From: Planctomycetota bacterium
GTDB lineage: Bacteria > Planctomycetota > UBA11346
Direction of reading: 5' to 3'
Length of the DNA: 64,000 bases
Assembly (NCBI GenBank): GCA_038213805.1
Contig: JBBQSO010000021.1
Span: forward strand, 1 to 64,000
Below the pieces are notes generated by a model, which did no database searches, had not been told where the DNA came from, and was given only the letters and a program-made list of their open reading frames with translations. Numbering within the stretch: the first letter of the stretch is position 1; each line of letters opens with the position of its first letter. A program made the translations under genes and the position numbers. This document shows, piece by piece, positions 1 to 64,000 of the stretch.

Positions 1-91
1 TGATGGCTGATGGCTGATGGCTGATGGCTGATGGCTGATGGCTGATGGCTGATGGCTGATGGCTGATGGCTGATGGCTGATGGCTGATGGC
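1..91. repeat. Heptamer tandem array (TGATGGC)x13, cut by the window edge
   Basis: 13 perfect copies read directly. Confidence 0.98.
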
Positions 92-220
92 TTCCTGAAC
101 CGGGGTCTGAGTTGGCGTCAAGCGCCAGTTTAGCCTGGCCGCGAGCATGTCGATCGCAGCGGCCCTGACCGGTGCCCGCGACGCCCGATAGCCCCCCTGG
201 GCCCTCCTCATAACGGCAGT

Positions 221-251
221 GCCATCAGCCATCAGCCATCAGCCATCAGCC
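221..251. repeat. Heptamer array (GCCATCA)x4.4, reverse complement of the 1..91 array
   Basis: Read directly; lies upstream of the HDOD gene start. Confidence 0.95.
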
Positions 252-327
252 AAAATTTGCTCCCCGCCCGTTTCGGTCGTATCTATTTGGTGCGCCTCAC
301 GGTCCACCGGCGCGCGGAAGCACACCC

Positions 328-1200
328 ATGAGCACCCCTTCGAGCACCGCCGCCGCCCCCGCCATGCCCGCGCGGGTGCGCGACCGCCTGGTGGCGAGCA
401 TCGCCCAGGGCACGCTCGAGCTGCCGGTGCTGCCCGAGGTCGCCAGCCAGGTGGTCAAGCTGAGCGGCGATCCGAATTCCGACACCCGCCAGCTCGCCGC
501 GCTGATCCAGCGCGACCAGGCCATGGCCGGCCACCTGATGCGCATGGCCAACTCGACGCTGTACGCGCCAAAAGTGCCGCTGGTCTCGCTCGACCAGGTG
601 GTCAGCCGCATGGGCATGAAGAAGATCCGCGAGATCGCGTTGATCATCTCCTGCCAGAGCAAGGTCTTCGCGGTGCCCGGCTTCGAAGGCCTGATCAAGG
701 CGCAGTTCCGCCATTCGCTGGCCGCGGCCGCCTTCGCCCAGGAGATCGCGCGCAACCGCCGCTGGAACGTCGAAGAGGCCTTCCTCTGCGGCCTGCTCCA
801 CGACGTCGGCCGGCCGGTGCTGCTGCAGAAGCTGATCGACCTGCACCAGGAGCTGAAGCTGCCCCTCGACCTCGGCGCGGTCGAGGCGGCGATCGGTGCC
901 CTGCATACGCGCGTCGGCTCGGACCTGGTGAAGAGCTGGACGCTGCCGGCGCGCATGGCCGAGACCGTGCTCTATCACCATGACGCCATGAAATCGACGA
1001 GCGCCGCGCAGACTGCGATGATGACCCAGCTCGCTGACGACCTCGCGCACCTGCTGCTGACCGACGGCGGGCGCGCGGTCGCCGAGGCGGCGGTGCGCGC
1101 GCACCCGCTGCTGGTGCCGCTCAACCTCTATCCCGACGAGCTCGACGCGCTGCTCGCCCAGCGTGACACCATCAAGGCGATGGTGGAGGCGGTGTCATGA
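328..1200 (+). CDS. HDOD domain protein
   Basis: LELPVLPEVA, DQAMAGHLMRMANS, AFLCGLLHDVG motifs typical of HDOD; stop overlaps the next ATG (ATGA). Confidence 0.9.
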   Translation: MSTPSSTAAAPAMPARVRDRLVASIAQGTLELPVLPEVASQVVKLSGDPNSDTRQLAALIQRDQAMAGHLMRMANSTLYAPKVPLVSLDQVVSRMGMKKIREIALIISCQSKVFAVPGFEGLIKAQFRHSLAAAAFAQEIARNRRWNVEEAFLCGLLHDVGRPVLLQKLIDLHQELKLPLDLGAVEAAIGALHTRVGSDLVKSWTLPARMAETVLYHHDAMKSTSAAQTAMMTQLADDLAHLLLTDGGRAVAEAAVRAHPLLVPLNLYPDELDALLAQRDTIKAMVEAVS

Positions 1201-2630
1201 CCGCTTCCCCGGAAACCTACGATGTCGTAGTCATCGGTGGCGGACCTGCCGGCCACCACGCGGCGATCCAAGCGGCGCGTTCCGGCAAGCGCGCGCTGCT
1301 GGTCGAGCGCGAGGCCAGCGTCGGCGGCTCGTGCGTGGCGCGCGGCACCATCCCCTCGAAGACGTTGCGCGAGACCGCGCTGGCGCTGACCGGCTTCAAG
1401 CGCAAGAGCGGCGACGTGTGCGCGGTGAACATGGGCGAGGACGTCCAGGTGGCGAGCCTGATGACCCGCCTTGAGCAGGTCATCACCGCGCACCAGCACT
1501 ACATGGAGGCGCAGCTTGCGCGCGACCACGTCACGCGCTGGCACGGCCGCGGCCGCTTCATCGATGCGCACACCGTCGAGATCCAGGGTGTCGACGGCAC
1601 CCGCCGCCAGGTCTGCGCGGAGATCCTGGTGATCGCCGCCGGGTCGCGGCCGCGCAGCCCGGCCGAGGTCCCGGTCGACCACACCCACATCATGGACAGC
1701 GATTCGATCCTCTCCATGACCTACCTGCCGCGCTCGCTGACCGTGCTCGGCGCCGGCGTCATCGCCAGCGAGTACGCCTCGATCTTCGCGGCGCTCGGCA
1801 CCGAGGTCACGATGATCGACCGCGGCGAGCGCCCGCTCGGCTTCCTTGACCCGGAGCTGACCGACCGCTTCGTCGCCTCGTTCCAGGCGACCGGCTCGCG
1901 CTACCTCGGCAAGAGCGCGCTCAAGCAGGTGAAGTGGGACGGCCTCAGCGAGGTCGTCACCACCCTTACCGACGGGCGCGAGGTGCGTGGTGAGAAGATG
2001 CTGTGCGCGCTCGGCCGCGTCGCCAACCTCGAGGGTCTCGACATCGCTGCTGCAGGCCTGGCCGCCACCGACCGCGGCCTGATCAAGGTCGACGAGCACG
2101 GCCGCACCGCGGTGCCGCACATCTATGCGGTCGGCGACGTGATCGGCGCGCCCTCGCTGGCATCTTCGGCGATGGACCAGGGACGGCGCGCGATCTGCCA
2201 CGCCCTTGGCCAACCCAGTGGCGTGTCGCCAGAGCTCATCCCGATGGGCATCTACTGCATCCCCGAGATGTCCCAGGTCGGCCTCACCGAGCAGCAGGCG
2301 CGCGAGCGCCACGGCGGCGCCATGGTCGGGCGCGCGCCCTTTTCCGAGCTCGCGCGCGGCCAGATCGCCGCCATCCAGGACGGCCTGCTCAAACTCGTCA
2401 CCGACGCCGCCGGGCGCAAGCTGCTCGGCGTGCAGGTGGTCGGCGAGGGCGCCGCCGAACTCACCAGCGTCGGCCAAATGGCGCTGATCGCGGGCCAAGA
2501 CATTGACGTGTTCATCGCCAACACCTTCAATTTTCCGACCCTCGCCGAGGGCTACCGCGTCGCCGCCCTCGATATCGCGCATCAGCGCGAGGGGTCGAAG
2601 GTGCAGCCGGCGGTGCTGGCGAAGTCGTGA
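1197..2630 (+). CDS. sthA: Soluble (Si-specific) pyridine nucleotide transhydrogenase
   Basis: GGGPAG FAD motif, GGSCVARGTIPSK with a single Cys, GAGVIASEYA, C-terminal FNFPTLAEGYRVAAL. Confidence 0.85.
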   Translation: MTASPETYDVVVIGGGPAGHHAAIQAARSGKRALLVEREASVGGSCVARGTIPSKTLRETALALTGFKRKSGDVCAVNMGEDVQVASLMTRLEQVITAHQHYMEAQLARDHVTRWHGRGRFIDAHTVEIQGVDGTRRQVCAEILVIAAGSRPRSPAEVPVDHTHIMDSDSILSMTYLPRSLTVLGAGVIASEYASIFAALGTEVTMIDRGERPLGFLDPELTDRFVASFQATGSRYLGKSALKQVKWDGLSEVVTTLTDGREVRGEKMLCALGRVANLEGLDIAAAGLAATDRGLIKVDEHGRTAVPHIYAVGDVIGAPSLASSAMDQGRRAICHALGQPSGVSPELIPMGIYCIPEMSQVGLTEQQARERHGGAMVGRAPFSELARGQIAAIQDGLLKLVTDAAGRKLLGVQVVGEGAAELTSVGQMALIAGQDIDVFIANTFNFPTLAEGYRVAALDIAHQREGSKVQPAVLAKS

Positions 2631-2640
2631 GCGGATGGCG

Positions 2641-2689
2641 GCTGATGGCTGACGGCTGACGGCTGACGGCTGACGGCTGACGGCTGACG
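2641..2689. repeat. Heptamer array GCTGATG(GCTGACG)x6
   Basis: 7 copies, 10 bp after the sthA stop. Confidence 0.95.
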
Positions 2690-2780
2690 ATGAAGTGAAT
2701 TGCGCAGGGTAATCACGTTTCCGCAAGCGTGTGCGAGGGGTGCTTCGGCTGGTATTCGGCGAAACACCGTTTTTTATCGC

Positions 2781-2808
2781 CTCGCGACTCGCGACTCGCG
2801 ACTCGTGG
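2781..2808. repeat. Heptamer array (CTCGCGA)x3 plus one degenerate copy
   Basis: Abuts the stop codon of the minus-strand hydrolase. Confidence 0.85.
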
Positions 2809-2809
2809 C

Positions 2810-3664
2810 TCAGCGCGCCATGGCGGCGTAGATCGCGGCCTGGGCGTCGTGCAGGATGCTGTTGTGGCCGGTGCCGGCGATCTCGCTGTAGGTGATCGCG
2901 GGGAATTCCGCAGCCAGGGCGCGACCCATCACCACCGGGATGATCTCATCGGCGTCGCCGTGCAGGATGGAGATTGCGGGCGCGCCGGCGGCGAGGATCT
3001 CGGCGAGGCGCGCGCGGTTGTCGAAGCGGTGCACGAGCACCTCACATAGCGGCCAGCCGACCTTGCGCCGGGCCATCGCCAGCATGCTGGTGAAGGGCGC
3101 CACCAGCACCGCGCGCTGCACCGGATGGTGGGCAGCGTACTGCAGTGCCGCCGCGCAGCCTAGGGAATGGCCGAGCACGCCAATGCGCCCAGTTAGGTCC
3201 GCGGCGGCGAGGTGGAGGTGCTCGGCGAGACTGGCGACGGCGCCCTCGCTGGCCGTGAGGATGGTGTCGGGCGACGGTCGGCCGGCGCTGGCTCCGTAGC
3301 CGGGATAGTCGATGAGCAGGAAGCCGGCGCGCGCGTCCGCACCGATCAGAAAGCCGCTCCAGTCCAGGGCGGCCATGGCATTGCCACCGAACACCAGCCA
3401 GATGCGCGCCGGCAGCTCGGCGCCGGCCGCGCGCGGCGCCACGTAGAAGCAGGTCTGCGCTGCGGCGCCGGAAGTGAATGCCAAGGGCGTCACCCGCGGA
3501 GGATCGCCGCGCAGCTGCACCGCAGTGTAGCCGTGCGGCAGGTAGATCATGCTGCCCTGCCCGAAAAACAGCAGCACCGCCAGCACCAGAAACGGAGCGA
3601 CGATGCAGCGCAGCAGGGCGATGACGATCTGTCGTCGTTGGGTGAATCTGGGAGCGAGCCTCAT
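2810..3664 (-). CDS. Membrane-anchored alpha/beta hydrolase (ABHD13/YfhR-like)
   Basis: N-terminal TM helix, DYPGYG, GHSLG nucleophile elbow, HGDADEIIP, GHN. Confidence 0.88.
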   Translation of the reverse strand: MRLAPRFTQRRQIVIALLRCIVAPFLVLAVLLFFGQGSMIYLPHGYTAVQLRGDPPRVTPLAFTSGAAAQTCFYVAPRAAGAELPARIWLVFGGNAMAALDWSGFLIGADARAGFLLIDYPGYGASAGRPSPDTILTASEGAVASLAEHLHLAAADLTGRIGVLGHSLGCAAALQYAAHHPVQRAVLVAPFTSMLAMARRKVGWPLCEVLVHRFDNRARLAEILAAGAPAISILHGDADEIIPVVMGRALAAEFPAITYSEIAGTGHNSILHDAQAAIYAAMAR

Positions 3665-3891
3665 GTTCGTATGTTATACACCGTTTACCTATAATCCAGA
3701 ATTGAACCTGCCACCTGGCAGCCCCTGGATGAACGCCTGCCCCTGCGCGATGTTCAGCACTGCTCCGACCCTCCTTCACACGACGTCCCAGCATCGAGTC
3801 TCGCGCCGCCCACCGGCTTCCCCCTTGCCGGACCCGCCATGCTTCAGACCCTCACGCCTCGCCAACCGCAGCCCTTCCGCCGAGACCCGCC

Positions 3892-5481
3892 ATGACCATC
3901 CGCCGCGCCCTGCTCTCCGTCTTCGATAAGACCGGCGTGGTCGACCTGGCGCGAACCATGCAGCGCCGCGGCGTCGAACTGCTGTCGACCGGCGGCACCT
4001 ACAAGGCGCTGCAGGATGCGGGCATCCCGGTCATCGAGGTCGCCGAGCACACCGGCTTTCCCGAGATGATGGACGGCCGGGTGAAGACCCTCCATCCGAA
4101 GATCCACGGTGGCTTGCTGTGCGTGCGCGACGACGCCCATCACATGCAGGCGGCGGCGGCCAATGGCATCGGCCTGATCGACCTGGTGGTCGTCAACCTC
4201 TACCCGTTCGAGGCGACCTGCGACAAGGCCGGCGCGACTACCGCCGATAAGATCGAGAAGATCGACATCGGCGGCCCGAGCATGCTGCGCTCGGCGGCCA
4301 AGAACCACGCCTTCGTCACTGTGCTCACCGATCCCGCGGACTACCCACGCTTCCTCGCCGAGGTCGCGGGCAACGACGGCGACACCACGCTGGCCTTCCG
4401 CCAGGCGTGCGCGCGCAAGGTCTTCCGCACCACCGCGCGCTACGACGCACTGATCGCCGAAGAGCTGACGCGCATCGCCAGCGCCGCCGATCCCGCGGTG
4501 TGGGCTAGCGAGCGCTTCCCCGCCGAGCAGGCCATCCCATTGCGCAAGGTCCAGGACCTGCGCTATGGCGAGAACCCGCACCAGCAGGCCGCGCTCTACG
4601 ATGTCCGCCTGCCCGGCGCGGCGTCGGTGGTGCGCGCGCGGCAGCTCCACGGCAAGGAGCTCTCGTACAACAACCTGATGGACGCGGACGCCGCGTGGGA
4701 GCTGGTGAAGGAGTTCCCAGAGCCGACCTGCGCGATCATCAAGCACACCAATCCGTGCGGCTGCGCCGCCGGCGACACCCTGAAGGAGGCCTTCCTCAAG
4801 GCCTACGAGGGGGATCCCCAGGCCGCATTCGGGTCGATCATCGCCTTCAATCGCGAGCTCGACGCAGCGACCGCTGACGCCATCGCCGATCCGGGCCGCT
4901 TCGTCGAGGTGATCATCGCGCCGTCGTTCTCGGCCGAAGCCCTCGCCATCATCACCACCAAGCCGAAGTGGAAGGCCAACGTGCGACTGATCGCCGCGGG
5001 CGCGCCGGCGGCGGTGCCGCGCCTGGCCAACTCCGTGCGCAACGTGCTCGGCGGGCTGCTGCTCCAGGATTACGACACCCTCGGCTGGGACGTGGCGAAC
5101 GTAAAGGTGGTGACGCAGCGCAAACCGGACGCGGCGGAGCTGAAGGACCTCGCCTTCGCCTGGCTGGTGGTCAAGCACCTCAAGTCGAACGCCATCTGCC
5201 TGGTCAAGGGCCGCGAGCTGCTTGGCGCCGGCGCCGGGCAGATGAGCCGCGTCAACTCGAGCTGGATCGCCGCCCACCTGGCGGGTGCGCGGGCCGCAGG
5301 CAGCGCACTGGGTAGCGACGCCTTCTTTCCCTTCGCCGACGGCGTCGAGGCCGCGGCCAAGGCCGGGGTCACGGCGATCGTGCAGCCGGGCGGTTCGAAG
5401 GGCGATCCCGAGACCATCGCCGCTGCCGACCGCCACGGCATCGCCATGGTCTTCACCGGGGTGCGTCACTTCCGCCATTGA
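3892..5481 (+). CDS. purH: Bifunctional AICAR formyltransferase / IMP cyclohydrolase
   Basis: RALLSVFDKTG, GRVKTLHPKIHGG, IDIGGPSMLRSAAKN, LRYGENPHQ, SDAFFPF, RHFRH terminus. Confidence 0.98.
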   Translation: MTIRRALLSVFDKTGVVDLARTMQRRGVELLSTGGTYKALQDAGIPVIEVAEHTGFPEMMDGRVKTLHPKIHGGLLCVRDDAHHMQAAAANGIGLIDLVVVNLYPFEATCDKAGATTADKIEKIDIGGPSMLRSAAKNHAFVTVLTDPADYPRFLAEVAGNDGDTTLAFRQACARKVFRTTARYDALIAEELTRIASAADPAVWASERFPAEQAIPLRKVQDLRYGENPHQQAALYDVRLPGAASVVRARQLHGKELSYNNLMDADAAWELVKEFPEPTCAIIKHTNPCGCAAGDTLKEAFLKAYEGDPQAAFGSIIAFNRELDAATADAIADPGRFVEVIIAPSFSAEALAIITTKPKWKANVRLIAAGAPAAVPRLANSVRNVLGGLLLQDYDTLGWDVANVKVVTQRKPDAAELKDLAFAWLVVKHLKSNAICLVKGRELLGAGAGQMSRVNSSWIAAHLAGARAAGSALGSDAFFPFADGVEAAAKAGVTAIVQPGGSKGDPETIAAADRHGIAMVFTGVRHFRH

Positions 5482-5625
5482 GCGGCCGCGTAGCGGATCG
5501 CATCCATGAGACGCGGCCCAGACGCGACATCCCAGGGGTGCCTGAACCCGGGCGGCAGTCGAGGAATTTGGCCGTGGCCTACCGTGTCCTGGACGCCCGG
5601 CCCGAGCCGGACCGTGCGCCCTGCA

Positions 5626-5766
5626 TCAGCGCGGCTTGTTCTCGAGAGCGGGCGAAGCCGGCAGTTCGTCCTCGTCGTGGCCGCCGCGCAGCAGGCAGAC
5701 CGCGAGGATCGTCATGGGGACGCTGATCCCCAACCAGATGCCGACGATGGTGAAGAGGGTGGCCAC
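5626..5766 (-). CDS. Putative 46-aa single-TM microprotein (not in the ORF track)
   Basis: GTG start; MATLFTIVGIWLGISVPMTILAVCLLRGGHDEDELPASPALENKPR*; GC3-rich codons; hydrophobic helix then acidic tail. Confidence 0.6.
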   Translation of the reverse strand: MATLFTIVGIWLGISVPMTILAVCLLRGGHDEDELPASPALENKPR

Positions 5767-5944
5767 GCAGGGGTAACGTCGCGCAACGCCAATCGTTGTC
5801 GGAAAAAATCCCTGGTTTCGGCATCATCCGCGTTTTGAAGGATATCCGATGCGCGCGCTGGATGCTTGCGCCTTGTAGCCCTTCCCCAGCGACGGCATAC
5901 TGACCTGACTCTCTCTGCTCGTTCCCGTTCCCGATTGGATCGTC

Positions 5945-7882
5945 ATGACGCTTGTCGGCCAACCCGCCCGTGCGGCGCTCCGTGCGACCATGCTGCTCGC
6001 GGGACTGGTCGGCGGCGGCTGGACGCTCGACGCGGCCGATGTGCCGCCGCCAGCACCAACGCCCCCCGCGGATGTGGACCATGCCGTCCCACCGGCCGCC
6101 AGCACCCCGCCTGGGGCTGGTGTGGACAGCGCAGACCTTGACGACCCGGCAACTGGCAAAGATCTCGCTGGCTGGCTGGGCAAGGCCGTCGATGCCTCCG
6201 GCAAGGTGGACAAGGCCGCCTACGCGCGGGAGGCGCGCGCCTGGGGAATCCAGGCCATCACCAGACGACTAGGACCGGACTACGATTTCTACCACAAGGG
6301 CGCCAAGCCCGAGGTCCTGCCCACGCTGTTCATGCCAGAGACGAAAGTCGAGAAGCGTGCGCACCATGGCCAGGGCATGCCTTACCAGTACGGCGGTTAT
6401 GAAGCCAAGGTCAACGATACCTTCGGCTCGACCGGTGGGCAGGTCTTCTACGTCCCGGAGCGCGCCGACGATCCCGGCGTCGACCGCATTGAGACCTACA
6501 ACTGGGAGAGCAACCTGATCACGGTCGGGCCAACAAAGGTGTGGTGGAGCGGATCCCACCCCGATCCGGCGCTGCTGCGCAAAGATTGGCAGGATCTGAA
6601 TGGCGGGCCGCTGCGCTTCCCCATGGCGATGGCGCGCTCGCGCACCTTCTGGTCGAACGACGCGCTGATCGCGTTCTCCAGCGGGTTCCTGGGCGCGGAC
6701 GGGACGCAGACCAGCGGCGACAGCTACCCCTGTCTGCTGTTCCCCAAGGGCAAGGTGCCGACCGCGGTGGCGGTGACCAACGGCAACGAACTCGGCCTGG
6801 TCGCGCTGTGGGATCTACAGAGTGGCAAGGGCGAGGTCGCGGTGATCGCCCTGCAGGGCACCAACCTGCGCGGCTGGCGCTACTACTGCCTGCCCACCTT
6901 CGGCAGCTACAACCAGCTCAAGGTCCTTGGCTACATCGAGCTGCCCGGCATGGCCGCGCCGACCGGCATCAGCTGCGCGACCAACAACCGCCAGGGGCTG
7001 GTCGAGAACAAGGAGTTCGGCACCTACAAGCTCGAGGACCACAAGACCCGCGACATCTTCATCAAGGGCGACGGCCAAGACAAGCTGTTCAGCGCCGGGT
7101 ATGCGGTGGTGATCTCGCGCAGCGAGAACAAGGCGGTGTTCATCGACCTGCAGCCGACCATCGCATACCTGCGCCAGATGTACCTGACCAGCGATGAGAA
7201 CCTGGCCAAGACCGTGGATGCGGGGCTGGCGCCCAAGCAGTGGCCGCCCACCTTCGCCGTGCTGCCCGCCTACGCGCCCAAGGTGGTGACCAGCATCCGC
7301 GTGCCGCACCCCAACGTGGTGCTGGCCGGGACGCGGCCATTCGGCGGCGAACCGTGGTTCTGCCACATCGGTACTCTCGACGGGCGGATCGCCACCTGGA
7401 CTGTCGGCGGCCTCGCCACCGAGGCCGCCGCGAAGGCCGAGGATGTCAAGGCGGTGGGCGTGACCCAGATCGGACGCACGCCGACCAGCATGATGTTCCT
7501 GCGCAACAGCGATCCCGCGGCGCCGGGCAGCAGCCCCTACGAATACAATCGCACCCTGGCGGTGTGCTGCCGCGGTGATCGCGAGATCGACTTCGTGACC
7601 TTCACCACCGCCGGCAAGGGCACGGTCTACCGGCGTCTGCGCGATGCGCGCCTGATCGATCCGGTGGTGATCGATCCGTGCGAGCGCGCGCCGATGATCA
7701 CCGTCGGCGATTTCAAGGGCCGCAAGGTGGTCAACTACCGCTACGGGCCGACGCCTGACGAGCACACCATCCCGAAGCACAGTTTCGGCGTCGGGCCGGA
7801 CGGCAAGGGCGACGTCGAGTGCGGCGGCGTCCTGGAATTCCCGGGGCCGGTGTTCGATGTGAACACCACGAATGTGAATTGA
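5945..7882 (+). CDS. Secreted hypothetical protein, probable beta-propeller (645 aa)
   Basis: Signal-peptide-like N-terminus, Pro-rich linker, beta-strand-rich body, strong coding-like codon bias. Confidence 0.8.
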   Translation: MTLVGQPARAALRATMLLAGLVGGGWTLDAADVPPPAPTPPADVDHAVPPAASTPPGAGVDSADLDDPATGKDLAGWLGKAVDASGKVDKAAYAREARAWGIQAITRRLGPDYDFYHKGAKPEVLPTLFMPETKVEKRAHHGQGMPYQYGGYEAKVNDTFGSTGGQVFYVPERADDPGVDRIETYNWESNLITVGPTKVWWSGSHPDPALLRKDWQDLNGGPLRFPMAMARSRTFWSNDALIAFSSGFLGADGTQTSGDSYPCLLFPKGKVPTAVAVTNGNELGLVALWDLQSGKGEVAVIALQGTNLRGWRYYCLPTFGSYNQLKVLGYIELPGMAAPTGISCATNNRQGLVENKEFGTYKLEDHKTRDIFIKGDGQDKLFSAGYAVVISRSENKAVFIDLQPTIAYLRQMYLTSDENLAKTVDAGLAPKQWPPTFAVLPAYAPKVVTSIRVPHPNVVLAGTRPFGGEPWFCHIGTLDGRIATWTVGGLATEAAAKAEDVKAVGVTQIGRTPTSMMFLRNSDPAAPGSSPYEYNRTLAVCCRGDREIDFVTFTTAGKGTVYRRLRDARLIDPVVIDPCERAPMITVGDFKGRKVVNYRYGPTPDEHTIPKHSFGVGPDGKGDVECGGVLEFPGPVFDVNTTNVN

Positions 7883-7960
7883 GACCGGGGCCCTAGACCC
7901 TACCCATTACCCACAACTCTGCGTCGGCCGGGAACCACAGGCCGGAAGGTCGTCTGCCGT

Positions 7961-8231
7961 GAGCGCCAACGGCGCGACCAGACGGGCAGCCCAGGGCAAC
8001 GCCCTGGGTTCGTGGGAATACATGACGTTCGAGCCCTGAAGGGGCGGCCAATGGTACCCTGTCAGCCCTTTGCTGTGACCGCGTGCCTGGTATGCGCCGA
8101 GAACGCGCTCGTGTGCGATCCCCCCTTCGTTGGTGCATCGATATGAACCGCCCCTTCAGGGCTCAGAATCATATTTTGCACTACCCAGGGCTTCGCCCTG
8201 GGCTGGTCTTCTGGCCGCGCCGTTGGCGCTC
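7961..8231. mobile_element. REP/REPIN-like inverted-repeat element with arms of about 85 bp
   Basis: Arms 7961..8047 and 8148..8231 are imperfect reverse complements; each holds mini-hairpins (GCGCCAACGGCGC, CCCAGGGCnncGCCCTGGG, GCCCTGAAGGGGC). Confidence 0.75.
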
Positions 8232-8260
8232 TGGGCAGACAGCCACGCTGTTCCCAGTAC

Positions 8261-8941
8261 CTACGGTCTCACGTCTCCAGTCGGCGCCTTCCGCTCATCA
8301 GCGCCCAACGCACCTTCCGGCGCGCGCAATACACGTCGGATGAGCGGCTGGCTTGAGACCACGCCAGGGCGATCGCGCAGGGAGTTGGCGGTGGCGAGCG
8401 CGGCGAGCAGCCCAGCGCTGCGCGCCTCGACCACCCAGGTGTCCGCAGCGAAGCCGGCGGGCTCAAGAGCAACCGCGTGGTGGGCCTCGGCCAGGCTGCG
8501 GATGTCGGTGCCGGGCGCGACCTGGACGAGCAGGCGGCGGGTCAACACCTGCAGGGCCGCGTCGTCGCCCCCGCGCAGCTCGGCCTGCACGCCGGCCACC
8601 CCGGGACGCGCGGCGAGACCAGTAGCCAGATCATCGAGTGCCTGGAGATCGACGCGGGGGGCGAACGCGACCTCGAAGCCGTCGTGCACCGCGCTGGCAT
8701 GGCAGCCCTCCGGCAGCGGCGGCAGCGCGGCCCCGCCCGACAGCGTCAGGCGCAGTCGGTTGGGCAGCACGCTGACCGGGACCCAGCCGCGACCATCATG
8801 GTAGCGGCGCGTGAAGCCGTCCGGTGCAGGGCCGGTCTGTGCCATCACTCCGCGCCCGTCACCGCAGCCGCTGCACACCAGGGACCAGGCCAAGGCCAGC
8901 AATGCGCAGGCGGCCGGAAATGCGATGCGGGGTGCGCTCAT
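8261..8941 (-). CDS. Putative lipoprotein resembling a stand-alone S8 protease prodomain
   Basis: Signal peptide with Cys (LVCSGCG); LTRRLLVQ...ALATANSLRDRPGVVSSQP resembles subtilase prodomains; no catalytic domain. Confidence 0.6.
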   Translation of the reverse strand: MSAPRIAFPAACALLALAWSLVCSGCGDGRGVMAQTGPAPDGFTRRYHDGRGWVPVSVLPNRLRLTLSGGAALPPLPEGCHASAVHDGFEVAFAPRVDLQALDDLATGLAARPGVAGVQAELRGGDDAALQVLTRRLLVQVAPGTDIRSLAEAHHAVALEPAGFAADTWVVEARSAGLLAALATANSLRDRPGVVSSQPLIRRVLRAPEGALGADERKAPTGDVRP

Positions 8942-8971
8942 GGCCGGATGAGAGGGCGTGGTACTGCGGGG

Positions 8972-9763
8972 TCAATGCACCGCTGCCGCGGCCTCGACCC
9001 CGGCGTGTGCGAAGTGCTGCCGACGGCGTTCGAGACGGCCATCGGCGAAGCCCTCTACCCAATGACCGGCATCGCCCGGCCAGTCGCCGACCAGGATGAG
9101 GTCGACGCCGCCGATGCGCCGCCGCCAGCTCTCGTGAATATGGCCGGCGATCAGGACGCCGTCGCCAAGGCCGCGCGCCGCGCCCTGGACGCGGCGCCGG
9201 TCGATGAACACGCGCGGCCTGGAACCCGCGGGGCGCAGCGCGCGCTGGCGGTGCTGTGCGCGGCTGCCGCGACGCATCTGCTGCGCCACCAGGTCCTGCG
9301 CCCAGGCCGGATAGCAGGCCTGCCAGGCGCGCCACCAGAACGACCCCAGCCAGGCGGCGAAAGCGCGATAGCCCGGGTCATGGCAGAGGCGGTCGCCGTG
9401 GACCACGCGCACGCGCTGCGGTCCGGTCTGGAGGTCGAGGGCCGGCCAGTGCAGGTGGCAACCGCTCGCGGCCTCAAGCCGGCGACCGGCAACCAGCTCG
9501 CGGTTGCCGCGCACCAGATCCAGGCGCCAGCCGGCCGCGCGCAGGGCGCGCAGGCGGTTCAGGACCGCGGCATGGCTGGCCACGCCGGTGTCGGTCTCCA
9601 ACCAGTAGTCGAAGAGGTCACCCAGCAGCACCAGCCGCGCCGGCGGACGCGCCAAGAGCTGATCAAGGAAGGCGGCGAAGGCGCTCGGCCGCCCCGCGAG
9701 GTGGACGTCACCGGCGATGTAGAGCACCGGCTGCGCAGCGGGCTGTCCCGGGGTGGCCACCAT
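8972..9763 (-). CDS. lpxH: UDP-2,3-diacylglucosamine hydrolase-like metallophosphoesterase
   Basis: DVH, GDLFDYW, GNRE, HGD, GHIH, GDW motifs. Confidence 0.78.
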   Translation of the reverse strand: MVATPGQPAAQPVLYIAGDVHLAGRPSAFAAFLDQLLARPPARLVLLGDLFDYWLETDTGVASHAAVLNRLRALRAAGWRLDLVRGNRELVAGRRLEAASGCHLHWPALDLQTGPQRVRVVHGDRLCHDPGYRAFAAWLGSFWWRAWQACYPAWAQDLVAQQMRRGSRAQHRQRALRPAGSRPRVFIDRRRVQGAARGLGDGVLIAGHIHESWRRRIGGVDLILVGDWPGDAGHWVEGFADGRLERRRQHFAHAGVEAAAAVH

Positions 9764-9789
9764 CGTCCTCCACGCAGAGGATACGGGGA

Positions 9790-9897
9790 GAGAGGATGGG
9801 AAAAAGGGCGGAAGGGCGGATGGGCGGAAGGGCGAGCGTCGGCATTGTGCATTTCCGATTCCCCCTTCTTCCCCTCTTTCTCACTTCCTCCCTTCCC
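9790..9897. repeat. Degenerate purine-rich (GGAAGGGC-like) tract followed by a pyrimidine-rich tract
   Basis: Between divergent lpxH and truA; the left tract is loosely complementary to the right tract. Confidence 0.55.
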
Positions 9898-9968
9898 GTC
9901 CGGCAGTCTTCGCTTGCCTGCGCCCGACGGTGCTGGCGGCCAGTTCACCATGCGGATACATCTCGGCG

Positions 9969-10733
9969 ATGCCGACCTTCGCCCTGCTCCTGGCCTATGA
10001 CGGCACCGCCTTCGCCGGCTGGTGGCGGCAGGCGGGGACGCGGACGGTCGCCGGCGAACTTGACGCGGCGTGCGCGCGGCTGGGCGAACCGGAGGCGCGC
10101 GCCGTGGGGGCAAGCCGGACGGACGCGGGTGTGCACGCGCGCGGACAGGTCGCGCACCTGGTCACGCGCCGCGCGTGGGGCGTGGGCGAGCTGGCGCGGG
10201 CGCTCGCCCTTCAGCTACCCGGGGATATCGCCTGCCGCGCGGTCGCGCCCGTTTCCGACGACTGGCACGCCTGCCATGCGGCGACCGGCAAGACCTACCG
10301 CTACACGCTCGACAACGGCGCGGTCGGCGACCCCTTCGTGGGTCACCACGCCTGGCGACCGCCGTTCCGCCTCGCGCCCGCCGCGCTGCGCGCCGCCGCC
10401 ACCGGCGTCTCCGGGCGCCGCGACTGGCGCGCCTTCGCGCGCCGCGGCGACGCGCGCGCTGATCTGGTGCGCACCCTGACGCGGGTCGAGTGGACCGCGC
10501 ACGGCCCGCAGCTGATCTGCACCATCGCCGGCGAGGCCTTCGTCTACCGTCTGGTGCGCAGCCTGGTCGGTGCGATGGTCGCGGTCGCGCACGGCGGCTG
10601 CACGCGCGCCGAACTCGACACCGCGCTCGCTGGCGAGCCATCGCCCGCCGGCCGCCAGCAGGCCCCCGCGCATGGACTGTGCCTGGACGAGGTGGACTAC
10701 GCGACGCCGCCCGCGTGGGTCCTCCCCGGTTGA
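9969..10733 (+). CDS. truA: tRNA pseudouridine(38-40) synthase
   Basis: AYDGTAFAGW, GASRTDAGVHARGQ, KTYRY, FVYRLVRSLVG, APAHGLCL; ATG at 9969. Confidence 0.93.
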   Translation: MPTFALLLAYDGTAFAGWWRQAGTRTVAGELDAACARLGEPEARAVGASRTDAGVHARGQVAHLVTRRAWGVGELARALALQLPGDIACRAVAPVSDDWHACHAATGKTYRYTLDNGAVGDPFVGHHAWRPPFRLAPAALRAAATGVSGRRDWRAFARRGDARADLVRTLTRVEWTAHGPQLICTIAGEAFVYRLVRSLVGAMVAVAHGGCTRAELDTALAGEPSPAGRQQAPAHGLCLDEVDYATPPAWVLPG

Positions 10734-10745
10734 CTCCCGCCTCGG

Positions 10746-10762
10746 GTATTACATCGTCATAC
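10746..10762. promoter_or_regulatory. Putative operator palindrome GTATTAC-ATC-GTCATAC
   Basis: Inverted repeat with one mismatch, just before the GGAG RBS of the RHH gene; TTGACT at 10730..10735. Confidence 0.55.
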
Positions 10763-10773
10763 CGGGAGCCGCC

Positions 10774-11055
10774 ATGCCTGAAAGCCCGCAGACCGTGGTC
10801 TCCTTCAAGGCCGATCGCGAACTGCTGCGCCTGCTCAAGGGCGTGCGCAACCGCTCGGCGTTCATCCGCGATGCGGTGGTCGCGGCGTTGGGCGAGCACT
10901 GCCCACTGTGCCTGGGCAGTGGCACGGTGGACAGCGAGGAGCGCCGCCGCTGGGTCGAATTCGCCGCGCACCACCCGGTCGCCGAGTGCGCGCGTTGCCA
11001 CCAGCACGTCTTCACCTGCCACCGCCGCCCGGTGAAGCACGCATGCCGGAAATGA
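10774..11055 (+). CDS. Ribbon-helix-helix (CopG-like) regulator with a Cys/His-rich C-terminal domain
   Basis: VVSFKAD strand plus NRSAFIRDAV helix; CPLC, HH, CARCHQH, CH, HAC; GGAG RBS; ATGA overlap with the next gene. Confidence 0.8.
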   Translation: MPESPQTVVSFKADRELLRLLKGVRNRSAFIRDAVVAALGEHCPLCLGSGTVDSEERRRWVEFAAHHPVAECARCHQHVFTCHRRPVKHACRK

Positions 11056-11507
11056 GCCCGCAGGCCAGCGCGCGGACGGACGCGCTCGGTTTCACCGCTG
11101 GGGCGCCGCTGCGGCTGCTCGCCGCGGCCGCTTTCGCCGTGACCGCATTCGGCGCCGTGGCCCTCGCCACCGGCGCGCCGCCGGCGCAGACGCCCGTACC
11201 AGCCGCGCCGCCAGCCGACATTGCCACCGGCATGCTCGATGTGACCATCACCGCCACCTACCCGGTGGCGTCGTGGACCGTGCAGGGGCCAACCGGCGCG
11301 CTCAGTCCGCACGTCGCCGACGCCACGCGCTGGCAGGGCGCGGTACCCTGCGCCACGGCCGGCATGGTGCGCCTATTCGTGCAGGCCGACCACCAGGATG
11401 CGCTGCACGCCGGGCCGGCGGCGCTGCGCGTGGCATGGCAGGGCGGCGCAGCGCTGGTGTGGGGCGAGGGCTTCGTCGCCGACACCGTCAGCGTGGGTGG
11501 ACCATGA
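11052..11507 (+). CDS. Hypothetical exported or membrane-anchored protein (151 aa)
   Basis: ATGA overlaps at both ends; hydrophobic N-terminal helix, Pro-rich linker, beta-rich domain. Confidence 0.75.
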   Translation: MSPQASARTDALGFTAGAPLRLLAAAAFAVTAFGAVALATGAPPAQTPVPAAPPADIATGMLDVTITATYPVASWTVQGPTGALSPHVADATRWQGAVPCATAGMVRLFVQADHQDALHAGPAALRVAWQGGAALVWGEGFVADTVSVGGP

Positions 11508-12358
11508 GCCGCGACGCGCTGGCGCTGGACGACGTCACCGTCTGCTACCGCCGCACCCCGGCGGTGCACCACCTCTCCGCGACGCTGCGCTGCGGCACGC
11601 TTACCGCACTGATGGGGCCCAACGGCGCGGGCAAAAGCACCCTGCTGCGCGCCATCCTCGGCTGGCAGCCGTTGACCACCGGCAGCATCACTTTGGGCGG
11701 CGTGCCGGCGCGGCGCGCGCTGGCCCGCATCAGCTACCTGCCGCAGCGCAGCGCGGTCGACTGGGACTTCCCCATCACCGTGCGCGAGGTGGTGGCGATG
11801 GGCCGCTATCAGAGCCGCGGCCTGTTCGCGCGTTTTACAGCGGCCGACCACGATGCGGTCGCGGATGCGCTCACCGAAATGGACCTCGCCTGGCTGCAGG
11901 ATCGCCAGATCGCGCAGCTCTCGGGCGGCCAGCAGCAGCGCACCTTCCTGGCGCGCGCGGTGGCCTCGGGCGCCGACGTGTTCCTGCTCGACGAGCCCTT
12001 CGTCGGCCTCGATCCGACTTCGACCGCAGACCTCGTGCAGCGCCTGAACACCTGGGCGGCGCAGGGTCGCCTGGTGGTGGCGGTGGTGCATGACGTCGCA
12101 CTGGCGCGCGCGCATTTCCAGGAAGCGCTGCTGGTGGCGCGCAGCCTGGTCGCCGCCGGTCCGGTCGCCGCGACCCTGGCCGACGCGAACCTGGCGCGCG
12201 CGTATGGCGCCGCCTGGCCGCTGGCCCGGCCGCAGGCCGATCAAGCCCTCGCCCTGCCCGATCTCGGCGGCGTGCTGCGGACCCAGGCGCGCAGCGCCCC
12301 ACGCCCGACCGCCCAGCCCGGTACCAGCGCGGTGCGCCCGGCGGAGCGCCGACCATGA
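11504..12358 (+). CDS. Zn/Mn-type metal ABC transporter ATPase (ZnuC-like)
   Basis: GPNGAGKST, YLPQRSAVDWDFPITVREVV, LSGGQQQR, LLDEPF, VHD. Confidence 0.92.
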   Translation: MSRDALALDDVTVCYRRTPAVHHLSATLRCGTLTALMGPNGAGKSTLLRAILGWQPLTTGSITLGGVPARRALARISYLPQRSAVDWDFPITVREVVAMGRYQSRGLFARFTAADHDAVADALTEMDLAWLQDRQIAQLSGGQQQRTFLARAVASGADVFLLDEPFVGLDPTSTADLVQRLNTWAAQGRLVVAVVHDVALARAHFQEALLVARSLVAAGPVAATLADANLARAYGAAWPLARPQADQALALPDLGGVLRTQARSAPRPTAQPGTSAVRPAERRP

Positions 12359-13275
12359 GCGAACTGCACGACTGGCTCAGCGCGCCGTTCGCGCCCGAGC
12401 ACCGCTTCCTGTGGCGGGCGCTGCTGATGTGCGCGCTGCTCGGCGCCAGTGCCAGCCTGCTCGGCTGCGTGCTGGTGGTGCGCCGGCTCTCGCTGCTCGG
12501 CGACGCGCTGGCGCACTCGCTGCTGCCCGGCGTTGGCCTGGCCTGGCTGATGTTCGGTACCAGCCTGGGCGCGCTGTTCATCGGCGGGCTCGCCGCGGGG
12601 CTGCTCACTGCGCTCGGCAGCGGCGTGCTCAGCCGCCTGACTCGGGTCAAGGAGGACGCCTCCTTCGCCGGCCTGTTCCTCACCCTGTTCGCGCTCGGCG
12701 TGGCCCTGGTCAGCCGCGTCGGCACGCCAGTCGATCTGCTGCACGTGCTGTTCGGCAACATCCTCGGCATCACCGGCGCCGACCTGTGGCTGGCAGCCGG
12801 CGTCTCGACCCTGACCGTCAGCGCCTTCGCGCTGTTCTACCGCGCCATCCTCATCGAGTGCTTCGACCCCTCCTACCACCGCGCCTGCGGCGGCCGTGGC
12901 GCACTCACCCATCTCGGCCTGCTCGCCCTGATCGTGCTCAACTTGGTCGCCGCGCTGCACGCACTGGGCGGCGTGCTCGCTCTCGGCCTATTCATGCTGC
13001 CCGCCGTCACCGCCTACCTGTGGTGCGACCGCTGGGGGACCATGCTCGCCTTCTCCGTCGTCTATTGCGTCCTCGGCGGGGCACTGGGCCTGCTGCTCAG
13101 CGTGCCCACCGCGCTGGCTTCCGGACCGTGCATGGTCGGCGTGCTCGGCATCGGTTTCCTCCTGTCCGCAGTGCTCAGCCCGCGTCACGGCCTGCTCGGC
13201 CGCCTGCTGCGGCCGCACCACCATCATAATGAGCATGGGGATGAGGAGGGCGTGATGCCGGGGCATAGGCATTGA
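12355..13275 (+). CDS. Zn/Mn-type metal ABC transporter permease (ZnuB-like) with His-rich tail
   Basis: RRLSLLGDALAHSLLPG, LFGNIL, FDP; C-terminal HHHHNEHGDEE...GHRH. Confidence 0.92.
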   Translation: MSELHDWLSAPFAPEHRFLWRALLMCALLGASASLLGCVLVVRRLSLLGDALAHSLLPGVGLAWLMFGTSLGALFIGGLAAGLLTALGSGVLSRLTRVKEDASFAGLFLTLFALGVALVSRVGTPVDLLHVLFGNILGITGADLWLAAGVSTLTVSAFALFYRAILIECFDPSYHRACGGRGALTHLGLLALIVLNLVAALHALGGVLALGLFMLPAVTAYLWCDRWGTMLAFSVVYCVLGGALGLLLSVPTALASGPCMVGVLGIGFLLSAVLSPRHGLLGRLLRPHHHHNEHGDEEGVMPGHRH

Positions 13276-13280
13276 TTGCG

Positions 13281-13371
13281 GCTGATGGCTGATGGCTGAT
13301 AGCTGATAGCTGATAGCTGATAGCTGATAGCTGATAGCTGATAGCTGATAGCTGATAGCTGATAGCTGATA
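13281..13371. repeat. Heptamer array (GCTGATG)x2(GCTGATA)x11
   Basis: 13 copies, 5 bp after the permease stop. Confidence 0.97.
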
Positions 13372-13442
13372 GCGAAACCGGCATCGGGTATTCTTGCGGT
13401 TGGATTGATCACGCAGAGTTTTCGCACTGCCCCGGACCGGGG

Positions 13443-13488
13443 GCCATCAGCCATCAGCCATCAGCCATCAGCCATCAGCCATCAGCCA
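13443..13488. repeat. Heptamer array (GCCATCA)x6.5
   Basis: Inverted partner of 13281..13371; abuts the stop of the convergent gene. Confidence 0.97.
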
Positions 13489-13492
13489 GTAC

Positions 13493-14299
13493 TCACCACC
13501 GCCCCGCGGTATCCTGCGCCAAATGCTTCTTGATGTACTCGAAGCTGATGCGCGCTGACTCGAATGGATCCCCCGGGCACACATCCTGTTCAACGATGAA
13601 CCACTCGCAGCCCGACTTGTCGGCGGCGGAGATGATCGCCGGCCAGTTGAGATTGCCGCTGCCGATCTCCATCATCGTGCCGGCCTTGTCGTCGCTGCTG
13701 ACGCCGTAGTCCTTGAGGTGCAGCAGCGGGATGCGGCGCTTGAGCTTGCGGCACCACTCCGCGGGATCGCCGCCGCCGGCCTGGATCCAGTAGGTGTCGA
13801 TTTCGGCCTGTACGTACTGGCGGCCGGTGTGTGCAAAAATCATGTCGAGCATGGTCTGCCCATCGAACTTGCGCAGCTCGAGAGCGTGGTTGTGGTAAGT
13901 CAGCACCAGGCCGGCCTTGCGCAGGGCGCGCCCGGCCTTGTCCAGCGCCGAGGCGAGCGCCAGGACCTCTTCAACGGTCGACACCGGCAGGTGCGGATGC
14001 GGGTAAGCGGTGAAGCGCGTGCCGAGGCGCTGCAGGCGGTCGATGACCTTGTCGGTCTCGTCGATGATCGCGCTGCCGGGCTCGTGCGTGGCACAGATCA
14101 CCAAGCCCTCGTCGGCGCAGATGCGCACGATGTCGCGCTCGTCGATCGGACCGATGTTGCTGATCTGCACGGCGGAGTAGCCGATCGCCTTGACCCGCCG
14201 CGCGGTGGTGGCGAGCTCGCCGGCGGTGCGGCAGAAATCCCGGAGATTATAGAGCTGGAGGGCGACCTGGGCGATTCTCACAGCGGCGATGCTAGCCAC
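13493..14299 (-). CDS. Sugar phosphate isomerase/epimerase (xylose isomerase-like TIM barrel)
   Basis: YHNHALE, EIDTYW, LHLKD, GSGNLNW, VEQD; alternative GTG start at 14281. Confidence 0.9.
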   Translation of the reverse strand: MASIAAVRIAQVALQLYNLRDFCRTAGELATTARRVKAIGYSAVQISNIGPIDERDIVRICADEGLVICATHEPGSAIIDETDKVIDRLQRLGTRFTAYPHPHLPVSTVEEVLALASALDKAGRALRKAGLVLTYHNHALELRKFDGQTMLDMIFAHTGRQYVQAEIDTYWIQAGGGDPAEWCRKLKRRIPLLHLKDYGVSSDDKAGTMMEIGSGNLNWPAIISAADKSGCEWFIVEQDVCPGDPFESARISFEYIKKHLAQDTAGRW

Positions 14300-14382
14300 C
14301 CCCGCCGCCCGCGCATCCCCCCTCCCTCACCACCTTGGATCCGTGACGCGAGTGGACGCGGACGGTTTTCGCCGCGCTCTGA

Positions 14383-15192
14383 TCAGGCCCAGGAGCGCCC
14401 CCGGGCGCGGCGGTAATCGGACGGAGCCACTCCGACGCTGCGCTTGAAGAGTCGCGAGAAGTGGCTGAACGAGCTCAGCCCGACCGCGCTGGCGATGGCG
14501 GTGACCGGCTGGGTGGTCTCCAGCAGCAGCGCCTTGGCGCGCGCGAGGCGCATCTCGGTGAGGCGGCCGAGCACGGTCTTGCCGGTGGTGGCGCGGAACA
14601 GCCGGGCGAGGTGCGGCTCGCTGACCCCGACTTCGTCGGCGATGGTGCCGCGCAGCAGCGTGCGGTGCAGCTGGGCCCCCATGAAGACCTCGGCGCGCGT
14701 CACCACCTCCTGGTGGCGGCCGGCATTGAGCGGTGACAGCCCCTCGCCCTGGCCGCTCGTGCGCCGCGCCCCGCGCAGCTGGCCGATGAGCAGCCGCACC
14801 ACCAGGGCGCTGGTCAGCCAGGCGCTGTCGGGGCGGGTCTCGCCGTGCAGCTCGCCGACCAGGGCGAGCAGGTCCTCACGCAGCTCGACGGGCAGGCGCT
14901 GCACGCGGCCCACGAGCGGCGCGAGATCGAGGCGCTGGGCGTCGAACAGGCACAGCACGTAGCCCGGCGCCTTGCGCCGGCACCACATCTCGCGCTTGAC
15001 CCGCGGCGGCACCAGCAGCGATTCCTCGGGGTGCAGCTCGTGGCTCTTGCCGTCGACGCTCGCGGTGATGCCGCCATGCAGGCAGATCAGCCACTGGTAC
15101 GCGCGCTGCTGGTGCACGCCGGTGCGATACGCGGTATCGGCCTCGCGGTAGGCCAGGCTGTCGATGCGGATGGGGAAGGCGTTGGCGGTCAT
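14383..15192 (-). CDS. AraC family transcriptional regulator
   Basis: N-terminal cupin; SEPHLARLFR and IASAVGLSSFSHFSRLFKRSVGVAPSDYR. Confidence 0.93.
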   Translation of the reverse strand: MTANAFPIRIDSLAYREADTAYRTGVHQQRAYQWLICLHGGITASVDGKSHELHPEESLLVPPRVKREMWCRRKAPGYVLCLFDAQRLDLAPLVGRVQRLPVELREDLLALVGELHGETRPDSAWLTSALVVRLLIGQLRGARRTSGQGEGLSPLNAGRHQEVVTRAEVFMGAQLHRTLLRGTIADEVGVSEPHLARLFRATTGKTVLGRLTEMRLARAKALLLETTQPVTAIASAVGLSSFSHFSRLFKRSVGVAPSDYRRARGRSWA

Positions 15193-15325
15193 CGGGCGTG
15201 GTGTGGAGTATACCCGTCGCGCGTCCAGATGTTCGCGCCGAAATCGAGGGCTTTGTCGACCGGCTCACCACAGAGGCGCAGGGTTGATGCCGCGACCACG
15301 GGGCCGCGCTGGTCAGGGAAGCTGC

Positions 15326-16309
15326 TCAGACCCGGGGCTCCTGCAGCGCCTGGCGAAGGCGCGCGGTGATCTCGCGTTCGGCGCTGGTGAGGTCGCCGAT
15401 GAAGGTACAGCCGGCTGCCTGCAGATGACCGCCGCCGCCGAAGGCCTGCGCCACCGGGCCGACCGCGAAGGGCGGATTGGAGCGTAGGCTGGCGCGCACG
15501 GTCTTGCCGTCCTTGCCCTCGCGCAGCAGGTAGGCGACCTCATTGCCGGCCAGGCTGCGCGGCACCTCGACTAGGTCTCCCCAATCCTCGGGCTCGCCGA
15601 CCGCAGCGACGGCGGCGGCGCTCAGCACGATGCCGGCCAGGCGCGGCTCCACGTCATCGACGCGCAGGTTCTCGATGGCCAGCTTCTGGATCTGCAGGTC
15701 CTTGGGCTTCTTGGTGTAGGTCAGCGCGCGGTTGATCGCCGCGGCGTCGATGCCGGCATCCAGCAGCTTGGCCGTCCAGCGGAAGGTGTGGGCGGTGGTG
15801 TTGCTGTGCATGAAGCGGCCGGTGTCGAAGACGATGGTCGTGTACAGGCACTCGGCCAGGGTACGGTCGAGCGGCACCTTCATGCGCCGCAGCAGGCCCT
15901 CGACGACCACGCCCGAGCTCTCGCCCGCGACGTCGACCAGGTTGATGTCGCCGAAGCGGGTGTTGGTGATGTGGTGGTCGAGGTTGATCAGGGTGCCGCG
16001 CCGCACCTCGGCGACCGCTCCGAGACGTTCGCGGTCGCCGGCGTCGCAGCTGATCATCACGTCGGCCGGCGCCTGCGCCGCGGCCTGGGCGGCGTCCGCG
16101 ACCACCGCGATTCGCGCGAAGCCGGGCAGGAAGGCATAGGTTGACACCACCCGGCTCGGGCACAGGAAGCGCACCTGCTTGCCCAGCCCCTCAAGGGCAT
16201 GGACCAGGGCCAGACCGGCACCGACGCCATCGCCGTCGGGATTGATGTGGGTGGTGACGATGACGCTGCCGGCGGCGGCGAGGGCCTTGGCGGCTGAGGC
16301 GTAAGACAC
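15326..16309 (-). CDS. nrnA: DHH family phosphoesterase (NrnA-like oligoribonuclease / pAp phosphatase)
   Basis: HINPDGD, DHH, DTGRF, SLRS, GGGGHLQAAG; GTG start at 16309 chosen because the longer ORF runs into repeats. Confidence 0.85.
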   Translation of the reverse strand: MSYASAAKALAAAGSVIVTTHINPDGDGVGAGLALVHALEGLGKQVRFLCPSRVVSTYAFLPGFARIAVVADAAQAAAQAPADVMISCDAGDRERLGAVAEVRRGTLINLDHHITNTRFGDINLVDVAGESSGVVVEGLLRRMKVPLDRTLAECLYTTIVFDTGRFMHSNTTAHTFRWTAKLLDAGIDAAAINRALTYTKKPKDLQIQKLAIENLRVDDVEPRLAGIVLSAAAVAAVGEPEDWGDLVEVPRSLAGNEVAYLLREGKDGKTVRASLRSNPPFAVGPVAQAFGGGGHLQAAGCTFIGDLTSAEREITARLRQALQEPRV

Positions 16310-16385
16310 GGTGCAGTCCAGGGGTTGCGTGGTGGTATAGGGGAGTATCCGCTGGATGGCAGGTGTGTCCAGCGCAGCGCGTTGT

Positions 16386-16404
16386 ACGGCTGACGGCTGA
16401 CGGC
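16386..16404. repeat. Short (ACGGCTG)x2.7 array
   Basis: Left, G-rich partner of the 16451 array. Confidence 0.7.
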
Positions 16405-16450
16405 CGGCGGACGACGGCGTCAGACGTCCTCCGCCACGCGCGGATGCTCC

Positions 16451-16520
16451 GCCATCAGCCATCAGCCATCAGCCATCAGCCATCAGCCATTAGCCATTAG
16501 CCATTAGCCATTAGCCATCA
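16451..16520. repeat. Heptamer array (GCCATCA)x5(GCCATTA)x4(GCCATCA)
   Basis: 10 copies upstream of pyk. Confidence 0.97.
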
Positions 16521-16602
16521 CTTCCACCCATGGACCCTATGAACACCCGATCGACATTTCCACAACTTGGCAGTGCCAGCGCGCAACCTAGGATCCCCAC
16601 CC

Positions 16603-18078
16603 ATGACAACCGACGCCAAGGTCCAGAACGCCTCTTCCACCCCCGTCACCACGATGACCCCGCGCGCCCGCAAACGTACCAAGGTGGTGGCGACGATCGG
16701 TCCCGCGAGCAGCAGTGAGGAGGTGATGCGCGCCCTGTTCCACGCCGGCATGAACGTCGCCCGCCTCAACATGAGCCACGGCGACCACGCCGACCACCTC
16801 GCCCGCCTGAACCTGGTCCGCAAGGTCAGCAAGGAACTGCAGCGCCCGGTCGCAGCGCTCGCAGACCTGCAGGGCCCCAAGATCCGCACCGGCCGCCTCA
16901 AGGACAACGTGCCAGTCGAGTGGAAGTCCGGGACCAAGACCGTGATCACCGTTGCGGACTGCCCCGCCGGCACCGCCGAGCGCGTCGGCACGACCTACGC
17001 CGGTCTGGCCGGCGACGTGGTGCCGGGCAATATCCTGCTCGTCGACGATGGCCGCATGCGCATCCAGGTCGACCACGTCAAGGGCGACGACATCCACTGC
17101 ACGGTCATCGTCGGTGGCATGCTCAAGAGCAACAAGGGCATCAACCTGCCCGGGGTCAAGGTCAGCACCCCGTCGCTGAGCGACAAGGACAAGGCCGACC
17201 TGGCCTGGGCCATCGCCAACGACGTCGACTACATCGCGCTGAGCTTCGTGCGCACCGCACGCGACGTACGCAACCTCAAGAACCGCATCGCCGAATCCGG
17301 CCGCAACATCCCGATCATCGCCAAGATCGAGAAGGGCGAGGCGGTCGAGAACATCGAGGAGATCCTTGGCGAAGCCGACGGGATCATGGTCGCGCGCGGC
17401 GACCTCGGCATCGAGATCTCGACCCAGCGCCTGCCGGTGGTGCAGAAAGACCTCATCACCAGCGCCAACAAACTCGGCAAGCTGGTCATCACTGCCACCC
17501 AGATGCTCGAGTCGATGATCGAGAACCCGATCCCGACGCGCGCCGAGTCGTCGGACGTGGCCAACGCCATCTTCGACGGCAGCGACGCGATCATGCTCTC
17601 GGGCGAGACCGCGACCGGCAAGTTCCCGGTCGAGGCCGTCGAGGAGATGACGCGCATCGCCATCGAGGCCGAGAAGAGCCCGTACATGGCGCGCGAGAAG
17701 CTCAACCGCGAGGCCAGCACCTTCAATCACTTCGCCATGGCGATGAGCGGCGCCGCCGACTACCTGGCGCGCGAGATTTCAGCCGACGGCGTGATGATCG
17801 TCAGCCACGGCACCGAGAAGGCCCTGCTGCTGTCCAAGCGCCGCGGCCAAATCCCGCTGCTCGCGCTGTGTTACGAGGAGCGCACCTGGCGGCAGATGAG
17901 CCTGTTCTGGGGCATCGTGCCGCTGCAGATCTCCTACCGCGACAACCTCAACGACCTGCTCGAAGCCGCCACCGAGGAGAGCATCCGCCACGGCGTCTTC
18001 AAGGACGGCGACACGGTGGTGGTGATCAGCGGAGTGTCGAGCCAGGGGGCGAACACGATCAAGGTGCATACCATCTGA
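16603..18078 (+). CDS. pyk: Pyruvate kinase
   Basis: RTKVVATIGPAS, ARLNMSHG, DLQGPKIR, IIAKIEK, IMVARGDLG, ATQMLESM, MLSGETA. Confidence 0.98.
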   Translation: MTTDAKVQNASSTPVTTMTPRARKRTKVVATIGPASSSEEVMRALFHAGMNVARLNMSHGDHADHLARLNLVRKVSKELQRPVAALADLQGPKIRTGRLKDNVPVEWKSGTKTVITVADCPAGTAERVGTTYAGLAGDVVPGNILLVDDGRMRIQVDHVKGDDIHCTVIVGGMLKSNKGINLPGVKVSTPSLSDKDKADLAWAIANDVDYIALSFVRTARDVRNLKNRIAESGRNIPIIAKIEKGEAVENIEEILGEADGIMVARGDLGIEISTQRLPVVQKDLITSANKLGKLVITATQMLESMIENPIPTRAESSDVANAIFDGSDAIMLSGETATGKFPVEAVEEMTRIAIEAEKSPYMAREKLNREASTFNHFAMAMSGAADYLAREISADGVMIVSHGTEKALLLSKRRGQIPLLALCYEERTWRQMSLFWGIVPLQISYRDNLNDLLEAATEESIRHGVFKDGDTVVVISGVSSQGANTIKVHTI

Positions 18079-18089
18079 GGATTGCCACC

Positions 18090-18194
18090 GTCCGGAGGTC
18101 CGGGGGTCCGGAAGTCGAGAATCGGCTGATGGCTGATGGCTGATGGCTGATGGCGGATGGCTGATGGCTGATGGCTGATGGCTGATGGTTGATG
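18090..18194. repeat. Degenerate octamer (TCCGGAAG-like)x3 then heptamer (GCTGATG)x10 at 18125..18194
   Basis: Directly after the pyk stop; two variant units (GCGGATG, GTTGATG). Confidence 0.93.
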
Positions 18195-18285
18195 GCCAGC
18201 AGCCGACGGCTGTCGGTCACCGCCGTTGCGATGTTCGTGTCCGCAGGATATGCGATCGCGAACGGAACTGGCGCTGCGCGCCCGG

Positions 18286-18316
18286 GCCATCAGCTATCAG
18301 CCAACAGCCATCAGCC
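18286..18316. repeat. Degenerate (GCCATCA)x4 array
   Basis: Inverted partner of 18125..18194. Confidence 0.85.
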
Positions 18317-18363
18317 CGCAACGCAGGAACCCGCGCCAATCGGCGCGGGTTCCTGCGTTGCGG
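18316..18363. terminator. Perfect 22-bp stem hairpin between convergent genes
   Basis: CCGCAACGCAGGAACCCGCGCC-AATC-GGCGCGGGTTCCTGCGTTGCGG; no U-tract. Confidence 0.7.
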
Positions 18364-18382
18364 TCACGAGCGCGGCGCGCGC

Positions 18383-19894
18383 TTACTTGGCGTCGGCGGC
18401 CGGCTTCTCGGCAGGCTTGGCATCGGCAGCGGGCTTCTCCGCGGCGTCGGCCTTCTTGCCGCCGGTGTCGGCCGGCTTCTCGGCCTTGAGCAGGTCGCGG
18501 GTCATGATCTTGCCGCCGGTGAGCGGGTCGCCCGGCTTGTCGCCGAAGACCCGGTAGGCGATGACGTGGCCGGTCTCGTCGGCGGTGTAGATCGCCGAGT
18601 TGGTGTCGGTCGCGTCCTGGTACTCGGCGATGAAGCGGCAGGTGCGGTGCTCGACGCGGCCGTTCTCGTTGAGGTAGTTGTGGTGCTCCTCGTTGGCATC
18701 CCAGCTCCAGGCGAGCTGACCGCTGGTGCGGTCGATGGCCTGGATCATCGTGCTGTCGGGCGCGGTCACGAACAGGTACTGCGGATTCGAGCCGACCAGG
18801 CGGGTGACGCCGATCACGCTCCACTCCTCAGCCAGGCGCACCACCTCAAGGGGATGCTTGGCGGTGTCAGCGAAGGGCACGTTGTCGCCCTGCGCCTTGA
18901 TCGCATACAGGCCGCCCTTGGCGGAATGATCAAGGTCGAGCCAGGCGTAGACGCGCGACGGTTCGCCGCGGAAGGCGAAGGGCTGGCGCTTGATCGGGCC
19001 GTTGAGGAACAACGAGCCGAGCTTCTGCCCGGACAGGCGGTTGATCACCAGCAGCTGGTTGTCATCGCTGCCCACGTAGAGCAGGCGGCCGCGCGGCAGG
19101 GGCGAGCCAAAGATCGCGGCGCCGGTGGGCAGCGACCAGACCTCTTCGCGATCGTACTTGAAGCAGTGCACCACGCCGCCGTGGTCGGCGGCGTAGACCA
19201 GGCCGTCGGACTCGACCGGGGGCGCGGTCATCGAGGTGCGCAGGTTCATCTGCCAGAGCACGTAGGGGAAGCGCTTCTCGCCGTGGTACGACACCACCTC
19301 CATGCGGCCGTCCCAGTCGCCGAGGAAGATGCGCTGGTTGCTGTCGGGACCGAGGGCGAGCACGCCGCTGGACGGCGAGAAGGGCAGGTCCCAGCGCCAC
19401 ACCACCTGACCGTAGACGGCGTCGATGCTGTAGAGCGTGTCGTCGGAGATCACCCACAGGCGGTCGTCGTTGGCGACCTCGTCACCCTTGGTGTTGCGCG
19501 CCTTGACGCGGCTGGCGTAGGGCGTGAGCACCGCGGGCTTGGGCAGCGCGATGCTCACCCACTTGGTGTTGCCGCTGGCGGCCTCGACGGCGTAGATCTC
19601 GTTGGTCTCTTCCATCTGGAAGAAGATCAGCTCGGGGATGTTGGGATTGACCCAGCTGTTGGCGATGCGGTGCGGGAACTGCAGGTCCCAGGCGCGATCG
19701 AAAGGCGTGTCCTTGAGGACGCGCGCCTTGCCCATGCCGAGGCGCTCGGCCTCGGTCTCGTGGGGCGCGCTGCTGACGGTGCCGTACCCGCCCTTGCCAC
19801 CGCCGCTGCTGCCGGAATCCGCAGCGCGGTCGCCGCCGCAGCCGCCAAGGGCCGCCAGGCCGAGGCCGAAGAACACAGTGGCGAGGGTCTTCAT
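18383..19894 (-). CDS. PQQ-like beta-propeller lipoprotein (BamB-like)
   Basis: MKTLATVFFGLGLAALGG-C lipobox; repeated YAVEAASGNTKW, YSIDAVYGQVVW, AIDRTSGQLAW blades. Confidence 0.85.
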   Translation of the reverse strand: MKTLATVFFGLGLAALGGCGGDRAADSGSSGGGKGGYGTVSSAPHETEAERLGMGKARVLKDTPFDRAWDLQFPHRIANSWVNPNIPELIFFQMEETNEIYAVEAASGNTKWVSIALPKPAVLTPYASRVKARNTKGDEVANDDRLWVISDDTLYSIDAVYGQVVWRWDLPFSPSSGVLALGPDSNQRIFLGDWDGRMEVVSYHGEKRFPYVLWQMNLRTSMTAPPVESDGLVYAADHGGVVHCFKYDREEVWSLPTGAAIFGSPLPRGRLLYVGSDDNQLLVINRLSGQKLGSLFLNGPIKRQPFAFRGEPSRVYAWLDLDHSAKGGLYAIKAQGDNVPFADTAKHPLEVVRLAEEWSVIGVTRLVGSNPQYLFVTAPDSTMIQAIDRTSGQLAWSWDANEEHHNYLNENGRVEHRTCRFIAEYQDATDTNSAIYTADETGHVIAYRVFGDKPGDPLTGGKIMTRDLLKAEKPADTGGKKADAAEKPAADAKPAEKPAADAK

Positions 19895-19956
19895 GGTTTT
19901 CCCCGATGCGGAAGGCGAAAAATGCGAGACATGCAGAGAATGCGATGGCGTCATGG

Positions 19957-20238
19957 TCACAGGCCCTGGCTGGCGGCGATGGGCAGACACTCGCCGCGCG
20001 CGGTTTCGTAGGCGTGCAGGCGGCCGAGCCAGCCGAGCGCGTCGGGGCAGTCGACTTTGAGACGGAACAGGTATGGGCGGCCGGCCTGGCGGCGGCGCAG
20101 GTCCTCGGCGCAGTCGTCCCAGCTACCCGCATAGAGCGTGTGCACCGTCTCGACAAGCTGGCGGACGGCCGCATCAAGCTGGCCGAAAACCATCTCGGGA
20201 GGCAGGGCCGGATCGAGCTGCATGGGCGCGGCCGTCAT
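19957..20238 (-). CDS. Small helical hypothetical protein (93 aa)
   Basis: ATG overlaps the upstream stop (ATGA); LYAGSWDDCAEDLRRRQAGRPYLFRL. Confidence 0.72.
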   Translation of the reverse strand: MTAAPMQLDPALPPEMVFGQLDAAVRQLVETVHTLYAGSWDDCAEDLRRRQAGRPYLFRLKVDCPDALGWLGRLHAYETARGECLPIAASQGL

Positions 20239-21437
20239 TTGCCCTGGACGGACTTCTCGAGGTCGGGGAGCTTGTCGGCCTTGTCCGGATAGCCGGTGCG
20301 GACGTCGCCGTAGTATTTCCAGAGGTCGGTCTCGACGTCCTTCTGGCGGGCATTCATGTCGTCGACGATGTTGTCGAGGTAGTACTTGGCGTATGCGACG
20401 TTCGCCCGCTCCTTGATGCGCTGGAAGCTGTCCACCCATTCCCAGCCGCTCTTGACCAGGGTGAAGCGGTCGAGGTTGCGGAAGTACTCGTCGCCGGGCC
20501 GGGTGTAGTGCAGCACGTAGTTGCGGCGCAGCACGTGGGTCGCCAGGTAGTTGTCGGGCTTGCCCTTCTCGGTCGGCGGCATGCGCAGGCGGAACTTGTT
20601 GGACAGGCCGCGCACCTCGACGGTGAACTGGTTGCCGTAGAGGCTCAGGCGGTTGAACAGCACCACGCCATAGACCTCGCCCGCGGCGACACCTTCCTCG
20701 TCCTTGGTCTGCGCGTCGTAGGGCGGCAGGTCGAGGGCGCGGATCTCGTCGACGGTGTGCAGGCGGCGGTCCTCCTTCTCTTCGACGGCCTCGCGCACGC
20801 GCTTGAGCACGGTGTCGCGGTTGGGCTCGCCCAGGTCGGGGAAGTTGTAGGTCTCTTGCGTGCCGCTGCCGATCGGGTCGTCGAGCAGGCGCAGGCGCGT
20901 GCCGTGCTCGTCGGTGACCTGGACCTTGATACTGACCTTGCGCGTGCGCGGCTTGAGGTCGCCGCGCTCGAGGATGACGCCATCCTTGGGATCGCCGGTG
21001 GTCTCGACGGTCAACTTGCCGCCGCCCTCGGGGGAGGTCTTGGCCGACTCGTACTGCTTGGTGATGGCGTCCAGGACCTCGGCGTAGCGGGTCGGCTTGG
21101 CACCCTTGGCCACGGTCGCGTCGGCGATCTGGTTGCGCAGACGGAAGGTCAGGTAGTTGAAGACGTGCTCGCGGCCGATGCGGTCCTTGAGGATGACCTC
21201 ATCCAGCTCGAGGGGCTCGAAACCGAGCTCATAGAGATCCATATCCCGAGAGCTGACCAGCTTTTCCAGCTCGGCCTTCTGCTCGAGGGATTCCTGGTTC
21301 CAGCCCACGAACTCGCCGGCGCCGGGGGCCGGGGCGTCTTCAGCGCGCAGACCCGGGGCGGCCACCACCAGGGCCATCGCAGCAGCGATGGCAAGCATGG
21401 TCGGGCGCAGCCCGGTCGGGGTCCAGCTTGGACGCAT
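20235..21437 (-). CDS. Secreted hypothetical protein (about 400 aa)
   Basis: Signal peptide (LAIAAAMALVVAAPGLRA); strong codon bias; start may be 21437 or 21398. Confidence 0.82.
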   Translation of the reverse strand: MRPSWTPTGLRPTMLAIAAAMALVVAAPGLRAEDAPAPGAGEFVGWNQESLEQKAELEKLVSSRDMDLYELGFEPLELDEVILKDRIGREHVFNYLTFRLRNQIADATVAKGAKPTRYAEVLDAITKQYESAKTSPEGGGKLTVETTGDPKDGVILERGDLKPRTRKVSIKVQVTDEHGTRLRLLDDPIGSGTQETYNFPDLGEPNRDTVLKRVREAVEEKEDRRLHTVDEIRALDLPPYDAQTKDEEGVAAGEVYGVVLFNRLSLYGNQFTVEVRGLSNKFRLRMPPTEKGKPDNYLATHVLRRNYVLHYTRPGDEYFRNLDRFTLVKSGWEWVDSFQRIKERANVAYAKYYLDNIVDDMNARQKDVETDLWKYYGDVRTGYPDKADKLPDLEKSVQGK

Positions 21438-21585
21438 AGCGATTCCTCTCGATGGGCGATGCGCCAAGACGACGCAGGGCTGTGACGGCTGGCGACCTTA
21501 GACCGCCACTGGTGGGGCACAAGGCGGCCGGGAGAAGGCACCCGCGCGGGTGCGTCAGACGCTCTCCCGGGGCCCGGACCGGGTG

Positions 21586-22128
21586 TCAGTAGTCCGAAGT
21601 GGAACCGCGCTTGGCGGGAACGGCCGCGACCGGCACCACGCGGCGCTTCTCGATGCCCACCGGGGCCACGGTCTCGGCCGAGACGGTGTCGTGGAAGCTG
21701 ATGTCGAACTGCAGGTAGAGGATGTCGGCACCCCCTTCGGCCTTGTGCTGGGCGCCGACCGCCCCACCCAGGGTGTAATCGACCGCCGTGCCGGGCTCGG
21801 CGAGCTGGACGGTGTGGGCGCCCGACAGGGCCTGGGCGAGTCCGGCCTTGAGCACGGCGACGTCGACCTCGCCACCGGAACGATCGTCGATGACGCCGAT
21901 GGCGACGCGCGGAGCCTTGCCGGTGCGCCCAGCGAAGCCGCCCACCCACGGGCGCTTGAGGGCCTCGTCGACCAACTCCTGGGCGACCGCGTGGTCGTCG
22001 GCTGCGGTCCACACCTTGGGCGGGGGTGCCGGGGCTTCGGCCTCGCCATGGCGGGTCTGGCAGCCGGCCAAGGCGAAACTGACGAGCAGGGGGAGACACA
22101 CGCGGTGGAGCTGGGACTGCTGGGGCAT
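21586..22128 (-). CDS. LpoB-like lipoprotein (penicillin-binding protein activator family)
   Basis: LAG-C lipobox; WTAADDHAVAQELVDEALKRPW, PRVAIGVIDDRS pattern. Confidence 0.65.
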   Translation of the reverse strand: MPQQSQLHRVCLPLLVSFALAGCQTRHGEAEAPAPPPKVWTAADDHAVAQELVDEALKRPWVGGFAGRTGKAPRVAIGVIDDRSGGEVDVAVLKAGLAQALSGAHTVQLAEPGTAVDYTLGGAVGAQHKAEGGADILYLQFDISFHDTVSAETVAPVGIEKRRVVPVAAVPAKRGSTSDY

Positions 22129-22399
22129 GATGAAAGACCTCGCGGCGGTGCCGCAATCGGGAGTTGGGCGAGCTTGAGCGCCTGCATGCGGGGCGCAACT
22201 GGTCGCCAGCGGGTAGCGCAGGTCGGTACACGGGGGTTTCCGTCAGAGCCATCATGGGGACGTCCACCAGCCGCAGCTGCCGCGGGTCTGGCTCGGTGGC
22301 GACGCGCCTGGAAATGTGCACGTAGTCGAACGTATCATGGGTCTCCCCCTGGCCGGTCCCGCACTTGCGGGTACGACGGTGACCCCAGGGGATTTCCGC

Positions 22400-23920
22400 A
22401 TGCAGCCAGCGCCCGCTCTCCCCGCCACGCTCGGTGCCCTGCGCGCCGCGACCACGGCGCAGCCGCGCCTCGCGCCGCGACCGCTCAAAGCCGAGCTGCG
22501 CGACAATCTGGTCGCGGCGCTGGCCGCAGGACACAGCGGCGAGGCACTGTTTCCCGGCCTGATCGGCTATGGCGACACCGTCATCCCGCAGGTGGTCAAC
22601 GCCGTGCTGGCCGGCCACGACCTGCTGCTGCTCGGCCTGCGCGGCCAGGCCAAGACGCGCATGGCGCGCGCGCTGGTGCGCTTCCTCGATGCGCAGGTGC
22701 CGGCGCTGGCCGGCGATCCGCTGCGCTCCCACCCGCTCGCCCCGGTCGGGGCGGTGGCGGAGGAGATCGTCGCCCGCGACGGCGACGCGGCGCGCGTCAT
22801 CTGGCTCGGCCACGGCGACCGCTATGGCGAGAAGCTTGCGACACCCGACGTGTCGGTCGCTGACCTCATCGGCGACGTCGATCCGATCCGCGCCAGCCGC
22901 GAGGGCTATGACCTGGGCGATCTGCGCGCGGTGACGTTCGGCATCATCCCGCGTACCAACCGCGGCATCTTCTGCGTCAACGAGCTGCCGGATCTGGCGC
23001 CGCGCATCCAGGTCGCGCTGTTCAACATCCTTGAGGAGCAGGACGTGCAGGTGCGCGGCATCCCCCTGCGCCTGCCCCTTGACCTGATGCTGGTGTTCAC
23101 CGCCAATCCCGAGGACTACACCAGCCGCGGGCAGATCATCACGCCGCTCAAGGACCGCATCGGCGCGCAGGTGCTGACCCACTATCCGAAGAGCCGCGAC
23201 GAGGGCGTGCGCATCATGGCCCAAGAGGCGCACACCGCGCCGGCGGGCGGCTGCAGCCCGCGTATTCCGGCGCTGTTCCCGCTGCTCATCGAGGAGGCGG
23301 CACGCGCCGCGCGCGGCAGCGAGTTCGTCGACGCCAAGAGCGGGGTCAGCACGCGCCTGACCATCGCCGCGCTGGAGATGCTGCACGCCAACGTGCTGGC
23401 GCGCGGGCTGATGCTCGGCGAGGACCGGCCGCAGGCGCGCCTGGTGGACCTGCCCGCGACGCTGGCGGCGATGACCGGCAAGATCGAACTCGCCTACGAG
23501 GGCGAGCAGGAGGGCCCGCTCAAGGTCGGCTGGCACGTACTCAGCGAGGCGCTCAAGACGCTATGGAAGGAGCGCCTGCCGCCGGTCATCGCCGAAGGCG
23601 GCGCCGACGAGCGCGACCAGGGCCCGTGGCGAGAGATCCTCGCCTGGTTCGCCAAGGGCAACAAGGTGCAGCTCTCCGACCGCACGTCGACCGCCCAGCA
23701 CGAGGCCGCGCTGGCCGCCGTGCCGGGCCTGGGCAAGCTCGCCGACCAGCTGCTGAAGCCGCCTGCGGAAGAGCGCACCCTGTGGATGGAATTCATCGTC
23801 GAGGGCCTGTTCCACGGCGGCGCGCTGGCGCGCGAGGACAGTGCGCGCGGGCTGGCCTACACCGATCTGCTCGCGCACATGATGGGGCGCGAGGGCGGAA
23901 AGAAGCGCCGGCGGGAGTAG
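22400..23920 (+). CDS. Magnesium-chelatase-like AAA+ ATPase (Rv0958-like)
   Basis: GLRGQAKT Walker A variant, EKLATPD, CVNELPDL Walker B variant, TANPEDYTSRG, PLKDRI. Confidence 0.88.
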   Translation: MQPAPALPATLGALRAATTAQPRLAPRPLKAELRDNLVAALAAGHSGEALFPGLIGYGDTVIPQVVNAVLAGHDLLLLGLRGQAKTRMARALVRFLDAQVPALAGDPLRSHPLAPVGAVAEEIVARDGDAARVIWLGHGDRYGEKLATPDVSVADLIGDVDPIRASREGYDLGDLRAVTFGIIPRTNRGIFCVNELPDLAPRIQVALFNILEEQDVQVRGIPLRLPLDLMLVFTANPEDYTSRGQIITPLKDRIGAQVLTHYPKSRDEGVRIMAQEAHTAPAGGCSPRIPALFPLLIEEAARAARGSEFVDAKSGVSTRLTIAALEMLHANVLARGLMLGEDRPQARLVDLPATLAAMTGKIELAYEGEQEGPLKVGWHVLSEALKTLWKERLPPVIAEGGADERDQGPWREILAWFAKGNKVQLSDRTSTAQHEAALAAVPGLGKLADQLLKPPAEERTLWMEFIVEGLFHGGALAREDSARGLAYTDLLAHMMGREGGKKRRRE

Positions 23921-24061
23921 CGATCGCAGACTGCGGCCTGCGCTTGACCGCGCCGGCGGCCGGTCGCCCGCCGCCACTGCCGCGCTCCAGCGCGCCGTGG
24001 GCTGCGGAACGCCTGCCGCGCAGCGATGGCGGGGCGGCGGGCGGTGGCTAGCCTCCACCAC

Positions 24062-25150
24062 ATGCGCTACGACTACCAGCACTTCGACTGGCGCGAACTG
24101 GCCAACCGGTTGGCGCGCGAGAAGCGCATCGACGAGGTCTTCCGCGAGCTGATGCTGGCCTTGGGCGGCGACGTCGAGGAAGCGCTGGAGCGGCTCGACG
24201 AGCTCAGCCGGCGCTTCCGCCAGGATCTCGGTTTCGACCGCCAGGACTTCGAGCAGCGCCTGCGCGACCAGAAGCTGATCAGCGGCAAGGCCGGCAGCCG
24301 CGCAATGACGCCCAAGGGCGAGCGCGCGCTGCGCTCGGGCTGCCTCGAGGCGGTCTTCGGCAAGCTCAAGGCGACCGGGCGCGGCGACCACGCGGTGCCC
24401 AAGCTCGGCAGCCGCGGCGACGCCAACGGCGTGCTGCGCCCGTGGCAGCCCGGCGACGAATCGTACGACATCAGCTATCGCGAGAGCATGCTTGGCGCTC
24501 TGCGCGGCGGGCGCGCCCAGCTTGAGGACGGCGACCTGGTGGTGCAGGAGCGCGACCGCACCACCGCGGCGGCCACGGTCATGCTCCTCGACGTCAGCCA
24601 CTCGATGACGCTCTATGGCGAGGACCGCATCACCCCGGCCAAGCGCGTGGCGATGGCCTTCGCCGAACTGCAGCAGCGCCGTTACCCGCGCGACAGCCTC
24701 AACATCCTGCTCTTCGGCGACGACGTGCAGGAGGTCACGGTCAAGGAACTGCCCTACATCAGCAACGGGCCGTTCCACACCAACACCTGCGAGGCGCTGC
24801 GCCGCGCCGGCGAGATCCTGAGCAAGAAGCACCAGCCCAACAAGCGCGTGGTGATGATCACCGACGGCAAGCCGACCGCGCTGTTCACCGGGCCTGGCCG
24901 CGACGGCAAGCGCCGCCTGACCATCAACTCGAGCTACGGGCTCGATCCCGAGATCGTCACCGCGACTTTGCGCCAGGGTGCGCGCTTTCCGCGCCTCAAG
25001 ATCGACCTGTCGGTGTTCATGGTCGCCAGCGATCCGTATCTGGAGCGCTTCGTCGCGCGCCTCGTCGAAGTCAGCCACGGCCGCGCCTTCCGCGCCACGT
25101 TGGGCGACCTGGGCGACCAGGTGCTGACGCGGATCTTCGGCAAGCGCTAG
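24062..25150 (+). CDS. VWA domain protein, partner of the AAA+ ATPase (Rv0959-like)
   Basis: MIDAS DVSHS, TNT, ITDGKP. Confidence 0.88.
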   Translation: MRYDYQHFDWRELANRLAREKRIDEVFRELMLALGGDVEEALERLDELSRRFRQDLGFDRQDFEQRLRDQKLISGKAGSRAMTPKGERALRSGCLEAVFGKLKATGRGDHAVPKLGSRGDANGVLRPWQPGDESYDISYRESMLGALRGGRAQLEDGDLVVQERDRTTAAATVMLLDVSHSMTLYGEDRITPAKRVAMAFAELQQRRYPRDSLNILLFGDDVQEVTVKELPYISNGPFHTNTCEALRRAGEILSKKHQPNKRVVMITDGKPTALFTGPGRDGKRRLTINSSYGLDPEIVTATLRQGARFPRLKIDLSVFMVASDPYLERFVARLVEVSHGRAFRATLGDLGDQVLTRIFGKR

Positions 25151-25159
25151 GCAACGCGC

Positions 25160-27319
25160 TCAGGGTGCCTTGGGCTGCACCGCTGGCTTGTCCGCGGGTC
25201 CGCCAGGAGCGACCGGAATGAGCGCGGCGGGATCCACGGGCGTGACGACCGCCGCGGCCGCAGCGGCGATGGCCGCGGCGGTCTTGGCTTCCAGGTCCTT
25301 CAGCTCCTGCTCGAGCTTGGCGGTCCGCTCCTTGAGCTCGCGCTCCAGGCGCGCGGTCTCGGCCGCCTGGGTATCGAGCTGGCGCTGGAGATCGGTGGCC
25401 TTGGCCTCGGCCGCAAGACGCGCGCTCTCGGCGGTCTCGTGCTCCTTGCGTGCCTGGTCGGTCGCGCGGTGCGCGGCCTGCAACTCGGCATTGGTCCTGC
25501 CCAGGCTGTCGTTGAGGTTGGCCGCGAACAGGCCGAGTCCGACCAGCGCCCCGATGCCCACCACCAGGATGAGCAGCGGTACCACCAGCGACCGGCGCGG
25601 CGGTGGCGCCACCGCGCCGCGTGCGAGCGGCACGGCGACGACCTGGCGCTGAACCGGTTTGCCGAGCGGAGTCGAGGCGGTGGTCGCCGCAGGGACCTCA
25701 TCCGCCACGACGTCTGTCGCGGGTGGCGCAGAGCGGACCGGCCCCGGCACGGGCGTCGTGACCTTCACCACGGGCAGGCGGTCGCTGCCGCGGCGCACCA
25801 CCTTGCCGACCTTCATCGGCAGCGCCGGGGTGTCGTCGCCGAGGTGGAAGCCGCCATCCTCCATGGGGGCCGTGACGGGCGCTGCGGCTGGTGGCGATTC
25901 AGGCACGGCTGCGGGTGCGGGCGTCGTGGTGCGCGCCGCGGTCCTGCCGGTCAATGCCGCCGACACCGGCGACGATTCCGCCGCGGCGACGGACACCGCA
26001 TGGATTTCAACCGTTTCGCTCGCGGGATTGCGCACAGCGTCAGGCATGCCGCCGGTGATGTCGATCGGACCGCTGTCGGCCATGGCCGCATCCGCAGTCT
26101 CAGCAGGTGCCGCCGGTTGGACGACGTTGAGCACGCGGGTGTTGCCGGTCGGGCGGCCGCCCTGACCGCTGCGCAGCACCATCTGAACGACGTTGCAGCC
26201 CGGGCAGTGGATGGTCTGTCCCGCGTACAGCGAGGGGATGCGCGCCTTGAAGCCGCAGGCGGTGCAGGTGAAACGCACCTTCTCGCCCGCGCCGGCGCTG
26301 GCGACCATGGCGGTGGCGCTTGCGCTGCCGGTGCCGGGTTCAACCGCGATTTCCGCGGCTGAACCATCGAGGCGCGTGCTGCTCACCACCTGGGTGGCCT
26401 GGCAGCCCGGGCAACGGATGGGCTTGCCCGCCAGGCTGGCGCCGAGCTTGGTGCGGAAGCCGCAGGAGGTGCAGGAGAACTCGACCTGCGGGCCCTCGTC
26501 GGCCGGCGCCTGGGCGACGTCGACCGGCTCGGCGGTGCGCATGCGGCTGATCACCACGGTGTCGCCGGTCGGCGCATGTGGCTCCTGGCGCAGGGCGATG
26601 CCGACGTGGTCGCAGGCCGGACAGGTCACCGCCAGGCCGATGTACTGGGCAGGGATGCGCGCGCGGTAGCTGCACGCCGTGCACACGAACAGCTCCTTGC
26701 CGGCGTGGCTGGCCGCATCGGCCTCGGGCGTCGGTTCCGGCGCCGGGGTCGGGGTGGGCGCGGCTGAGATGCCGGTGCCCTCGCTGACCGCGTGATCGAT
26801 GGCCACCACCTGGGGCTCGTGGCAGCCTGGGCACTTGATCGCCTTGCCCAGGTAGTGGCGGGCGAGTTGGGCCTCGAAGCCGCACGCGGCGCAGGAGAAG
26901 AGCAGGTTGCCGGGGCGCACGGTGGTGCGCGCGTTGGCCGCCGCGGTGGGCATCTTGGTGATGCTGACGGTGCGGCCGGTGCGCGGCGACGGGGTGCCTT
27001 CGCTGGTCGCGATCTGGGCGCCGTCGCAGCGCGGGCAGCGCACCGCCTTGCCCATGAAGTGGCCGGGAATGCGCGCGCGGTAGCCACAGGCCGAGCATAC
27101 GAAGAGCTTCTTGCCGTCGTCGGCCGCTGCGCCCACCGGGGTCGCGACCGGCAACGCGGGGGACGGTGCGGCTGACGCCACCGGCAGGGCGACCGTCGGC
27201 ACCAACTGGTCCGTGTTGCAGCCCGGGCAGGACATGGTCCGCCCGGCGAGGTGGGCGGGGATGCGGAACTGGATCCCGCACGACGAGCAGGTGAACGGCA
27301 TGGTCTCGGCGACGGGCAT
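25160..27319 (-). CDS. Membrane protein with six zinc-ribbon repeats, one TM helix and a C-terminal coiled coil
   Basis: Six FxCxxC(G/S)...G...CPxC units; LVVPLLILVVGIGALVGLGLFA TM; heptad-rich tail. Confidence 0.88.
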   Translation of the reverse strand: MPVAETMPFTCSSCGIQFRIPAHLAGRTMSCPGCNTDQLVPTVALPVASAAPSPALPVATPVGAAADDGKKLFVCSACGYRARIPGHFMGKAVRCPRCDGAQIATSEGTPSPRTGRTVSITKMPTAAANARTTVRPGNLLFSCAACGFEAQLARHYLGKAIKCPGCHEPQVVAIDHAVSEGTGISAAPTPTPAPEPTPEADAASHAGKELFVCTACSYRARIPAQYIGLAVTCPACDHVGIALRQEPHAPTGDTVVISRMRTAEPVDVAQAPADEGPQVEFSCTSCGFRTKLGASLAGKPIRCPGCQATQVVSSTRLDGSAAEIAVEPGTGSASATAMVASAGAGEKVRFTCTACGFKARIPSLYAGQTIHCPGCNVVQMVLRSGQGGRPTGNTRVLNVVQPAAPAETADAAMADSGPIDITGGMPDAVRNPASETVEIHAVSVAAAESSPVSAALTGRTAARTTTPAPAAVPESPPAAAPVTAPMEDGGFHLGDDTPALPMKVGKVVRRGSDRLPVVKVTTPVPGPVRSAPPATDVVADEVPAATTASTPLGKPVQRQVVAVPLARGAVAPPPRRSLVVPLLILVVGIGALVGLGLFAANLNDSLGRTNAELQAAHRATDQARKEHETAESARLAAEAKATDLQRQLDTQAAETARLERELKERTAKLEQELKDLEAKTAAAIAAAAAAVVTPVDPAALIPVAPGGPADKPAVQPKAP

Positions 27320-27432
27320 GGCACCAGCCTAATGGCCGTGGCGATTTGTCAGCGGCCAGTCGTGCGTCATGGCGCAGCGGGATGCATGACACCGGCGGAC
27401 CGCGCGTTGGACCCTTCTGCCAGGTTTGCGGG

Positions 27433-28818
27433 ATGGATGCGGTTGTCTATGCTTGTGGGAACGGGGGGCCCAGCCATGTCCACGCAGCGCAGCACGTCAG
27501 ACGCGCACCAGTCGACCGCCGCCAGCCCGCGGCCACCGGTGATCAACCCGAGTCGGAAGGCGGTCTGCTGCCGGCCTCCCGGAACGCGCCCGAGGGCGCC
27601 GGCCGGGCCTCCCCCTTCGCGCTCGCGCCCAGCGCCCTCCACGAAGAGGTGGGAGGTGCGCATCCCAAGCCCGCTCCCGGACCGGCCCCGTCTCCGGATC
27701 CCACCCCCCAGCCGGGACCAGACCCCCTTCCCTTGCCCCATCCCGGGCCCCATACCACGCCGCACCCCCGGCATGACGAGGACGCACCCACCCTGCTGAC
27801 CCGTGCACAGGCTCACCACGAGGCCGAGGCGCTGGTGGCCAGGCTCGCCGGCAAGGTCGATGTCCATCACGCGGTCGACGCGCAGGGGCTACCCGCAGAG
27901 ATCCGCCTGCACGGCGACACGGCCAGCGTCAGCATCGGGCCGGACCGGGCCAAGCTGACCGCCAGCCACGATTTCCGCGTCGTCGAAACGGTGGCGAAGA
28001 GCGCCGTGGTGGCCGGGGCCGTCGACGGCCTCTACGACGCCGCGACCCCGGCCCTCGAAGCCGGCGGACGGCTTGAGCAGCACCGCCGGGAGTTCCAGCA
28101 CGACCACCCCACCGCCAGCGCGCTGGTGACCACGGCCGCCGCCGCCGCGGTGGTGGTGGGCACCAACCTGGCCGTGGGGTCGGGCGCCTATGCGCACGCC
28201 GCCGATGCGGTCGACCAGCTGGCCGACCGCGTGCACGCCCGGCACCCGCTCGATCCGCAGCAGACCCCGCGGCTCGAGGCGACCTCCCACGACCTCATCC
28301 ACGAGCGCGACCTGCGCTTGGGGATTACACCCGGTTTCGCAGTCGCGCGCACCCCGGCCGGCGTGCTGGTCGATGACCTGCGCGTGACCCTGGAAGCCAG
28401 CCAGGTCGAGCACCTCGGCGGCCAGGCCCAGCTGAGCAACCGCGCCACGCTCCACCTCGACGGCATCGTGCCGCTGGACCGCCAGGCTCTGCATCAGGCT
28501 GGCCTCGAGGCGTCCCTGCACGTCTCGTCGCGCCTGAGCACCAGCGTCCCGCTCGCGGGCGGCGTGCTCGAACCGTCGCTGCGCGCCAGCCTCGACGTCA
28601 CTGCCGATGCCCACGCCGGCAATCCCGCCGATCTGGTCAAGGCCACCACCCAGCCGACCAGCGGTGTCAATGCGGCGGCCGCCATCCAGGCCGGAGTGGA
28701 GTGGAAGGACCACGGTCTCACGGCCGGCGCCCATGTGGAAGTCCGCGAGAGCATCGATCGCCAAGGTCACACCGGCACCGATGTCACTGCTGGCATCGGC
28801 GCAGCACTGAAATTCTAG
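27433..28818 (+). CDS. Hypothetical protein with Pro/His-rich N-terminus and beta-rich C-terminus ending in Phe
   Basis: Long ORF with coding-like bias in its 3' two thirds; start uncertain (27346..27433). Confidence 0.65.
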   Translation: MDAVVYACGNGGPSHVHAAQHVRRAPVDRRQPAATGDQPESEGGLLPASRNAPEGAGRASPFALAPSALHEEVGGAHPKPAPGPAPSPDPTPQPGPDPLPLPHPGPHTTPHPRHDEDAPTLLTRAQAHHEAEALVARLAGKVDVHHAVDAQGLPAEIRLHGDTASVSIGPDRAKLTASHDFRVVETVAKSAVVAGAVDGLYDAATPALEAGGRLEQHRREFQHDHPTASALVTTAAAAAVVVGTNLAVGSGAYAHAADAVDQLADRVHARHPLDPQQTPRLEATSHDLIHERDLRLGITPGFAVARTPAGVLVDDLRVTLEASQVEHLGGQAQLSNRATLHLDGIVPLDRQALHQAGLEASLHVSSRLSTSVPLAGGVLEPSLRASLDVTADAHAGNPADLVKATTQPTSGVNAAAAIQAGVEWKDHGLTAGAHVEVRESIDRQGHTGTDVTAGIGAALKF

Positions 28819-28893
28819 CCCCCCGGCCTCGGGAGCACGGCTCCGATTTGACTTCCACGGCGCGCCAAGCGACCATCCCCACGGGGGGCCGGC

Positions 28894-30573
28894 ATGGCAC
28901 CAGGGACGTTGGGTGCAGTGTGGTGGCGGTTGTGGCGGGCGGGGCGGAACAGCCTCCGCCACCTGGTCGTCGAGCAGCCCATCCGCGGCTTTTCGGTGGC
29001 GATCGTGCTGGCGGTGGTGTGGCTGATGCTGGGCGCGCTGTTCCTGGGCGTTCTGCTCTATCTGGGCGAAGACCAGTACGCCTCATTCAAGCGCAGCCTG
29101 GTCGAAAGCCTGCTGTCGCTGTTCTTCTTCACCCTGTTCTTCCTGGTCTCGATCTCGGACATGGTGCTGGTGTGGGGCGCGTTGTTCCGCAGCCGCGCCG
29201 CAGCCTTCCACGCGCAGCTGCCGTTCGGCGAGCGCGCGCTGTTCTGGAGCGCCGCCACCGAGGGCGGGCTGTGGTCGAGCTGGGCGGTGCTGGTGCTGGC
29301 GTGTCCGCTGATCGGCGCGCTGGTGGTTGACCGCCAGCACCTCCATCCGGCGCTCGGTGAAGGTCTGCTGATGGCCGCAGGCGCCGCGGCGGCGCTGCTC
29401 GCCTTCGTGATCTGCTGCGTGGCCGTGGGCGGTGTCGGCGCGCTGTTGCTCGCCCGTCTCATCCCGCTGCTGCGCCGTGGGCTCAAAGGCATCGTCGCGC
29501 TGGCCGGACTGGCGCTGGCGATCGGCGCGGTCGTCGCGCTGGGCGCGCTGGAGCGCCGCGGCGAGCCCACCCTGCTGGTCTCTGAGATCGTCGGCCACCT
29601 GCGTTTCGCCGAGAATCCGTATCTGCCGCCGTGGTGGGCCGAGCAGGGGCTGAGCGCGGCGCTCGACGGCCGTTGGGCGGAATGGAGCTACTTCCTGGGC
29701 CTGCTGCTGAGCACCGCTGCCACCGTGGCGCTGGTCGGCGAGTGGCTGGCCGGGCGCCGCCTGCGCATCGATCTCGATGCGCTCACCGGCCGGCCGGAGG
29801 CGCGCGGTGCAGCGCGCAGCCGGCCGTGGCGGCTGCTGCCGCTGCTGCCGGCCGACCTCGCCCTGCTCGCGGCCAAGGATCTGCGCCTGTTCCTGCGCGA
29901 GCCGGCCCAGGTCCTGCAGTTCACCATGTTCTTCAGCATCCTCGGGTTCTACCTGCTGATGCTGCCGCGCATCGGCAAGACCTTCCTGTTCGACGAGTGG
30001 TGGCGGCCGGCGGTGTCCTTGCTCAACCTCACCGCAGTGGCGATGGCGCTGGCGACCTTCACCGGTCGCTTCGTCTACCCGCTGCTCAGTCTTGAGGGGC
30101 GCCGGCTGTGGGTGCTGGCCCTGGCGCCGTGGCCGCGCGCGCGCGTGGTGACGGCGAAGTTCGTGTTCGCGCTGCTCGTCGGTCTGCCCGCCGGGGTGGT
30201 GCTGGTGGTGCTGTCTGGAACCATGCTTGAGCTGCGGCCGGTGGTAGTGCTGTACCAGGCGCTGACCATCGCCTGCATGGCCGTCGGTTTCACCGCGGGC
30301 GCGCTCGGCCTGGGCGCGCGCTTGGCCGACTACACCGAGGACAACCCGGCCAAGCTGGTCGCCGGCTATGGCGGCACCATCAACCTGATGAGCAGTCTGG
30401 CTTTCACCGGCCTGCTGCTGTGCGGCGCCGCCTTCCCCCTGCTCAGCGAGGGTCGGCCCGGGTTCGGCCCGTGGCGCTGGGGCATCGGTCTGGCGTGGAC
30501 CCTGGGCATCACCACGGTGTGGACGCGCATCTTCATGGGGATGGCGTGGCGGTGGTTCGGGCGGCTGGGGTAG
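28894..30573 (+). CDS. Putative ABC exporter-type permease (multi-TM)
   Basis: About 13 hydrophobic segments; KDLRLFLREPAQ, RFVYPLLSLEGRRLWVL motifs. Confidence 0.82.
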   Translation: MAPGTLGAVWWRLWRAGRNSLRHLVVEQPIRGFSVAIVLAVVWLMLGALFLGVLLYLGEDQYASFKRSLVESLLSLFFFTLFFLVSISDMVLVWGALFRSRAAAFHAQLPFGERALFWSAATEGGLWSSWAVLVLACPLIGALVVDRQHLHPALGEGLLMAAGAAAALLAFVICCVAVGGVGALLLARLIPLLRRGLKGIVALAGLALAIGAVVALGALERRGEPTLLVSEIVGHLRFAENPYLPPWWAEQGLSAALDGRWAEWSYFLGLLLSTAATVALVGEWLAGRRLRIDLDALTGRPEARGAARSRPWRLLPLLPADLALLAAKDLRLFLREPAQVLQFTMFFSILGFYLLMLPRIGKTFLFDEWWRPAVSLLNLTAVAMALATFTGRFVYPLLSLEGRRLWVLALAPWPRARVVTAKFVFALLVGLPAGVVLVVLSGTMLELRPVVVLYQALTIACMAVGFTAGALGLGARLADYTEDNPAKLVAGYGGTINLMSSLAFTGLLLCGAAFPLLSEGRPGFGPWRWGIGLAWTLGITTVWTRIFMGMAWRWFGRLG

Positions 30574-30849
30574 ACGGCACAGGCTCGCAGGACAGCCCTG
30601 AAGGAGCTGGGTCTGGCAGGGACCATGCTCCACGAGTCAATTGCGATGCTACGCATGTCTCCCGTCTGCATCAGGCTCGCCATCCACTCCTCGCGACTCC
30701 CTGACCCCCGCTGCGGAGAGCAGCCCGGGTCCCCTGCCCCAAATCCCAACACCTCTCCCGGTACCCTCCTCACCGCGGTGCGCAGCCTGCCCATCGGCGT
30801 TGACCCTCCGGCCGCCGATCCACACTGGACCCTGTTGCGGGGAGGTAGC

Positions 30850-33195
30850 GTGACCAGACATCCCGTGCGCCCAAGGTTTTCCACGGTGCTCGCCGCCGTC
30901 GCCGGTGCGGCGCTGGCCCTCCGCGGGGGGGACCTCGTCGCGGCCGAGCAGCAGCTGAGCGTCGACAGCGCACTGCTCAAGCAGCCGGCGGCGGCGCGCG
31001 AGGCGCAGGCGCGCACCTGGCTGGCGGCCTCGCCGGTGCAGCTGGCGGCCGGGCGCACCCCGCTCAAGGACGCGCTCGCCCGCCTCGCAGCCGGGGGCAA
31101 CACCACCACCCTGGCGCCGGGCGTCGACGACGGCGCGCAGGCCGAGCTGCCGGCACTCGCTGGCGACTACTGGCAGGGCGTCGCCGCGATCTGCACCGCC
31201 TACGGGCTGACCATCGAACCGGGCGAGCTGTTCGACCAGGGCGAGGACAACAGCCGGCAGATGGGCCTCGCCAACCGCACCGACGGCACGACCCTGCCGG
31301 TCGCCATCCAGGGCGGGCCGGTGGTGCTCAGCCGGCGCGTCGACGGCACCCCGACGCCGTTGCTGGCGCCGTGCGGGGCGCTGCTCGCGCAGGTGATCAG
31401 CATCGATCTGCGCAGCCGCCGCGGCGCACAGCCCGCGCGCTGGCTGGATGCCGTGGTGGCGCTGCGCTTCGAACCGCGCGTGGCCGCGGCGCACGTCGGC
31501 GCGACCCAGCTCACCGTCACCGGCATCACCGACACTGTCGGCCGCCACCTCGATGGCGGCGAGACGCCGGTGACGCCGCGCAGCGACGGCGTGGCCGTGC
31601 ACCTCGCCGACCTGCCCGAGCGTCTCGCCGGCGTGCAGCTCAGCGGCGACCTTGGCGTGCTGCTGCTCGAGCCGGTGATGTTGAAGTCCAGCCTGCACCA
31701 GGGCGACTCCGCACGCACCGACCTGCTCGGCCAGGAGGCCACGGTGCGCCTGCTCGGCGAGAACGACACCGGTCCGAACGGGCAGAAGGGCCCGGGCCTG
31801 AACGTCTCGCTGCCCACCCAGGTGATCGGCTCGCGCCCACACGTGCGCGTGGTCAGCGGCGGCCAGCCGGTGCAGTTCAGCAACCAGGGCTCGCAGTGGA
31901 ACGGCGGGCGCCTCGACCTGTTCTACCGCGGCCACAACTTCACCGACGCCGAGTACGCGGTCGAGGTCAGCGGCCAGGCGGCGGTGCTGTCGCTGAGCAT
32001 GCCGCTGCGCATCACCGTCAACCTCGCTCAGTTGCCCACCGCGGAAGCCGGCGCGCGCAGCGGCGTCGAACTGCAGATCCCCACCCGGCTGGAATGGCCG
32101 GCGGGCCGGCGGGCGCTGGGCGAGGCGCTGCACCTGCTCAGCGCCAACGCCGGCCTGGCCCTGCTTGAACTCGGCACCAACGAGCAGCGCAGCGTCGACC
32201 TGCCGGCCTTCAACGGCACCTTCTGGGAAGGCGTGCTGGCGATCGCGCGCGCCTACGATCTCGCCATCCTGCCGCCGGCGCGCTCGCTCGGCGAGGAGCA
32301 CCCGGCTGGCGAGGGCGAGGAACAGAACACCGCTGCCGACCACCCGCCCTCGGTGGCCGGAGGTCCGGTGTGCCTGGGGCTGCGCCGGCCCGAGCGCCGC
32401 GGCGCCGAGTCCTTCCAGGCCTGCGGCGTGGTGCTGGTCGGCATCGACGAGGTCGCGGTGACCTCGGACCAGGGTCTGGGCGGCATCAACCGCAACGCCG
32501 AAATCAGCTACTGCCTGCGCCTTGAGCCGCACCTTGACGCCGCCCTGGTCGGCGAGGCCAAGGTCACCTGGACGACCCTCGCCGGCCAGGCCGAGGGCCA
32601 CCCGCTGGTGGTCGCGGAACCGGCCCCGGCCAATGAGGACGAGGCTCAGCGCCAGGCGCGCATGGCTCAGCCGCGCATGCGCTTCGTGCGCGTCGGCCGG
32701 CGCATGGTGCGCGTGCCGCTGGACAACGCCGCACCGGAGAGCGCCGGCCCGACCTCTGGCACGGTCACCGTCGGTGGACTGACCGGCGCGCCGACGACGC
32801 TGGCACTGTCGGGCCAGGTGACGCTGACCCTGCGCCGGCCGGCGCGCGCTGAGGCACGGCTCAGCGTCGGCGAGCACGCCACCGTGCAGCTCGCCGGCCA
32901 CGCGATTGGCGTACGTCTGGTGGCCAAGGACGCCAACGAGGAAGAGCGTGGCAACCGCAGCAGCGTGGTGGTCGACCTGGGCGAAGGCGTCGATGCCTTC
33001 GTACTGAGCGTGCGCTCACCGATGGCCAAGCTGCTGCGCTGCTCGGGCACCAGCAACAACGCGCACGCCGGCCGCATGCAGAGCATCTGGTACTTCCCTG
33101 AGCTCGAGCCGGGCATCCACACCCTGGTGCTGACCGCGCGAGAGCACCTCACCACCCTACGCCTACCCTTCACCCTCGCCGCCACCACGCCATGA
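30850..33195 (+). CDS. Secreted hypothetical protein with an internally duplicated module (paralog A)
   Basis: GGAGG RBS at 30841 and GTG at 30850; signal peptide; two G(D/T)(Y/F)W(Q/E)GV modules. Confidence 0.8.
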   Translation: MTRHPVRPRFSTVLAAVAGAALALRGGDLVAAEQQLSVDSALLKQPAAAREAQARTWLAASPVQLAAGRTPLKDALARLAAGGNTTTLAPGVDDGAQAELPALAGDYWQGVAAICTAYGLTIEPGELFDQGEDNSRQMGLANRTDGTTLPVAIQGGPVVLSRRVDGTPTPLLAPCGALLAQVISIDLRSRRGAQPARWLDAVVALRFEPRVAAAHVGATQLTVTGITDTVGRHLDGGETPVTPRSDGVAVHLADLPERLAGVQLSGDLGVLLLEPVMLKSSLHQGDSARTDLLGQEATVRLLGENDTGPNGQKGPGLNVSLPTQVIGSRPHVRVVSGGQPVQFSNQGSQWNGGRLDLFYRGHNFTDAEYAVEVSGQAAVLSLSMPLRITVNLAQLPTAEAGARSGVELQIPTRLEWPAGRRALGEALHLLSANAGLALLELGTNEQRSVDLPAFNGTFWEGVLAIARAYDLAILPPARSLGEEHPAGEGEEQNTAADHPPSVAGGPVCLGLRRPERRGAESFQACGVVLVGIDEVAVTSDQGLGGINRNAEISYCLRLEPHLDAALVGEAKVTWTTLAGQAEGHPLVVAEPAPANEDEAQRQARMAQPRMRFVRVGRRMVRVPLDNAAPESAGPTSGTVTVGGLTGAPTTLALSGQVTLTLRRPARAEARLSVGEHATVQLAGHAIGVRLVAKDANEEERGNRSSVVVDLGEGVDAFVLSVRSPMAKLLRCSGTSNNAHAGRMQSIWYFPELEPGIHTLVLTAREHLTTLRLPFTLAATTP

Positions 33196-35528
33196 CCGAG
33201 CGGTGCCCATTCCAGCGCCCGCTGCTCTGTCGCGCACCGCTCGCGGCCCTGCTCATCGCGCTGCTGGCACCGGCCGCCGCTCAGGAGGAGCGCGCGACGC
33301 CGCACGGACGTGACGAGCCGCGCGGCCACGACCAGCTCCAGGAGGTCGCCGAGGCGCAGCGTGCCGCGCTGCTCGCCGCCCTGGCGCGCGCCACCGCCAC
33401 CGCCTGGCCGGCGGGCGAGGTCAGCCTGGGCGAGGTGGTCGCCCGCCTGAACGCCGGCGGCAATCCCACCGAGCTGGCGAGCGGTGTGGATCCCGCGCAG
33501 CGCGCGCTGCTGCCGGCCCTCGACGGCACCTACTGGCAGGCGGTGCTGGCGCTGTGCGCGGCCTTTCGGTTGCGCCTGCAGCCCGGGGCGAACAGCACCG
33601 AGCCGCTGAACGGCGTGGATGTGCCGCATGAGGGCGAAGGCACCGAGCTTGTCCTGGCGGCACGCATCGCGGGTGGACCGGTGGTGCTGACGCGGCGCGG
33701 CGATGGTCCGGCGCCGCTGCTGATGACCACGCCGGGCAGCCCCCTGCTCGCCGACCTGATGCGCTGCGACATCCACCAGGGCGAGCAGCCGGGCAGCGCG
33801 GCGTGGGGCGACCTCGAGATCGCGCTGCGCCTCGAACCCCACGCGCACGCCATCAATCTCGGTCCAGCGCAAGCGGTGCTGGTGCGCGGCGATGACGGCG
33901 GGGAACAGCTCGCGGCCAGCGACGAGACCGGCGACGGCCGCGACGACCTGCTGCACCTGGTGGTCACCCGTCTGCCGGCCGGCGTGGGCAGCATCCGCAT
34001 CGCCGGGCAGCTGCGCATGGCGGTGGTCGACACCCTGGCGTGCAGCGGCGTGTTGCACCCCGGTGGCATGCTCGCCAGCGAGACCTGGGGCAACGTCGTG
34101 ACCCTGCGTCTCATCGATGGCGCGCTTGCGCGCAGCGAGAATCGCCACGGGCCCGGCCTGGTGTTCAGCCACCCCGAGCACGCCCTGGTCGGCACCCCAC
34201 GATTGAGCATCACCGTCGGCGAGCACGTGGTGCCAGAGCAGGACGGCATGGAGAGCACCCACCCGGCGCGCCGGCGCGGCACCACGGTGCGCATCGAGGA
34301 CACCCTGCGTCTCAGCCAGGATCCGGTCGATGCCGAATACCACGTGCGCGCCGAGGGCACGGTGCGCGTCGGCCAGCTCACCCTGCCGCTGGCGCTGCGC
34401 CTGCGCCTCGCCGACCTGCCGGCGCACGAGGCGCAGCCAGAGGCGCGCATCGAGGCCCAGCAGGCGACGATGGTGGCCTGGTCGGCCGGACCGCGCACCC
34501 TGCGCGAGGCCATCGCCGCGCTCGGCCACGGCGGCAACCCGGTGGTGCTCGAGCTCGGTGTGAGCGAGACGCGCAGCGCCGAACTGGCCGCCTACCACGG
34601 CACCTTCTGGGGTGGCGTCGCCGTACTGTGCCGCGCCTTCGACCTCACCGTGCTGCCCGCCGCGCCCGCGCCCGAGTCGGCGCGCAGTGGCGGCGCCGAC
34701 GGCATCCTGGCGAGCGTGCCGATCGCCGTCGAGGGCGGCACGGTGTGCCTGGGCGCACCGCGCCCGGGGCGGCCGCGCGCCACTGACCTGCAGCCCTGCG
34801 GCCCGTTCCTGATGGTCGTCAGCGGCAGCGCCGCCTCGACCCTGCGCAGTCGCGCCGGCGTGCGCCGCTGCGCCAACGTCGCGGTCCGCATCCGCCTTGA
34901 ACCGCACCTTGCCCCCGAGGCCATGCACGAGGCGGCGATCCAGTGGCTGCCGCTCGCCGAGGATCTCGGCGGCGGCCACGCGATCGCCGTGGGCCTGCCC
35001 CTGACCGACGAACACCGCGAGCCGGACGGACTCAACGAGGTGCCGATCGGCGATCCCGCGTTGGAGGTCGAGCCGGCACCGAGCTGGGCGGCATCCCTTA
35101 CCGGACTGCCCGCGGGCCGCAGCCGCTGCCGGCTGCATGGTGTGTTCTGCGGCCAGCTGCGCGCTCCGGTAAGCGCGTCGGCGGTGTTGCGCCCGGGCGA
35201 GCGGCGCACCGTAGCCCTGGGCGGCGCGCAGGCGGTCGCGGTGCTCTACGACGAGATCCAGGCCAAAGCCAATGGCTGGGAGCATCCCGCGCTCGGCCTC
35301 ATCCAGAATAGCGAGAACGGCGGCGGCGAGCCGACCATCACCCTCGATGCGCCAGGCGGCGGCGGCCGCGAGCAGCCGGTCGGCACCGACCACCGCTACC
35401 AGGACGCGCGCGAGAGTCTGTGGTTCTTCCGCACCTTGGCGCCCGGCGCGCACGCCCTGACTGTCACCGGCGACGAGCTGGTGGCGCAGTTCGCGGTGCC
35501 GCTGGTGATCGACTTCACGGAAGAGTAG
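33192..35528 (+). CDS. Secreted hypothetical protein with an internally duplicated module (paralog B)
   Basis: ATGA overlap with paralog A; signal peptide ending APAAA; two GT(Y/F)W modules. Confidence 0.8.
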   Translation: MTERCPFQRPLLCRAPLAALLIALLAPAAAQEERATPHGRDEPRGHDQLQEVAEAQRAALLAALARATATAWPAGEVSLGEVVARLNAGGNPTELASGVDPAQRALLPALDGTYWQAVLALCAAFRLRLQPGANSTEPLNGVDVPHEGEGTELVLAARIAGGPVVLTRRGDGPAPLLMTTPGSPLLADLMRCDIHQGEQPGSAAWGDLEIALRLEPHAHAINLGPAQAVLVRGDDGGEQLAASDETGDGRDDLLHLVVTRLPAGVGSIRIAGQLRMAVVDTLACSGVLHPGGMLASETWGNVVTLRLIDGALARSENRHGPGLVFSHPEHALVGTPRLSITVGEHVVPEQDGMESTHPARRRGTTVRIEDTLRLSQDPVDAEYHVRAEGTVRVGQLTLPLALRLRLADLPAHEAQPEARIEAQQATMVAWSAGPRTLREAIAALGHGGNPVVLELGVSETRSAELAAYHGTFWGGVAVLCRAFDLTVLPAAPAPESARSGGADGILASVPIAVEGGTVCLGAPRPGRPRATDLQPCGPFLMVVSGSAASTLRSRAGVRRCANVAVRIRLEPHLAPEAMHEAAIQWLPLAEDLGGGHAIAVGLPLTDEHREPDGLNEVPIGDPALEVEPAPSWAASLTGLPAGRSRCRLHGVFCGQLRAPVSASAVLRPGERRTVALGGAQAVAVLYDEIQAKANGWEHPALGLIQNSENGGGEPTITLDAPGGGGREQPVGTDHRYQDARESLWFFRTLAPGAHALTVTGDELVAQFAVPLVIDFTEE

Positions 35529-35672
35529 TCCGGAAGCCCGCAAGTCGACTGCCCACTGAAACCGTCAGTGCCCTCGCCAGCGCAAAGAGATCAGCCCATC
35601 CACACGGGACTTCCGGACGTTCTCCGCTGGACGACGCGGGCGTGCCCGCATGCTGGCGCGCCGCGAGACGCC

Positions 35673-37286
35673 ATGAGCAGCCCCGGCAGCATCCAGGTCT
35701 ACAACACCCTCACCCGCGCCAAGCAGGCCTTCGTGCCGCTGGTCGCCGGGCGGGTGGGCATGTACGTGTGCGGGCCGACGGTCTACGACGACTGCCACAT
35801 CGGCCACCTTATGGGACCGGTGCTGTTCGACGCGGTGGCGCGCTGGTTCGCGGCGCGCGGCCACCAGGTGCGCTTCGTCAACAACATCACCGACATCGAC
35901 GACAAGATCATCAACCGCAGCCTGGCCACCGGCGAGCCGTGGGAGGCGATCACCGCGCGCTACACCGCGCAGTACCTCGGCTACCTGCAGCGCCTGCACG
36001 TGGTGACCGTCACCGACAATCCGAAGTGCAGCGCCTACATCGCGCCGATGATCGCGTACATCAAGGACCTGGTGGACGGTGGCCGCGCCTACCTCGCCAC
36101 CGACGGGGTATACTACGACGTGCTGCTTCAGCAGGGGTACGGCAAGCTCTCCGGCCGCCGTGTCGAGGACATGCTTTCGGGCGCGCGCATCGAGCGCGAT
36201 GCCGGGCTCCACCATCCCGCTGACTTCGTGCTGTGGAAGCTCGCCAAGCCCGGCGAGCCGTCGTGGCCGAGCCCGTGGGGAGCCGGCCGCCCGGGCTGGC
36301 ACATCGAGTGCAGCGTGATGTCCGACCGCACCCTGGGCGACACCTTCGACATCCACGGCGGCGGCGACGACCTCAAATTCCCGCACCACGAGAACGAGAT
36401 CGCCCAGGGCGAGGCGCACGGCGGCGGCTATGCGCGCTGCTGGATGCACAACGGCCTGATCCAGTACGAGGGCGTCAAAGTCGGCAAGTCCGACCCGCGC
36501 ATGAAGGACCCTGCCTTCGCCGGCCAGTTCAAGGCCGACCACCTGCTCGACACCTACGGCGCGGCGACCATCCGCTTCCTGCTCATGCAGGGACACTACC
36601 GGCGGCCGAACGACTTCGCGCCGGGGGCGATCGCCGCGGCGCGCACCGCGCTGGGCAAACTGCACCGCCAACTCGGCGCGCTGCTCGACCAGCCGGAGGG
36701 CGCGGCGCTCGACGCGCTGCTGGCGCAGCCCCTGCCCGCGGAGCTGGCGGAACCGCGCGCGGCGTTCACCGCTGCGATGGACGACGACTTCAACACCGGC
36801 GCCGCGATCGCCGCGCTGTTCGGCATCGCCGGCGAGGCGCGCAAGGCCGCGGTGGGCGAGGCGCAGCAGGGCGCGCTGCGTCTGCTGCGCGACCTCGGCC
36901 GCCTGCTCGGGCTGTTCCAGCCCGGGGATGGCGCCGACACCGCGCAGGCGAGCGCCGGCGGCCAGGCACTGTCCGGCGTGATGACGCTGGTGCTCGAGCT
37001 GCGGCAGGCGGTGCGGGCGGCGCGCGACTTCGCCGCCAGCGATCGCATCCGCGACGCGCTCACCGGCGCCGGCATCACCGTCAAGGACGCCAAGGACGGC
37101 GCCGCCTGGGAGGGCGGTGCGGACGATGCGCTGGAGCGTGTGATGGCGCTGGTCCTGACGCTGCGCACCGAGGTGCGCACGCGCAAGGACTTCGCGACCT
37201 CCGACCGCATCCGCGATGGCTTGGCGAAAGCCGGCATCGCGGTGAACGATGGCAAGGACGGGGCGACGTGGACAGCGGCCGGGTGA
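35673..37286 (+). CDS. cysS: Cysteine--tRNA ligase with a duplicated C-terminal domain
   Basis: MYVCGPTVY, HIGH, NITDIDDKII, GRPGWHIECS, DIHGGGDDLKFPHHENE, MDDDFNT. Confidence 0.97.
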   Translation: MSSPGSIQVYNTLTRAKQAFVPLVAGRVGMYVCGPTVYDDCHIGHLMGPVLFDAVARWFAARGHQVRFVNNITDIDDKIINRSLATGEPWEAITARYTAQYLGYLQRLHVVTVTDNPKCSAYIAPMIAYIKDLVDGGRAYLATDGVYYDVLLQQGYGKLSGRRVEDMLSGARIERDAGLHHPADFVLWKLAKPGEPSWPSPWGAGRPGWHIECSVMSDRTLGDTFDIHGGGDDLKFPHHENEIAQGEAHGGGYARCWMHNGLIQYEGVKVGKSDPRMKDPAFAGQFKADHLLDTYGAATIRFLLMQGHYRRPNDFAPGAIAAARTALGKLHRQLGALLDQPEGAALDALLAQPLPAELAEPRAAFTAAMDDDFNTGAAIAALFGIAGEARKAAVGEAQQGALRLLRDLGRLLGLFQPGDGADTAQASAGGQALSGVMTLVLELRQAVRAARDFAASDRIRDALTGAGITVKDAKDGAAWEGGADDALERVMALVLTLRTEVRTRKDFATSDRIRDGLAKAGIAVNDGKDGATWTAAG

Positions 37287-37336
37287 TTCCGCGATAGAAG
37301 CTCGGATGGCGAGCCCACGATCGCCTGGATCGCCGG

Positions 37337-37409
37337 CTCGCTGCCCGCTCCTCGCCGTTCGCTTCTCGCTTTGCGCTTTTCGCTTCTCGTGTCTCATGCC
37401 TCGCCTCTC
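37337..37409. repeat. Degenerate (CTCGCTT)-like heptamer array, about 10 units
   Basis: 7-bp periodic pyrimidine-rich tract before the next start codon. Confidence 0.75.
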
Positions 37410-37428
37410 CCCGCCGCCGGAGCTTTCC

Positions 37429-38277
37429 ATGCCACGCTCGCAGCCCCTCCTCCTGCTCGCCACCCTGGTCCTCGCAGCGGCACTCGCCGCCTGCGGCGCC
37501 AGCGCGCGTTCCGTTCCGGTCGACCTGCATTTCACCGATGAGCGCATCGACACCTGGCACGGCTTCACCCGCCACTCCTTCACCTGGGACGGTTGCGCGG
37601 CCTGGGTGGTCGAACCCAAGACCGCGCGCGCCGGCAACCCGTGGTCGTGGTGCATGATGTTCCCCGACGCCTTCACCGAGCGCTGCGCGGCGCCGGGGCT
37701 GCTCGCCGCCGGCTACCACCATGCCTTCATCGATGTCGGTAACACCTTCGGCGCGCCGTCGGCGGTCCTGCACCTCGAGTCATTCCACCACGAACTCGTG
37801 CGCCGCGGCCTGGAGCAGCGGCCGGCGCTGATCGGCATCAGCCGCGGCGGCCTGTACGCCTACCGTTTTGCCGCGGATCACCCCGGCGAGGTCGGAGAGA
37901 TCTACGGCGACGCGCCGGTGTGCGACTTCAAGAGCTGGCCCGGCGGCAAGGGCAAGGGCAAGGGCAGCCCCGGGGACTGGCAGGCGCTCCTGGGCTGCTA
38001 TGGCTTCCCCGACGACGCAGCCGCGCTCGCCTACCTGGGCAACCCCATCGACATCCTGCCGACCCTGGCCGAGGCGCACATCGCTCTGATCCACGTGGTC
38101 GGCGACGCCGACGACGTGGTGCCCGTGGCGGAGAACACCGCCATCCTCGAGCAGCGCTACCTGGCACTCGACGGGACCATCACGGTGCTGCACAAGGCGG
38201 GCGTCGGCCACCACCCGCACGGGCTCGACGACCCGGCGCCGATCGTCGAGTTCATCCTCACCCACCGTCAGCCGTAG
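37429..38277 (+). CDS. Alpha/beta hydrolase lipoprotein (esterase-like)
   Basis: GGAG RBS, LAA-C lipobox, GISRGG, HVVGDADDVVP, HHPHG. Confidence 0.85.
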   Translation: MPRSQPLLLLATLVLAAALAACGASARSVPVDLHFTDERIDTWHGFTRHSFTWDGCAAWVVEPKTARAGNPWSWCMMFPDAFTERCAAPGLLAAGYHHAFIDVGNTFGAPSAVLHLESFHHELVRRGLEQRPALIGISRGGLYAYRFAADHPGEVGEIYGDAPVCDFKSWPGGKGKGKGSPGDWQALLGCYGFPDDAAALAYLGNPIDILPTLAEAHIALIHVVGDADDVVPVAENTAILEQRYLALDGTITVLHKAGVGHHPHGLDDPAPIVEFILTHRQP

Positions 38278-38287
38278 CGTGGTGTGG

Positions 38288-39079
38288 CTAACGGCGGCCG
38301 CGCGCAGGCCGCGCTGCCACCGCGTGGTTCCAGGCGACGCAGTCGGCATAGCGCACCAGGGATCCGCCGAAGAGGTCGAGGGCGCTGCCGTAGGTGAGGT
38401 CGACGCGGCCGCCGGATAGCCGGTCGACGGTCAGCAGGTCGGCGATGTCCTTGGCGCCACCGGCGTAGACGCATGGCACGGGGGACCACTTCCCGAGCGC
38501 GGCGACCAGCTCCTCGTCGATGCCGCGGCACAGGCCCTCGACGTCGGCGGCGTGCACCAGCAGCTCGCTGCACGAGGCGCCGATCAGCGCCAGGTTGGCG
38601 GCATCGATGGTGAAGGCGGTGAGGCGCTGCCAGCGGTCGATGGCCACGCACCAGCCGGCGCCGACGCGGCGGCAGCTCACGTCGATGACCAGGCGTTCGC
38701 GGCCGACCGCGGCCACCAGCGCAGCGAGGCGTTCGGGCACGAAGGCGCCGTCCGGGAACAGCCACGAGGTGACGATGACCTTCTGCGCGCCCGCCGCGAT
38801 CCAGGCCGCGGCGTTGTCCGCATCGATGCCGCCGCCGAGGTGCAGCCCGTCCGGCCACGCCGTCAGCGCTGCGCGCGCCGCGTCATCGTTGCCGGGACCG
38901 AGCTTGATCACGTGACCGCCGTCCAGCCCATCGGCGCGGTAGCGCGCCGCGAAGAACTCCGCGCCCTGGTCTGCGACGAAATTGGTACGCAGCCCCGCCC
39001 CCGAATCGCTCAGGCTGCCGCCGACGATCTGCTTCACGCGGCCGTCGTGGAGGTCGATGCACGGGCGGAACAGGGTCAT
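38288..39079 (-). CDS. hisA: ProFAR isomerase, eukaryotic (His6) type
   Basis: FRPCIDLHDGRVKQIVGGSL, GGHVIKLG, KVIVTSW, HAADVEGLCRGID, DLTYGSALDLFGG. Confidence 0.93.
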   Translation of the reverse strand: MTLFRPCIDLHDGRVKQIVGGSLSDSGAGLRTNFVADQGAEFFAARYRADGLDGGHVIKLGPGNDDAARAALTAWPDGLHLGGGIDADNAAAWIAAGAQKVIVTSWLFPDGAFVPERLAALVAAVGRERLVIDVSCRRVGAGWCVAIDRWQRLTAFTIDAANLALIGASCSELLVHAADVEGLCRGIDEELVAALGKWSPVPCVYAGGAKDIADLLTVDRLSGGRVDLTYGSALDLFGGSLVRYADCVAWNHAVAARPARGRR

Positions 39080-39156
39080 GCGCCCAGCATCACGTCTTCA
39101 CGCCCGCAGACAACCGCCACCACTGATCGCTTCCGCCCGCCGAGCGCTCGGGAAAA

Positions 39157-39283
39157 CCGATAGAACTAGAGACGCGGAGACGCGGAGATCGGAGGAGGAC
39201 GAGCGAATGGCCGGCTGTGCAGTCCGACCGCGCCCACCTCTCCTCCTCTCCCCTCCGCGTCTCCGCGCCTCCTCTTTTATCGG
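39157..39283. repeat. Palindromic element, GAGACGCGGAGACGC family, copy 1
   Basis: Left arm GATAGAACTAGAGACGCGGAGACGCGGAG; right arm CTCCGCGTCTCCGCGCCTCCTCTTTTATC. Confidence 0.85.
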
Positions 39284-39324
39284 CTGTCGGCTGTCGGCCG
39301 ACGCCTATTGATCCCCGATCCGCC

Positions 39325-40056
39325 TCAGGAGGCCGGTTCCTCACCAAGGTACGCCGCACGCACCTTGGGGTCGTCGAGCAGATCCTTGCTGGCCGCGGTG
39401 GCGACGATGCGGCCGGTCTCCATGACGTAGCCGCGCGCGGCGAGCTGCAGCGCCATGCGCGCGTTCTGCTCGACCAGCAGCACGGCGAGGCCCTCGCGAC
39501 CCAGCTCGCGGATGGCCGCGAAGATGCGCTGCACCAGCAAAGGCGCCACGCCCATCGACGGCTCGTCCATGAGCAGCAGGGTCGGCCGCGACATCAGCGC
39601 GCGGGTGATGGCAAGCATCTGCTGTTCGCCGCCCGAGAGGGTGCCGCCCGCCTGATGGCGACGCTCGGCGAGGATCGGGAAGAGCGCGAAGGCGCGCTCG
39701 AGCCCCGCGGCGATGGCGGCGGGGTCGGACTGGGCGTAGGCGCCGATGCGCAGGTTCTCGAGCACGCTCAGGCGTGGAAAGATGCGCCGCCCCTCCGGCA
39801 CGTGCGCGAGGCCGTCGCGGACGATGGTGTGCGCCGGGCGCCCGCGCAAGGCGGCGCCGCGGAAGGTGATGGTGCCGGCGCTGGGCGCGAGCAGCCCCGA
39901 GATGCAGCGCAGGGTGGTGGTCTTGCCCGCGCCGTTGGCGCCGATCAAAGTCACGATCTCGCCGGGCATGACGCGCAGCGCGATGCCCTTGAGCACGGTG
40001 ATCGGGCCGTAGCCGGCGTGCACCTCCGCGAGTGCGAGCAGGGGTTGACCGTCCAT
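39325..40056 (-). CDS. livF: Branched-chain amino acid ABC ATPase
   Basis: GANGAGKTT, HVPEGRRIF, LSGGEQQMLAI, DEPSMG, VEQN. Confidence 0.93.
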   Translation of the reverse strand: MDGQPLLALAEVHAGYGPITVLKGIALRVMPGEIVTLIGANGAGKTTTLRCISGLLAPSAGTITFRGAALRGRPAHTIVRDGLAHVPEGRRIFPRLSVLENLRIGAYAQSDPAAIAAGLERAFALFPILAERRHQAGGTLSGGEQQMLAITRALMSRPTLLLMDEPSMGVAPLLVQRIFAAIRELGREGLAVLLVEQNARMALQLAARGYVMETGRIVATAASKDLLDDPKVRAAYLGEEPAS

Positions 40057-41081
40057 CAGCAGTCCTTGCCCAGGTAGGCCTCGACCACTGCGGGATCGGC
40101 GCGGATCTCAGCGGGGGTGCCCTCGGCGATGCGCTTGCCGTAGTGCAGCACGCAGATGCGGTCGCTGATGCCCATCACCACCTTCATGTCATGCTCGATG
40201 AGCAGCACGGTGGTGCCGCGCGCGCGGATGGCGCGGATCAGCTCCATCAGCGCCGCCGACTCGGTGCCGTTCATGCCCGCAGCGGGCTCGTCGAGCAGCA
40301 GCAGGCGCGGTTGCGCGGCCAGGGCGCGCGCGATCTCGAGGCGGCGCTGATGGCCGTAGGGCAGGCTGCCGGCGGCGCGCTCCGCGCAGTCCGCGAGACC
40401 GACGAAGGCAAGCAGCTCGTGCGCCGCGGCGCGCGCCGTGGCCTCTTCCCGGCCGTGGCGCGGCAGGCGCAGCGCTGCGGCCAGGGCGCCGGCGGCCAGG
40501 CGCGGCTCCATCCCGACCAGCACGTTGTCGCAAGCGCTCATCGCGGTGAACAGCCGGATGTTCTGGAAGGTGCGCGCCACCCCGGCGGGCGCGAGCAGCT
40601 CGGGCGAGCGCCGCGCCCCGGCCCACACCCGCCACGCCGCCAGCACGCCGAGCGCGCCGCCGAGCAGCGCCGGAGCGAGGGTCCAGACGAGCGGCAAGGC
40701 GTGACAGGCGCTGTCCAGCGCCTTGCCCCACGGGAACGGCGCAGTGGGCAGGTGGTTGGCGTTGATCGCGGCGTCCCACACCGCGTTGCCGTCGACCGCG
40801 GCGACGCTGGCGCACGCGCAGGCGAGGCCGACCGCAGCCCAGCCGGCGAGGGTGCGCCAGGTCAGCACGCGCGCGACCTCGCGGCCGCAGACCAGCACGC
40901 GGCCGGCACTCGGCGGATGGATGCCGGTGATGGCGTTGAACACCGAGGTCTTACCCGCTCCGTTGGGTCCGATGACCGCGTAGATCTCGCCCGGCGCGAC
41001 GCTGAAACCCACTCCGTCGACCGCGGTCAGGCCGCCGAAGCGCAGGGTCAGCCCCTCGACCGCCAGCACGGGCGCGTTCAT
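40056..41081 (-). CDS. livG: Branched-chain amino acid ABC ATPase with a hydrophobic insertion
   Basis: FGGLTAV, GPNGAGKT, RTFQNIRLF, LPYGHQRRLEIARALA, DEPAAGMN, IEHDM, AYLG. Confidence 0.9.
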   Translation of the reverse strand: MNAPVLAVEGLTLRFGGLTAVDGVGFSVAPGEIYAVIGPNGAGKTSVFNAITGIHPPSAGRVLVCGREVARVLTWRTLAGWAAVGLACACASVAAVDGNAVWDAAINANHLPTAPFPWGKALDSACHALPLVWTLAPALLGGALGVLAAWRVWAGARRSPELLAPAGVARTFQNIRLFTAMSACDNVLVGMEPRLAAGALAAALRLPRHGREEATARAAAHELLAFVGLADCAERAAGSLPYGHQRRLEIARALAAQPRLLLLDEPAAGMNGTESAALMELIRAIRARGTTVLLIEHDMKVVMGISDRICVLHYGKRIAEGTPAEIRADPAVVEAYLGKDC

Positions 41082-42115
41082 GCGGCCTCCGGCGTGACGC
41101 CATCCGCGCGGCGCAGCTCGTCGCGTACTTCGCGCGCGGGCAGCAGGCCCGCGGGGCGGTAACGCATCATCAGGATGAGCGCGAGCCCGAAGACCAGGTA
41201 CTTCCAATTGCCGGGCGACGCCAGCACGTTGCTGCTGGAGATGCCGTGGCGTGCGAGCAGGTCGGTGAGCTTGGTCAGCACGATGCTGTTGAAGCCGATC
41301 ATGATCACCGCGCCGAGCAGCACGCCGGGGATGCTGCCCAGGCCACCGACGATGACGATGCACAGCACCACCACCGAGAGCTGGAAGTCGTAGAAGCCCG
41401 GCTCGATGCTGGTGCCGTGCAGGCTGGCCCACAGCGCGCCGCCGGCCGCGCACAGCGCCGCACCCAGGCTGAAGGCGAGCAGCTTGGCGCGCACCACCGC
41501 GATGCCGCAGGCGCGCGCCGCGAGCTCGTCCTCGCGCACCGCCACCCAGGTACGCCCGGTGCGCGAGCGGCGCAGGTTGGCGCACAGCCACACCGTGCCG
41601 CCGAGCAGCGCGAGCAGCAGGTAGTACCACGGCACGTAGTTGGCCGAGCTGAAGGTGTAACCGGCGAGGGTCGGGGCCGGCACCGGGTTCAGACCCTGGG
41701 TGCCCTTGGTGATGGCGTCGAGGTTCTTGAGCAGGTCCTGGACGATCTCACCGAAGCCAAGGGTGACGATCGCCAGGTAGTCGCCGCGCAGGCGCAGCGT
41801 CGGCAGGCCGAGCACCAGCCCGGCCAGCGCGCCGACTGCGGTCGCAACCACCAGGCCGGCCCAGAAGCCGATTTGGAAAGGGTGCACCGGGCAGGTGACC
41901 ACCGAGAAGGCGTAGGCGCCGATCGCCATGAACGCGGCCGAGCCCAGATTGAGCAGCCCGGTGAAACCGACCACGATGTTGAGCCCCAGCCCGATGATCG
42001 CGAAGATCAGGATCGGCGGGACCAGGCTGCCGATCTGGAAGCCGGTCGGTAGGACGAGCTCGGCAATCGGCAGGAGCAGGACGAGCACCGCGCAGATGAT
42101 GGCGCTGCGGCTCAT
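41078..42115 (-). CDS. livM: Branched-chain amino acid ABC permease
   Basis: GLNIVVGFTGLLNLG, LRLRGDYLAIVTLGFGEI, AVREDELAA. Confidence 0.93.
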   Translation of the reverse strand: MSRSAIICAVLVLLLPIAELVLPTGFQIGSLVPPILIFAIIGLGLNIVVGFTGLLNLGSAAFMAIGAYAFSVVTCPVHPFQIGFWAGLVVATAVGALAGLVLGLPTLRLRGDYLAIVTLGFGEIVQDLLKNLDAITKGTQGLNPVPAPTLAGYTFSSANYVPWYYLLLALLGGTVWLCANLRRSRTGRTWVAVREDELAARACGIAVVRAKLLAFSLGAALCAAGGALWASLHGTSIEPGFYDFQLSVVVLCIVIVGGLGSIPGVLLGAVIMIGFNSIVLTKLTDLLARHGISSSNVLASPGNWKYLVFGLALILMMRYRPAGLLPAREVRDELRRADGVTPEAA

Positions 42116-42203
42116 GTGCCGCCCCCCGCGCGCACTCGCGCAGCGCACTGGGGGCTGTTGGCGCCCCGCGCCATGGACCACGCGCCCAGCACCGGACGCC
42201 TCC

Positions 42204-42238
42204 GACTTCCGGACTTCCGGACTTCCGGACTCCCGGAC
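42204..42238. repeat. Octamer array (GACTTCCG)x3 plus a degenerate copy
   Basis: Inside the liv operon between livH and livM; reverse complement of the 18090 units. Confidence 0.85.
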
Positions 42239-42260
42239 CGCGGCGTGCGCAGCACGCCGC

Positions 42261-43217
42261 TCATACCTTCTCCCTCGCCCGCGACCCCAGCAGCCCCGTG
42301 GGCCGGAAGGCGAGCACCAGGATCAGCACGCCGAAGACCACGGCGTTGCTCCACACCCCGCCGTTCGGCACCACACCCTCCATGGTCGCGCGCACCAGGC
42401 CGATGACGATGCCGCCCAGCACCGCGCCGGGCAGGTTGCCGATGCCGCCGAGCACCGCGGCGGTGAAGGCGTCCATGCCGTTGCGGTAGCCCATCCAGAA
42501 GGACAGCGAGTTGTTGGCGAGCACGAACACCACGCTCGCCACGCCGGCGAGCGCGCCGCCGATGAGGAAGGTCGCCGAGATCACGCGGTCGGTGTCGATG
42601 CCCATCAGCCGCGCCGCGAGCGGATCCTGCGCGACCGCGCGCATCGCCGTGCCCAGGCGCGTGCGGCGTACGAACCAGGTGAGGGCGGCCATCAGCGGCA
42701 CGGTGACCGCCACCACCAGCACGTCCTTGAGGGTGAACTGCAGTCCGCTCTCAGTGCCGAGCAGGTTGCGATAACCGATCAGGTCGGGGAAGTCCTTCTG
42801 CGCCGCGGCCTGGGTGCCGCCGGCAAAGACGCCCATCGGCAGGCCGCCCCAGAACAGCCCGAGGTTGACGAAGATGAAGGACACGCCGATCGCCGAGACC
42901 AACGCGGTGAGCTTGGGCGCGGCGCGCAGCGGGTGGTAGGCGAGGCGGTCGACCGTCCAGTTCAGCCCGGCGCAGAATGCCGGCACCGCCAGCAGCAGCA
43001 GCGGGATGACCAGCCACGGCGAGGCCGCCTCGCCGCCGCACAACCCGACCAGGGTCAGAGCCAGGAAGCAGCCGAGCATCATCAGGTCGCCGTGCGCGAA
43101 GTTGATGAGCTCGATGATGCCGTAGACCATGGTGTAGCCGAGGGCGATCAGCGCGATGATCAGGCCGTTGGACAGGCCGGTGACCAGCAGCTGGAGGACG
43201 ACCTCGGTCGGGCTCAT
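42261..43217 (-). CDS. livH: Branched-chain amino acid ABC permease
   Basis: ALIALGYTMVYGIIELINFAHG, GTAMRAVAQD, AFTAAVLGGIG. Confidence 0.94.
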   Translation of the reverse strand: MSPTEVVLQLLVTGLSNGLIIALIALGYTMVYGIIELINFAHGDLMMLGCFLALTLVGLCGGEAASPWLVIPLLLLAVPAFCAGLNWTVDRLAYHPLRAAPKLTALVSAIGVSFIFVNLGLFWGGLPMGVFAGGTQAAAQKDFPDLIGYRNLLGTESGLQFTLKDVLVVAVTVPLMAALTWFVRRTRLGTAMRAVAQDPLAARLMGIDTDRVISATFLIGGALAGVASVVFVLANNSLSFWMGYRNGMDAFTAAVLGGIGNLPGAVLGGIVIGLVRATMEGVVPNGGVWSNAVVFGVLILVLAFRPTGLLGSRAREKV

Positions 43218-44422
43218 TTCCCCAGCAGCTTCACGAAGGCGAACTGCCCGGCGCGCACGGTGTTGCCGCTCATCACCATGAGGGTGGTATCGCCGTTGGC
43301 GTCGAACGACCAGGTACCGAGCGCGCCGTCGTAGTCCCTCATCCCGGCGAGCGCGGCGACCACCGCGGCGCGGTCCTTCTTCCCCGCCTTGGCCAAGGCG
43401 GCGAGCACCACCTTGGCGCTCTCATAGGCATAGATCGCGTAGCCTTCTGGTTCGCCATGGTAGGCGGCGCGGTACGCATCGACGAAGGCCTTGCCCTTGC
43501 CGGTCTGCTGCTCTGGCGGCAGGCCACCGAAGGTCACCAGCACGCGCTCCTCGAGCGCCTTGTCGCCGGCACCGGCCATCAGCGCCTTGTTGAAGAAGGC
43601 ATCGGGCCCCATCAGCTTGGCCTGCACACCGGCGTTGAAGAGGTCCTTGGCAAGTTGGCCGGCGCCGGTCTCGGTGGTACCGCCGAAATAGACCAGCTGC
43701 GCGCCCGACTGGCGGATCTTGTTGATCAGCGGGCGGAAGTTCGCGGCCTTGCCGTCGATGCCCTCGAAGCCGGCCACCTTTACCCCAAGCTTCTCGGCAT
43801 TCAGCTTGAACATCTTGGCGATGCCCAGTCCGTAAAGTTCGCGGTCGTGGAGCACGAACACCGATGCGGCGCCGAGCTCCTTCGCCCACTGCGCGCCGAC
43901 CTGGCCCTGGATGTCGTCAGCAGGTACTACGCGGAAGTAGCTGACGCGGCCGTGGTCGCGGTAGCACTCCGGCTCGTTGGCCTCGCCCACGCCCGGCTTG
44001 GTCAGGCCCGGCCAGGTGTTGGCCGGGCTGACCATGGCCAGTCCGGCCTGGTTCAGCGGCAGCATCGCGACCTTGGCCGCGCCGCTGTTGTAGGTGCCGA
44101 TGTAGGCCATCACGTCTGGGTCGTTGATCGCCTTGTTGGCGTTGGCGATCTCGACCGCGGGATCCCAGTGGCCGGCCTCGGGCGAGGCGTCGTCCCAGTC
44201 CAGGTAGGTGAGGGTATAGGTGGTGCCGCCCAGGGTGATGGTCCCGCCGGCCTCGGCGATCGCCAGACGGATGCCGTTGACCAGCGAGGTGGTCTGGACG
44301 TTCGCGCTACCGGTGCGCGGCAGGCTGGACACCAACGTGATGTTCTCGGCGGCATGCACCGCGCCGGCGGCGAGCAGCAACAGCAGCAGCGCGGCCAGGG
44401 TGGTGGGAAGGCGGCGGAGCAT
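43214..44422 (-). CDS. livK: Branched-chain amino acid ABC substrate-binding protein (LivK/LivJ family)
   Basis: Signal peptide; YIGTYNSG, MVSPANT, YFRVVPADDIQG; GAGG RBS upstream of ATG 44422. Confidence 0.88.
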   Translation of the reverse strand: MLRRLPTTLAALLLLLLAAGAVHAAENITLVSSLPRTGSANVQTTSLVNGIRLAIAEAGGTITLGGTTYTLTYLDWDDASPEAGHWDPAVEIANANKAINDPDVMAYIGTYNSGAAKVAMLPLNQAGLAMVSPANTWPGLTKPGVGEANEPECYRDHGRVSYFRVVPADDIQGQVGAQWAKELGAASVFVLHDRELYGLGIAKMFKLNAEKLGVKVAGFEGIDGKAANFRPLINKIRQSGAQLVYFGGTTETGAGQLAKDLFNAGVQAKLMGPDAFFNKALMAGAGDKALEERVLVTFGGLPPEQQTGKGKAFVDAYRAAYHGEPEGYAIYAYESAKVVLAALAKAGKKDRAAVVAALAGMRDYDGALGTWSFDANGDTTLMVMSGNTVRAGQFAFVKLLGK

Positions 44423-44650
44423 GGCGGTTTCCCTCGGCCGGCGGGCCGGAACTGCGGACCCCGGCCACCCTAGATCCCAGAGCATGGCTGCAAGACGGAA
44501 GCGTGCTGCGGGTTCAAGCAGGGTCGCAGGGCGGGATTTTCCCTTTGTGCCCCCCGGCACGCTTTGGATCATCCACGCCTTCATTTCCCCGGCGACCGGC
44601 GCGTGGATGCCCGGGCCAGCCCGCACCCCGCCCCTTCTTCCGGAGGTCCC

Positions 44651-45415
44651 ATGCCGTTCCGCCCGCTCGTCGCCGTCCTCTGCGCGCTCTCCTGCGCCAC
44701 CACCGTCTTCGCCCAGGAGCCCGCCGCCGTGCCCGCCCCCGCCCCCGCCCCTGCCCCTGCTGCCGCCGCCGGCGCGGAGTGGACCCTGCAGCAGAAGGCC
44801 AGCTACCTGGTCGGTCAGCAGATGGCCGACGCCATCAAGCGCTTCGACCTCGACATCGCCTCGGTCCAGGCCGGCATCGGCGACGCCATCGCCGGCAAGC
44901 CCAGCGTCATCCCCCCCAGCGAGGGCGACAAGGTCATGGGCCAGTACCAGCAGGAATTCCAGGGCCGCGAGGCCAAGAAGGCCGCGGGTCGCAAGGACAC
45001 CAACATCGCCTGGCTGGCCGAAAACGGCAAGAAGCCCGGCATCAAGACCACCGCCAGCGGCCTGGAGTACGAGGTCATCGCCGCCGGCGCCGGCAAGACC
45101 CCGGGCGCCAACGACAAGGTCAGCGTCAACTACCGCGGCACCCTGATCGACGGCAAGGAGTTCGACGCCTCGGCCAAGCACGGCGGTCCCGCCGAGTTCC
45201 AGGTCGGCGGCGTGATCAAGGGCTGGACCGAAGCCCTGCTGCTGATGAAGGAAGGCGACAAGTGGCGCCTGTACGTGCCCAGCGAACTCGCCTACGGCGA
45301 GAACGCCCCGCCCTCGATCGGCCCCAACCAGGTGCTGATCTTCGAAGTCGAGCTGCTCAAGGTCATGGGCGCCGAAGGCGGCCCCAAGACGCTGGTGCCG
45401 GCTCCGGCGAAGTGA
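44651..45415 (+). CDS. fkpA: FKBP-type peptidyl-prolyl isomerase (FkpA/Mip-like)
   Basis: GGAGG RBS; signal peptide; KASYLVG, TASGLEYEV, VNYRGTLIDGKEFD, VIKGWTE, PSELAYG, LIFEVELL. Confidence 0.9.
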   Translation: MPFRPLVAVLCALSCATTVFAQEPAAVPAPAPAPAPAAAAGAEWTLQQKASYLVGQQMADAIKRFDLDIASVQAGIGDAIAGKPSVIPPSEGDKVMGQYQQEFQGREAKKAAGRKDTNIAWLAENGKKPGIKTTASGLEYEVIAAGAGKTPGANDKVSVNYRGTLIDGKEFDASAKHGGPAEFQVGGVIKGWTEALLLMKEGDKWRLYVPSELAYGENAPPSIGPNQVLIFEVELLKVMGAEGGPKTLVPAPAK

Positions 45416-45453
45416 CTGACGGCGGCTGATGGCCGCCGGATATGGGAATCAAA

Positions 45454-45494
45454 GCGCGCCACGGGTCCGGTAGGATTCGTGGCGCGTTCGTTTT
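45454..45494 (+). terminator. Probable intrinsic terminator after the FKBP gene
   Basis: GCGCGCCACGGGTCC-GGTA-GGATTCGTGGCGCGT stem (with G-U pairs) followed by TCGTTTT. Confidence 0.65.
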
Positions 45495-45612
45495 GCCCTG
45501 TGGCCCGGAGTTGACGCACGTGCGTCATCAGCTGATGCGCTGAGCCCGCTCCGTGGTCTCATACCAGGCAGTGCGATGTCCTGACCTTGTGCGGCACCTG
45601 GCTACCTACTGC

Positions 45613-45657
45613 CTCGCTTCTCGCCTCTCGCCTCTCGCCTCTCGCGACTCGCGACTC
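45613..45657. repeat. Heptamer array CTCGCTT(CTCGCCT)x3(CTCGCGA)x2
   Basis: Abuts the lutC stop on the minus strand. Confidence 0.9.
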
Positions 45658-45663
45658 ACAGCT

Positions 45664-46338
45664 TCACCACGCCGTCATGATCACCGTCACCTGCTTCGGT
45701 CCATGCGCGCCCAGCACCAGGATGCGCTCGATGTCGCCGGTGCGGCTTGGGCCGGAGATCAGGCCCATGAAGGTCGGCCAATTGTTCCCATACTTCGCGC
45801 GCAGCAGGGCGAAGCCGCCGGGCAGGTCGGCGATCAGCTGGTCGGCGCGGGCCAGCACCACGTGGTGCGGCGGCAGGCAGGTCAGGGCGCGGCCGCCGCT
45901 GGAGCGGCTGGTCACCAGCACCGAGCCGGTCTGGGCGATCAGCGCTTCGCAGCCGGTGATGCCGACGTCGCAGGCCTCGAGCGCATCGCGGTCGTAACCG
46001 CGCGTGGTCAGCATGGTCGGCAGGCCGAGCGCGGCGCAGGCGGGGGTGGTGAGCGCATCCGCGTGCGACGCGACGCCCTGCCAGCCGTGCTTCACCGCCA
46101 GGTCCCGCAACACCGCGTGCGCCGCGGTGGCGTCGGGCACGGCGTGGAAGCCGACGCGCAGGTTGGCCGCGCGCTCGGCGAAAAGCGCGACCTGGTCGGC
46201 CGGCGCGGCTGGCACCGCGGGCAGGAAGGCGCGATACTGCTCGGGCGCGGTCGGATGCGCACCGCCGTGGCGCACATGTGGGTCGGTGGGAACTGAAAGC
46301 GCCTCCTTGATGCGCGCCAGGATGGTCGCGCGGCTCAT
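45664..46338 (-). CDS. lutC: Lactate utilization protein C (LUD domain)
   Basis: IAQTGSVL, GGRALTCLPPHHV, ISGPSRTGDIERILVLGAHGP. Confidence 0.92.
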   Translation of the reverse strand: MSRATILARIKEALSVPTDPHVRHGGAHPTAPEQYRAFLPAVPAAPADQVALFAERAANLRVGFHAVPDATAAHAVLRDLAVKHGWQGVASHADALTTPACAALGLPTMLTTRGYDRDALEACDVGITGCEALIAQTGSVLVTSRSSGGRALTCLPPHHVVLARADQLIADLPGGFALLRAKYGNNWPTFMGLISGPSRTGDIERILVLGAHGPKQVTVIMTAW

Positions 46339-47801
46339 GGCTGCGCTCCGGCGGCGGGCGGCGCTGGCGGCACTGGCGGCGCACTGGCGCGCACCGCGTC
46401 CCCGGCTTTGCGGTGCTGCTTCCAGTAGTCCTTGAACGACTGCTTGGCCGGGTCCGGCAGCGTGCGCGTGCGCCGCCAGGCGCGCACCGGGTCAAAGACG
46501 GTGCCGGCGACCGGCTTGCCCAACCAGTTGAGGAAGCGGCTGCCCTTAGTCAGGGTGCGGTACAACCACGGCCGGCGCATGACCCCGGCGAAGGCGCCGT
46601 AGACCACGCGTTCGAACATCGTCGGTGCGGCCTTGGCGGCGTTGCGGCGGTTGCGCAGCAGGTGGTGGTGCAGGTCGATGCGCACCGGGCAGGTCTCGGT
46701 GCACGCACCGCACAGCGACGAGGCGTGCGAGAGGTGCTTCCAGTCCTGCAGGCCGCGCAGGTGCGGGGTGATCACCGAACCGATCGGACCCTGGTAGGTG
46801 GTGCCGTAGCTGTGTCCGCCGATGTTCTTGAAGATCGGACAGACGTTCAGACAGGCGCCGCAGCGGATGCAGCGCAGCGCGTCGCGCTGCTCGGGATCGG
46901 CGAGCAGGCGCGTGCGGTGGTTGTCGAGCAGGACAAGGTGGAACTCCTCCGGGCCGTCAGGCTCGTCGGCGCTGCGCGGGCCGGAGTACTGCGAGTTGTA
47001 GCAGGTCAGCTGCTGGCCTGTGCCGGCGGTGGCCAGCATCGGCAACAGCAGCGCGAGATCGTCGAGCGTGGGGATGATCTTCTCGATGCCCATCAGCGCG
47101 ATGTGCACCTTGGGCAGGGCGGTGGTCAGGCGTGCGTTGCCCTCGTTCTCGGTGATCGAGATCATGCCGGTCTCGGCGATGCCGAAGTTCGCGCCGGTGA
47201 AGCCGATGTCGGCCTCGAGGTATTTGCGGCGCAGCACGCGCCGCGCCTCCATGGTCAGCGCCTCGGGATCCTCGTTCGAGACGTAGCCGTGCTTCTCGAC
47301 GAAGAGCTCGTCGATCTGCCCGCGGCGCAGGTGCATCGACGGGAACACGAAGTGGTACGGCGCCTCCTTGCGCAGCTGCACGATGTACTCGCCGAGATCG
47401 GACTCGATGACGGTGAAGCCCTCGTGCTCGAGCAGTTCGTTGAGGTGGATCTCCTCGCTGGTCATGCATTTCGACTTGATGATCGAGCGCGCCTGGTGGG
47501 CGCGCACCACCTCCAGGATGTAGCTGCGTGCCTGAACCGCATCCTCGGCCCAGCATACCTTGACGCCGCGCTTCTCGAGCTTGTCGACGAACTGCTGGAT
47601 GAGCGCGTGCAGATTCTCGAGCGCGTCCCACTTCAGCGCCGCCGCGGCGTCGCGCGCAGCCTGCCAGCTGGTGAAGCGCGCCTCGGTGCCGGCGCGGGTG
47701 TTCTCGTAGCCGCCCAGCGCCTTGCGCATGAACGCGCGCTGGTCGTCGTCGTCCGCGACCGACCCGGCAGCGCGATGGAACTCGTCGGTGATGGCGCTCA
47801 T
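46335..47801 (-). CDS. lutB: Lactate utilization protein B (Fe-S)
   Basis: KSKCMTSEE, ESDLGEYIVQL, ENEGN, CIRCGACLNVCP, SSLCGACTETCP. Confidence 0.95.
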   Translation of the reverse strand: MSAITDEFHRAAGSVADDDDQRAFMRKALGGYENTRAGTEARFTSWQAARDAAAALKWDALENLHALIQQFVDKLEKRGVKVCWAEDAVQARSYILEVVRAHQARSIIKSKCMTSEEIHLNELLEHEGFTVIESDLGEYIVQLRKEAPYHFVFPSMHLRRGQIDELFVEKHGYVSNEDPEALTMEARRVLRRKYLEADIGFTGANFGIAETGMISITENEGNARLTTALPKVHIALMGIEKIIPTLDDLALLLPMLATAGTGQQLTCYNSQYSGPRSADEPDGPEEFHLVLLDNHRTRLLADPEQRDALRCIRCGACLNVCPIFKNIGGHSYGTTYQGPIGSVITPHLRGLQDWKHLSHASSLCGACTETCPVRIDLHHHLLRNRRNAAKAAPTMFERVVYGAFAGVMRRPWLYRTLTKGSRFLNWLGKPVAGTVFDPVRAWRRTRTLPDPAKQSFKDYWKQHRKAGDAVRASAPPVPPAPPAAGAQP

Positions 47802-47858
47802 GGGAATCCAGGGCTGAAGGAAGCAGACGGCGTGAACAGGGGCGTAACGGCCGAAACT

Positions 47859-48041
47859 GGATCGAACAGACAGCCGGATCGAACAGGAGACGCGGAGACG
47901 CAGAGGCCGGAGGAGGGGAAGCGGATGGGGCGCGTTGCAGCCCGGAGCGCCTGACCAGCCCGGCCCAGGCCGTCCTCCTCCGTTCTCCGCGTCTCCGCGT
48001 CTCCTGTTTTATCAGTTGTGAGTCCTGTTTTATCAGTTGTG
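47859..48041. repeat. Palindromic element, GAGACGCGGAGACGC family, copy 2, with duplicated ends
   Basis: Arms GAACAGGAGACGCGGAGACGCAGAG / CTCCGCGTCTCCGCGTCTCCTGTT; TCCTGTTTTATCAGTTGTG twice (48002, 48023); GGATCGAACAG twice (47859, 47876). Confidence 0.88.
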
Positions 48042-48055
48042 CGTCGCATACCCCC

Positions 48056-48772
48056 TCACGTCTGCGCGAGGATTTCAGCGAGGTGCAGGCACGGCAGGGC
48101 GTTGCCGTGCTTGTCGAAGTAGCCGCGGATCTGCATCAGGCAGCTGGGATCGTTCGAGACCACCGTGCGGGCGCCGCAGTCGACGATCGAGTTGCACTTC
48201 ACCTGGGCCATGGCGGTCGAGATCTCGGGGAACTTCACCGCGAAGGTGCCGCCGAAACCGCAGCAGGTGCGCGCCTCGCCCATCTCGACCAGTTCGAGCC
48301 CACGCACGTTGCGCAGCAGGGTGCGGGGCGCGGCGTGGACGCCGAGTTCGCGCAGGCCATGGCAGCCGTCGTGGAAGGTGACCTTGCCCGCGAAGCTCGC
48401 GCCGACGTCGCCGACGCCGAGCTTCTCGACCAGGAACTGCGAGAATTCCCAGGTGCGTTTCCCCAGCGCCTTGGCCTCGGCCTCGCGCTTCGTGCCCTGG
48501 AAGAGCTCCGGGTAGAAGACCTTGACCATCGCCGCGCACGAGCCCGACGGTACCACCACGTGCTCCGCGTCCTTGAAGGTGTCGAGGAAGTGCTCAGCGA
48601 CGCAGCGCGCCTGGTCGCAGAACCCCGAGTTGAAGGCCGGCTGCCCGCAACAGGTCTGCCCTTCCGGATAGAGGACCTCGTGGCCGAGCCGCTCCAGCAC
48701 CTCGACCACCGCGACGCCGGTGCGCGGCGACATCTGGTCGACGAAGCAGGGGATGAAGAGGGAGATGCGCAT
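48056..48772 (-). CDS. lutA: Lactate utilization protein A (CCG domain)
   Basis: LFIPCFVD, QTCCGQPAFNSG, PSGSC, FHDGCH, CCGFGGTFAVK; true start at 48772 (the ORF-track extension is repeat-encoded). Confidence 0.94.
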   Translation of the reverse strand: MRISLFIPCFVDQMSPRTGVAVVEVLERLGHEVLYPEGQTCCGQPAFNSGFCDQARCVAEHFLDTFKDAEHVVVPSGSCAAMVKVFYPELFQGTKREAEAKALGKRTWEFSQFLVEKLGVGDVGASFAGKVTFHDGCHGLRELGVHAAPRTLLRNVRGLELVEMGEARTCCGFGGTFAVKFPEISTAMAQVKCNSIVDCGARTVVSNDPSCLMQIRGYFDKHGNALPCLHLAEILAQT

Positions 48773-48827
48773 GGGGAGGGGCTGGCCGGAGGGGATAAGG
48801 GGGAGAAGGCGGACGGCTGGGAGCAAG

Positions 48828-48904
48828 GAAGCGAGAAGCGAGAAGCGAGAAGCGAGAAGCGAGAAGCGAGAAGCGAGAAGCGAGAAGCGAGAAGCGAGAA
48901 GCGA
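48828..48904. repeat. Perfect heptamer array (GAAGCGA)x11
   Basis: Between the DeoR stop and the lutA start. Confidence 0.98.
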
Positions 48905-48927
48905 GACGAGCGCCCGAGGCGCGATTG

Positions 48928-49701
48928 TCAACCCGAGGGCACGTCAGCCAGGAGGATCCGCGCCCCGTGCGCGGCCAAGGCGGCGGCGGTCGGCGGGTCG
49001 AGGGCGCGGTCGGTGATCACCACGTCGAGGTCGCCGAGCGTCGCGAAGGTGATCGCGCCGCGCACCCCGAACTTGGTGTGGTCGACGAGCAGCACCACGC
49101 GTTCGGCGCGCTCGATCAGGCGGCGCTTCACGGCGGCGAGGTCGTCGGTGCTTTCGCTGACGCCGCGCTCGAGATCGATGCCGATGCCGGAAAGGAACAC
49201 GGTGTGGATGTTGATGCGCGCCAGGGCCTCCGCGGCGATCGGGCCGAGAAAGCTGCGGCTGGTCGGATCAAAGGTGCCGCCGCTGCACACCACGCGCACC
49301 TGCTCGCGGTCGGCGAGGGCACCGACCACCGGCAGCGAGGTCGTGACCACGGTCAGCGCCAGCGCGTCGGGCAGCGAGCTGGCCATGGCGAAAGCCGAGG
49401 TGCTGCCGTCAAGGGCGATGACCTGGCCGGGTGCGACCAGGGCGAGCGCGGCGTGGGCGATGGCGGTCTTGGCGGCGAGCTGGCTGGCCTGGCGTTGGGC
49501 GAAGGGCAGTTCGCGCCGTGCGCTGCCCGGCAGGGCGCCGCCGTGGGTGCGCTGCAGGAGGCCGTCCTGGTCGAGGCGCTCGAGGTCGCGGCGCACCGTC
49601 TCCTCGGTGACCTGCAGCTCCCGCGCGAGGTCGACGACACGCACCCGCCCCTGGCGTTCCAGGAGAGTCAGGATCTGGAGGTGGCGTTCCTCAGCGAACA
49701 T
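48928..49701 (-). CDS. DeoR/GlpR family regulator (probable rhamnose regulator)
   Basis: ERHLQIL, VTEETVRRDL, RTHGGA, LDGSTS, DHTKF, ITD. Confidence 0.93.
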   Translation of the reverse strand: MFAEERHLQILTLLERQGRVRVVDLARELQVTEETVRRDLERLDQDGLLQRTHGGALPGSARRELPFAQRQASQLAAKTAIAHAALALVAPGQVIALDGSTSAFAMASSLPDALALTVVTTSLPVVGALADREQVRVVCSGGTFDPTSRSFLGPIAAEALARINIHTVFLSGIGIDLERGVSESTDDLAAVKRRLIERAERVVLLVDHTKFGVRGAITFATLGDLDVVITDRALDPPTAAALAAHGARILLADVPSG

Positions 49702-49741
49702 GCGGGATCCTGGGCGGAGGGAGCAGCAGACGCAAATCTTC

Positions 49742-49818
49742 GTTTATGTCCGATTCGTCTTGACTCTATGGTTTTCATGGCATAATCAAGGAACAATCCA
49801 AAGAATTCGGACATAAAC
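49742..49818 (+). promoter_or_regulatory. Promoter (TTGACT ... TGnCATAAT) bracketed by a perfect 12-bp inverted repeat
   Basis: GTTTATGTCCGA 49742..49753 and TCGGACATAAAC 49807..49818; TTGACT 49760, CATAAT 49781 (15-bp spacer, extended -10); AT-rich island. Confidence 0.7.
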
Positions 49819-49835
49819 CCCCTCGGGAGCTGACC

Positions 49836-52028
<2,193 letters not shown>

Positions 52029-52071
52029 ACCGCGCCGGGTCGCGCGATCAGGTCTTCCACCCTCTCGCGAC

Positions 52072-52098
52072 CTGGATCCCGCGATCCAGCGCTTTTTT
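52072..52098 (+). terminator. Possible intrinsic terminator
   Basis: CTGGATC-CCGC-GATCCAG then CGC and T6. Confidence 0.5.
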
Positions 52099-52154
52099 AC
52101 TGGGATTCCCGCCAACGTGGCGCCTGCTCGGCGGTCATCCATCCCGGGATCGCC

Positions 52155-54590
52155 ATGCTCCGCACCGTCGTCATGCGCCTGGTCCTCGCCATCCCGGGCG
52201 TGGTGTTCGCCGCCGAGGCAGCAGCGCCGCTGCCGGATGCCCAGGGCGGGCTGGTCGGCTGGTACCGTTTCGCCAACGCCGCCACGCTGGGCAGGGACGA
52301 TTCCGGGCGACACCACGATGCCAGCGTGGTGGACGGTGTCACGTGGACCGACCGCGATGCCGGGCGGCGCAGTTGCGCAGTGTTCGCTGGCAAGGCGCGC
52401 CTGAGTGTACCGGCGGTGGCGCGCGGGGACTTCACCATCGCGCTGTGGGTCAAATCCGCGGCGCCCACGCAGCCGGGCGCCTGGTACAGTGCGCCGCCGC
52501 TGCTCGATGGCGACGTCCCGGGCGACGCCAAGGACTTCGGCGCGGTGTTGCTCGACGGACGCTTCGCCCTCGGCCAGGGGCAGCCGGACGCGGCGACGAG
52601 TTCGGAGAGCCGCATCGCCGACGGCGCCTGGCGGCACGTCGCGGCGACCCGCGACGCGACCAGCGGCGAGGTGCGGATCTATGTCGACGCCCGTCTTGAG
52701 CGCACCGCCACCGGTCCCACCGGCGAACGCAGCGCGGTGACCGCGCTGGCGATCGGTGCCCGACCAGGCGCAGGCGATGGCTTCACCGGTCGGCTCGACG
52801 ATCTGCGCATCTACGACCGGGTGCTGTCCGCGCCCGAGCTGCTGCGGCTCGCCCATGGTCTCGACACGGTCAAGCCGCTGCTGGTGCGCGATACCCGCAG
52901 CGACACCTGGGCGGGCACGGACGCGCTCGGGCGCAGCCTGCCCGAGCCCGGCAGCGTGCCCGCGCGCAGCGGCAAGGCGGTCGGCATCTTCTACTTCTTG
53001 TGGATCGGACGCCACGGCCCCGACCACGTCTACGACATCAGCGCGCTGCTGCGCGCGGACCCAACCGATCCGCGCTACGGGCCCGAGCACGCCTATCACT
53101 GGTGGGGTGAGCCGCTGTTCGGCCACTACCGCAGCAACGACGAATGGGTCATCCGCAAGCACGCGCAGATGCTGACCGATGCCGGCGTCGACGTGGTGTT
53201 CTTCGACGTCACCAACGGACCGACCTACCTCGACACGGTGTTCAGCATCTGCCGCATCTACCGCGAAATCCGCGCCGCCGGCGGGCGCACGCCGCAGATC
53301 TCCTTCATCTGCTGGTCGGGCGGCCCGCGCGTGGTCCAGACGCTCTACGACGAACTCTACAGCAAGGGCCTCTACAGTGAGCTGTGGTTCCGCTGGCTGG
53401 GCAAGCCGCTGATCCTGACGCCGCTGCACGTCGACGACCCCAAGGCACCCCCGCCGCACGACCTGGATGCGCAGCTCGTGGACTTCTTCACCATCCGCCA
53501 GTCGTGGGCCTGGACGAAGGGCCAGAAATGGTTCGGTGACGGCAAGGACCGCTGGGCCTGGCTCGACCGCCACCCGCAGAACCCCGGCTGGCACGATGCG
53601 CCGGACAAACCCGAACAGATGCCGGTGGGCGTCGCCGGTCACCCGATCGACAATCTCGGGCGCAGCTTCCACGACGGCAAAGAGCCGGCTCAGGACAAGC
53701 GCGACACCGCCGCTGGCGCGTGCTTCGCCGAGCAGTGGCAGCGCGCCCTCGCGGTCGATCCGCAATTCGTCTTCGTCACCGGCTGGAACGAGTGGGTGGC
53801 GATGCGCTTCGTCCACCATGGCGACTCCGGACCGGACATGCTCGGCCGCAAGGCCCACGATGGCGCCAGCTTCTTCGTCGACACCTACGACCAGGAGTTC
53901 AGCCGCGACATCGAGCCGATGCGCGGCGGTCACGGCGATGATTTCTACTATCAGCTGGCCGAGAACATCCGCCGCTTCAAGGGCGGTCGGCCGCTGGCAA
54001 AGCCCTCATCGCCGCGGCGCATGGTCATGGGCGACGACTTCAGCGCCTGGACCGGTGTCGGCCCGGACTTCAGCGACGATGTCGATGACGTCCGCCAGCG
54101 CAGCCATCCCGGCTTCGCTGACAGCGGCCTGCTGGTCGACGACAGCGCCCGCAACGATCTCGACACCATGAAGGTGGCGCGCGATGCGGACACCATCGCC
54201 TTCTACGCACGCACCCGCCAGGCGCTCACCGCGAGTACCGGGCACCATTGGATGCTGCTGTTCCTGGACACCGACGGCGATCACCGCAACGGCTGGAACG
54301 GCTATGACTTCGTGCTCAACCGCACCAACCATGGCGGCAAGACGGTGCTCGAGCGCTGCCTTCCCGGCTGGAAGTTCGCAGCGGTCGCCGAACTGCCCTT
54401 CGCCGTCCACGGCAACGAGCTGCAGATGGTGGTCCCGCGCGCCCTGCTGGGGGTCGATGCGCAGAAAGGACCGCTGAGCATCGACTTCAAGTGGGCCGAT
54501 GGCGTCGGCGACAGCGGCGACCTCACGGATTGGCTGGGGCAGGGCGACGTGGCGCCGAATGGGCGCTTCAATTATCGCTTCACCGAGTAA
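52155..54590 (+). CDS. Secreted LamG / concanavalin A-like domain fused to a GH99/GH71-like glycoside hydrolase domain
   Basis: LamG: FTIALWVK, WRHVAAT, IYVD, FTGRLDDLRIYDRVLS; GH-like: VGIFYFLW, WWGEPLFG, AGVDVVFFD, VTGWNEW. Confidence 0.78.
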   Translation: MLRTVVMRLVLAIPGVVFAAEAAAPLPDAQGGLVGWYRFANAATLGRDDSGRHHDASVVDGVTWTDRDAGRRSCAVFAGKARLSVPAVARGDFTIALWVKSAAPTQPGAWYSAPPLLDGDVPGDAKDFGAVLLDGRFALGQGQPDAATSSESRIADGAWRHVAATRDATSGEVRIYVDARLERTATGPTGERSAVTALAIGARPGAGDGFTGRLDDLRIYDRVLSAPELLRLAHGLDTVKPLLVRDTRSDTWAGTDALGRSLPEPGSVPARSGKAVGIFYFLWIGRHGPDHVYDISALLRADPTDPRYGPEHAYHWWGEPLFGHYRSNDEWVIRKHAQMLTDAGVDVVFFDVTNGPTYLDTVFSICRIYREIRAAGGRTPQISFICWSGGPRVVQTLYDELYSKGLYSELWFRWLGKPLILTPLHVDDPKAPPPHDLDAQLVDFFTIRQSWAWTKGQKWFGDGKDRWAWLDRHPQNPGWHDAPDKPEQMPVGVAGHPIDNLGRSFHDGKEPAQDKRDTAAGACFAEQWQRALAVDPQFVFVTGWNEWVAMRFVHHGDSGPDMLGRKAHDGASFFVDTYDQEFSRDIEPMRGGHGDDFYYQLAENIRRFKGGRPLAKPSSPRRMVMGDDFSAWTGVGPDFSDDVDDVRQRSHPGFADSGLLVDDSARNDLDTMKVARDADTIAFYARTRQALTASTGHHWMLLFLDTDGDHRNGWNGYDFVLNRTNHGGKTVLERCLPGWKFAAVAELPFAVHGNELQMVVPRALLGVDAQKGPLSIDFKWADGVGDSGDLTDWLGQGDVAPNGRFNYRFTE

Positions 54591-54596
54591 GCGCGG

Positions 54597-55202
54597 TCAG
54601 CGCACGAACGGCGCCACCAGCTCCCACATGCGCGCCGCGATCGCCTCGGGCGTGGCAGTGGCGTCGATCGCGACGATGCCGTCGCTGGCGACCAGGGCCT
54701 GATAGCCGCCGTGCACGCGGCGCAGATACTCCAGGCCGCGCGCCTCGATGCGGTCGAGGCCGCGCGCGGCGGCGCGGCGGCGTCCGGCCTCGGCGGGGTC
54801 GAGATCGAGCCACAGCACCAGGTCGGGGACGATGCCGCCGGTGGCGAGGCGGATCGCGGCGCGCACGGCACCGGCGTCCAGGCCCAGACCGTAGGCCTGG
54901 TAGGCGAGGGTGGAGTGGTAGAAGCGGTCGAGCAGCACCAGCTCGCCGGCGGCGAGCGCGGGGGCGATGACCTCGTGGCAGAGCTGGGCGCGCGCCATCA
55001 GGTAGCCGAACAGCTCGGCGACCGGCGCGGCGCGCGTCGCCGGATCGAGCAGCACCTGACGTAACTGCTCGCCCAGAGCTGTGCCGCCGGGCTCGCGCAG
55101 GCTGCGGAAGGGCCGGCCGAGCGCCTGCAGGCGCGCCACTAGGCGCTCGACCTGGGTGGTCTTGCCGCAGCCGTCGATGCCTTCGAACACGATCAGCGGC
55201 AT
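54597..55202 (-). CDS. tmk: Thymidylate kinase
   Basis: FEGIDGCGKTTQ, REPGGT, LDRFYHSTLAYQ, PDLVLWLD, DRIE. Confidence 0.96.
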   Translation of the reverse strand: MPLIVFEGIDGCGKTTQVERLVARLQALGRPFRSLREPGGTALGEQLRQVLLDPATRAAPVAELFGYLMARAQLCHEVIAPALAAGELVLLDRFYHSTLAYQAYGLGLDAGAVRAAIRLATGGIVPDLVLWLDLDPAEAGRRRAAARGLDRIEARGLEYLRRVHGGYQALVASDGIVAIDATATPEAIAARMWELVAPFVR

Positions 55203-55205
55203 GGC

Positions 55206-56054
55206 TCAGTCCTTGAAGCTGATCAGCCCGGCGACGAGCAGGGCGGCGATCACCAGGCCGGCGCCGATGCGGTACCAGCCGAAGGCGGTGAAGGTGTGGC
55301 TGGCGATGTAGCGCAGCAGCCACGCCACCGCCGCCCACGCGACCACGAACGAGACCACAAAGCCCAAAGCCAGCACCGCGATGTGGTCGTGGTTGGCGGA
55401 CAGCACTGCGCGCTCCTTGAACAGCTTGTAGCCGGTCGCCGCGACCATCATCGGGATGGCGAGGATGAACGAGAAGTCGGTGGCGGCCTTGCGCTCCACG
55501 CCCAGCAGCATGCCGCCAAGGATGGTCGCCGCCGAACGCGAGGTGCCCGGCAGCACCACCGCCAGGCACTGGAAGCAGCCGATCAGGAAGGCCGTGCGCA
55601 GCGGCAGGCGCTGCATGTCCATCAGATTGGGCTCCGGATGGCGACGCTCGACCAGGATGATCGCCAGACCGCCAAGCGCGAGCACTGCCGCGACGGTGGC
55701 GGAATTCATCAGATGGGCTTCGACGAACTTGTGGGCCGCCAGGCCGACCACCGCCGCGGGGATGAAGGCGACTAGCAGATTGAGCAGGAAACCGCGCGCT
55801 GCGGCATCCCCACGCGCGAGGTCCTTGCATAATTGCAGCAGCCGCGTGCGGTAGAGCACGACGATGGCGAGGATCGCACCGAGCTGGATCACCACCTCGA
55901 AGAGGTCGCGGAACTCCTTGCGCGCCGGCCCGGCCTCGAAGCCGATCAGCTCGCCGGTGACGATCAGGTGCCCGGTCGAGGAGATCGGCAGGAATTCGGT
56001 GATGCCTTCGACCACGCCCATGACCACGGTCTTGACGGCGTCGACGGGGTCCAT
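55206..56054 (-). CDS. uppP: Undecaprenyl-diphosphatase
   Basis: GVVEGITEFLPISSTGHL, VIQLGAILA, PGTSRSAAT, DFSFILAIP. Confidence 0.96.
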   Translation of the reverse strand: MDPVDAVKTVVMGVVEGITEFLPISSTGHLIVTGELIGFEAGPARKEFRDLFEVVIQLGAILAIVVLYRTRLLQLCKDLARGDAAARGFLLNLLVAFIPAAVVGLAAHKFVEAHLMNSATVAAVLALGGLAIILVERRHPEPNLMDMQRLPLRTAFLIGCFQCLAVVLPGTSRSAATILGGMLLGVERKAATDFSFILAIPMMVAATGYKLFKERAVLSANHDHIAVLALGFVVSFVVAWAAVAWLLRYIASHTFTAFGWYRIGAGLVIAALLVAGLISFKD

Positions 56055-56179
56055 GGCGATCCTTGCAGGCGGGGAGCCGGCATGGTTCGGCCCAGGCGGA
56101 GCGGGTCAAGGCGCGGTCGGGCCCGTCCCGGCCCAACCCTGGCAGCTGCACCCAGGCGGGGACCGGCTAGCCTGCCGGC

Positions 56180-57364
56180 GTGCGCATCGTCCACCTCATC
56201 GCCCGCCTCAACGATGGCGGCCCGGCGCGGGTGCTGGCGGCGCTCTCCGTGGGGCTGATGGCGCGCGGCCACGAGGTGCGCATCCTCGCCGGCCGCTGCG
56301 CCGCGGACGAACCCGACCTCGGCCCGCAGCTGCGCGCCGCAGGCCTGCCCGTGGACACTATCCCGGGACTCGGCCGTGGCCTGGCGCCGCGCGCCGACTT
56401 CGCGGCCTTCCGCGGCATCCTCGCGAACCTTGCCCGCCTGCGCCCGGACGTGGTCCACACCCACACCGCCAAGGCGGGCGCGCTTGGGCGCACCGCCTGC
56501 CGGCTGCTGAAACTCCCCTGCCTGCACACCTACCACGGCCACGTGCTGAGCGGCTATTTTCCCCCGCTCGCCAGTCGCGCCGCGCAGGTCATGGAGCGCC
56601 TCCTCGCTGGCGGCTGCCACCACCACGCCCTGACCCCCGGCCAGCGCCACGAGCTCAGCACCACCTTCGCCATCGGCAACCAGGCGCGCTGGCACTGCCT
56701 GCCGGTGCCGGTGGAACCGGTCACCGCGCAGGCCGCGCCCTGGCACGCGCGACTGCAGCCGGGGCGGCCGGTGATCGGCTTTCTGGGCCGCGTGGTGCCG
56801 GTGAAGGACGCCCACCTGTGGCTCGAGACCCTGGTCGAGCTCAACCGCTTCATGCCCGTGCAGGGCCTGGTGTGCGGTGACGGCCCCGACCTGGCCCTGC
56901 TGCGCGAGCGCGCCAACGGCTTGGCCGTGCCCCTGCTCTTCACCGGGTTTGTGCCGGCGGCCGAAGCCCTACCGCGCATGGACGTGCTGCTGCTGACGTC
57001 ACGCAATGAAGGCCTGCCGCTGACCGCGATCGAAGCTGGCGGACTGCGCGGTGGCATTGGTCCAGCGGTGGTGGGGCCGGCGGTGGGCGGGCTCGCCGAT
57101 CTCATCCGGTGGGGCGCGGTCGAAGGAGGCGTGCGCAGCGCCGCCGGTCTGGCGGATGCCTGCCTGCGCCTGCTGACTGACGCCGGACTGCGGCGCGCAC
57201 GCCAGGCGCAGGGCGCCGCCCTCGCCCGCCACCTTGAACCGGACCGCTTGATTGCTGGCTACGAGCGCATGTACCAGGCGGTCAACCCGGCAGCGGTTCC
57301 CGGCAAGAAGCCGGTGGTCGCGGCGGATGGACGGCTGGCCGACAGCACCAGGAGCGCCCCATGA
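56180..57364 (+). CDS. Glycosyltransferase family 4 (GT-B)
   Basis: IARLNDGGPA, PDVVHTHTAKAG, HTYHGH, GRVVPVK, SRNEGLPLTAIEA. Confidence 0.92.
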   Translation: MRIVHLIARLNDGGPARVLAALSVGLMARGHEVRILAGRCAADEPDLGPQLRAAGLPVDTIPGLGRGLAPRADFAAFRGILANLARLRPDVVHTHTAKAGALGRTACRLLKLPCLHTYHGHVLSGYFPPLASRAAQVMERLLAGGCHHHALTPGQRHELSTTFAIGNQARWHCLPVPVEPVTAQAAPWHARLQPGRPVIGFLGRVVPVKDAHLWLETLVELNRFMPVQGLVCGDGPDLALLRERANGLAVPLLFTGFVPAAEALPRMDVLLLTSRNEGLPLTAIEAGGLRGGIGPAVVGPAVGGLADLIRWGAVEGGVRSAAGLADACLRLLTDAGLRRARQAQGAALARHLEPDRLIAGYERMYQAVNPAAVPGKKPVVAADGRLADSTRSAP

Positions 57365-59118
57365 CCCCATCCCCCACGACAAGGCGCCGAGATGTGTGGG
57401 CCTGCGTGCTTGCGATGACCGTGATGTTCGCAATGCCGCCCGGCGCGGCCGTGGAACTCACGCAGCTGACCAATGCGCCGTGCGCCGACGACCTCGTCAC
57501 CTGGCAGGTCGCGGGCGGACCGGCGGAGTGGAGCGTGCTCGACGTCGAGCACCTGCCGCGCCTGGTGGTCACCTCGCCAAGCGGACGCACCTGGACCCGG
57601 TCGGCCTTCCTCGATCAGGACTTCACCGCGCCCGACGCCGCAGGCTCCGCCCCACCCGCGCCGCACGGCGCGCCGGTGCTGCGCATCCGCCACGCGCCGC
57701 GCGTCGCGGGCGTGCACGGCTGGAAGCTGCTCGGCCCCGACGGCGCCGAATTGGCGCAGGGCCACCTCAGCGTCGCGCCGGCGCGCAACGCCGGCGCGCA
57801 CGTCGGCCCGCTGCAGATCGCGCGCGACAACCTGCGCCTGCTCGGTTTCCGCGACGGCGCGGTGTTCATTCCGATCGGGCCGAACCTGTGCTGGGCGAAC
57901 GCGCCCGACCAGCTCGGCGGCTTCGCGCGCTGGTTCACCGCGCTGCACGCCGCCGGCGCGACGCACGTGCGGCTATGGTTCGCGGGTTGGTGCGGCGGAC
58001 TCGAAGGGGCGCAGCCCGATGCCTACCGCCTTGATCAGGCGTGGCTGATGGACCGCATCCTCGAGCTCGCGCGCGGTGCCGGCATCAAGGTGACGCTGGT
58101 GCTCGACAACCACCACGACCTCAAGCACGGCACGCTGCCCTATGGCGGCGATTTCAATGCGCGGGTGAAGGGCTTCTTCACCGTGCCGCCCCCCGCCCAG
58201 TACGAGCGGCGGCTGCGCTACGTGCTCGCGCGCTGGGGCAGCGACGACACCGTCGCGGCGTGGGAATTGTACAACGAGGTCGACCTCGCCCAGGGCGACC
58301 GCGACGCGGCGGTGAAGTGGGCGACCGGCGCCGCCGCGCTGCTCGCGCACCTCGACCAGGACCGCCGCCCACGCACCATCAGCTGGAGCGCCGACGACTG
58401 GGACCAGGTCGCGAACATACCCGACATCGACCTCATCCAGATCCACAGCTATGTGCTGGAATGGAGCGATCCCATCGGCCTGCTCAAGCAGGGGCACCAC
58501 GACGGCGTGGCGATGCTCTGCGACAACGCGCGGCGCGCCAACGACCTCGCCAAGCCCTTCTGCTTCGCTGAACTCGGCTACCAGGGCAGCAACGAGAAGA
58601 ACCCCGGCAACGACCTCGACACCGCCGGCCTACTCATGCGCCAGCAGCTGTGGGCCGGCTTCCTGCTCGGCGGCTACGGCGGGGGCATGGACTGGTGGTG
58701 GGACACGCACCTCGACAAGGCCAAGCTGTGGGACGTCTACCGCGGCTTGGCCACGGCGGTGGCGCATGTCGACTGGCACGACAATCAGTTGGCGCCGCTG
58801 CAGCCCAATGCGGGCTCCAGCCTGCGCATCATCGGCTGGCAGAGCCCACGCCAGGCGCTGCTGTGGCCGCAGATCCGCTCCGACACCTGGTACCGGCACC
58901 TGGTGGAGGGCAAACCGCGGCCGCAGCTGGTGCGGGGCATGCCGTTCCGGCTGGGTGCGTTCAAACCGGCGACGGCGTTCCGGGTGCATGCGCTCGATCA
59001 GGTGAGCGGAGCAGAGCAGGGCGTCGCGACCGCGACCAGCTCGGCGCAGGGCGAGCTGGAGATCGTGGCGCCGGCGCCGGGGAGGGACACGGTGTTGTGG
59101 GTGGAAGCGGGAAACTGA
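57361..59118 (+). CDS. Secreted clan GH-A (GH5-like) glycoside hydrolase with a DUF5060-like N-domain
   Basis: Signal peptide; FIPIGPN, YVLARWG, WELYNEVD acid/base, AELG nucleophile, WWWD; ATGA overlap with the GT4 gene. Confidence 0.75.
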   Translation: MTPSPTTRRRDVWACVLAMTVMFAMPPGAAVELTQLTNAPCADDLVTWQVAGGPAEWSVLDVEHLPRLVVTSPSGRTWTRSAFLDQDFTAPDAAGSAPPAPHGAPVLRIRHAPRVAGVHGWKLLGPDGAELAQGHLSVAPARNAGAHVGPLQIARDNLRLLGFRDGAVFIPIGPNLCWANAPDQLGGFARWFTALHAAGATHVRLWFAGWCGGLEGAQPDAYRLDQAWLMDRILELARGAGIKVTLVLDNHHDLKHGTLPYGGDFNARVKGFFTVPPPAQYERRLRYVLARWGSDDTVAAWELYNEVDLAQGDRDAAVKWATGAAALLAHLDQDRRPRTISWSADDWDQVANIPDIDLIQIHSYVLEWSDPIGLLKQGHHDGVAMLCDNARRANDLAKPFCFAELGYQGSNEKNPGNDLDTAGLLMRQQLWAGFLLGGYGGGMDWWWDTHLDKAKLWDVYRGLATAVAHVDWHDNQLAPLQPNAGSSLRIIGWQSPRQALLWPQIRSDTWYRHLVEGKPRPQLVRGMPFRLGAFKPATAFRVHALDQVSGAEQGVATATSSAQGELEIVAPAPGRDTVLWVEAGN

Positions 59119-59205
59119 GGAGGGAAGAGGAGAAGGCCTGCGCTTGCACGGTGGGGTAGACAGCGAACATCTCCCGTAGCCTTCCAACCCGCAGGAACAC
59201 GTGTC

Positions 59206-59649
59206 ATGGTCGCATTCCGTCCGTTGCTCACGCTCTTGCTCGTTACGTCCTTCTGGCATGGAAGCGCATATTCCGTCGAGGACCAGGGCGCATTCTGCGA
59301 TCGGCTCTGGAACCTGGTCGAACCCGAATTCAGGAACATGCAGGGCACGGAAGTGGCGGTAATCGTGCCCGACGTATACATCTTCAAGTTCGGGCCGGAC
59401 GAACTGCGCGACGGCGCGGGCGAAGTCGACATGTTGCCGGCACTCCGCAACCCGCTCGACACGGTGTGCGCCTGCTTCACCGACAAGACCTTGCCGCTCA
59501 TTGCGCGCATCCGCACCGAAGCAAAAGGGAATCCGACCCTGAAGATCACGGTGCTGGAGCGCGCGGTGGTGGTCACGACCGGGGATCACCTCGAACGGTT
59601 CGCGCCCATAGTGGCGTTTTTTGCGAAAAATTACGGCCAGACGAAGTGA
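59206..59649 (+). CDS. Hypothetical exported protein (147 aa), lower GC
   Basis: AGGA RBS; signal-peptide-like N-terminus; more A/T-ending codons than neighbours. Confidence 0.6.
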   Translation: MVAFRPLLTLLLVTSFWHGSAYSVEDQGAFCDRLWNLVEPEFRNMQGTEVAVIVPDVYIFKFGPDELRDGAGEVDMLPALRNPLDTVCACFTDKTLPLIARIRTEAKGNPTLKITVLERAVVVTTGDHLERFAPIVAFFAKNYGQTK

Positions 59650-59736
59650 AGTGTCGACCGATGGCGATGAAAGATCGAGAACGAGACAAGAGAGAGTTGT
59701 GTGATTGGCTTCTCGCCTCTCGCGATTCGATGCTGT

Positions 59737-60372
59737 TCAGTTCCCCGAATCCGGCAGCGGCAGCTTCCCCTGCAACCGTCCCAGCATCTTGAGCGCGTAC
59801 AGGCCGAGCCGTTCATTCACCTGGTCGCGCCCCACGTCGACGTGGATGTCGACGTCGACGCCGCTGGTCGGAACCTCACCGCGTTCGGGATGCAGGCCGA
59901 TGGTCGCCAGGATCGTCACCAGCTGCTCCTTCGGGTAGAGCGCCTTAAGCCGGCTGTAGACCATAAAGGCGAGTTCGCGCTCGAACTGACCCTGGCCGAT
60001 GTCCATGAGCGAGGCCAGGGCGATCAGGTTGCGCGCGCGCGTCAGCGGATCGGTCGCCTGGGCGGGTGCCCAGGTGTCGATGCGCTTCTGCAGGTCGTCC
60101 CAGTCCTTGCGCCGTTCGTCGCTCTCGTTCAGCGAGGACAGGTCGTTGGCGAAGGGCGTGACGAAGCCGGTATCCGGTGGCAGCTCGTCCCACTTGATGG
60201 CGGCGATCTCGGCGGCGGTGGGTGGCGGCGGCTCGGCGGCGGGATCCGCGGCCGCCGGGGTCGTCGCGGTGGGTGGCGTGGGCGTCGCGCCGGGACCGGC
60301 ATCGGCGGCCGGCAGCGCGGCGCCTGCGAGTGACATCAGCAGGAGCGCGATCGGCATGGACGAAAGGCGCAT
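59737..60372 (-). CDS. Hypothetical exported protein (211 aa)
   Basis: GGAG RBS, signal peptide, Pro/Ala linker, helical domain; GC3-rich. Confidence 0.75.
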   Translation of the reverse strand: MRLSSMPIALLLMSLAGAALPAADAGPGATPTPPTATTPAAADPAAEPPPPTAAEIAAIKWDELPPDTGFVTPFANDLSSLNESDERRKDWDDLQKRIDTWAPAQATDPLTRARNLIALASLMDIGQGQFERELAFMVYSRLKALYPKEQLVTILATIGLHPERGEVPTSGVDVDIHVDVGRDQVNERLGLYALKMLGRLQGKLPLPDSGN

Positions 60373-60400
60373 GACGGACTCCAGGGGGTGGGTGCGCGGT

Positions 60401-61234
60401 TCAGCGGGCCGGCACGAACGCCGGATTGGCGTGCGCGATCACGCCGATGACGATCCAGGTGCCGACGGCGAGCAGGATCCATAGCGGTGCGCTGCGGGCC
60501 AGGCGCTGGCCCGGCTCCCAGCGGAAGAGTTTCCAGCCCACCACCGTGGCGGCCGCGCCGATCACCACCAGGGCGGCCAGGCAGTACGGCGCCTTGAAGG
60601 CCCCGGCGGGCGCGATGCTGTTGGCCAGCGCGTTGACGGCGTAGCGGCCAGGCAGGTAGAGCGAGATCGGCTGCACCCACGCTGGCAGGTTCCACACCGG
60701 GATACCGACGCCGCCGATAATGATCATCGGCAGGAACAGGGTCTGCCCGAGCGCCTGCACCGCCCCGATGCTGGTCGCCACCGTGGCGATGATCAGGCCG
60801 ATGCCGATGAAGGCGAAGCTGACCAGGGTGAACGACAGCATCAGATCGAGCGGGTGCGCGGGCAGCGGCAGGTGATAGGCGGCCATCGCCAGCGCGTACT
60901 GCAACACCGCCGCGCTCGCGACGATCAGGAAGCGCGCGATCATGGTGCTGAGGATGAACCAGCCGGTGCCGAGCGGGGTCAGCCGGTAGCGCCGCCACAC
61001 TCCGCGCTCGCGCTCTCCGACCATGGTGATGGGCATGCCGAAGCAGGCACCGCCCAGAGTCGAGATCGCCAGCACCTGGCCCATACTCGCTGCGGTCAGG
61101 CCATTCGGGCCTCCGAACACGCTGCCCAGCGCGATCAGGAAGAATATCGGGACCACGTAGCCGAAAATCAGCGCCTGCAGATTGCGGCAGTTGAGGATCA
61201 GCGAGATGCGCAGATGCGTAAGGAAGCCGTGCAT
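60401..61234 (-). CDS. ABC-2 type exporter permease
   Basis: ERERGVWRRYRLTPL, six or more TM helices, LFRWE. Confidence 0.88.
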   Translation of the reverse strand: MHGFLTHLRISLILNCRNLQALIFGYVVPIFFLIALGSVFGGPNGLTAASMGQVLAISTLGGACFGMPITMVGERERGVWRRYRLTPLGTGWFILSTMIARFLIVASAAVLQYALAMAAYHLPLPAHPLDLMLSFTLVSFAFIGIGLIIATVATSIGAVQALGQTLFLPMIIIGGVGIPVWNLPAWVQPISLYLPGRYAVNALANSIAPAGAFKAPYCLAALVVIGAAATVVGWKLFRWEPGQRLARSAPLWILLAVGTWIVIGVIAHANPAFVPAR

Positions 61235-61235
61235 G

Positions 61236-62153
61236 TCAGTCCCGCAGCGCCCGGCCGGTGAGCTGGATGAAGACGTCCTCAAGGGAGGGCTTGCGGATCT
61301 GCAGGTCGACCAGCTCGCCCCCGCTGCTCTCGATCAGGTGGACCAGCGCGATGATGGTGCGGTTGGGCGCGGCGCTGGCGAGCACGGTCGCCTGGCCGTC
61401 GGCGCTGACCCCGTTGACCCCCTCCAGGGCACGCACCGCGTCCGCTGGCAGCGGCGCCGCGGTGGTGAAGGCCACGCGCGTGCTGGCAGAGGTCCCCGCG
61501 ATCAGGTTGGCGGGCGTGTCGAGGGCGATGATCCTGCCGTGATCGACGATGGCGACGCGGTCGCAGAGCAGCTCGGCCTCGTCGATGTAGTGGGTGGTCA
61601 GCAGCACCGAGCGTCCGGCCGCCTTGACCCCGCGGATGGCCTCGTGCAGCTCGCGCCGGGCCTGCGGGTCGAGGGCCGCGGTCGGCTCGTCGAGGAACAG
61701 CACCTCGGGCTCGTTGACCATGGCCAGGGCCATGGCCAGGCGCTGCTTCTGCCCACCGGAAAGGGTCTCGAAGCGCGCCGTCGCCTTCTCGGTCAGCGAG
61801 AAGCGCGCGAGCAGCGCCTCGGGATCGGCGCGCTTGGCGTAGAAGCTGGCGAACAGCTGCAGCGCTTCGCGCACGGTGATGCGTTCGGGCAGCGCGGTCG
61901 CCTGCAGCTGCACGCCGATGCGCTCGCGCACCGCGTCCCCCTCACGGCGCAGGTCGTGACCGCAGATGGTGATGCTGCCGCCGTCGGCGTCGCGCAGGCC
62001 GATCAGGCATTCGATGGTGGTGGTCTTGCCCGCCCCGTTCGGCCCAAGCAGCCCGAAGATCTCGCCCGGCGCCACCGTGAACGACAGCCCGCGCACGGCC
62101 TGGACCGCGCCGTAGCTCTTCACCAGATCGGTGACCGTGAGGGTTGCGGACAT
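61236..62153 (-). CDS. ABC-2 type exporter ATPase
   Basis: GPNGAGKTT, LSGGQKQR, FLDEPT, TTHYIDEAELLCDRV, PSLEDVF. Confidence 0.93.
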   Translation of the reverse strand: MSATLTVTDLVKSYGAVQAVRGLSFTVAPGEIFGLLGPNGAGKTTTIECLIGLRDADGGSITICGHDLRREGDAVRERIGVQLQATALPERITVREALQLFASFYAKRADPEALLARFSLTEKATARFETLSGGQKQRLAMALAMVNEPEVLFLDEPTAALDPQARRELHEAIRGVKAAGRSVLLTTHYIDEAELLCDRVAIVDHGRIIALDTPANLIAGTSASTRVAFTTAAPLPADAVRALEGVNGVSADGQATVLASAAPNRTIIALVHLIESSGGELVDLQIRKPSLEDVFIQLTGRALRD

Positions 62154-62402
62154 GTTCGCCAATGTAACACCTCCGCGCGCCTTGGGTAGGTCCGTCGAGC
62201 CCACAGGCACTAACTTAACCATCTGACAGTCTTGCAATTGGATCCCACCATGGAGAGCTCCCCTTGTGCGACGGACGTTCCTGGGGCATCCTTATCGGCA
62301 ACCATTCCCCCCAACCGGGGAGTGGCGTTGCGTGGCGGCACAACCCTGCACAGCCCCGCAATGACCCCTCGCCCGGGTACGGTCGGCTGTGTCTCGCGCC
62401 TG

Positions 62403-62437
62403 TTCGCTTCTCGCACCTCGCATCTCGCTCCCCGCCG
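62403..62437. repeat. Degenerate CTCGCNN heptamer array (5 units)
   Basis: Pyrimidine-rich, before the regulator start codon. Confidence 0.7.
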
Positions 62438-62469
62438 CCAACCGCCCCCCTCCGTCTGCCGGATCGCCC

Positions 62470-63924
<1,455 letters not shown>

Positions 63925-63940
63925 GCACACCGCCGACAGC

Positions 63941-63980
63941 TGAACAGGAGGCGCAGAGACGCGGAGGCCGGAGGAGCGGA
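63941..63980. repeat. Left arm of the GAGACGCGGAGACGC family element, copy 3 (cut by the window end)
   Basis: GAACAGGAGGCGCAGAGACGCGGAGGCCGGAGGAG matches the left arm of copy 2. Confidence 0.8.
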
Positions 63981-64000
63981 GATGATTTTCATCCTGACTA

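Follow-up and report, generated by a model that had tools for sequence, protein, structure and literature searches.

A widespread ribbon-helix-helix protein family with a Cys/His domain as a candidate zinc-responsive repressor of metal-importer operons

Bacterial metal sensors are recognised in only about a dozen structural families. In Zur, a structural Cys4 site is accompanied by a sensing His/Cys site, and adcR stands first in its own transporter operon. The ribbon-helix-helix (RHH) proteins Arc, Mnt, MetJ, CopG and omega place at least two dimers on adjacent short sites that are about one helical turn apart and overlap the promoter; their genes are often autoregulated, and MetJ requires a small co-repressor. 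Within the RHH fold, NikR is the sole metal-regulated protein according to a 2019 review, which also gives its E. coli operator as GTATGA-N16-TCATAC (PMC7055735), and in the searched part of a 2024 review NikR alone is placed under this fold (PMC11672702).

Here, we analysed a 64,000-nucleotide stretch of DNA (the window) that encodes a small RHH protein with a Cys/His domain. Our main reading, to which we assign a probability of roughly 0.6, is that this protein represents a widespread, undescribed family of autoregulated RHH repressors that control metal importers through zinc-promoted binding to GTAWTAC-N3-GTAWTAC. In a literature search that covered few subscription journals, neither this 17-bp motif nor an RHH/Cys-His regulator controlling znuABC-type operons came up, and a prior description is possible; the sole CopG match in a zinc paper was an unrelated table row (PMC5387054).

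Gene order at the locus and the protein family

The RHH gene (P0004; 10774..11055, plus strand) encodes by translation a protein of 93 aa with CPLC at residues 43-46, HH at 66-67, CARCHQH at 72-78, CH at 82-83 and HAC at 89-91. It is the first of four plus-strand genes, each joined to the next by overlapping start and stop codons in the form ATGA (11052-11055, 11504-11507 and 12355-12358). The second gene encodes a lineage-specific protein of 151 aa (P0001; 11052..11507; 154 aa from an ATG at 11043) whose N-terminal segment is hydrophobic. In most related loci this position belongs to a ZnuA-type binding protein; neither the operon nor the 44 other long ORFs scanned in the window were found to encode one. 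The last two genes encode an AztA/MntA-like ABC transporter ATPase (P0002; 11504..12358; Pfam ABC_tran, 96.1 bits; best NCBIfam model AztA, 205.9 bits against a cutoff of 220) and an AztB-like ABC-3 family permease with a His-rich C-terminal tail (P0003; 12355..13275; Pfam ABC-3, 169.6 bits against a cutoff of 20.1; best NCBIfam model AztB, 198.4 against 280). An ABC-3 permease with its cognate ATPase is the mark of Cluster A-I importers (ZnuABC/AztABC/MntABC). No transporter component reached an NCBIfam equivalog cutoff, and manganese models scored about as well as zinc models. An earlier note on this DNA, made from its letters, had described a 93-aa RHH protein with these Cys/His motifs at the head of a metal ABC operon; every motif is present in the translated ORF, and the gene order agrees with that description.

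A HMMER search over 1.84 billion representatives returned 224 proteins at E<=1e-3, of which 54 passed E<=1e-10; the sole relative retrieved by a k-mer protein search was the 95%-identical one. Members are named in databases as 'hypothetical protein', 'CopG family transcriptional regulator' or 'ribbon-helix-helix domain-containing protein', and two names are evident mis-annotations. Scanning genomes for related loci from a 6-sequence alignment gave 343 confirmed relatives, the best 80 of which were analysed. All 80 lie in MAGs, from more than ten phyla; because they are the most query-similar of the 343, the locus fractions given below may not hold family-wide. Among 81 aligned sequences, F11, K12, N26, R27, S28, F30, I31 and R32 are invariant in the RHH part, and C43, C46, H67, C72, C75 and C82 in the Cys/His part. 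H59 is found in 78 of the 81 and H76 in 72. The window protein has Arg at the H59 position, and H59 is also lost at two related loci (L001 and L002). Judged by its sequence, the protein is a member of a conserved, unnamed family.

Taken alone, the window protein stays under every curated profile cutoff in Pfam and NCBIfam (RHH_1, 13.7 bits, cutoff 20.5; aCcr1, 19 bits, cutoff 60). When 50 members were compared with the profiles, NCBIfam aCcr1, an RHH family, was the best match to the RHH part: 43 members matched it at E<=0.01, under the curated cutoff, with a best E of 3.5e-8. Pfam RHH_1 matched 17 of the 50 at this threshold, sub-threshold matches being common. An AF2 monomer model of the window protein (pLDDT 80.8) has an extended N-terminus followed by helices at 15-22 and 27-38, a layout compatible with beta-alpha-alpha, although the N-terminal strand itself is absent. 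Foldseek found nothing usable for this model in the PDB (best E 0.75). Two modules also occur in nature fused in tandem, in P0006, which fits a dimeric unit; the AF2 model of P0006 was poor, with pLDDT below 50 across much of the first module, and contains no RHH ribbon. No FUR domain appeared among Pfam matches of the window protein at E<=1, and a MarR domain was likewise not found.

The C-terminal part of about 50 aa was modelled as one helix and a beta-hairpin. It carries a CxxCxGxG motif, with C43, C46, G48 and G50 present in all 81 sequences. Against solved structures, this motif matched Anti-TRAP (E 1.4e-4) and DnaJ (E 2.6e-3), and Pfam DnaJ_CXXCXGXG matched 19 of the 50 members. There is no second CxxCxGxG: the other pair is a plain C72-x-x-C75, after which comes His (72 of 81 sequences) and not GxG. 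No NikR model, whether C-terminal or family, from Pfam or NCBIfam matched any of the 50 members at E<=0.01. A complex predicted from two copies of residues 40-93 with two Zn scored 0.26 against a mark of 0.42, which counts neither for nor against. The C43/C46/C72/C75 site is probably structural, in the style of a zinc ribbon or DnaJ knuckle. Candidates for the sensing site are H67 and C82, joined in most members by H59 and H76.

The same domain could be understood in another way. The RHH protein might autoregulate via its operator while its Cys/His zinc is purely structural, the signal being thiol redox, another ligand, a partner or none at all. CxxCxGxG together with CxxC is the classic structural Zn(Cys)4 pattern, for which Anti-TRAP and DnaJ are the best matches; the gene is kept in the three loci that have lost the near-invariant H59, including the window; and all of the Cys/His residues could be structural. 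Six invariant Cys/His residues, however, exceed the need of one tetrahedral site. We consider a purely structural zinc unlikely, also in view of the neighbouring genes described below.

The upstream motif and its promoter context

Upstream of the RHH gene lies a pseudouridine-synthase gene (Pfam PseudoU_synth_1), and the 40-nt gap between its stop (TGA, 10731-10733) and the ATG of the RHH gene contains a 17-bp operator candidate. This imperfect palindrome, GTATTAC-ATC-GTCATAC (10746..10762), is located 28 nt before the start of the RHH gene. By sequence and position frequencies, its first half-site, GTATTAC (10746..10752), is a perfect GTA-W-TAC; the second, GTCATAC (10756..10762), is degenerate, with C at position 3 as its single consensus mismatch, and at L001 the half-site in the same place reads GTCTTAC. 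Two further elements can be read on the plus strand: a Shine-Dalgarno sequence, GGGAG (10764..10768), directly after the palindrome and 5 nt 5' of the ATG, and a -35-like hexamer, TTGACT (10730..10735), that overlaps the stop of the upstream gene. Scanning 10500-11200 for sigma-70 consensus promoters and terminators gave no site of either kind. With up to two mismatches, GGTATKAC-N3-GTMATACC occurs once in the 64 kb and in none of 100 dinucleotide shuffles. Likewise, the family consensus GTAWTACNNNGTAWTAC has a single window site with up to three mismatches, which is 10746-10762 (one mismatch).

The motif is conserved upstream of the RHH gene. Allowing two mismatches, GTAWTAC-N3-GTAWTAC, with half-site centres 10 bp apart, was found within 200 nt in 74 of the 80 related loci and within 230 nt in 75. 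Elsewhere in these loci, 683,632 nt contained 4 matches; the 75th upstream site is among them, which leaves three others. The operator is also absent from the three loci that have no metal genes and are not cut off by a contig end (L047, L051 and L070). The two centre bases of the half-sites complement each other in 34 sites and are the same in 35, indicating that each half is a 7-bp palindrome in its own right. Self-symmetric halves point to a tandem-RHH-dimer geometry, one helical turn apart, rather than to a shortened NikR operator.

These results revise the earlier note in part. It had named lack of conservation of the palindrome at orthologues as a finding that would speak against its proposal, and the motif at 75 of 80 loci decides this point in its favour. 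Its reading of the site as GTATTA (10746-10751), 5 nt and TCATAC (10757-10762) is correct as to the letters, but the true unit is GTAWTAC-N3-GTAWTAC. A NikR-like operator with shorter spacing is not upheld, the halves being individually symmetric and 10 bp apart from centre to centre. We found no relation to NikR other than the RHH fold. What survives of its interpretation is a conserved family and a conserved palindrome with metal-uptake neighbours across phyla.

The motif also has a conserved position relative to promoter elements. A TTGAC pentamer ends 3-6 nt upstream of it at 26 of the 75 sites, compared with 171 of 16,000 random 16-mers, and the second half-site is often GTAATAA or GTATTAA, resembling a -10 box. 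In the window, TTGACT is 10 nt from the operator candidate, compared with 3-6 nt for its counterpart in those 26 loci. This placement bears on whether the palindrome, standing between two same-strand genes, might act as an RNA hairpin, either as a terminator of the upstream gene or as a 5'-UTR element. We find this highly improbable: there is neither a T-run nor a terminator-like site, sequence and not pairing is conserved, and in the 26 related loci the motif should be untranscribed because it is placed between the -35 box and the -10 position. The fold energy, -9.9 kcal/mol, is close to the mean of shuffled sequences, -9.61 (z = -0.14); 85 of 200 shuffles did as well, and the hairpin was rejected.

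As a dimeric winged-helix protein could in principle bind a 7-3-7 palindrome, we also considered whether the site belongs to a different regulator, such as a Fur-family Zur, with the RHH protein merely co-regulated. Three observations from the related loci make this very unlikely. The motif accompanies the RHH gene in more than ten phyla, and RHH paralogues without metal neighbours lack it; halves that are individually symmetric with free centre bases suit two-fold RHH ribbons and not one dimer on a global palindrome; and residues of the putative DNA-reading strand are near-invariant, in step with the invariant half-site.

Neighbouring genes and the identity of the metal

In 63 of the 80 loci, an ABC ATPase gene lies downstream of the RHH gene and in its orientation, usually after a ZnuA-type binding protein; the permease gene is present in 54. 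A ZnuA domain was detected in 54 of the 75 intervening ORFs tested, plus L045; several of the 21 without a match are attributable to the crude choice of ORF, which took a wrong frame or the ATPase ORF. Nine other loci carry a homologous, unnamed His-rich membrane protein in place of the ABC importer, and L030 has a TonB-receptor plug. Cumulatively, two unrelated importer kinds stand behind the RHH gene in 72 of the 80 loci, or in 75 when two truncated ZnuA loci and one TonB receptor are counted. This conserved order counts against a purely structural zinc, and we favour a metal signal because placement before two unrelated importer kinds is hard to explain otherwise.

As to which metal would be sensed, the ligand columns of the binding proteins (His/His/His/Asp) are occupied in 32, 52, 52 and 40 of 52 sequences, respectively. 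Zn/TroA types use His as the third ligand and Mn types use Glu, and Mn(II) is, by its coordination chemistry, poorly suited to thiolate-rich sensor sites. Nickel, cobalt, iron or manganese could be sensed in place of zinc. For both binding proteins and ATPase, the NCBIfam models MntC and MntA score about as well as the zinc models, none reaching its cutoff; a His3Cys site is also the nickel site of NikR; and TroA-type His3Asp proteins can accommodate Mn or Fe. However, His as the third ligand in 52 of 52 binding proteins is not the Glu of Mn-specific proteins, Mn is ill-suited to Cys-rich sensing, and the transporter kind is neither NikABCDE nor CbiMNQO. We therefore regard a metal other than zinc as quite improbable.

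Proposed regulation and comparison with known systems

What the sequences show directly is the gene, its family, the invariant residues, the conserved operator with its place at the promoter, and the conserved neighbours. The binding of the protein to its site, its stoichiometry, repression, metal dependence and the metal itself are parts of a model that we infer as follows: 1) two RHH dimers would bind side by side on two 7-bp self-symmetric half-sites (GTA-W-TAC) with centres 10 bp apart, in or just 3' of the core promoter of the operon that contains the regulator gene; 2) this operon would encode a metal importer, usually of the ZnuABC type and in some genomes the unnamed His-rich membrane protein; and 3) metal, most likely Zn(II), would load the C-terminal domain and promote DNA binding, so that the uptake genes and the regulator gene would be shut off when metal is sufficient. 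Regulation of the window copy may be different or weakened, because the copy departs from the family in several ways: Arg in place of H59, a mismatch in half-site 2, a -35-like box 10 nt away, no consensus promoter found and no ZnuA.

We give about even odds to a more far-reaching version of zinc-responsive repression. The family would then be the second metal-sensing RHH family after NikR: a zinc sensor with a DnaJ-like knuckle and an extra His/Cys site, acting as tandem dimers on GTAWTAC-N3-GTAWTAC. It would replace Zur/AdcR as the master switch for taking up zinc in Planctomycetota and in members of at least ten further phyla, most of them uncultured, and the His-rich membrane protein would be a new zinc importer. 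If true, a second RHH sensor family with another sensor domain and operator geometry would show a further way to achieve metal-dependent allostery, and would account for how Planctomycetota and other little-studied phyla control their zinc uptake. It would also provide a very clean 17-bp motif for regulon prediction in MAGs. The analysis flags the unnamed His-rich membrane protein and the small window protein that replaces ZnuA as candidate metal-uptake parts.

In its predicted role, as holo-repressor of operons of the znuABC/adcCBA type, the family resembles Zur (Fur family) and AdcR (MarR family), whose winged-helix folds and operators are unrelated to those found here. A CxxCxGxG zinc-binding knuckle is common to the family, the DnaJ cysteine-rich domain and Anti-TRAP, but the latter two have two paired CxxCxGxG motifs and are not known to bind DNA, whereas the family adds the invariant H67 and C82. 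The archaeal RHH regulators aCcr1/CdrS provide the best profile for the RHH part, but they are RHH-only proteins of about 40 aa that act in the control of cell division. Arc, Mnt, MetJ, CopG and omega share the tandem-dimer site geometry that we propose; none is known to possess a domain for metal binding or to control metal uptake, and their sequence similarity to the family is limited to the weak RHH_1 matches (17 of 50 members). With NikR, the family has in common a probable N-terminal RHH, a putative Cys/His metal site, predicted repression of a metal-uptake ABC operon and a palindrome with ends of the GTA...TAC type. By contrast, NikR, which binds DNA as a nickel-dependent homotetramer, possesses a tetrameric ACT-like metal domain instead of a zinc-knuckle/ribbon-like domain of about 50 aa; the halves of its operator, as given in the 2019 review, are 16 bp apart (about two helical turns), compared with 3 bp between halves that are each self-symmetric; and the transporter here is of the ZnuABC type and not NikABCDE.

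The candidate regulator protein and its family

The 93-aa ribbon-helix-helix (RHH) protein with a Cys/His module is encoded at 10774-11055 (+), and its translation contains all the Cys/His motifs listed in the earlier note. A word-based protein search found a single relative, 95% identical. Searching 1.84 billion representatives exhaustively with HMMER gave 224 proteins with E ≤ 1e-3, 54 of them with E ≤ 1e-10, and a genome scan yielded 343 loci, of which the best 80, ranked by similarity, were analyzed (L001-L080). Planctomycetota account for 47 of the 80; the others comprise 6 spirochaetes, 5 Desulfobacterota-type loci, 3 each from Zixibacteria, Ignavibacteria and Bacillota, 2 each from Verrucomicrobiota and Omnitrophota, one each from Sumerlaeota, Fibrobacteraceae, Methylomirabilota, Lentisphaerae and Acidobacteria, and 4 unclassified. 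All 80 are MAG records and none is from a cultured isolate, which may explain the lack of study of this family.

We aligned 50 HMMER relatives, and separately the window protein with its 80 genomic orthologues (81 sequences). Both alignments reveal two modules, an RHH-like part (residues ~8-39) and a Cys/His part (residues 43-82). The former consists of an extended I/V-x-T-F-K-x-D stretch followed by two helices, placed at 15-22 and 27-38 in an AF2 model (pLDDT 80.8), and F11, K12, N26, R27, S28, F30, I31 and R32 are invariant in 81/81. Pfam RHH_1 matches 17 of the 50 relatives and the RHH family aCcr1 matches 43 (E ≤ 0.01); the window protein alone falls below curated profile cutoffs. The latter module begins with C43-P-L-C46-x-G-x-G, a zinc knuckle of the DnaJ/Anti-TRAP type; next come a helix (54-66) and a beta-hairpin (69-71, 78-80), the hairpin bearing C72-x-x-C75. 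C43, C46, H67, C72, C75 and C82 are conserved in 81/81, H59 in 78/81 and H76 in 72/81. H67 and C82 bracket the hairpin at matching positions (67+82 = 69+80) and, according to predicted secondary structure, should therefore be adjacent in the fold. Neither Pfam nor NCBIfam holds a family for the whole protein, members are named 'hypothetical' or 'CopG family' in databases, and no solved structure resembling the monomer model was found. Judged from sequence, these proteins are a real, unnamed family. Among the relatives found by HMMER, P0006 (185 aa) has two RHH + Cys/His modules naturally fused in tandem, and 30 matching stretches were reported in P0008, a protein of 3872 aa.

Candidate operator: conservation, anatomy and promoter position

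In the window, whose G+C content is 70%, the 5' neighbour of the regulator gene is a pseudouridine-synthase gene (Pfam PseudoU_synth_1) with its TGA at 10731-10733, so the intergenic gap is only 40 nt. This gap holds the palindrome GGTATTAC-ATC-GTCATACC (10745-10763) and a ribosome-binding site, GGGAG (10764-10768), and a −35-like TTGACT (10730-10735) overlaps the synthase stop. The palindrome pattern occurs once in the 64-kb window and in 0/100 shuffles. An RNA role for it was unsupported, with a fold z of −0.14 and no terminator found near the window operator.

A motif was first recognised in the 110 nt 5' of each orthologue, one and the same at nearly all loci. When this 17-bp operator (consensus GTAWTAC-N3-GTAWTAC) was scored as GTAWTACNNNGTAWTAC with ≤2 mismatches, it was found within 200 nt upstream at 74/80 loci, 14 of them without a mismatch, 46 with one and 14 with two. 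Extending the search to 230 nt added L007, at −212, so that the palindrome, whose loss upstream of orthologues would have counted against the earlier note's proposal, is kept in 75/80. Elsewhere in the same loci (683,632 nt), there were 4 matches: the L007 site and three 2-mismatch matches within genes. Versions with 3 mismatches are present at L032 and L076; no operator was found upstream at L047, L051 and L070, the same loci being without metal-related neighbours. Almost no variation is seen in the position matrix at G1 T2 A3 T5 A6 C7 and G11 T12 A13 T15 A16, and the spacer is A/T-rich. Several loci (L016, L030, L040, L071, L079) carry two or three copies in tandem or overlapping, those of L040 lying in a 10-bp register (−82, −72, −62), and such multiplicity suggests higher-order cooperative binding.

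The window site had been parsed, after NikR, as GTATTA-N5-TCATAC; the family pattern replaces this parsing with two 7-bp units, each its own palindrome, GTA-W-TAC. Between the two units the central base is complementary at 34 sites and the same at 35, which means that the site is not read as a single overall palindrome. It appears instead to consist of two equivalent units of two-fold symmetry, 10 bp from centre to centre. Arc, Mnt, MetJ and CopG place RHH dimers on successive major grooves along one face of DNA, and the operator geometry is what two RHH dimers arranged in this way would require. With centres that close, a central metal-domain tetramer like that of NikR would not fit between the DNA-binding domains.

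A TTGAC −35 box ends 3-6 nt 5' of the operator at 26/75 loci, compared with ~1% of random 16-mers. The second unit is often GTAATAA or GTATTAA, lies ~17 nt from this box and would therefore form the −10 element. At other loci, such as L018 and L019, the operator is directly 3' of a TATACT −10. Both positions relative to the promoter look to be those of a repressor. At Planctomycetaceae/Pirellulales-type loci (L015, L022, L027, L029, L043, L052, L055, L067, L074), a conserved GGGGTAGAC(G/T)A(A/G)TC element ~10-25 nt 5' of the operator replaces the TTGACA box, and could mark another type of promoter or an additional site.

Metal-uptake neighbours and the window lineage

Three genes lie downstream of the window regulator gene, with an ATGA start/stop overlap at every junction. 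They include an ABC ATPase (best NCBIfam model the zinc ATPase AztA, 205.9 bits against a cutoff of 220) and an ABC-3 permease (Pfam, 169.6 bits; best NCBIfam model AztB), which bears out the proposal that the regulator heads a metal ABC operon. The permease ends in a His-rich tail, HHHH..H....H.H (13210-13272), a feature uncommon among ZnuB-type permeases that suggests a cytoplasmic metal-binding extension. Between the convergent permease and sugar-isomerase-like genes are two heptamer arrays, (GCTGATA)x13.3 at 13281-13373 and (GCCATCA)x6.6 at 13443-13488, where G+C falls to ~0.53. Because the left array begins with copies reading GCTGATG, which are reverse-complementary to the right array, a long hairpin could form. 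A 719-aa ORF at 25163-27319 (−), with weak HypA-like (E 4.7e-11) and zinc-ribbon (E 2.9e-8, below cutoff) matches and no operator nearby, may be another metal-related protein of the window.

Among the 80 loci, an ABC ATPase homologous to that of the window lies downstream on the same strand at 63 and an ABC-3 permease at 54. Of 75 ORFs tested from the ~1-kb interval that separates regulator and ATPase, 54 code for a ZnuA-family binding protein, several of the 21 without a match being a wrong ORF choice; one further ZnuA-family protein at L045 brings the total to 55. At nine loci, the regulator is followed instead by homologous multi-pass membrane proteins of 200-270 aa with His-rich ends or loops and conserved His/Cys motifs (L003 767-1561, L011 5135-5905, L016 5388-6002, L023 5302-5952, L028 5286-5999, L032 2321-3142, L053 5272-5907, L056 5203-5949, L065 370-1173, each in coordinates of its own locus). 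They match no Pfam family, 'hypothetical protein' is the only name carried by their nearest ESM Atlas clusters, and they are candidates for a new metal importer. L030 has a TonB-receptor plug. All kinds together, a metal-type neighbour is present at 75/80 loci. We consider it likely, with a probability of roughly 0.85, that this protein family and operator work together as regulator and site at metal-uptake operons.

The window, L001 (95% identical) and L002 (53%) make up a subgroup in which H59 is replaced (R, R and Q, respectively) and a C-terminal tail K-H-x-C (H89, C91) is present. No ZnuA-type binding protein was found in the window operon or in 44 other long window ORFs scanned, and the place of ZnuA in the subgroup is taken by a small lineage-specific protein (L001 5270-5731; L002 5284-5742). 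The window version, P0001 (151/154 aa, 11043/11052-11507, +), has a hydrophobic N-terminal segment and no family match, shares 30% identity with the L002 ORF (E 2e-7), and has close relatives only, with 4 matches, in the protein collection. Its gene is translationally coupled on both sides, and the protein might serve as a replacement metal-binding or accessory part of a transporter without a binding protein. The window and L001 also share a C at position 3 of the second half-site and a TTGACT box set 10 nt from the operator, against 3-6 nt at the 26 loci with a close TTGAC box. Given these changes in H59, ZnuA, half-site and box spacing, the sensing site, metal or strength of control may differ in the window lineage.

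Candidate sensed metal, proposed mechanism and comparison with known regulators

Of the 54 ZnuA-family proteins, 52 were aligned, the partial matches of L022 and L027 being omitted. Their ligand columns are His 32/52, His 52/52, His 52/52 and Asp 40/52, which we take to be the Zn/TroA pattern; Mn-specific binding proteins have Glu at the third ligand position. A Cys-based sensor site is a further argument against Mn. NCBIfam Azt and Mnt models gave similar scores, all below cutoff, and do not decide the metal type. Zinc is the leading candidate for the sensed metal, with about an even chance, and Ni, Co or Fe is possible.

With zinc as the metal, two RHH dimers would bind the 17-bp site cooperatively, blocking the regulator-transporter promoter. 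C43, C46, C72 and C75 would hold a structural zinc, while H67 and C82 with H59, H76 and perhaps residues of a neighbouring protomer would form a lower-affinity site. Filling of this site would stabilise the DNA-binding form, so that ample zinc would repress the operon, regulator included, and zinc shortage would allow its expression. That metal acts as a co-repressor is somewhat favoured.

The protein is not a NikR: the C-terminal domain that defines NikR and the NikR operator spacing were both looked for, and neither was found. The spacer of the NikR operator is N16 according to excerpts of PMC7055735, in contrast to N3 in this family. The same excerpts call NikR the sole metal-regulated RHH protein, and NikR is the only RHH match in excerpts of PMC11672702. 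No description of the RHH + Cys/His family was found in the full-text literature searched; an earlier report in other journals is possible. The family is likely to act as a metal-dependent RHH repressor with a different sensor domain and dimer placement on DNA. It resembles NikR in DNA-binding fold, Arc/MetJ in operator geometry, and, in regulatory logic, Zur as well as AdcR, whose gene heads adcRCBA, both of which repress uptake when zinc is sufficient.
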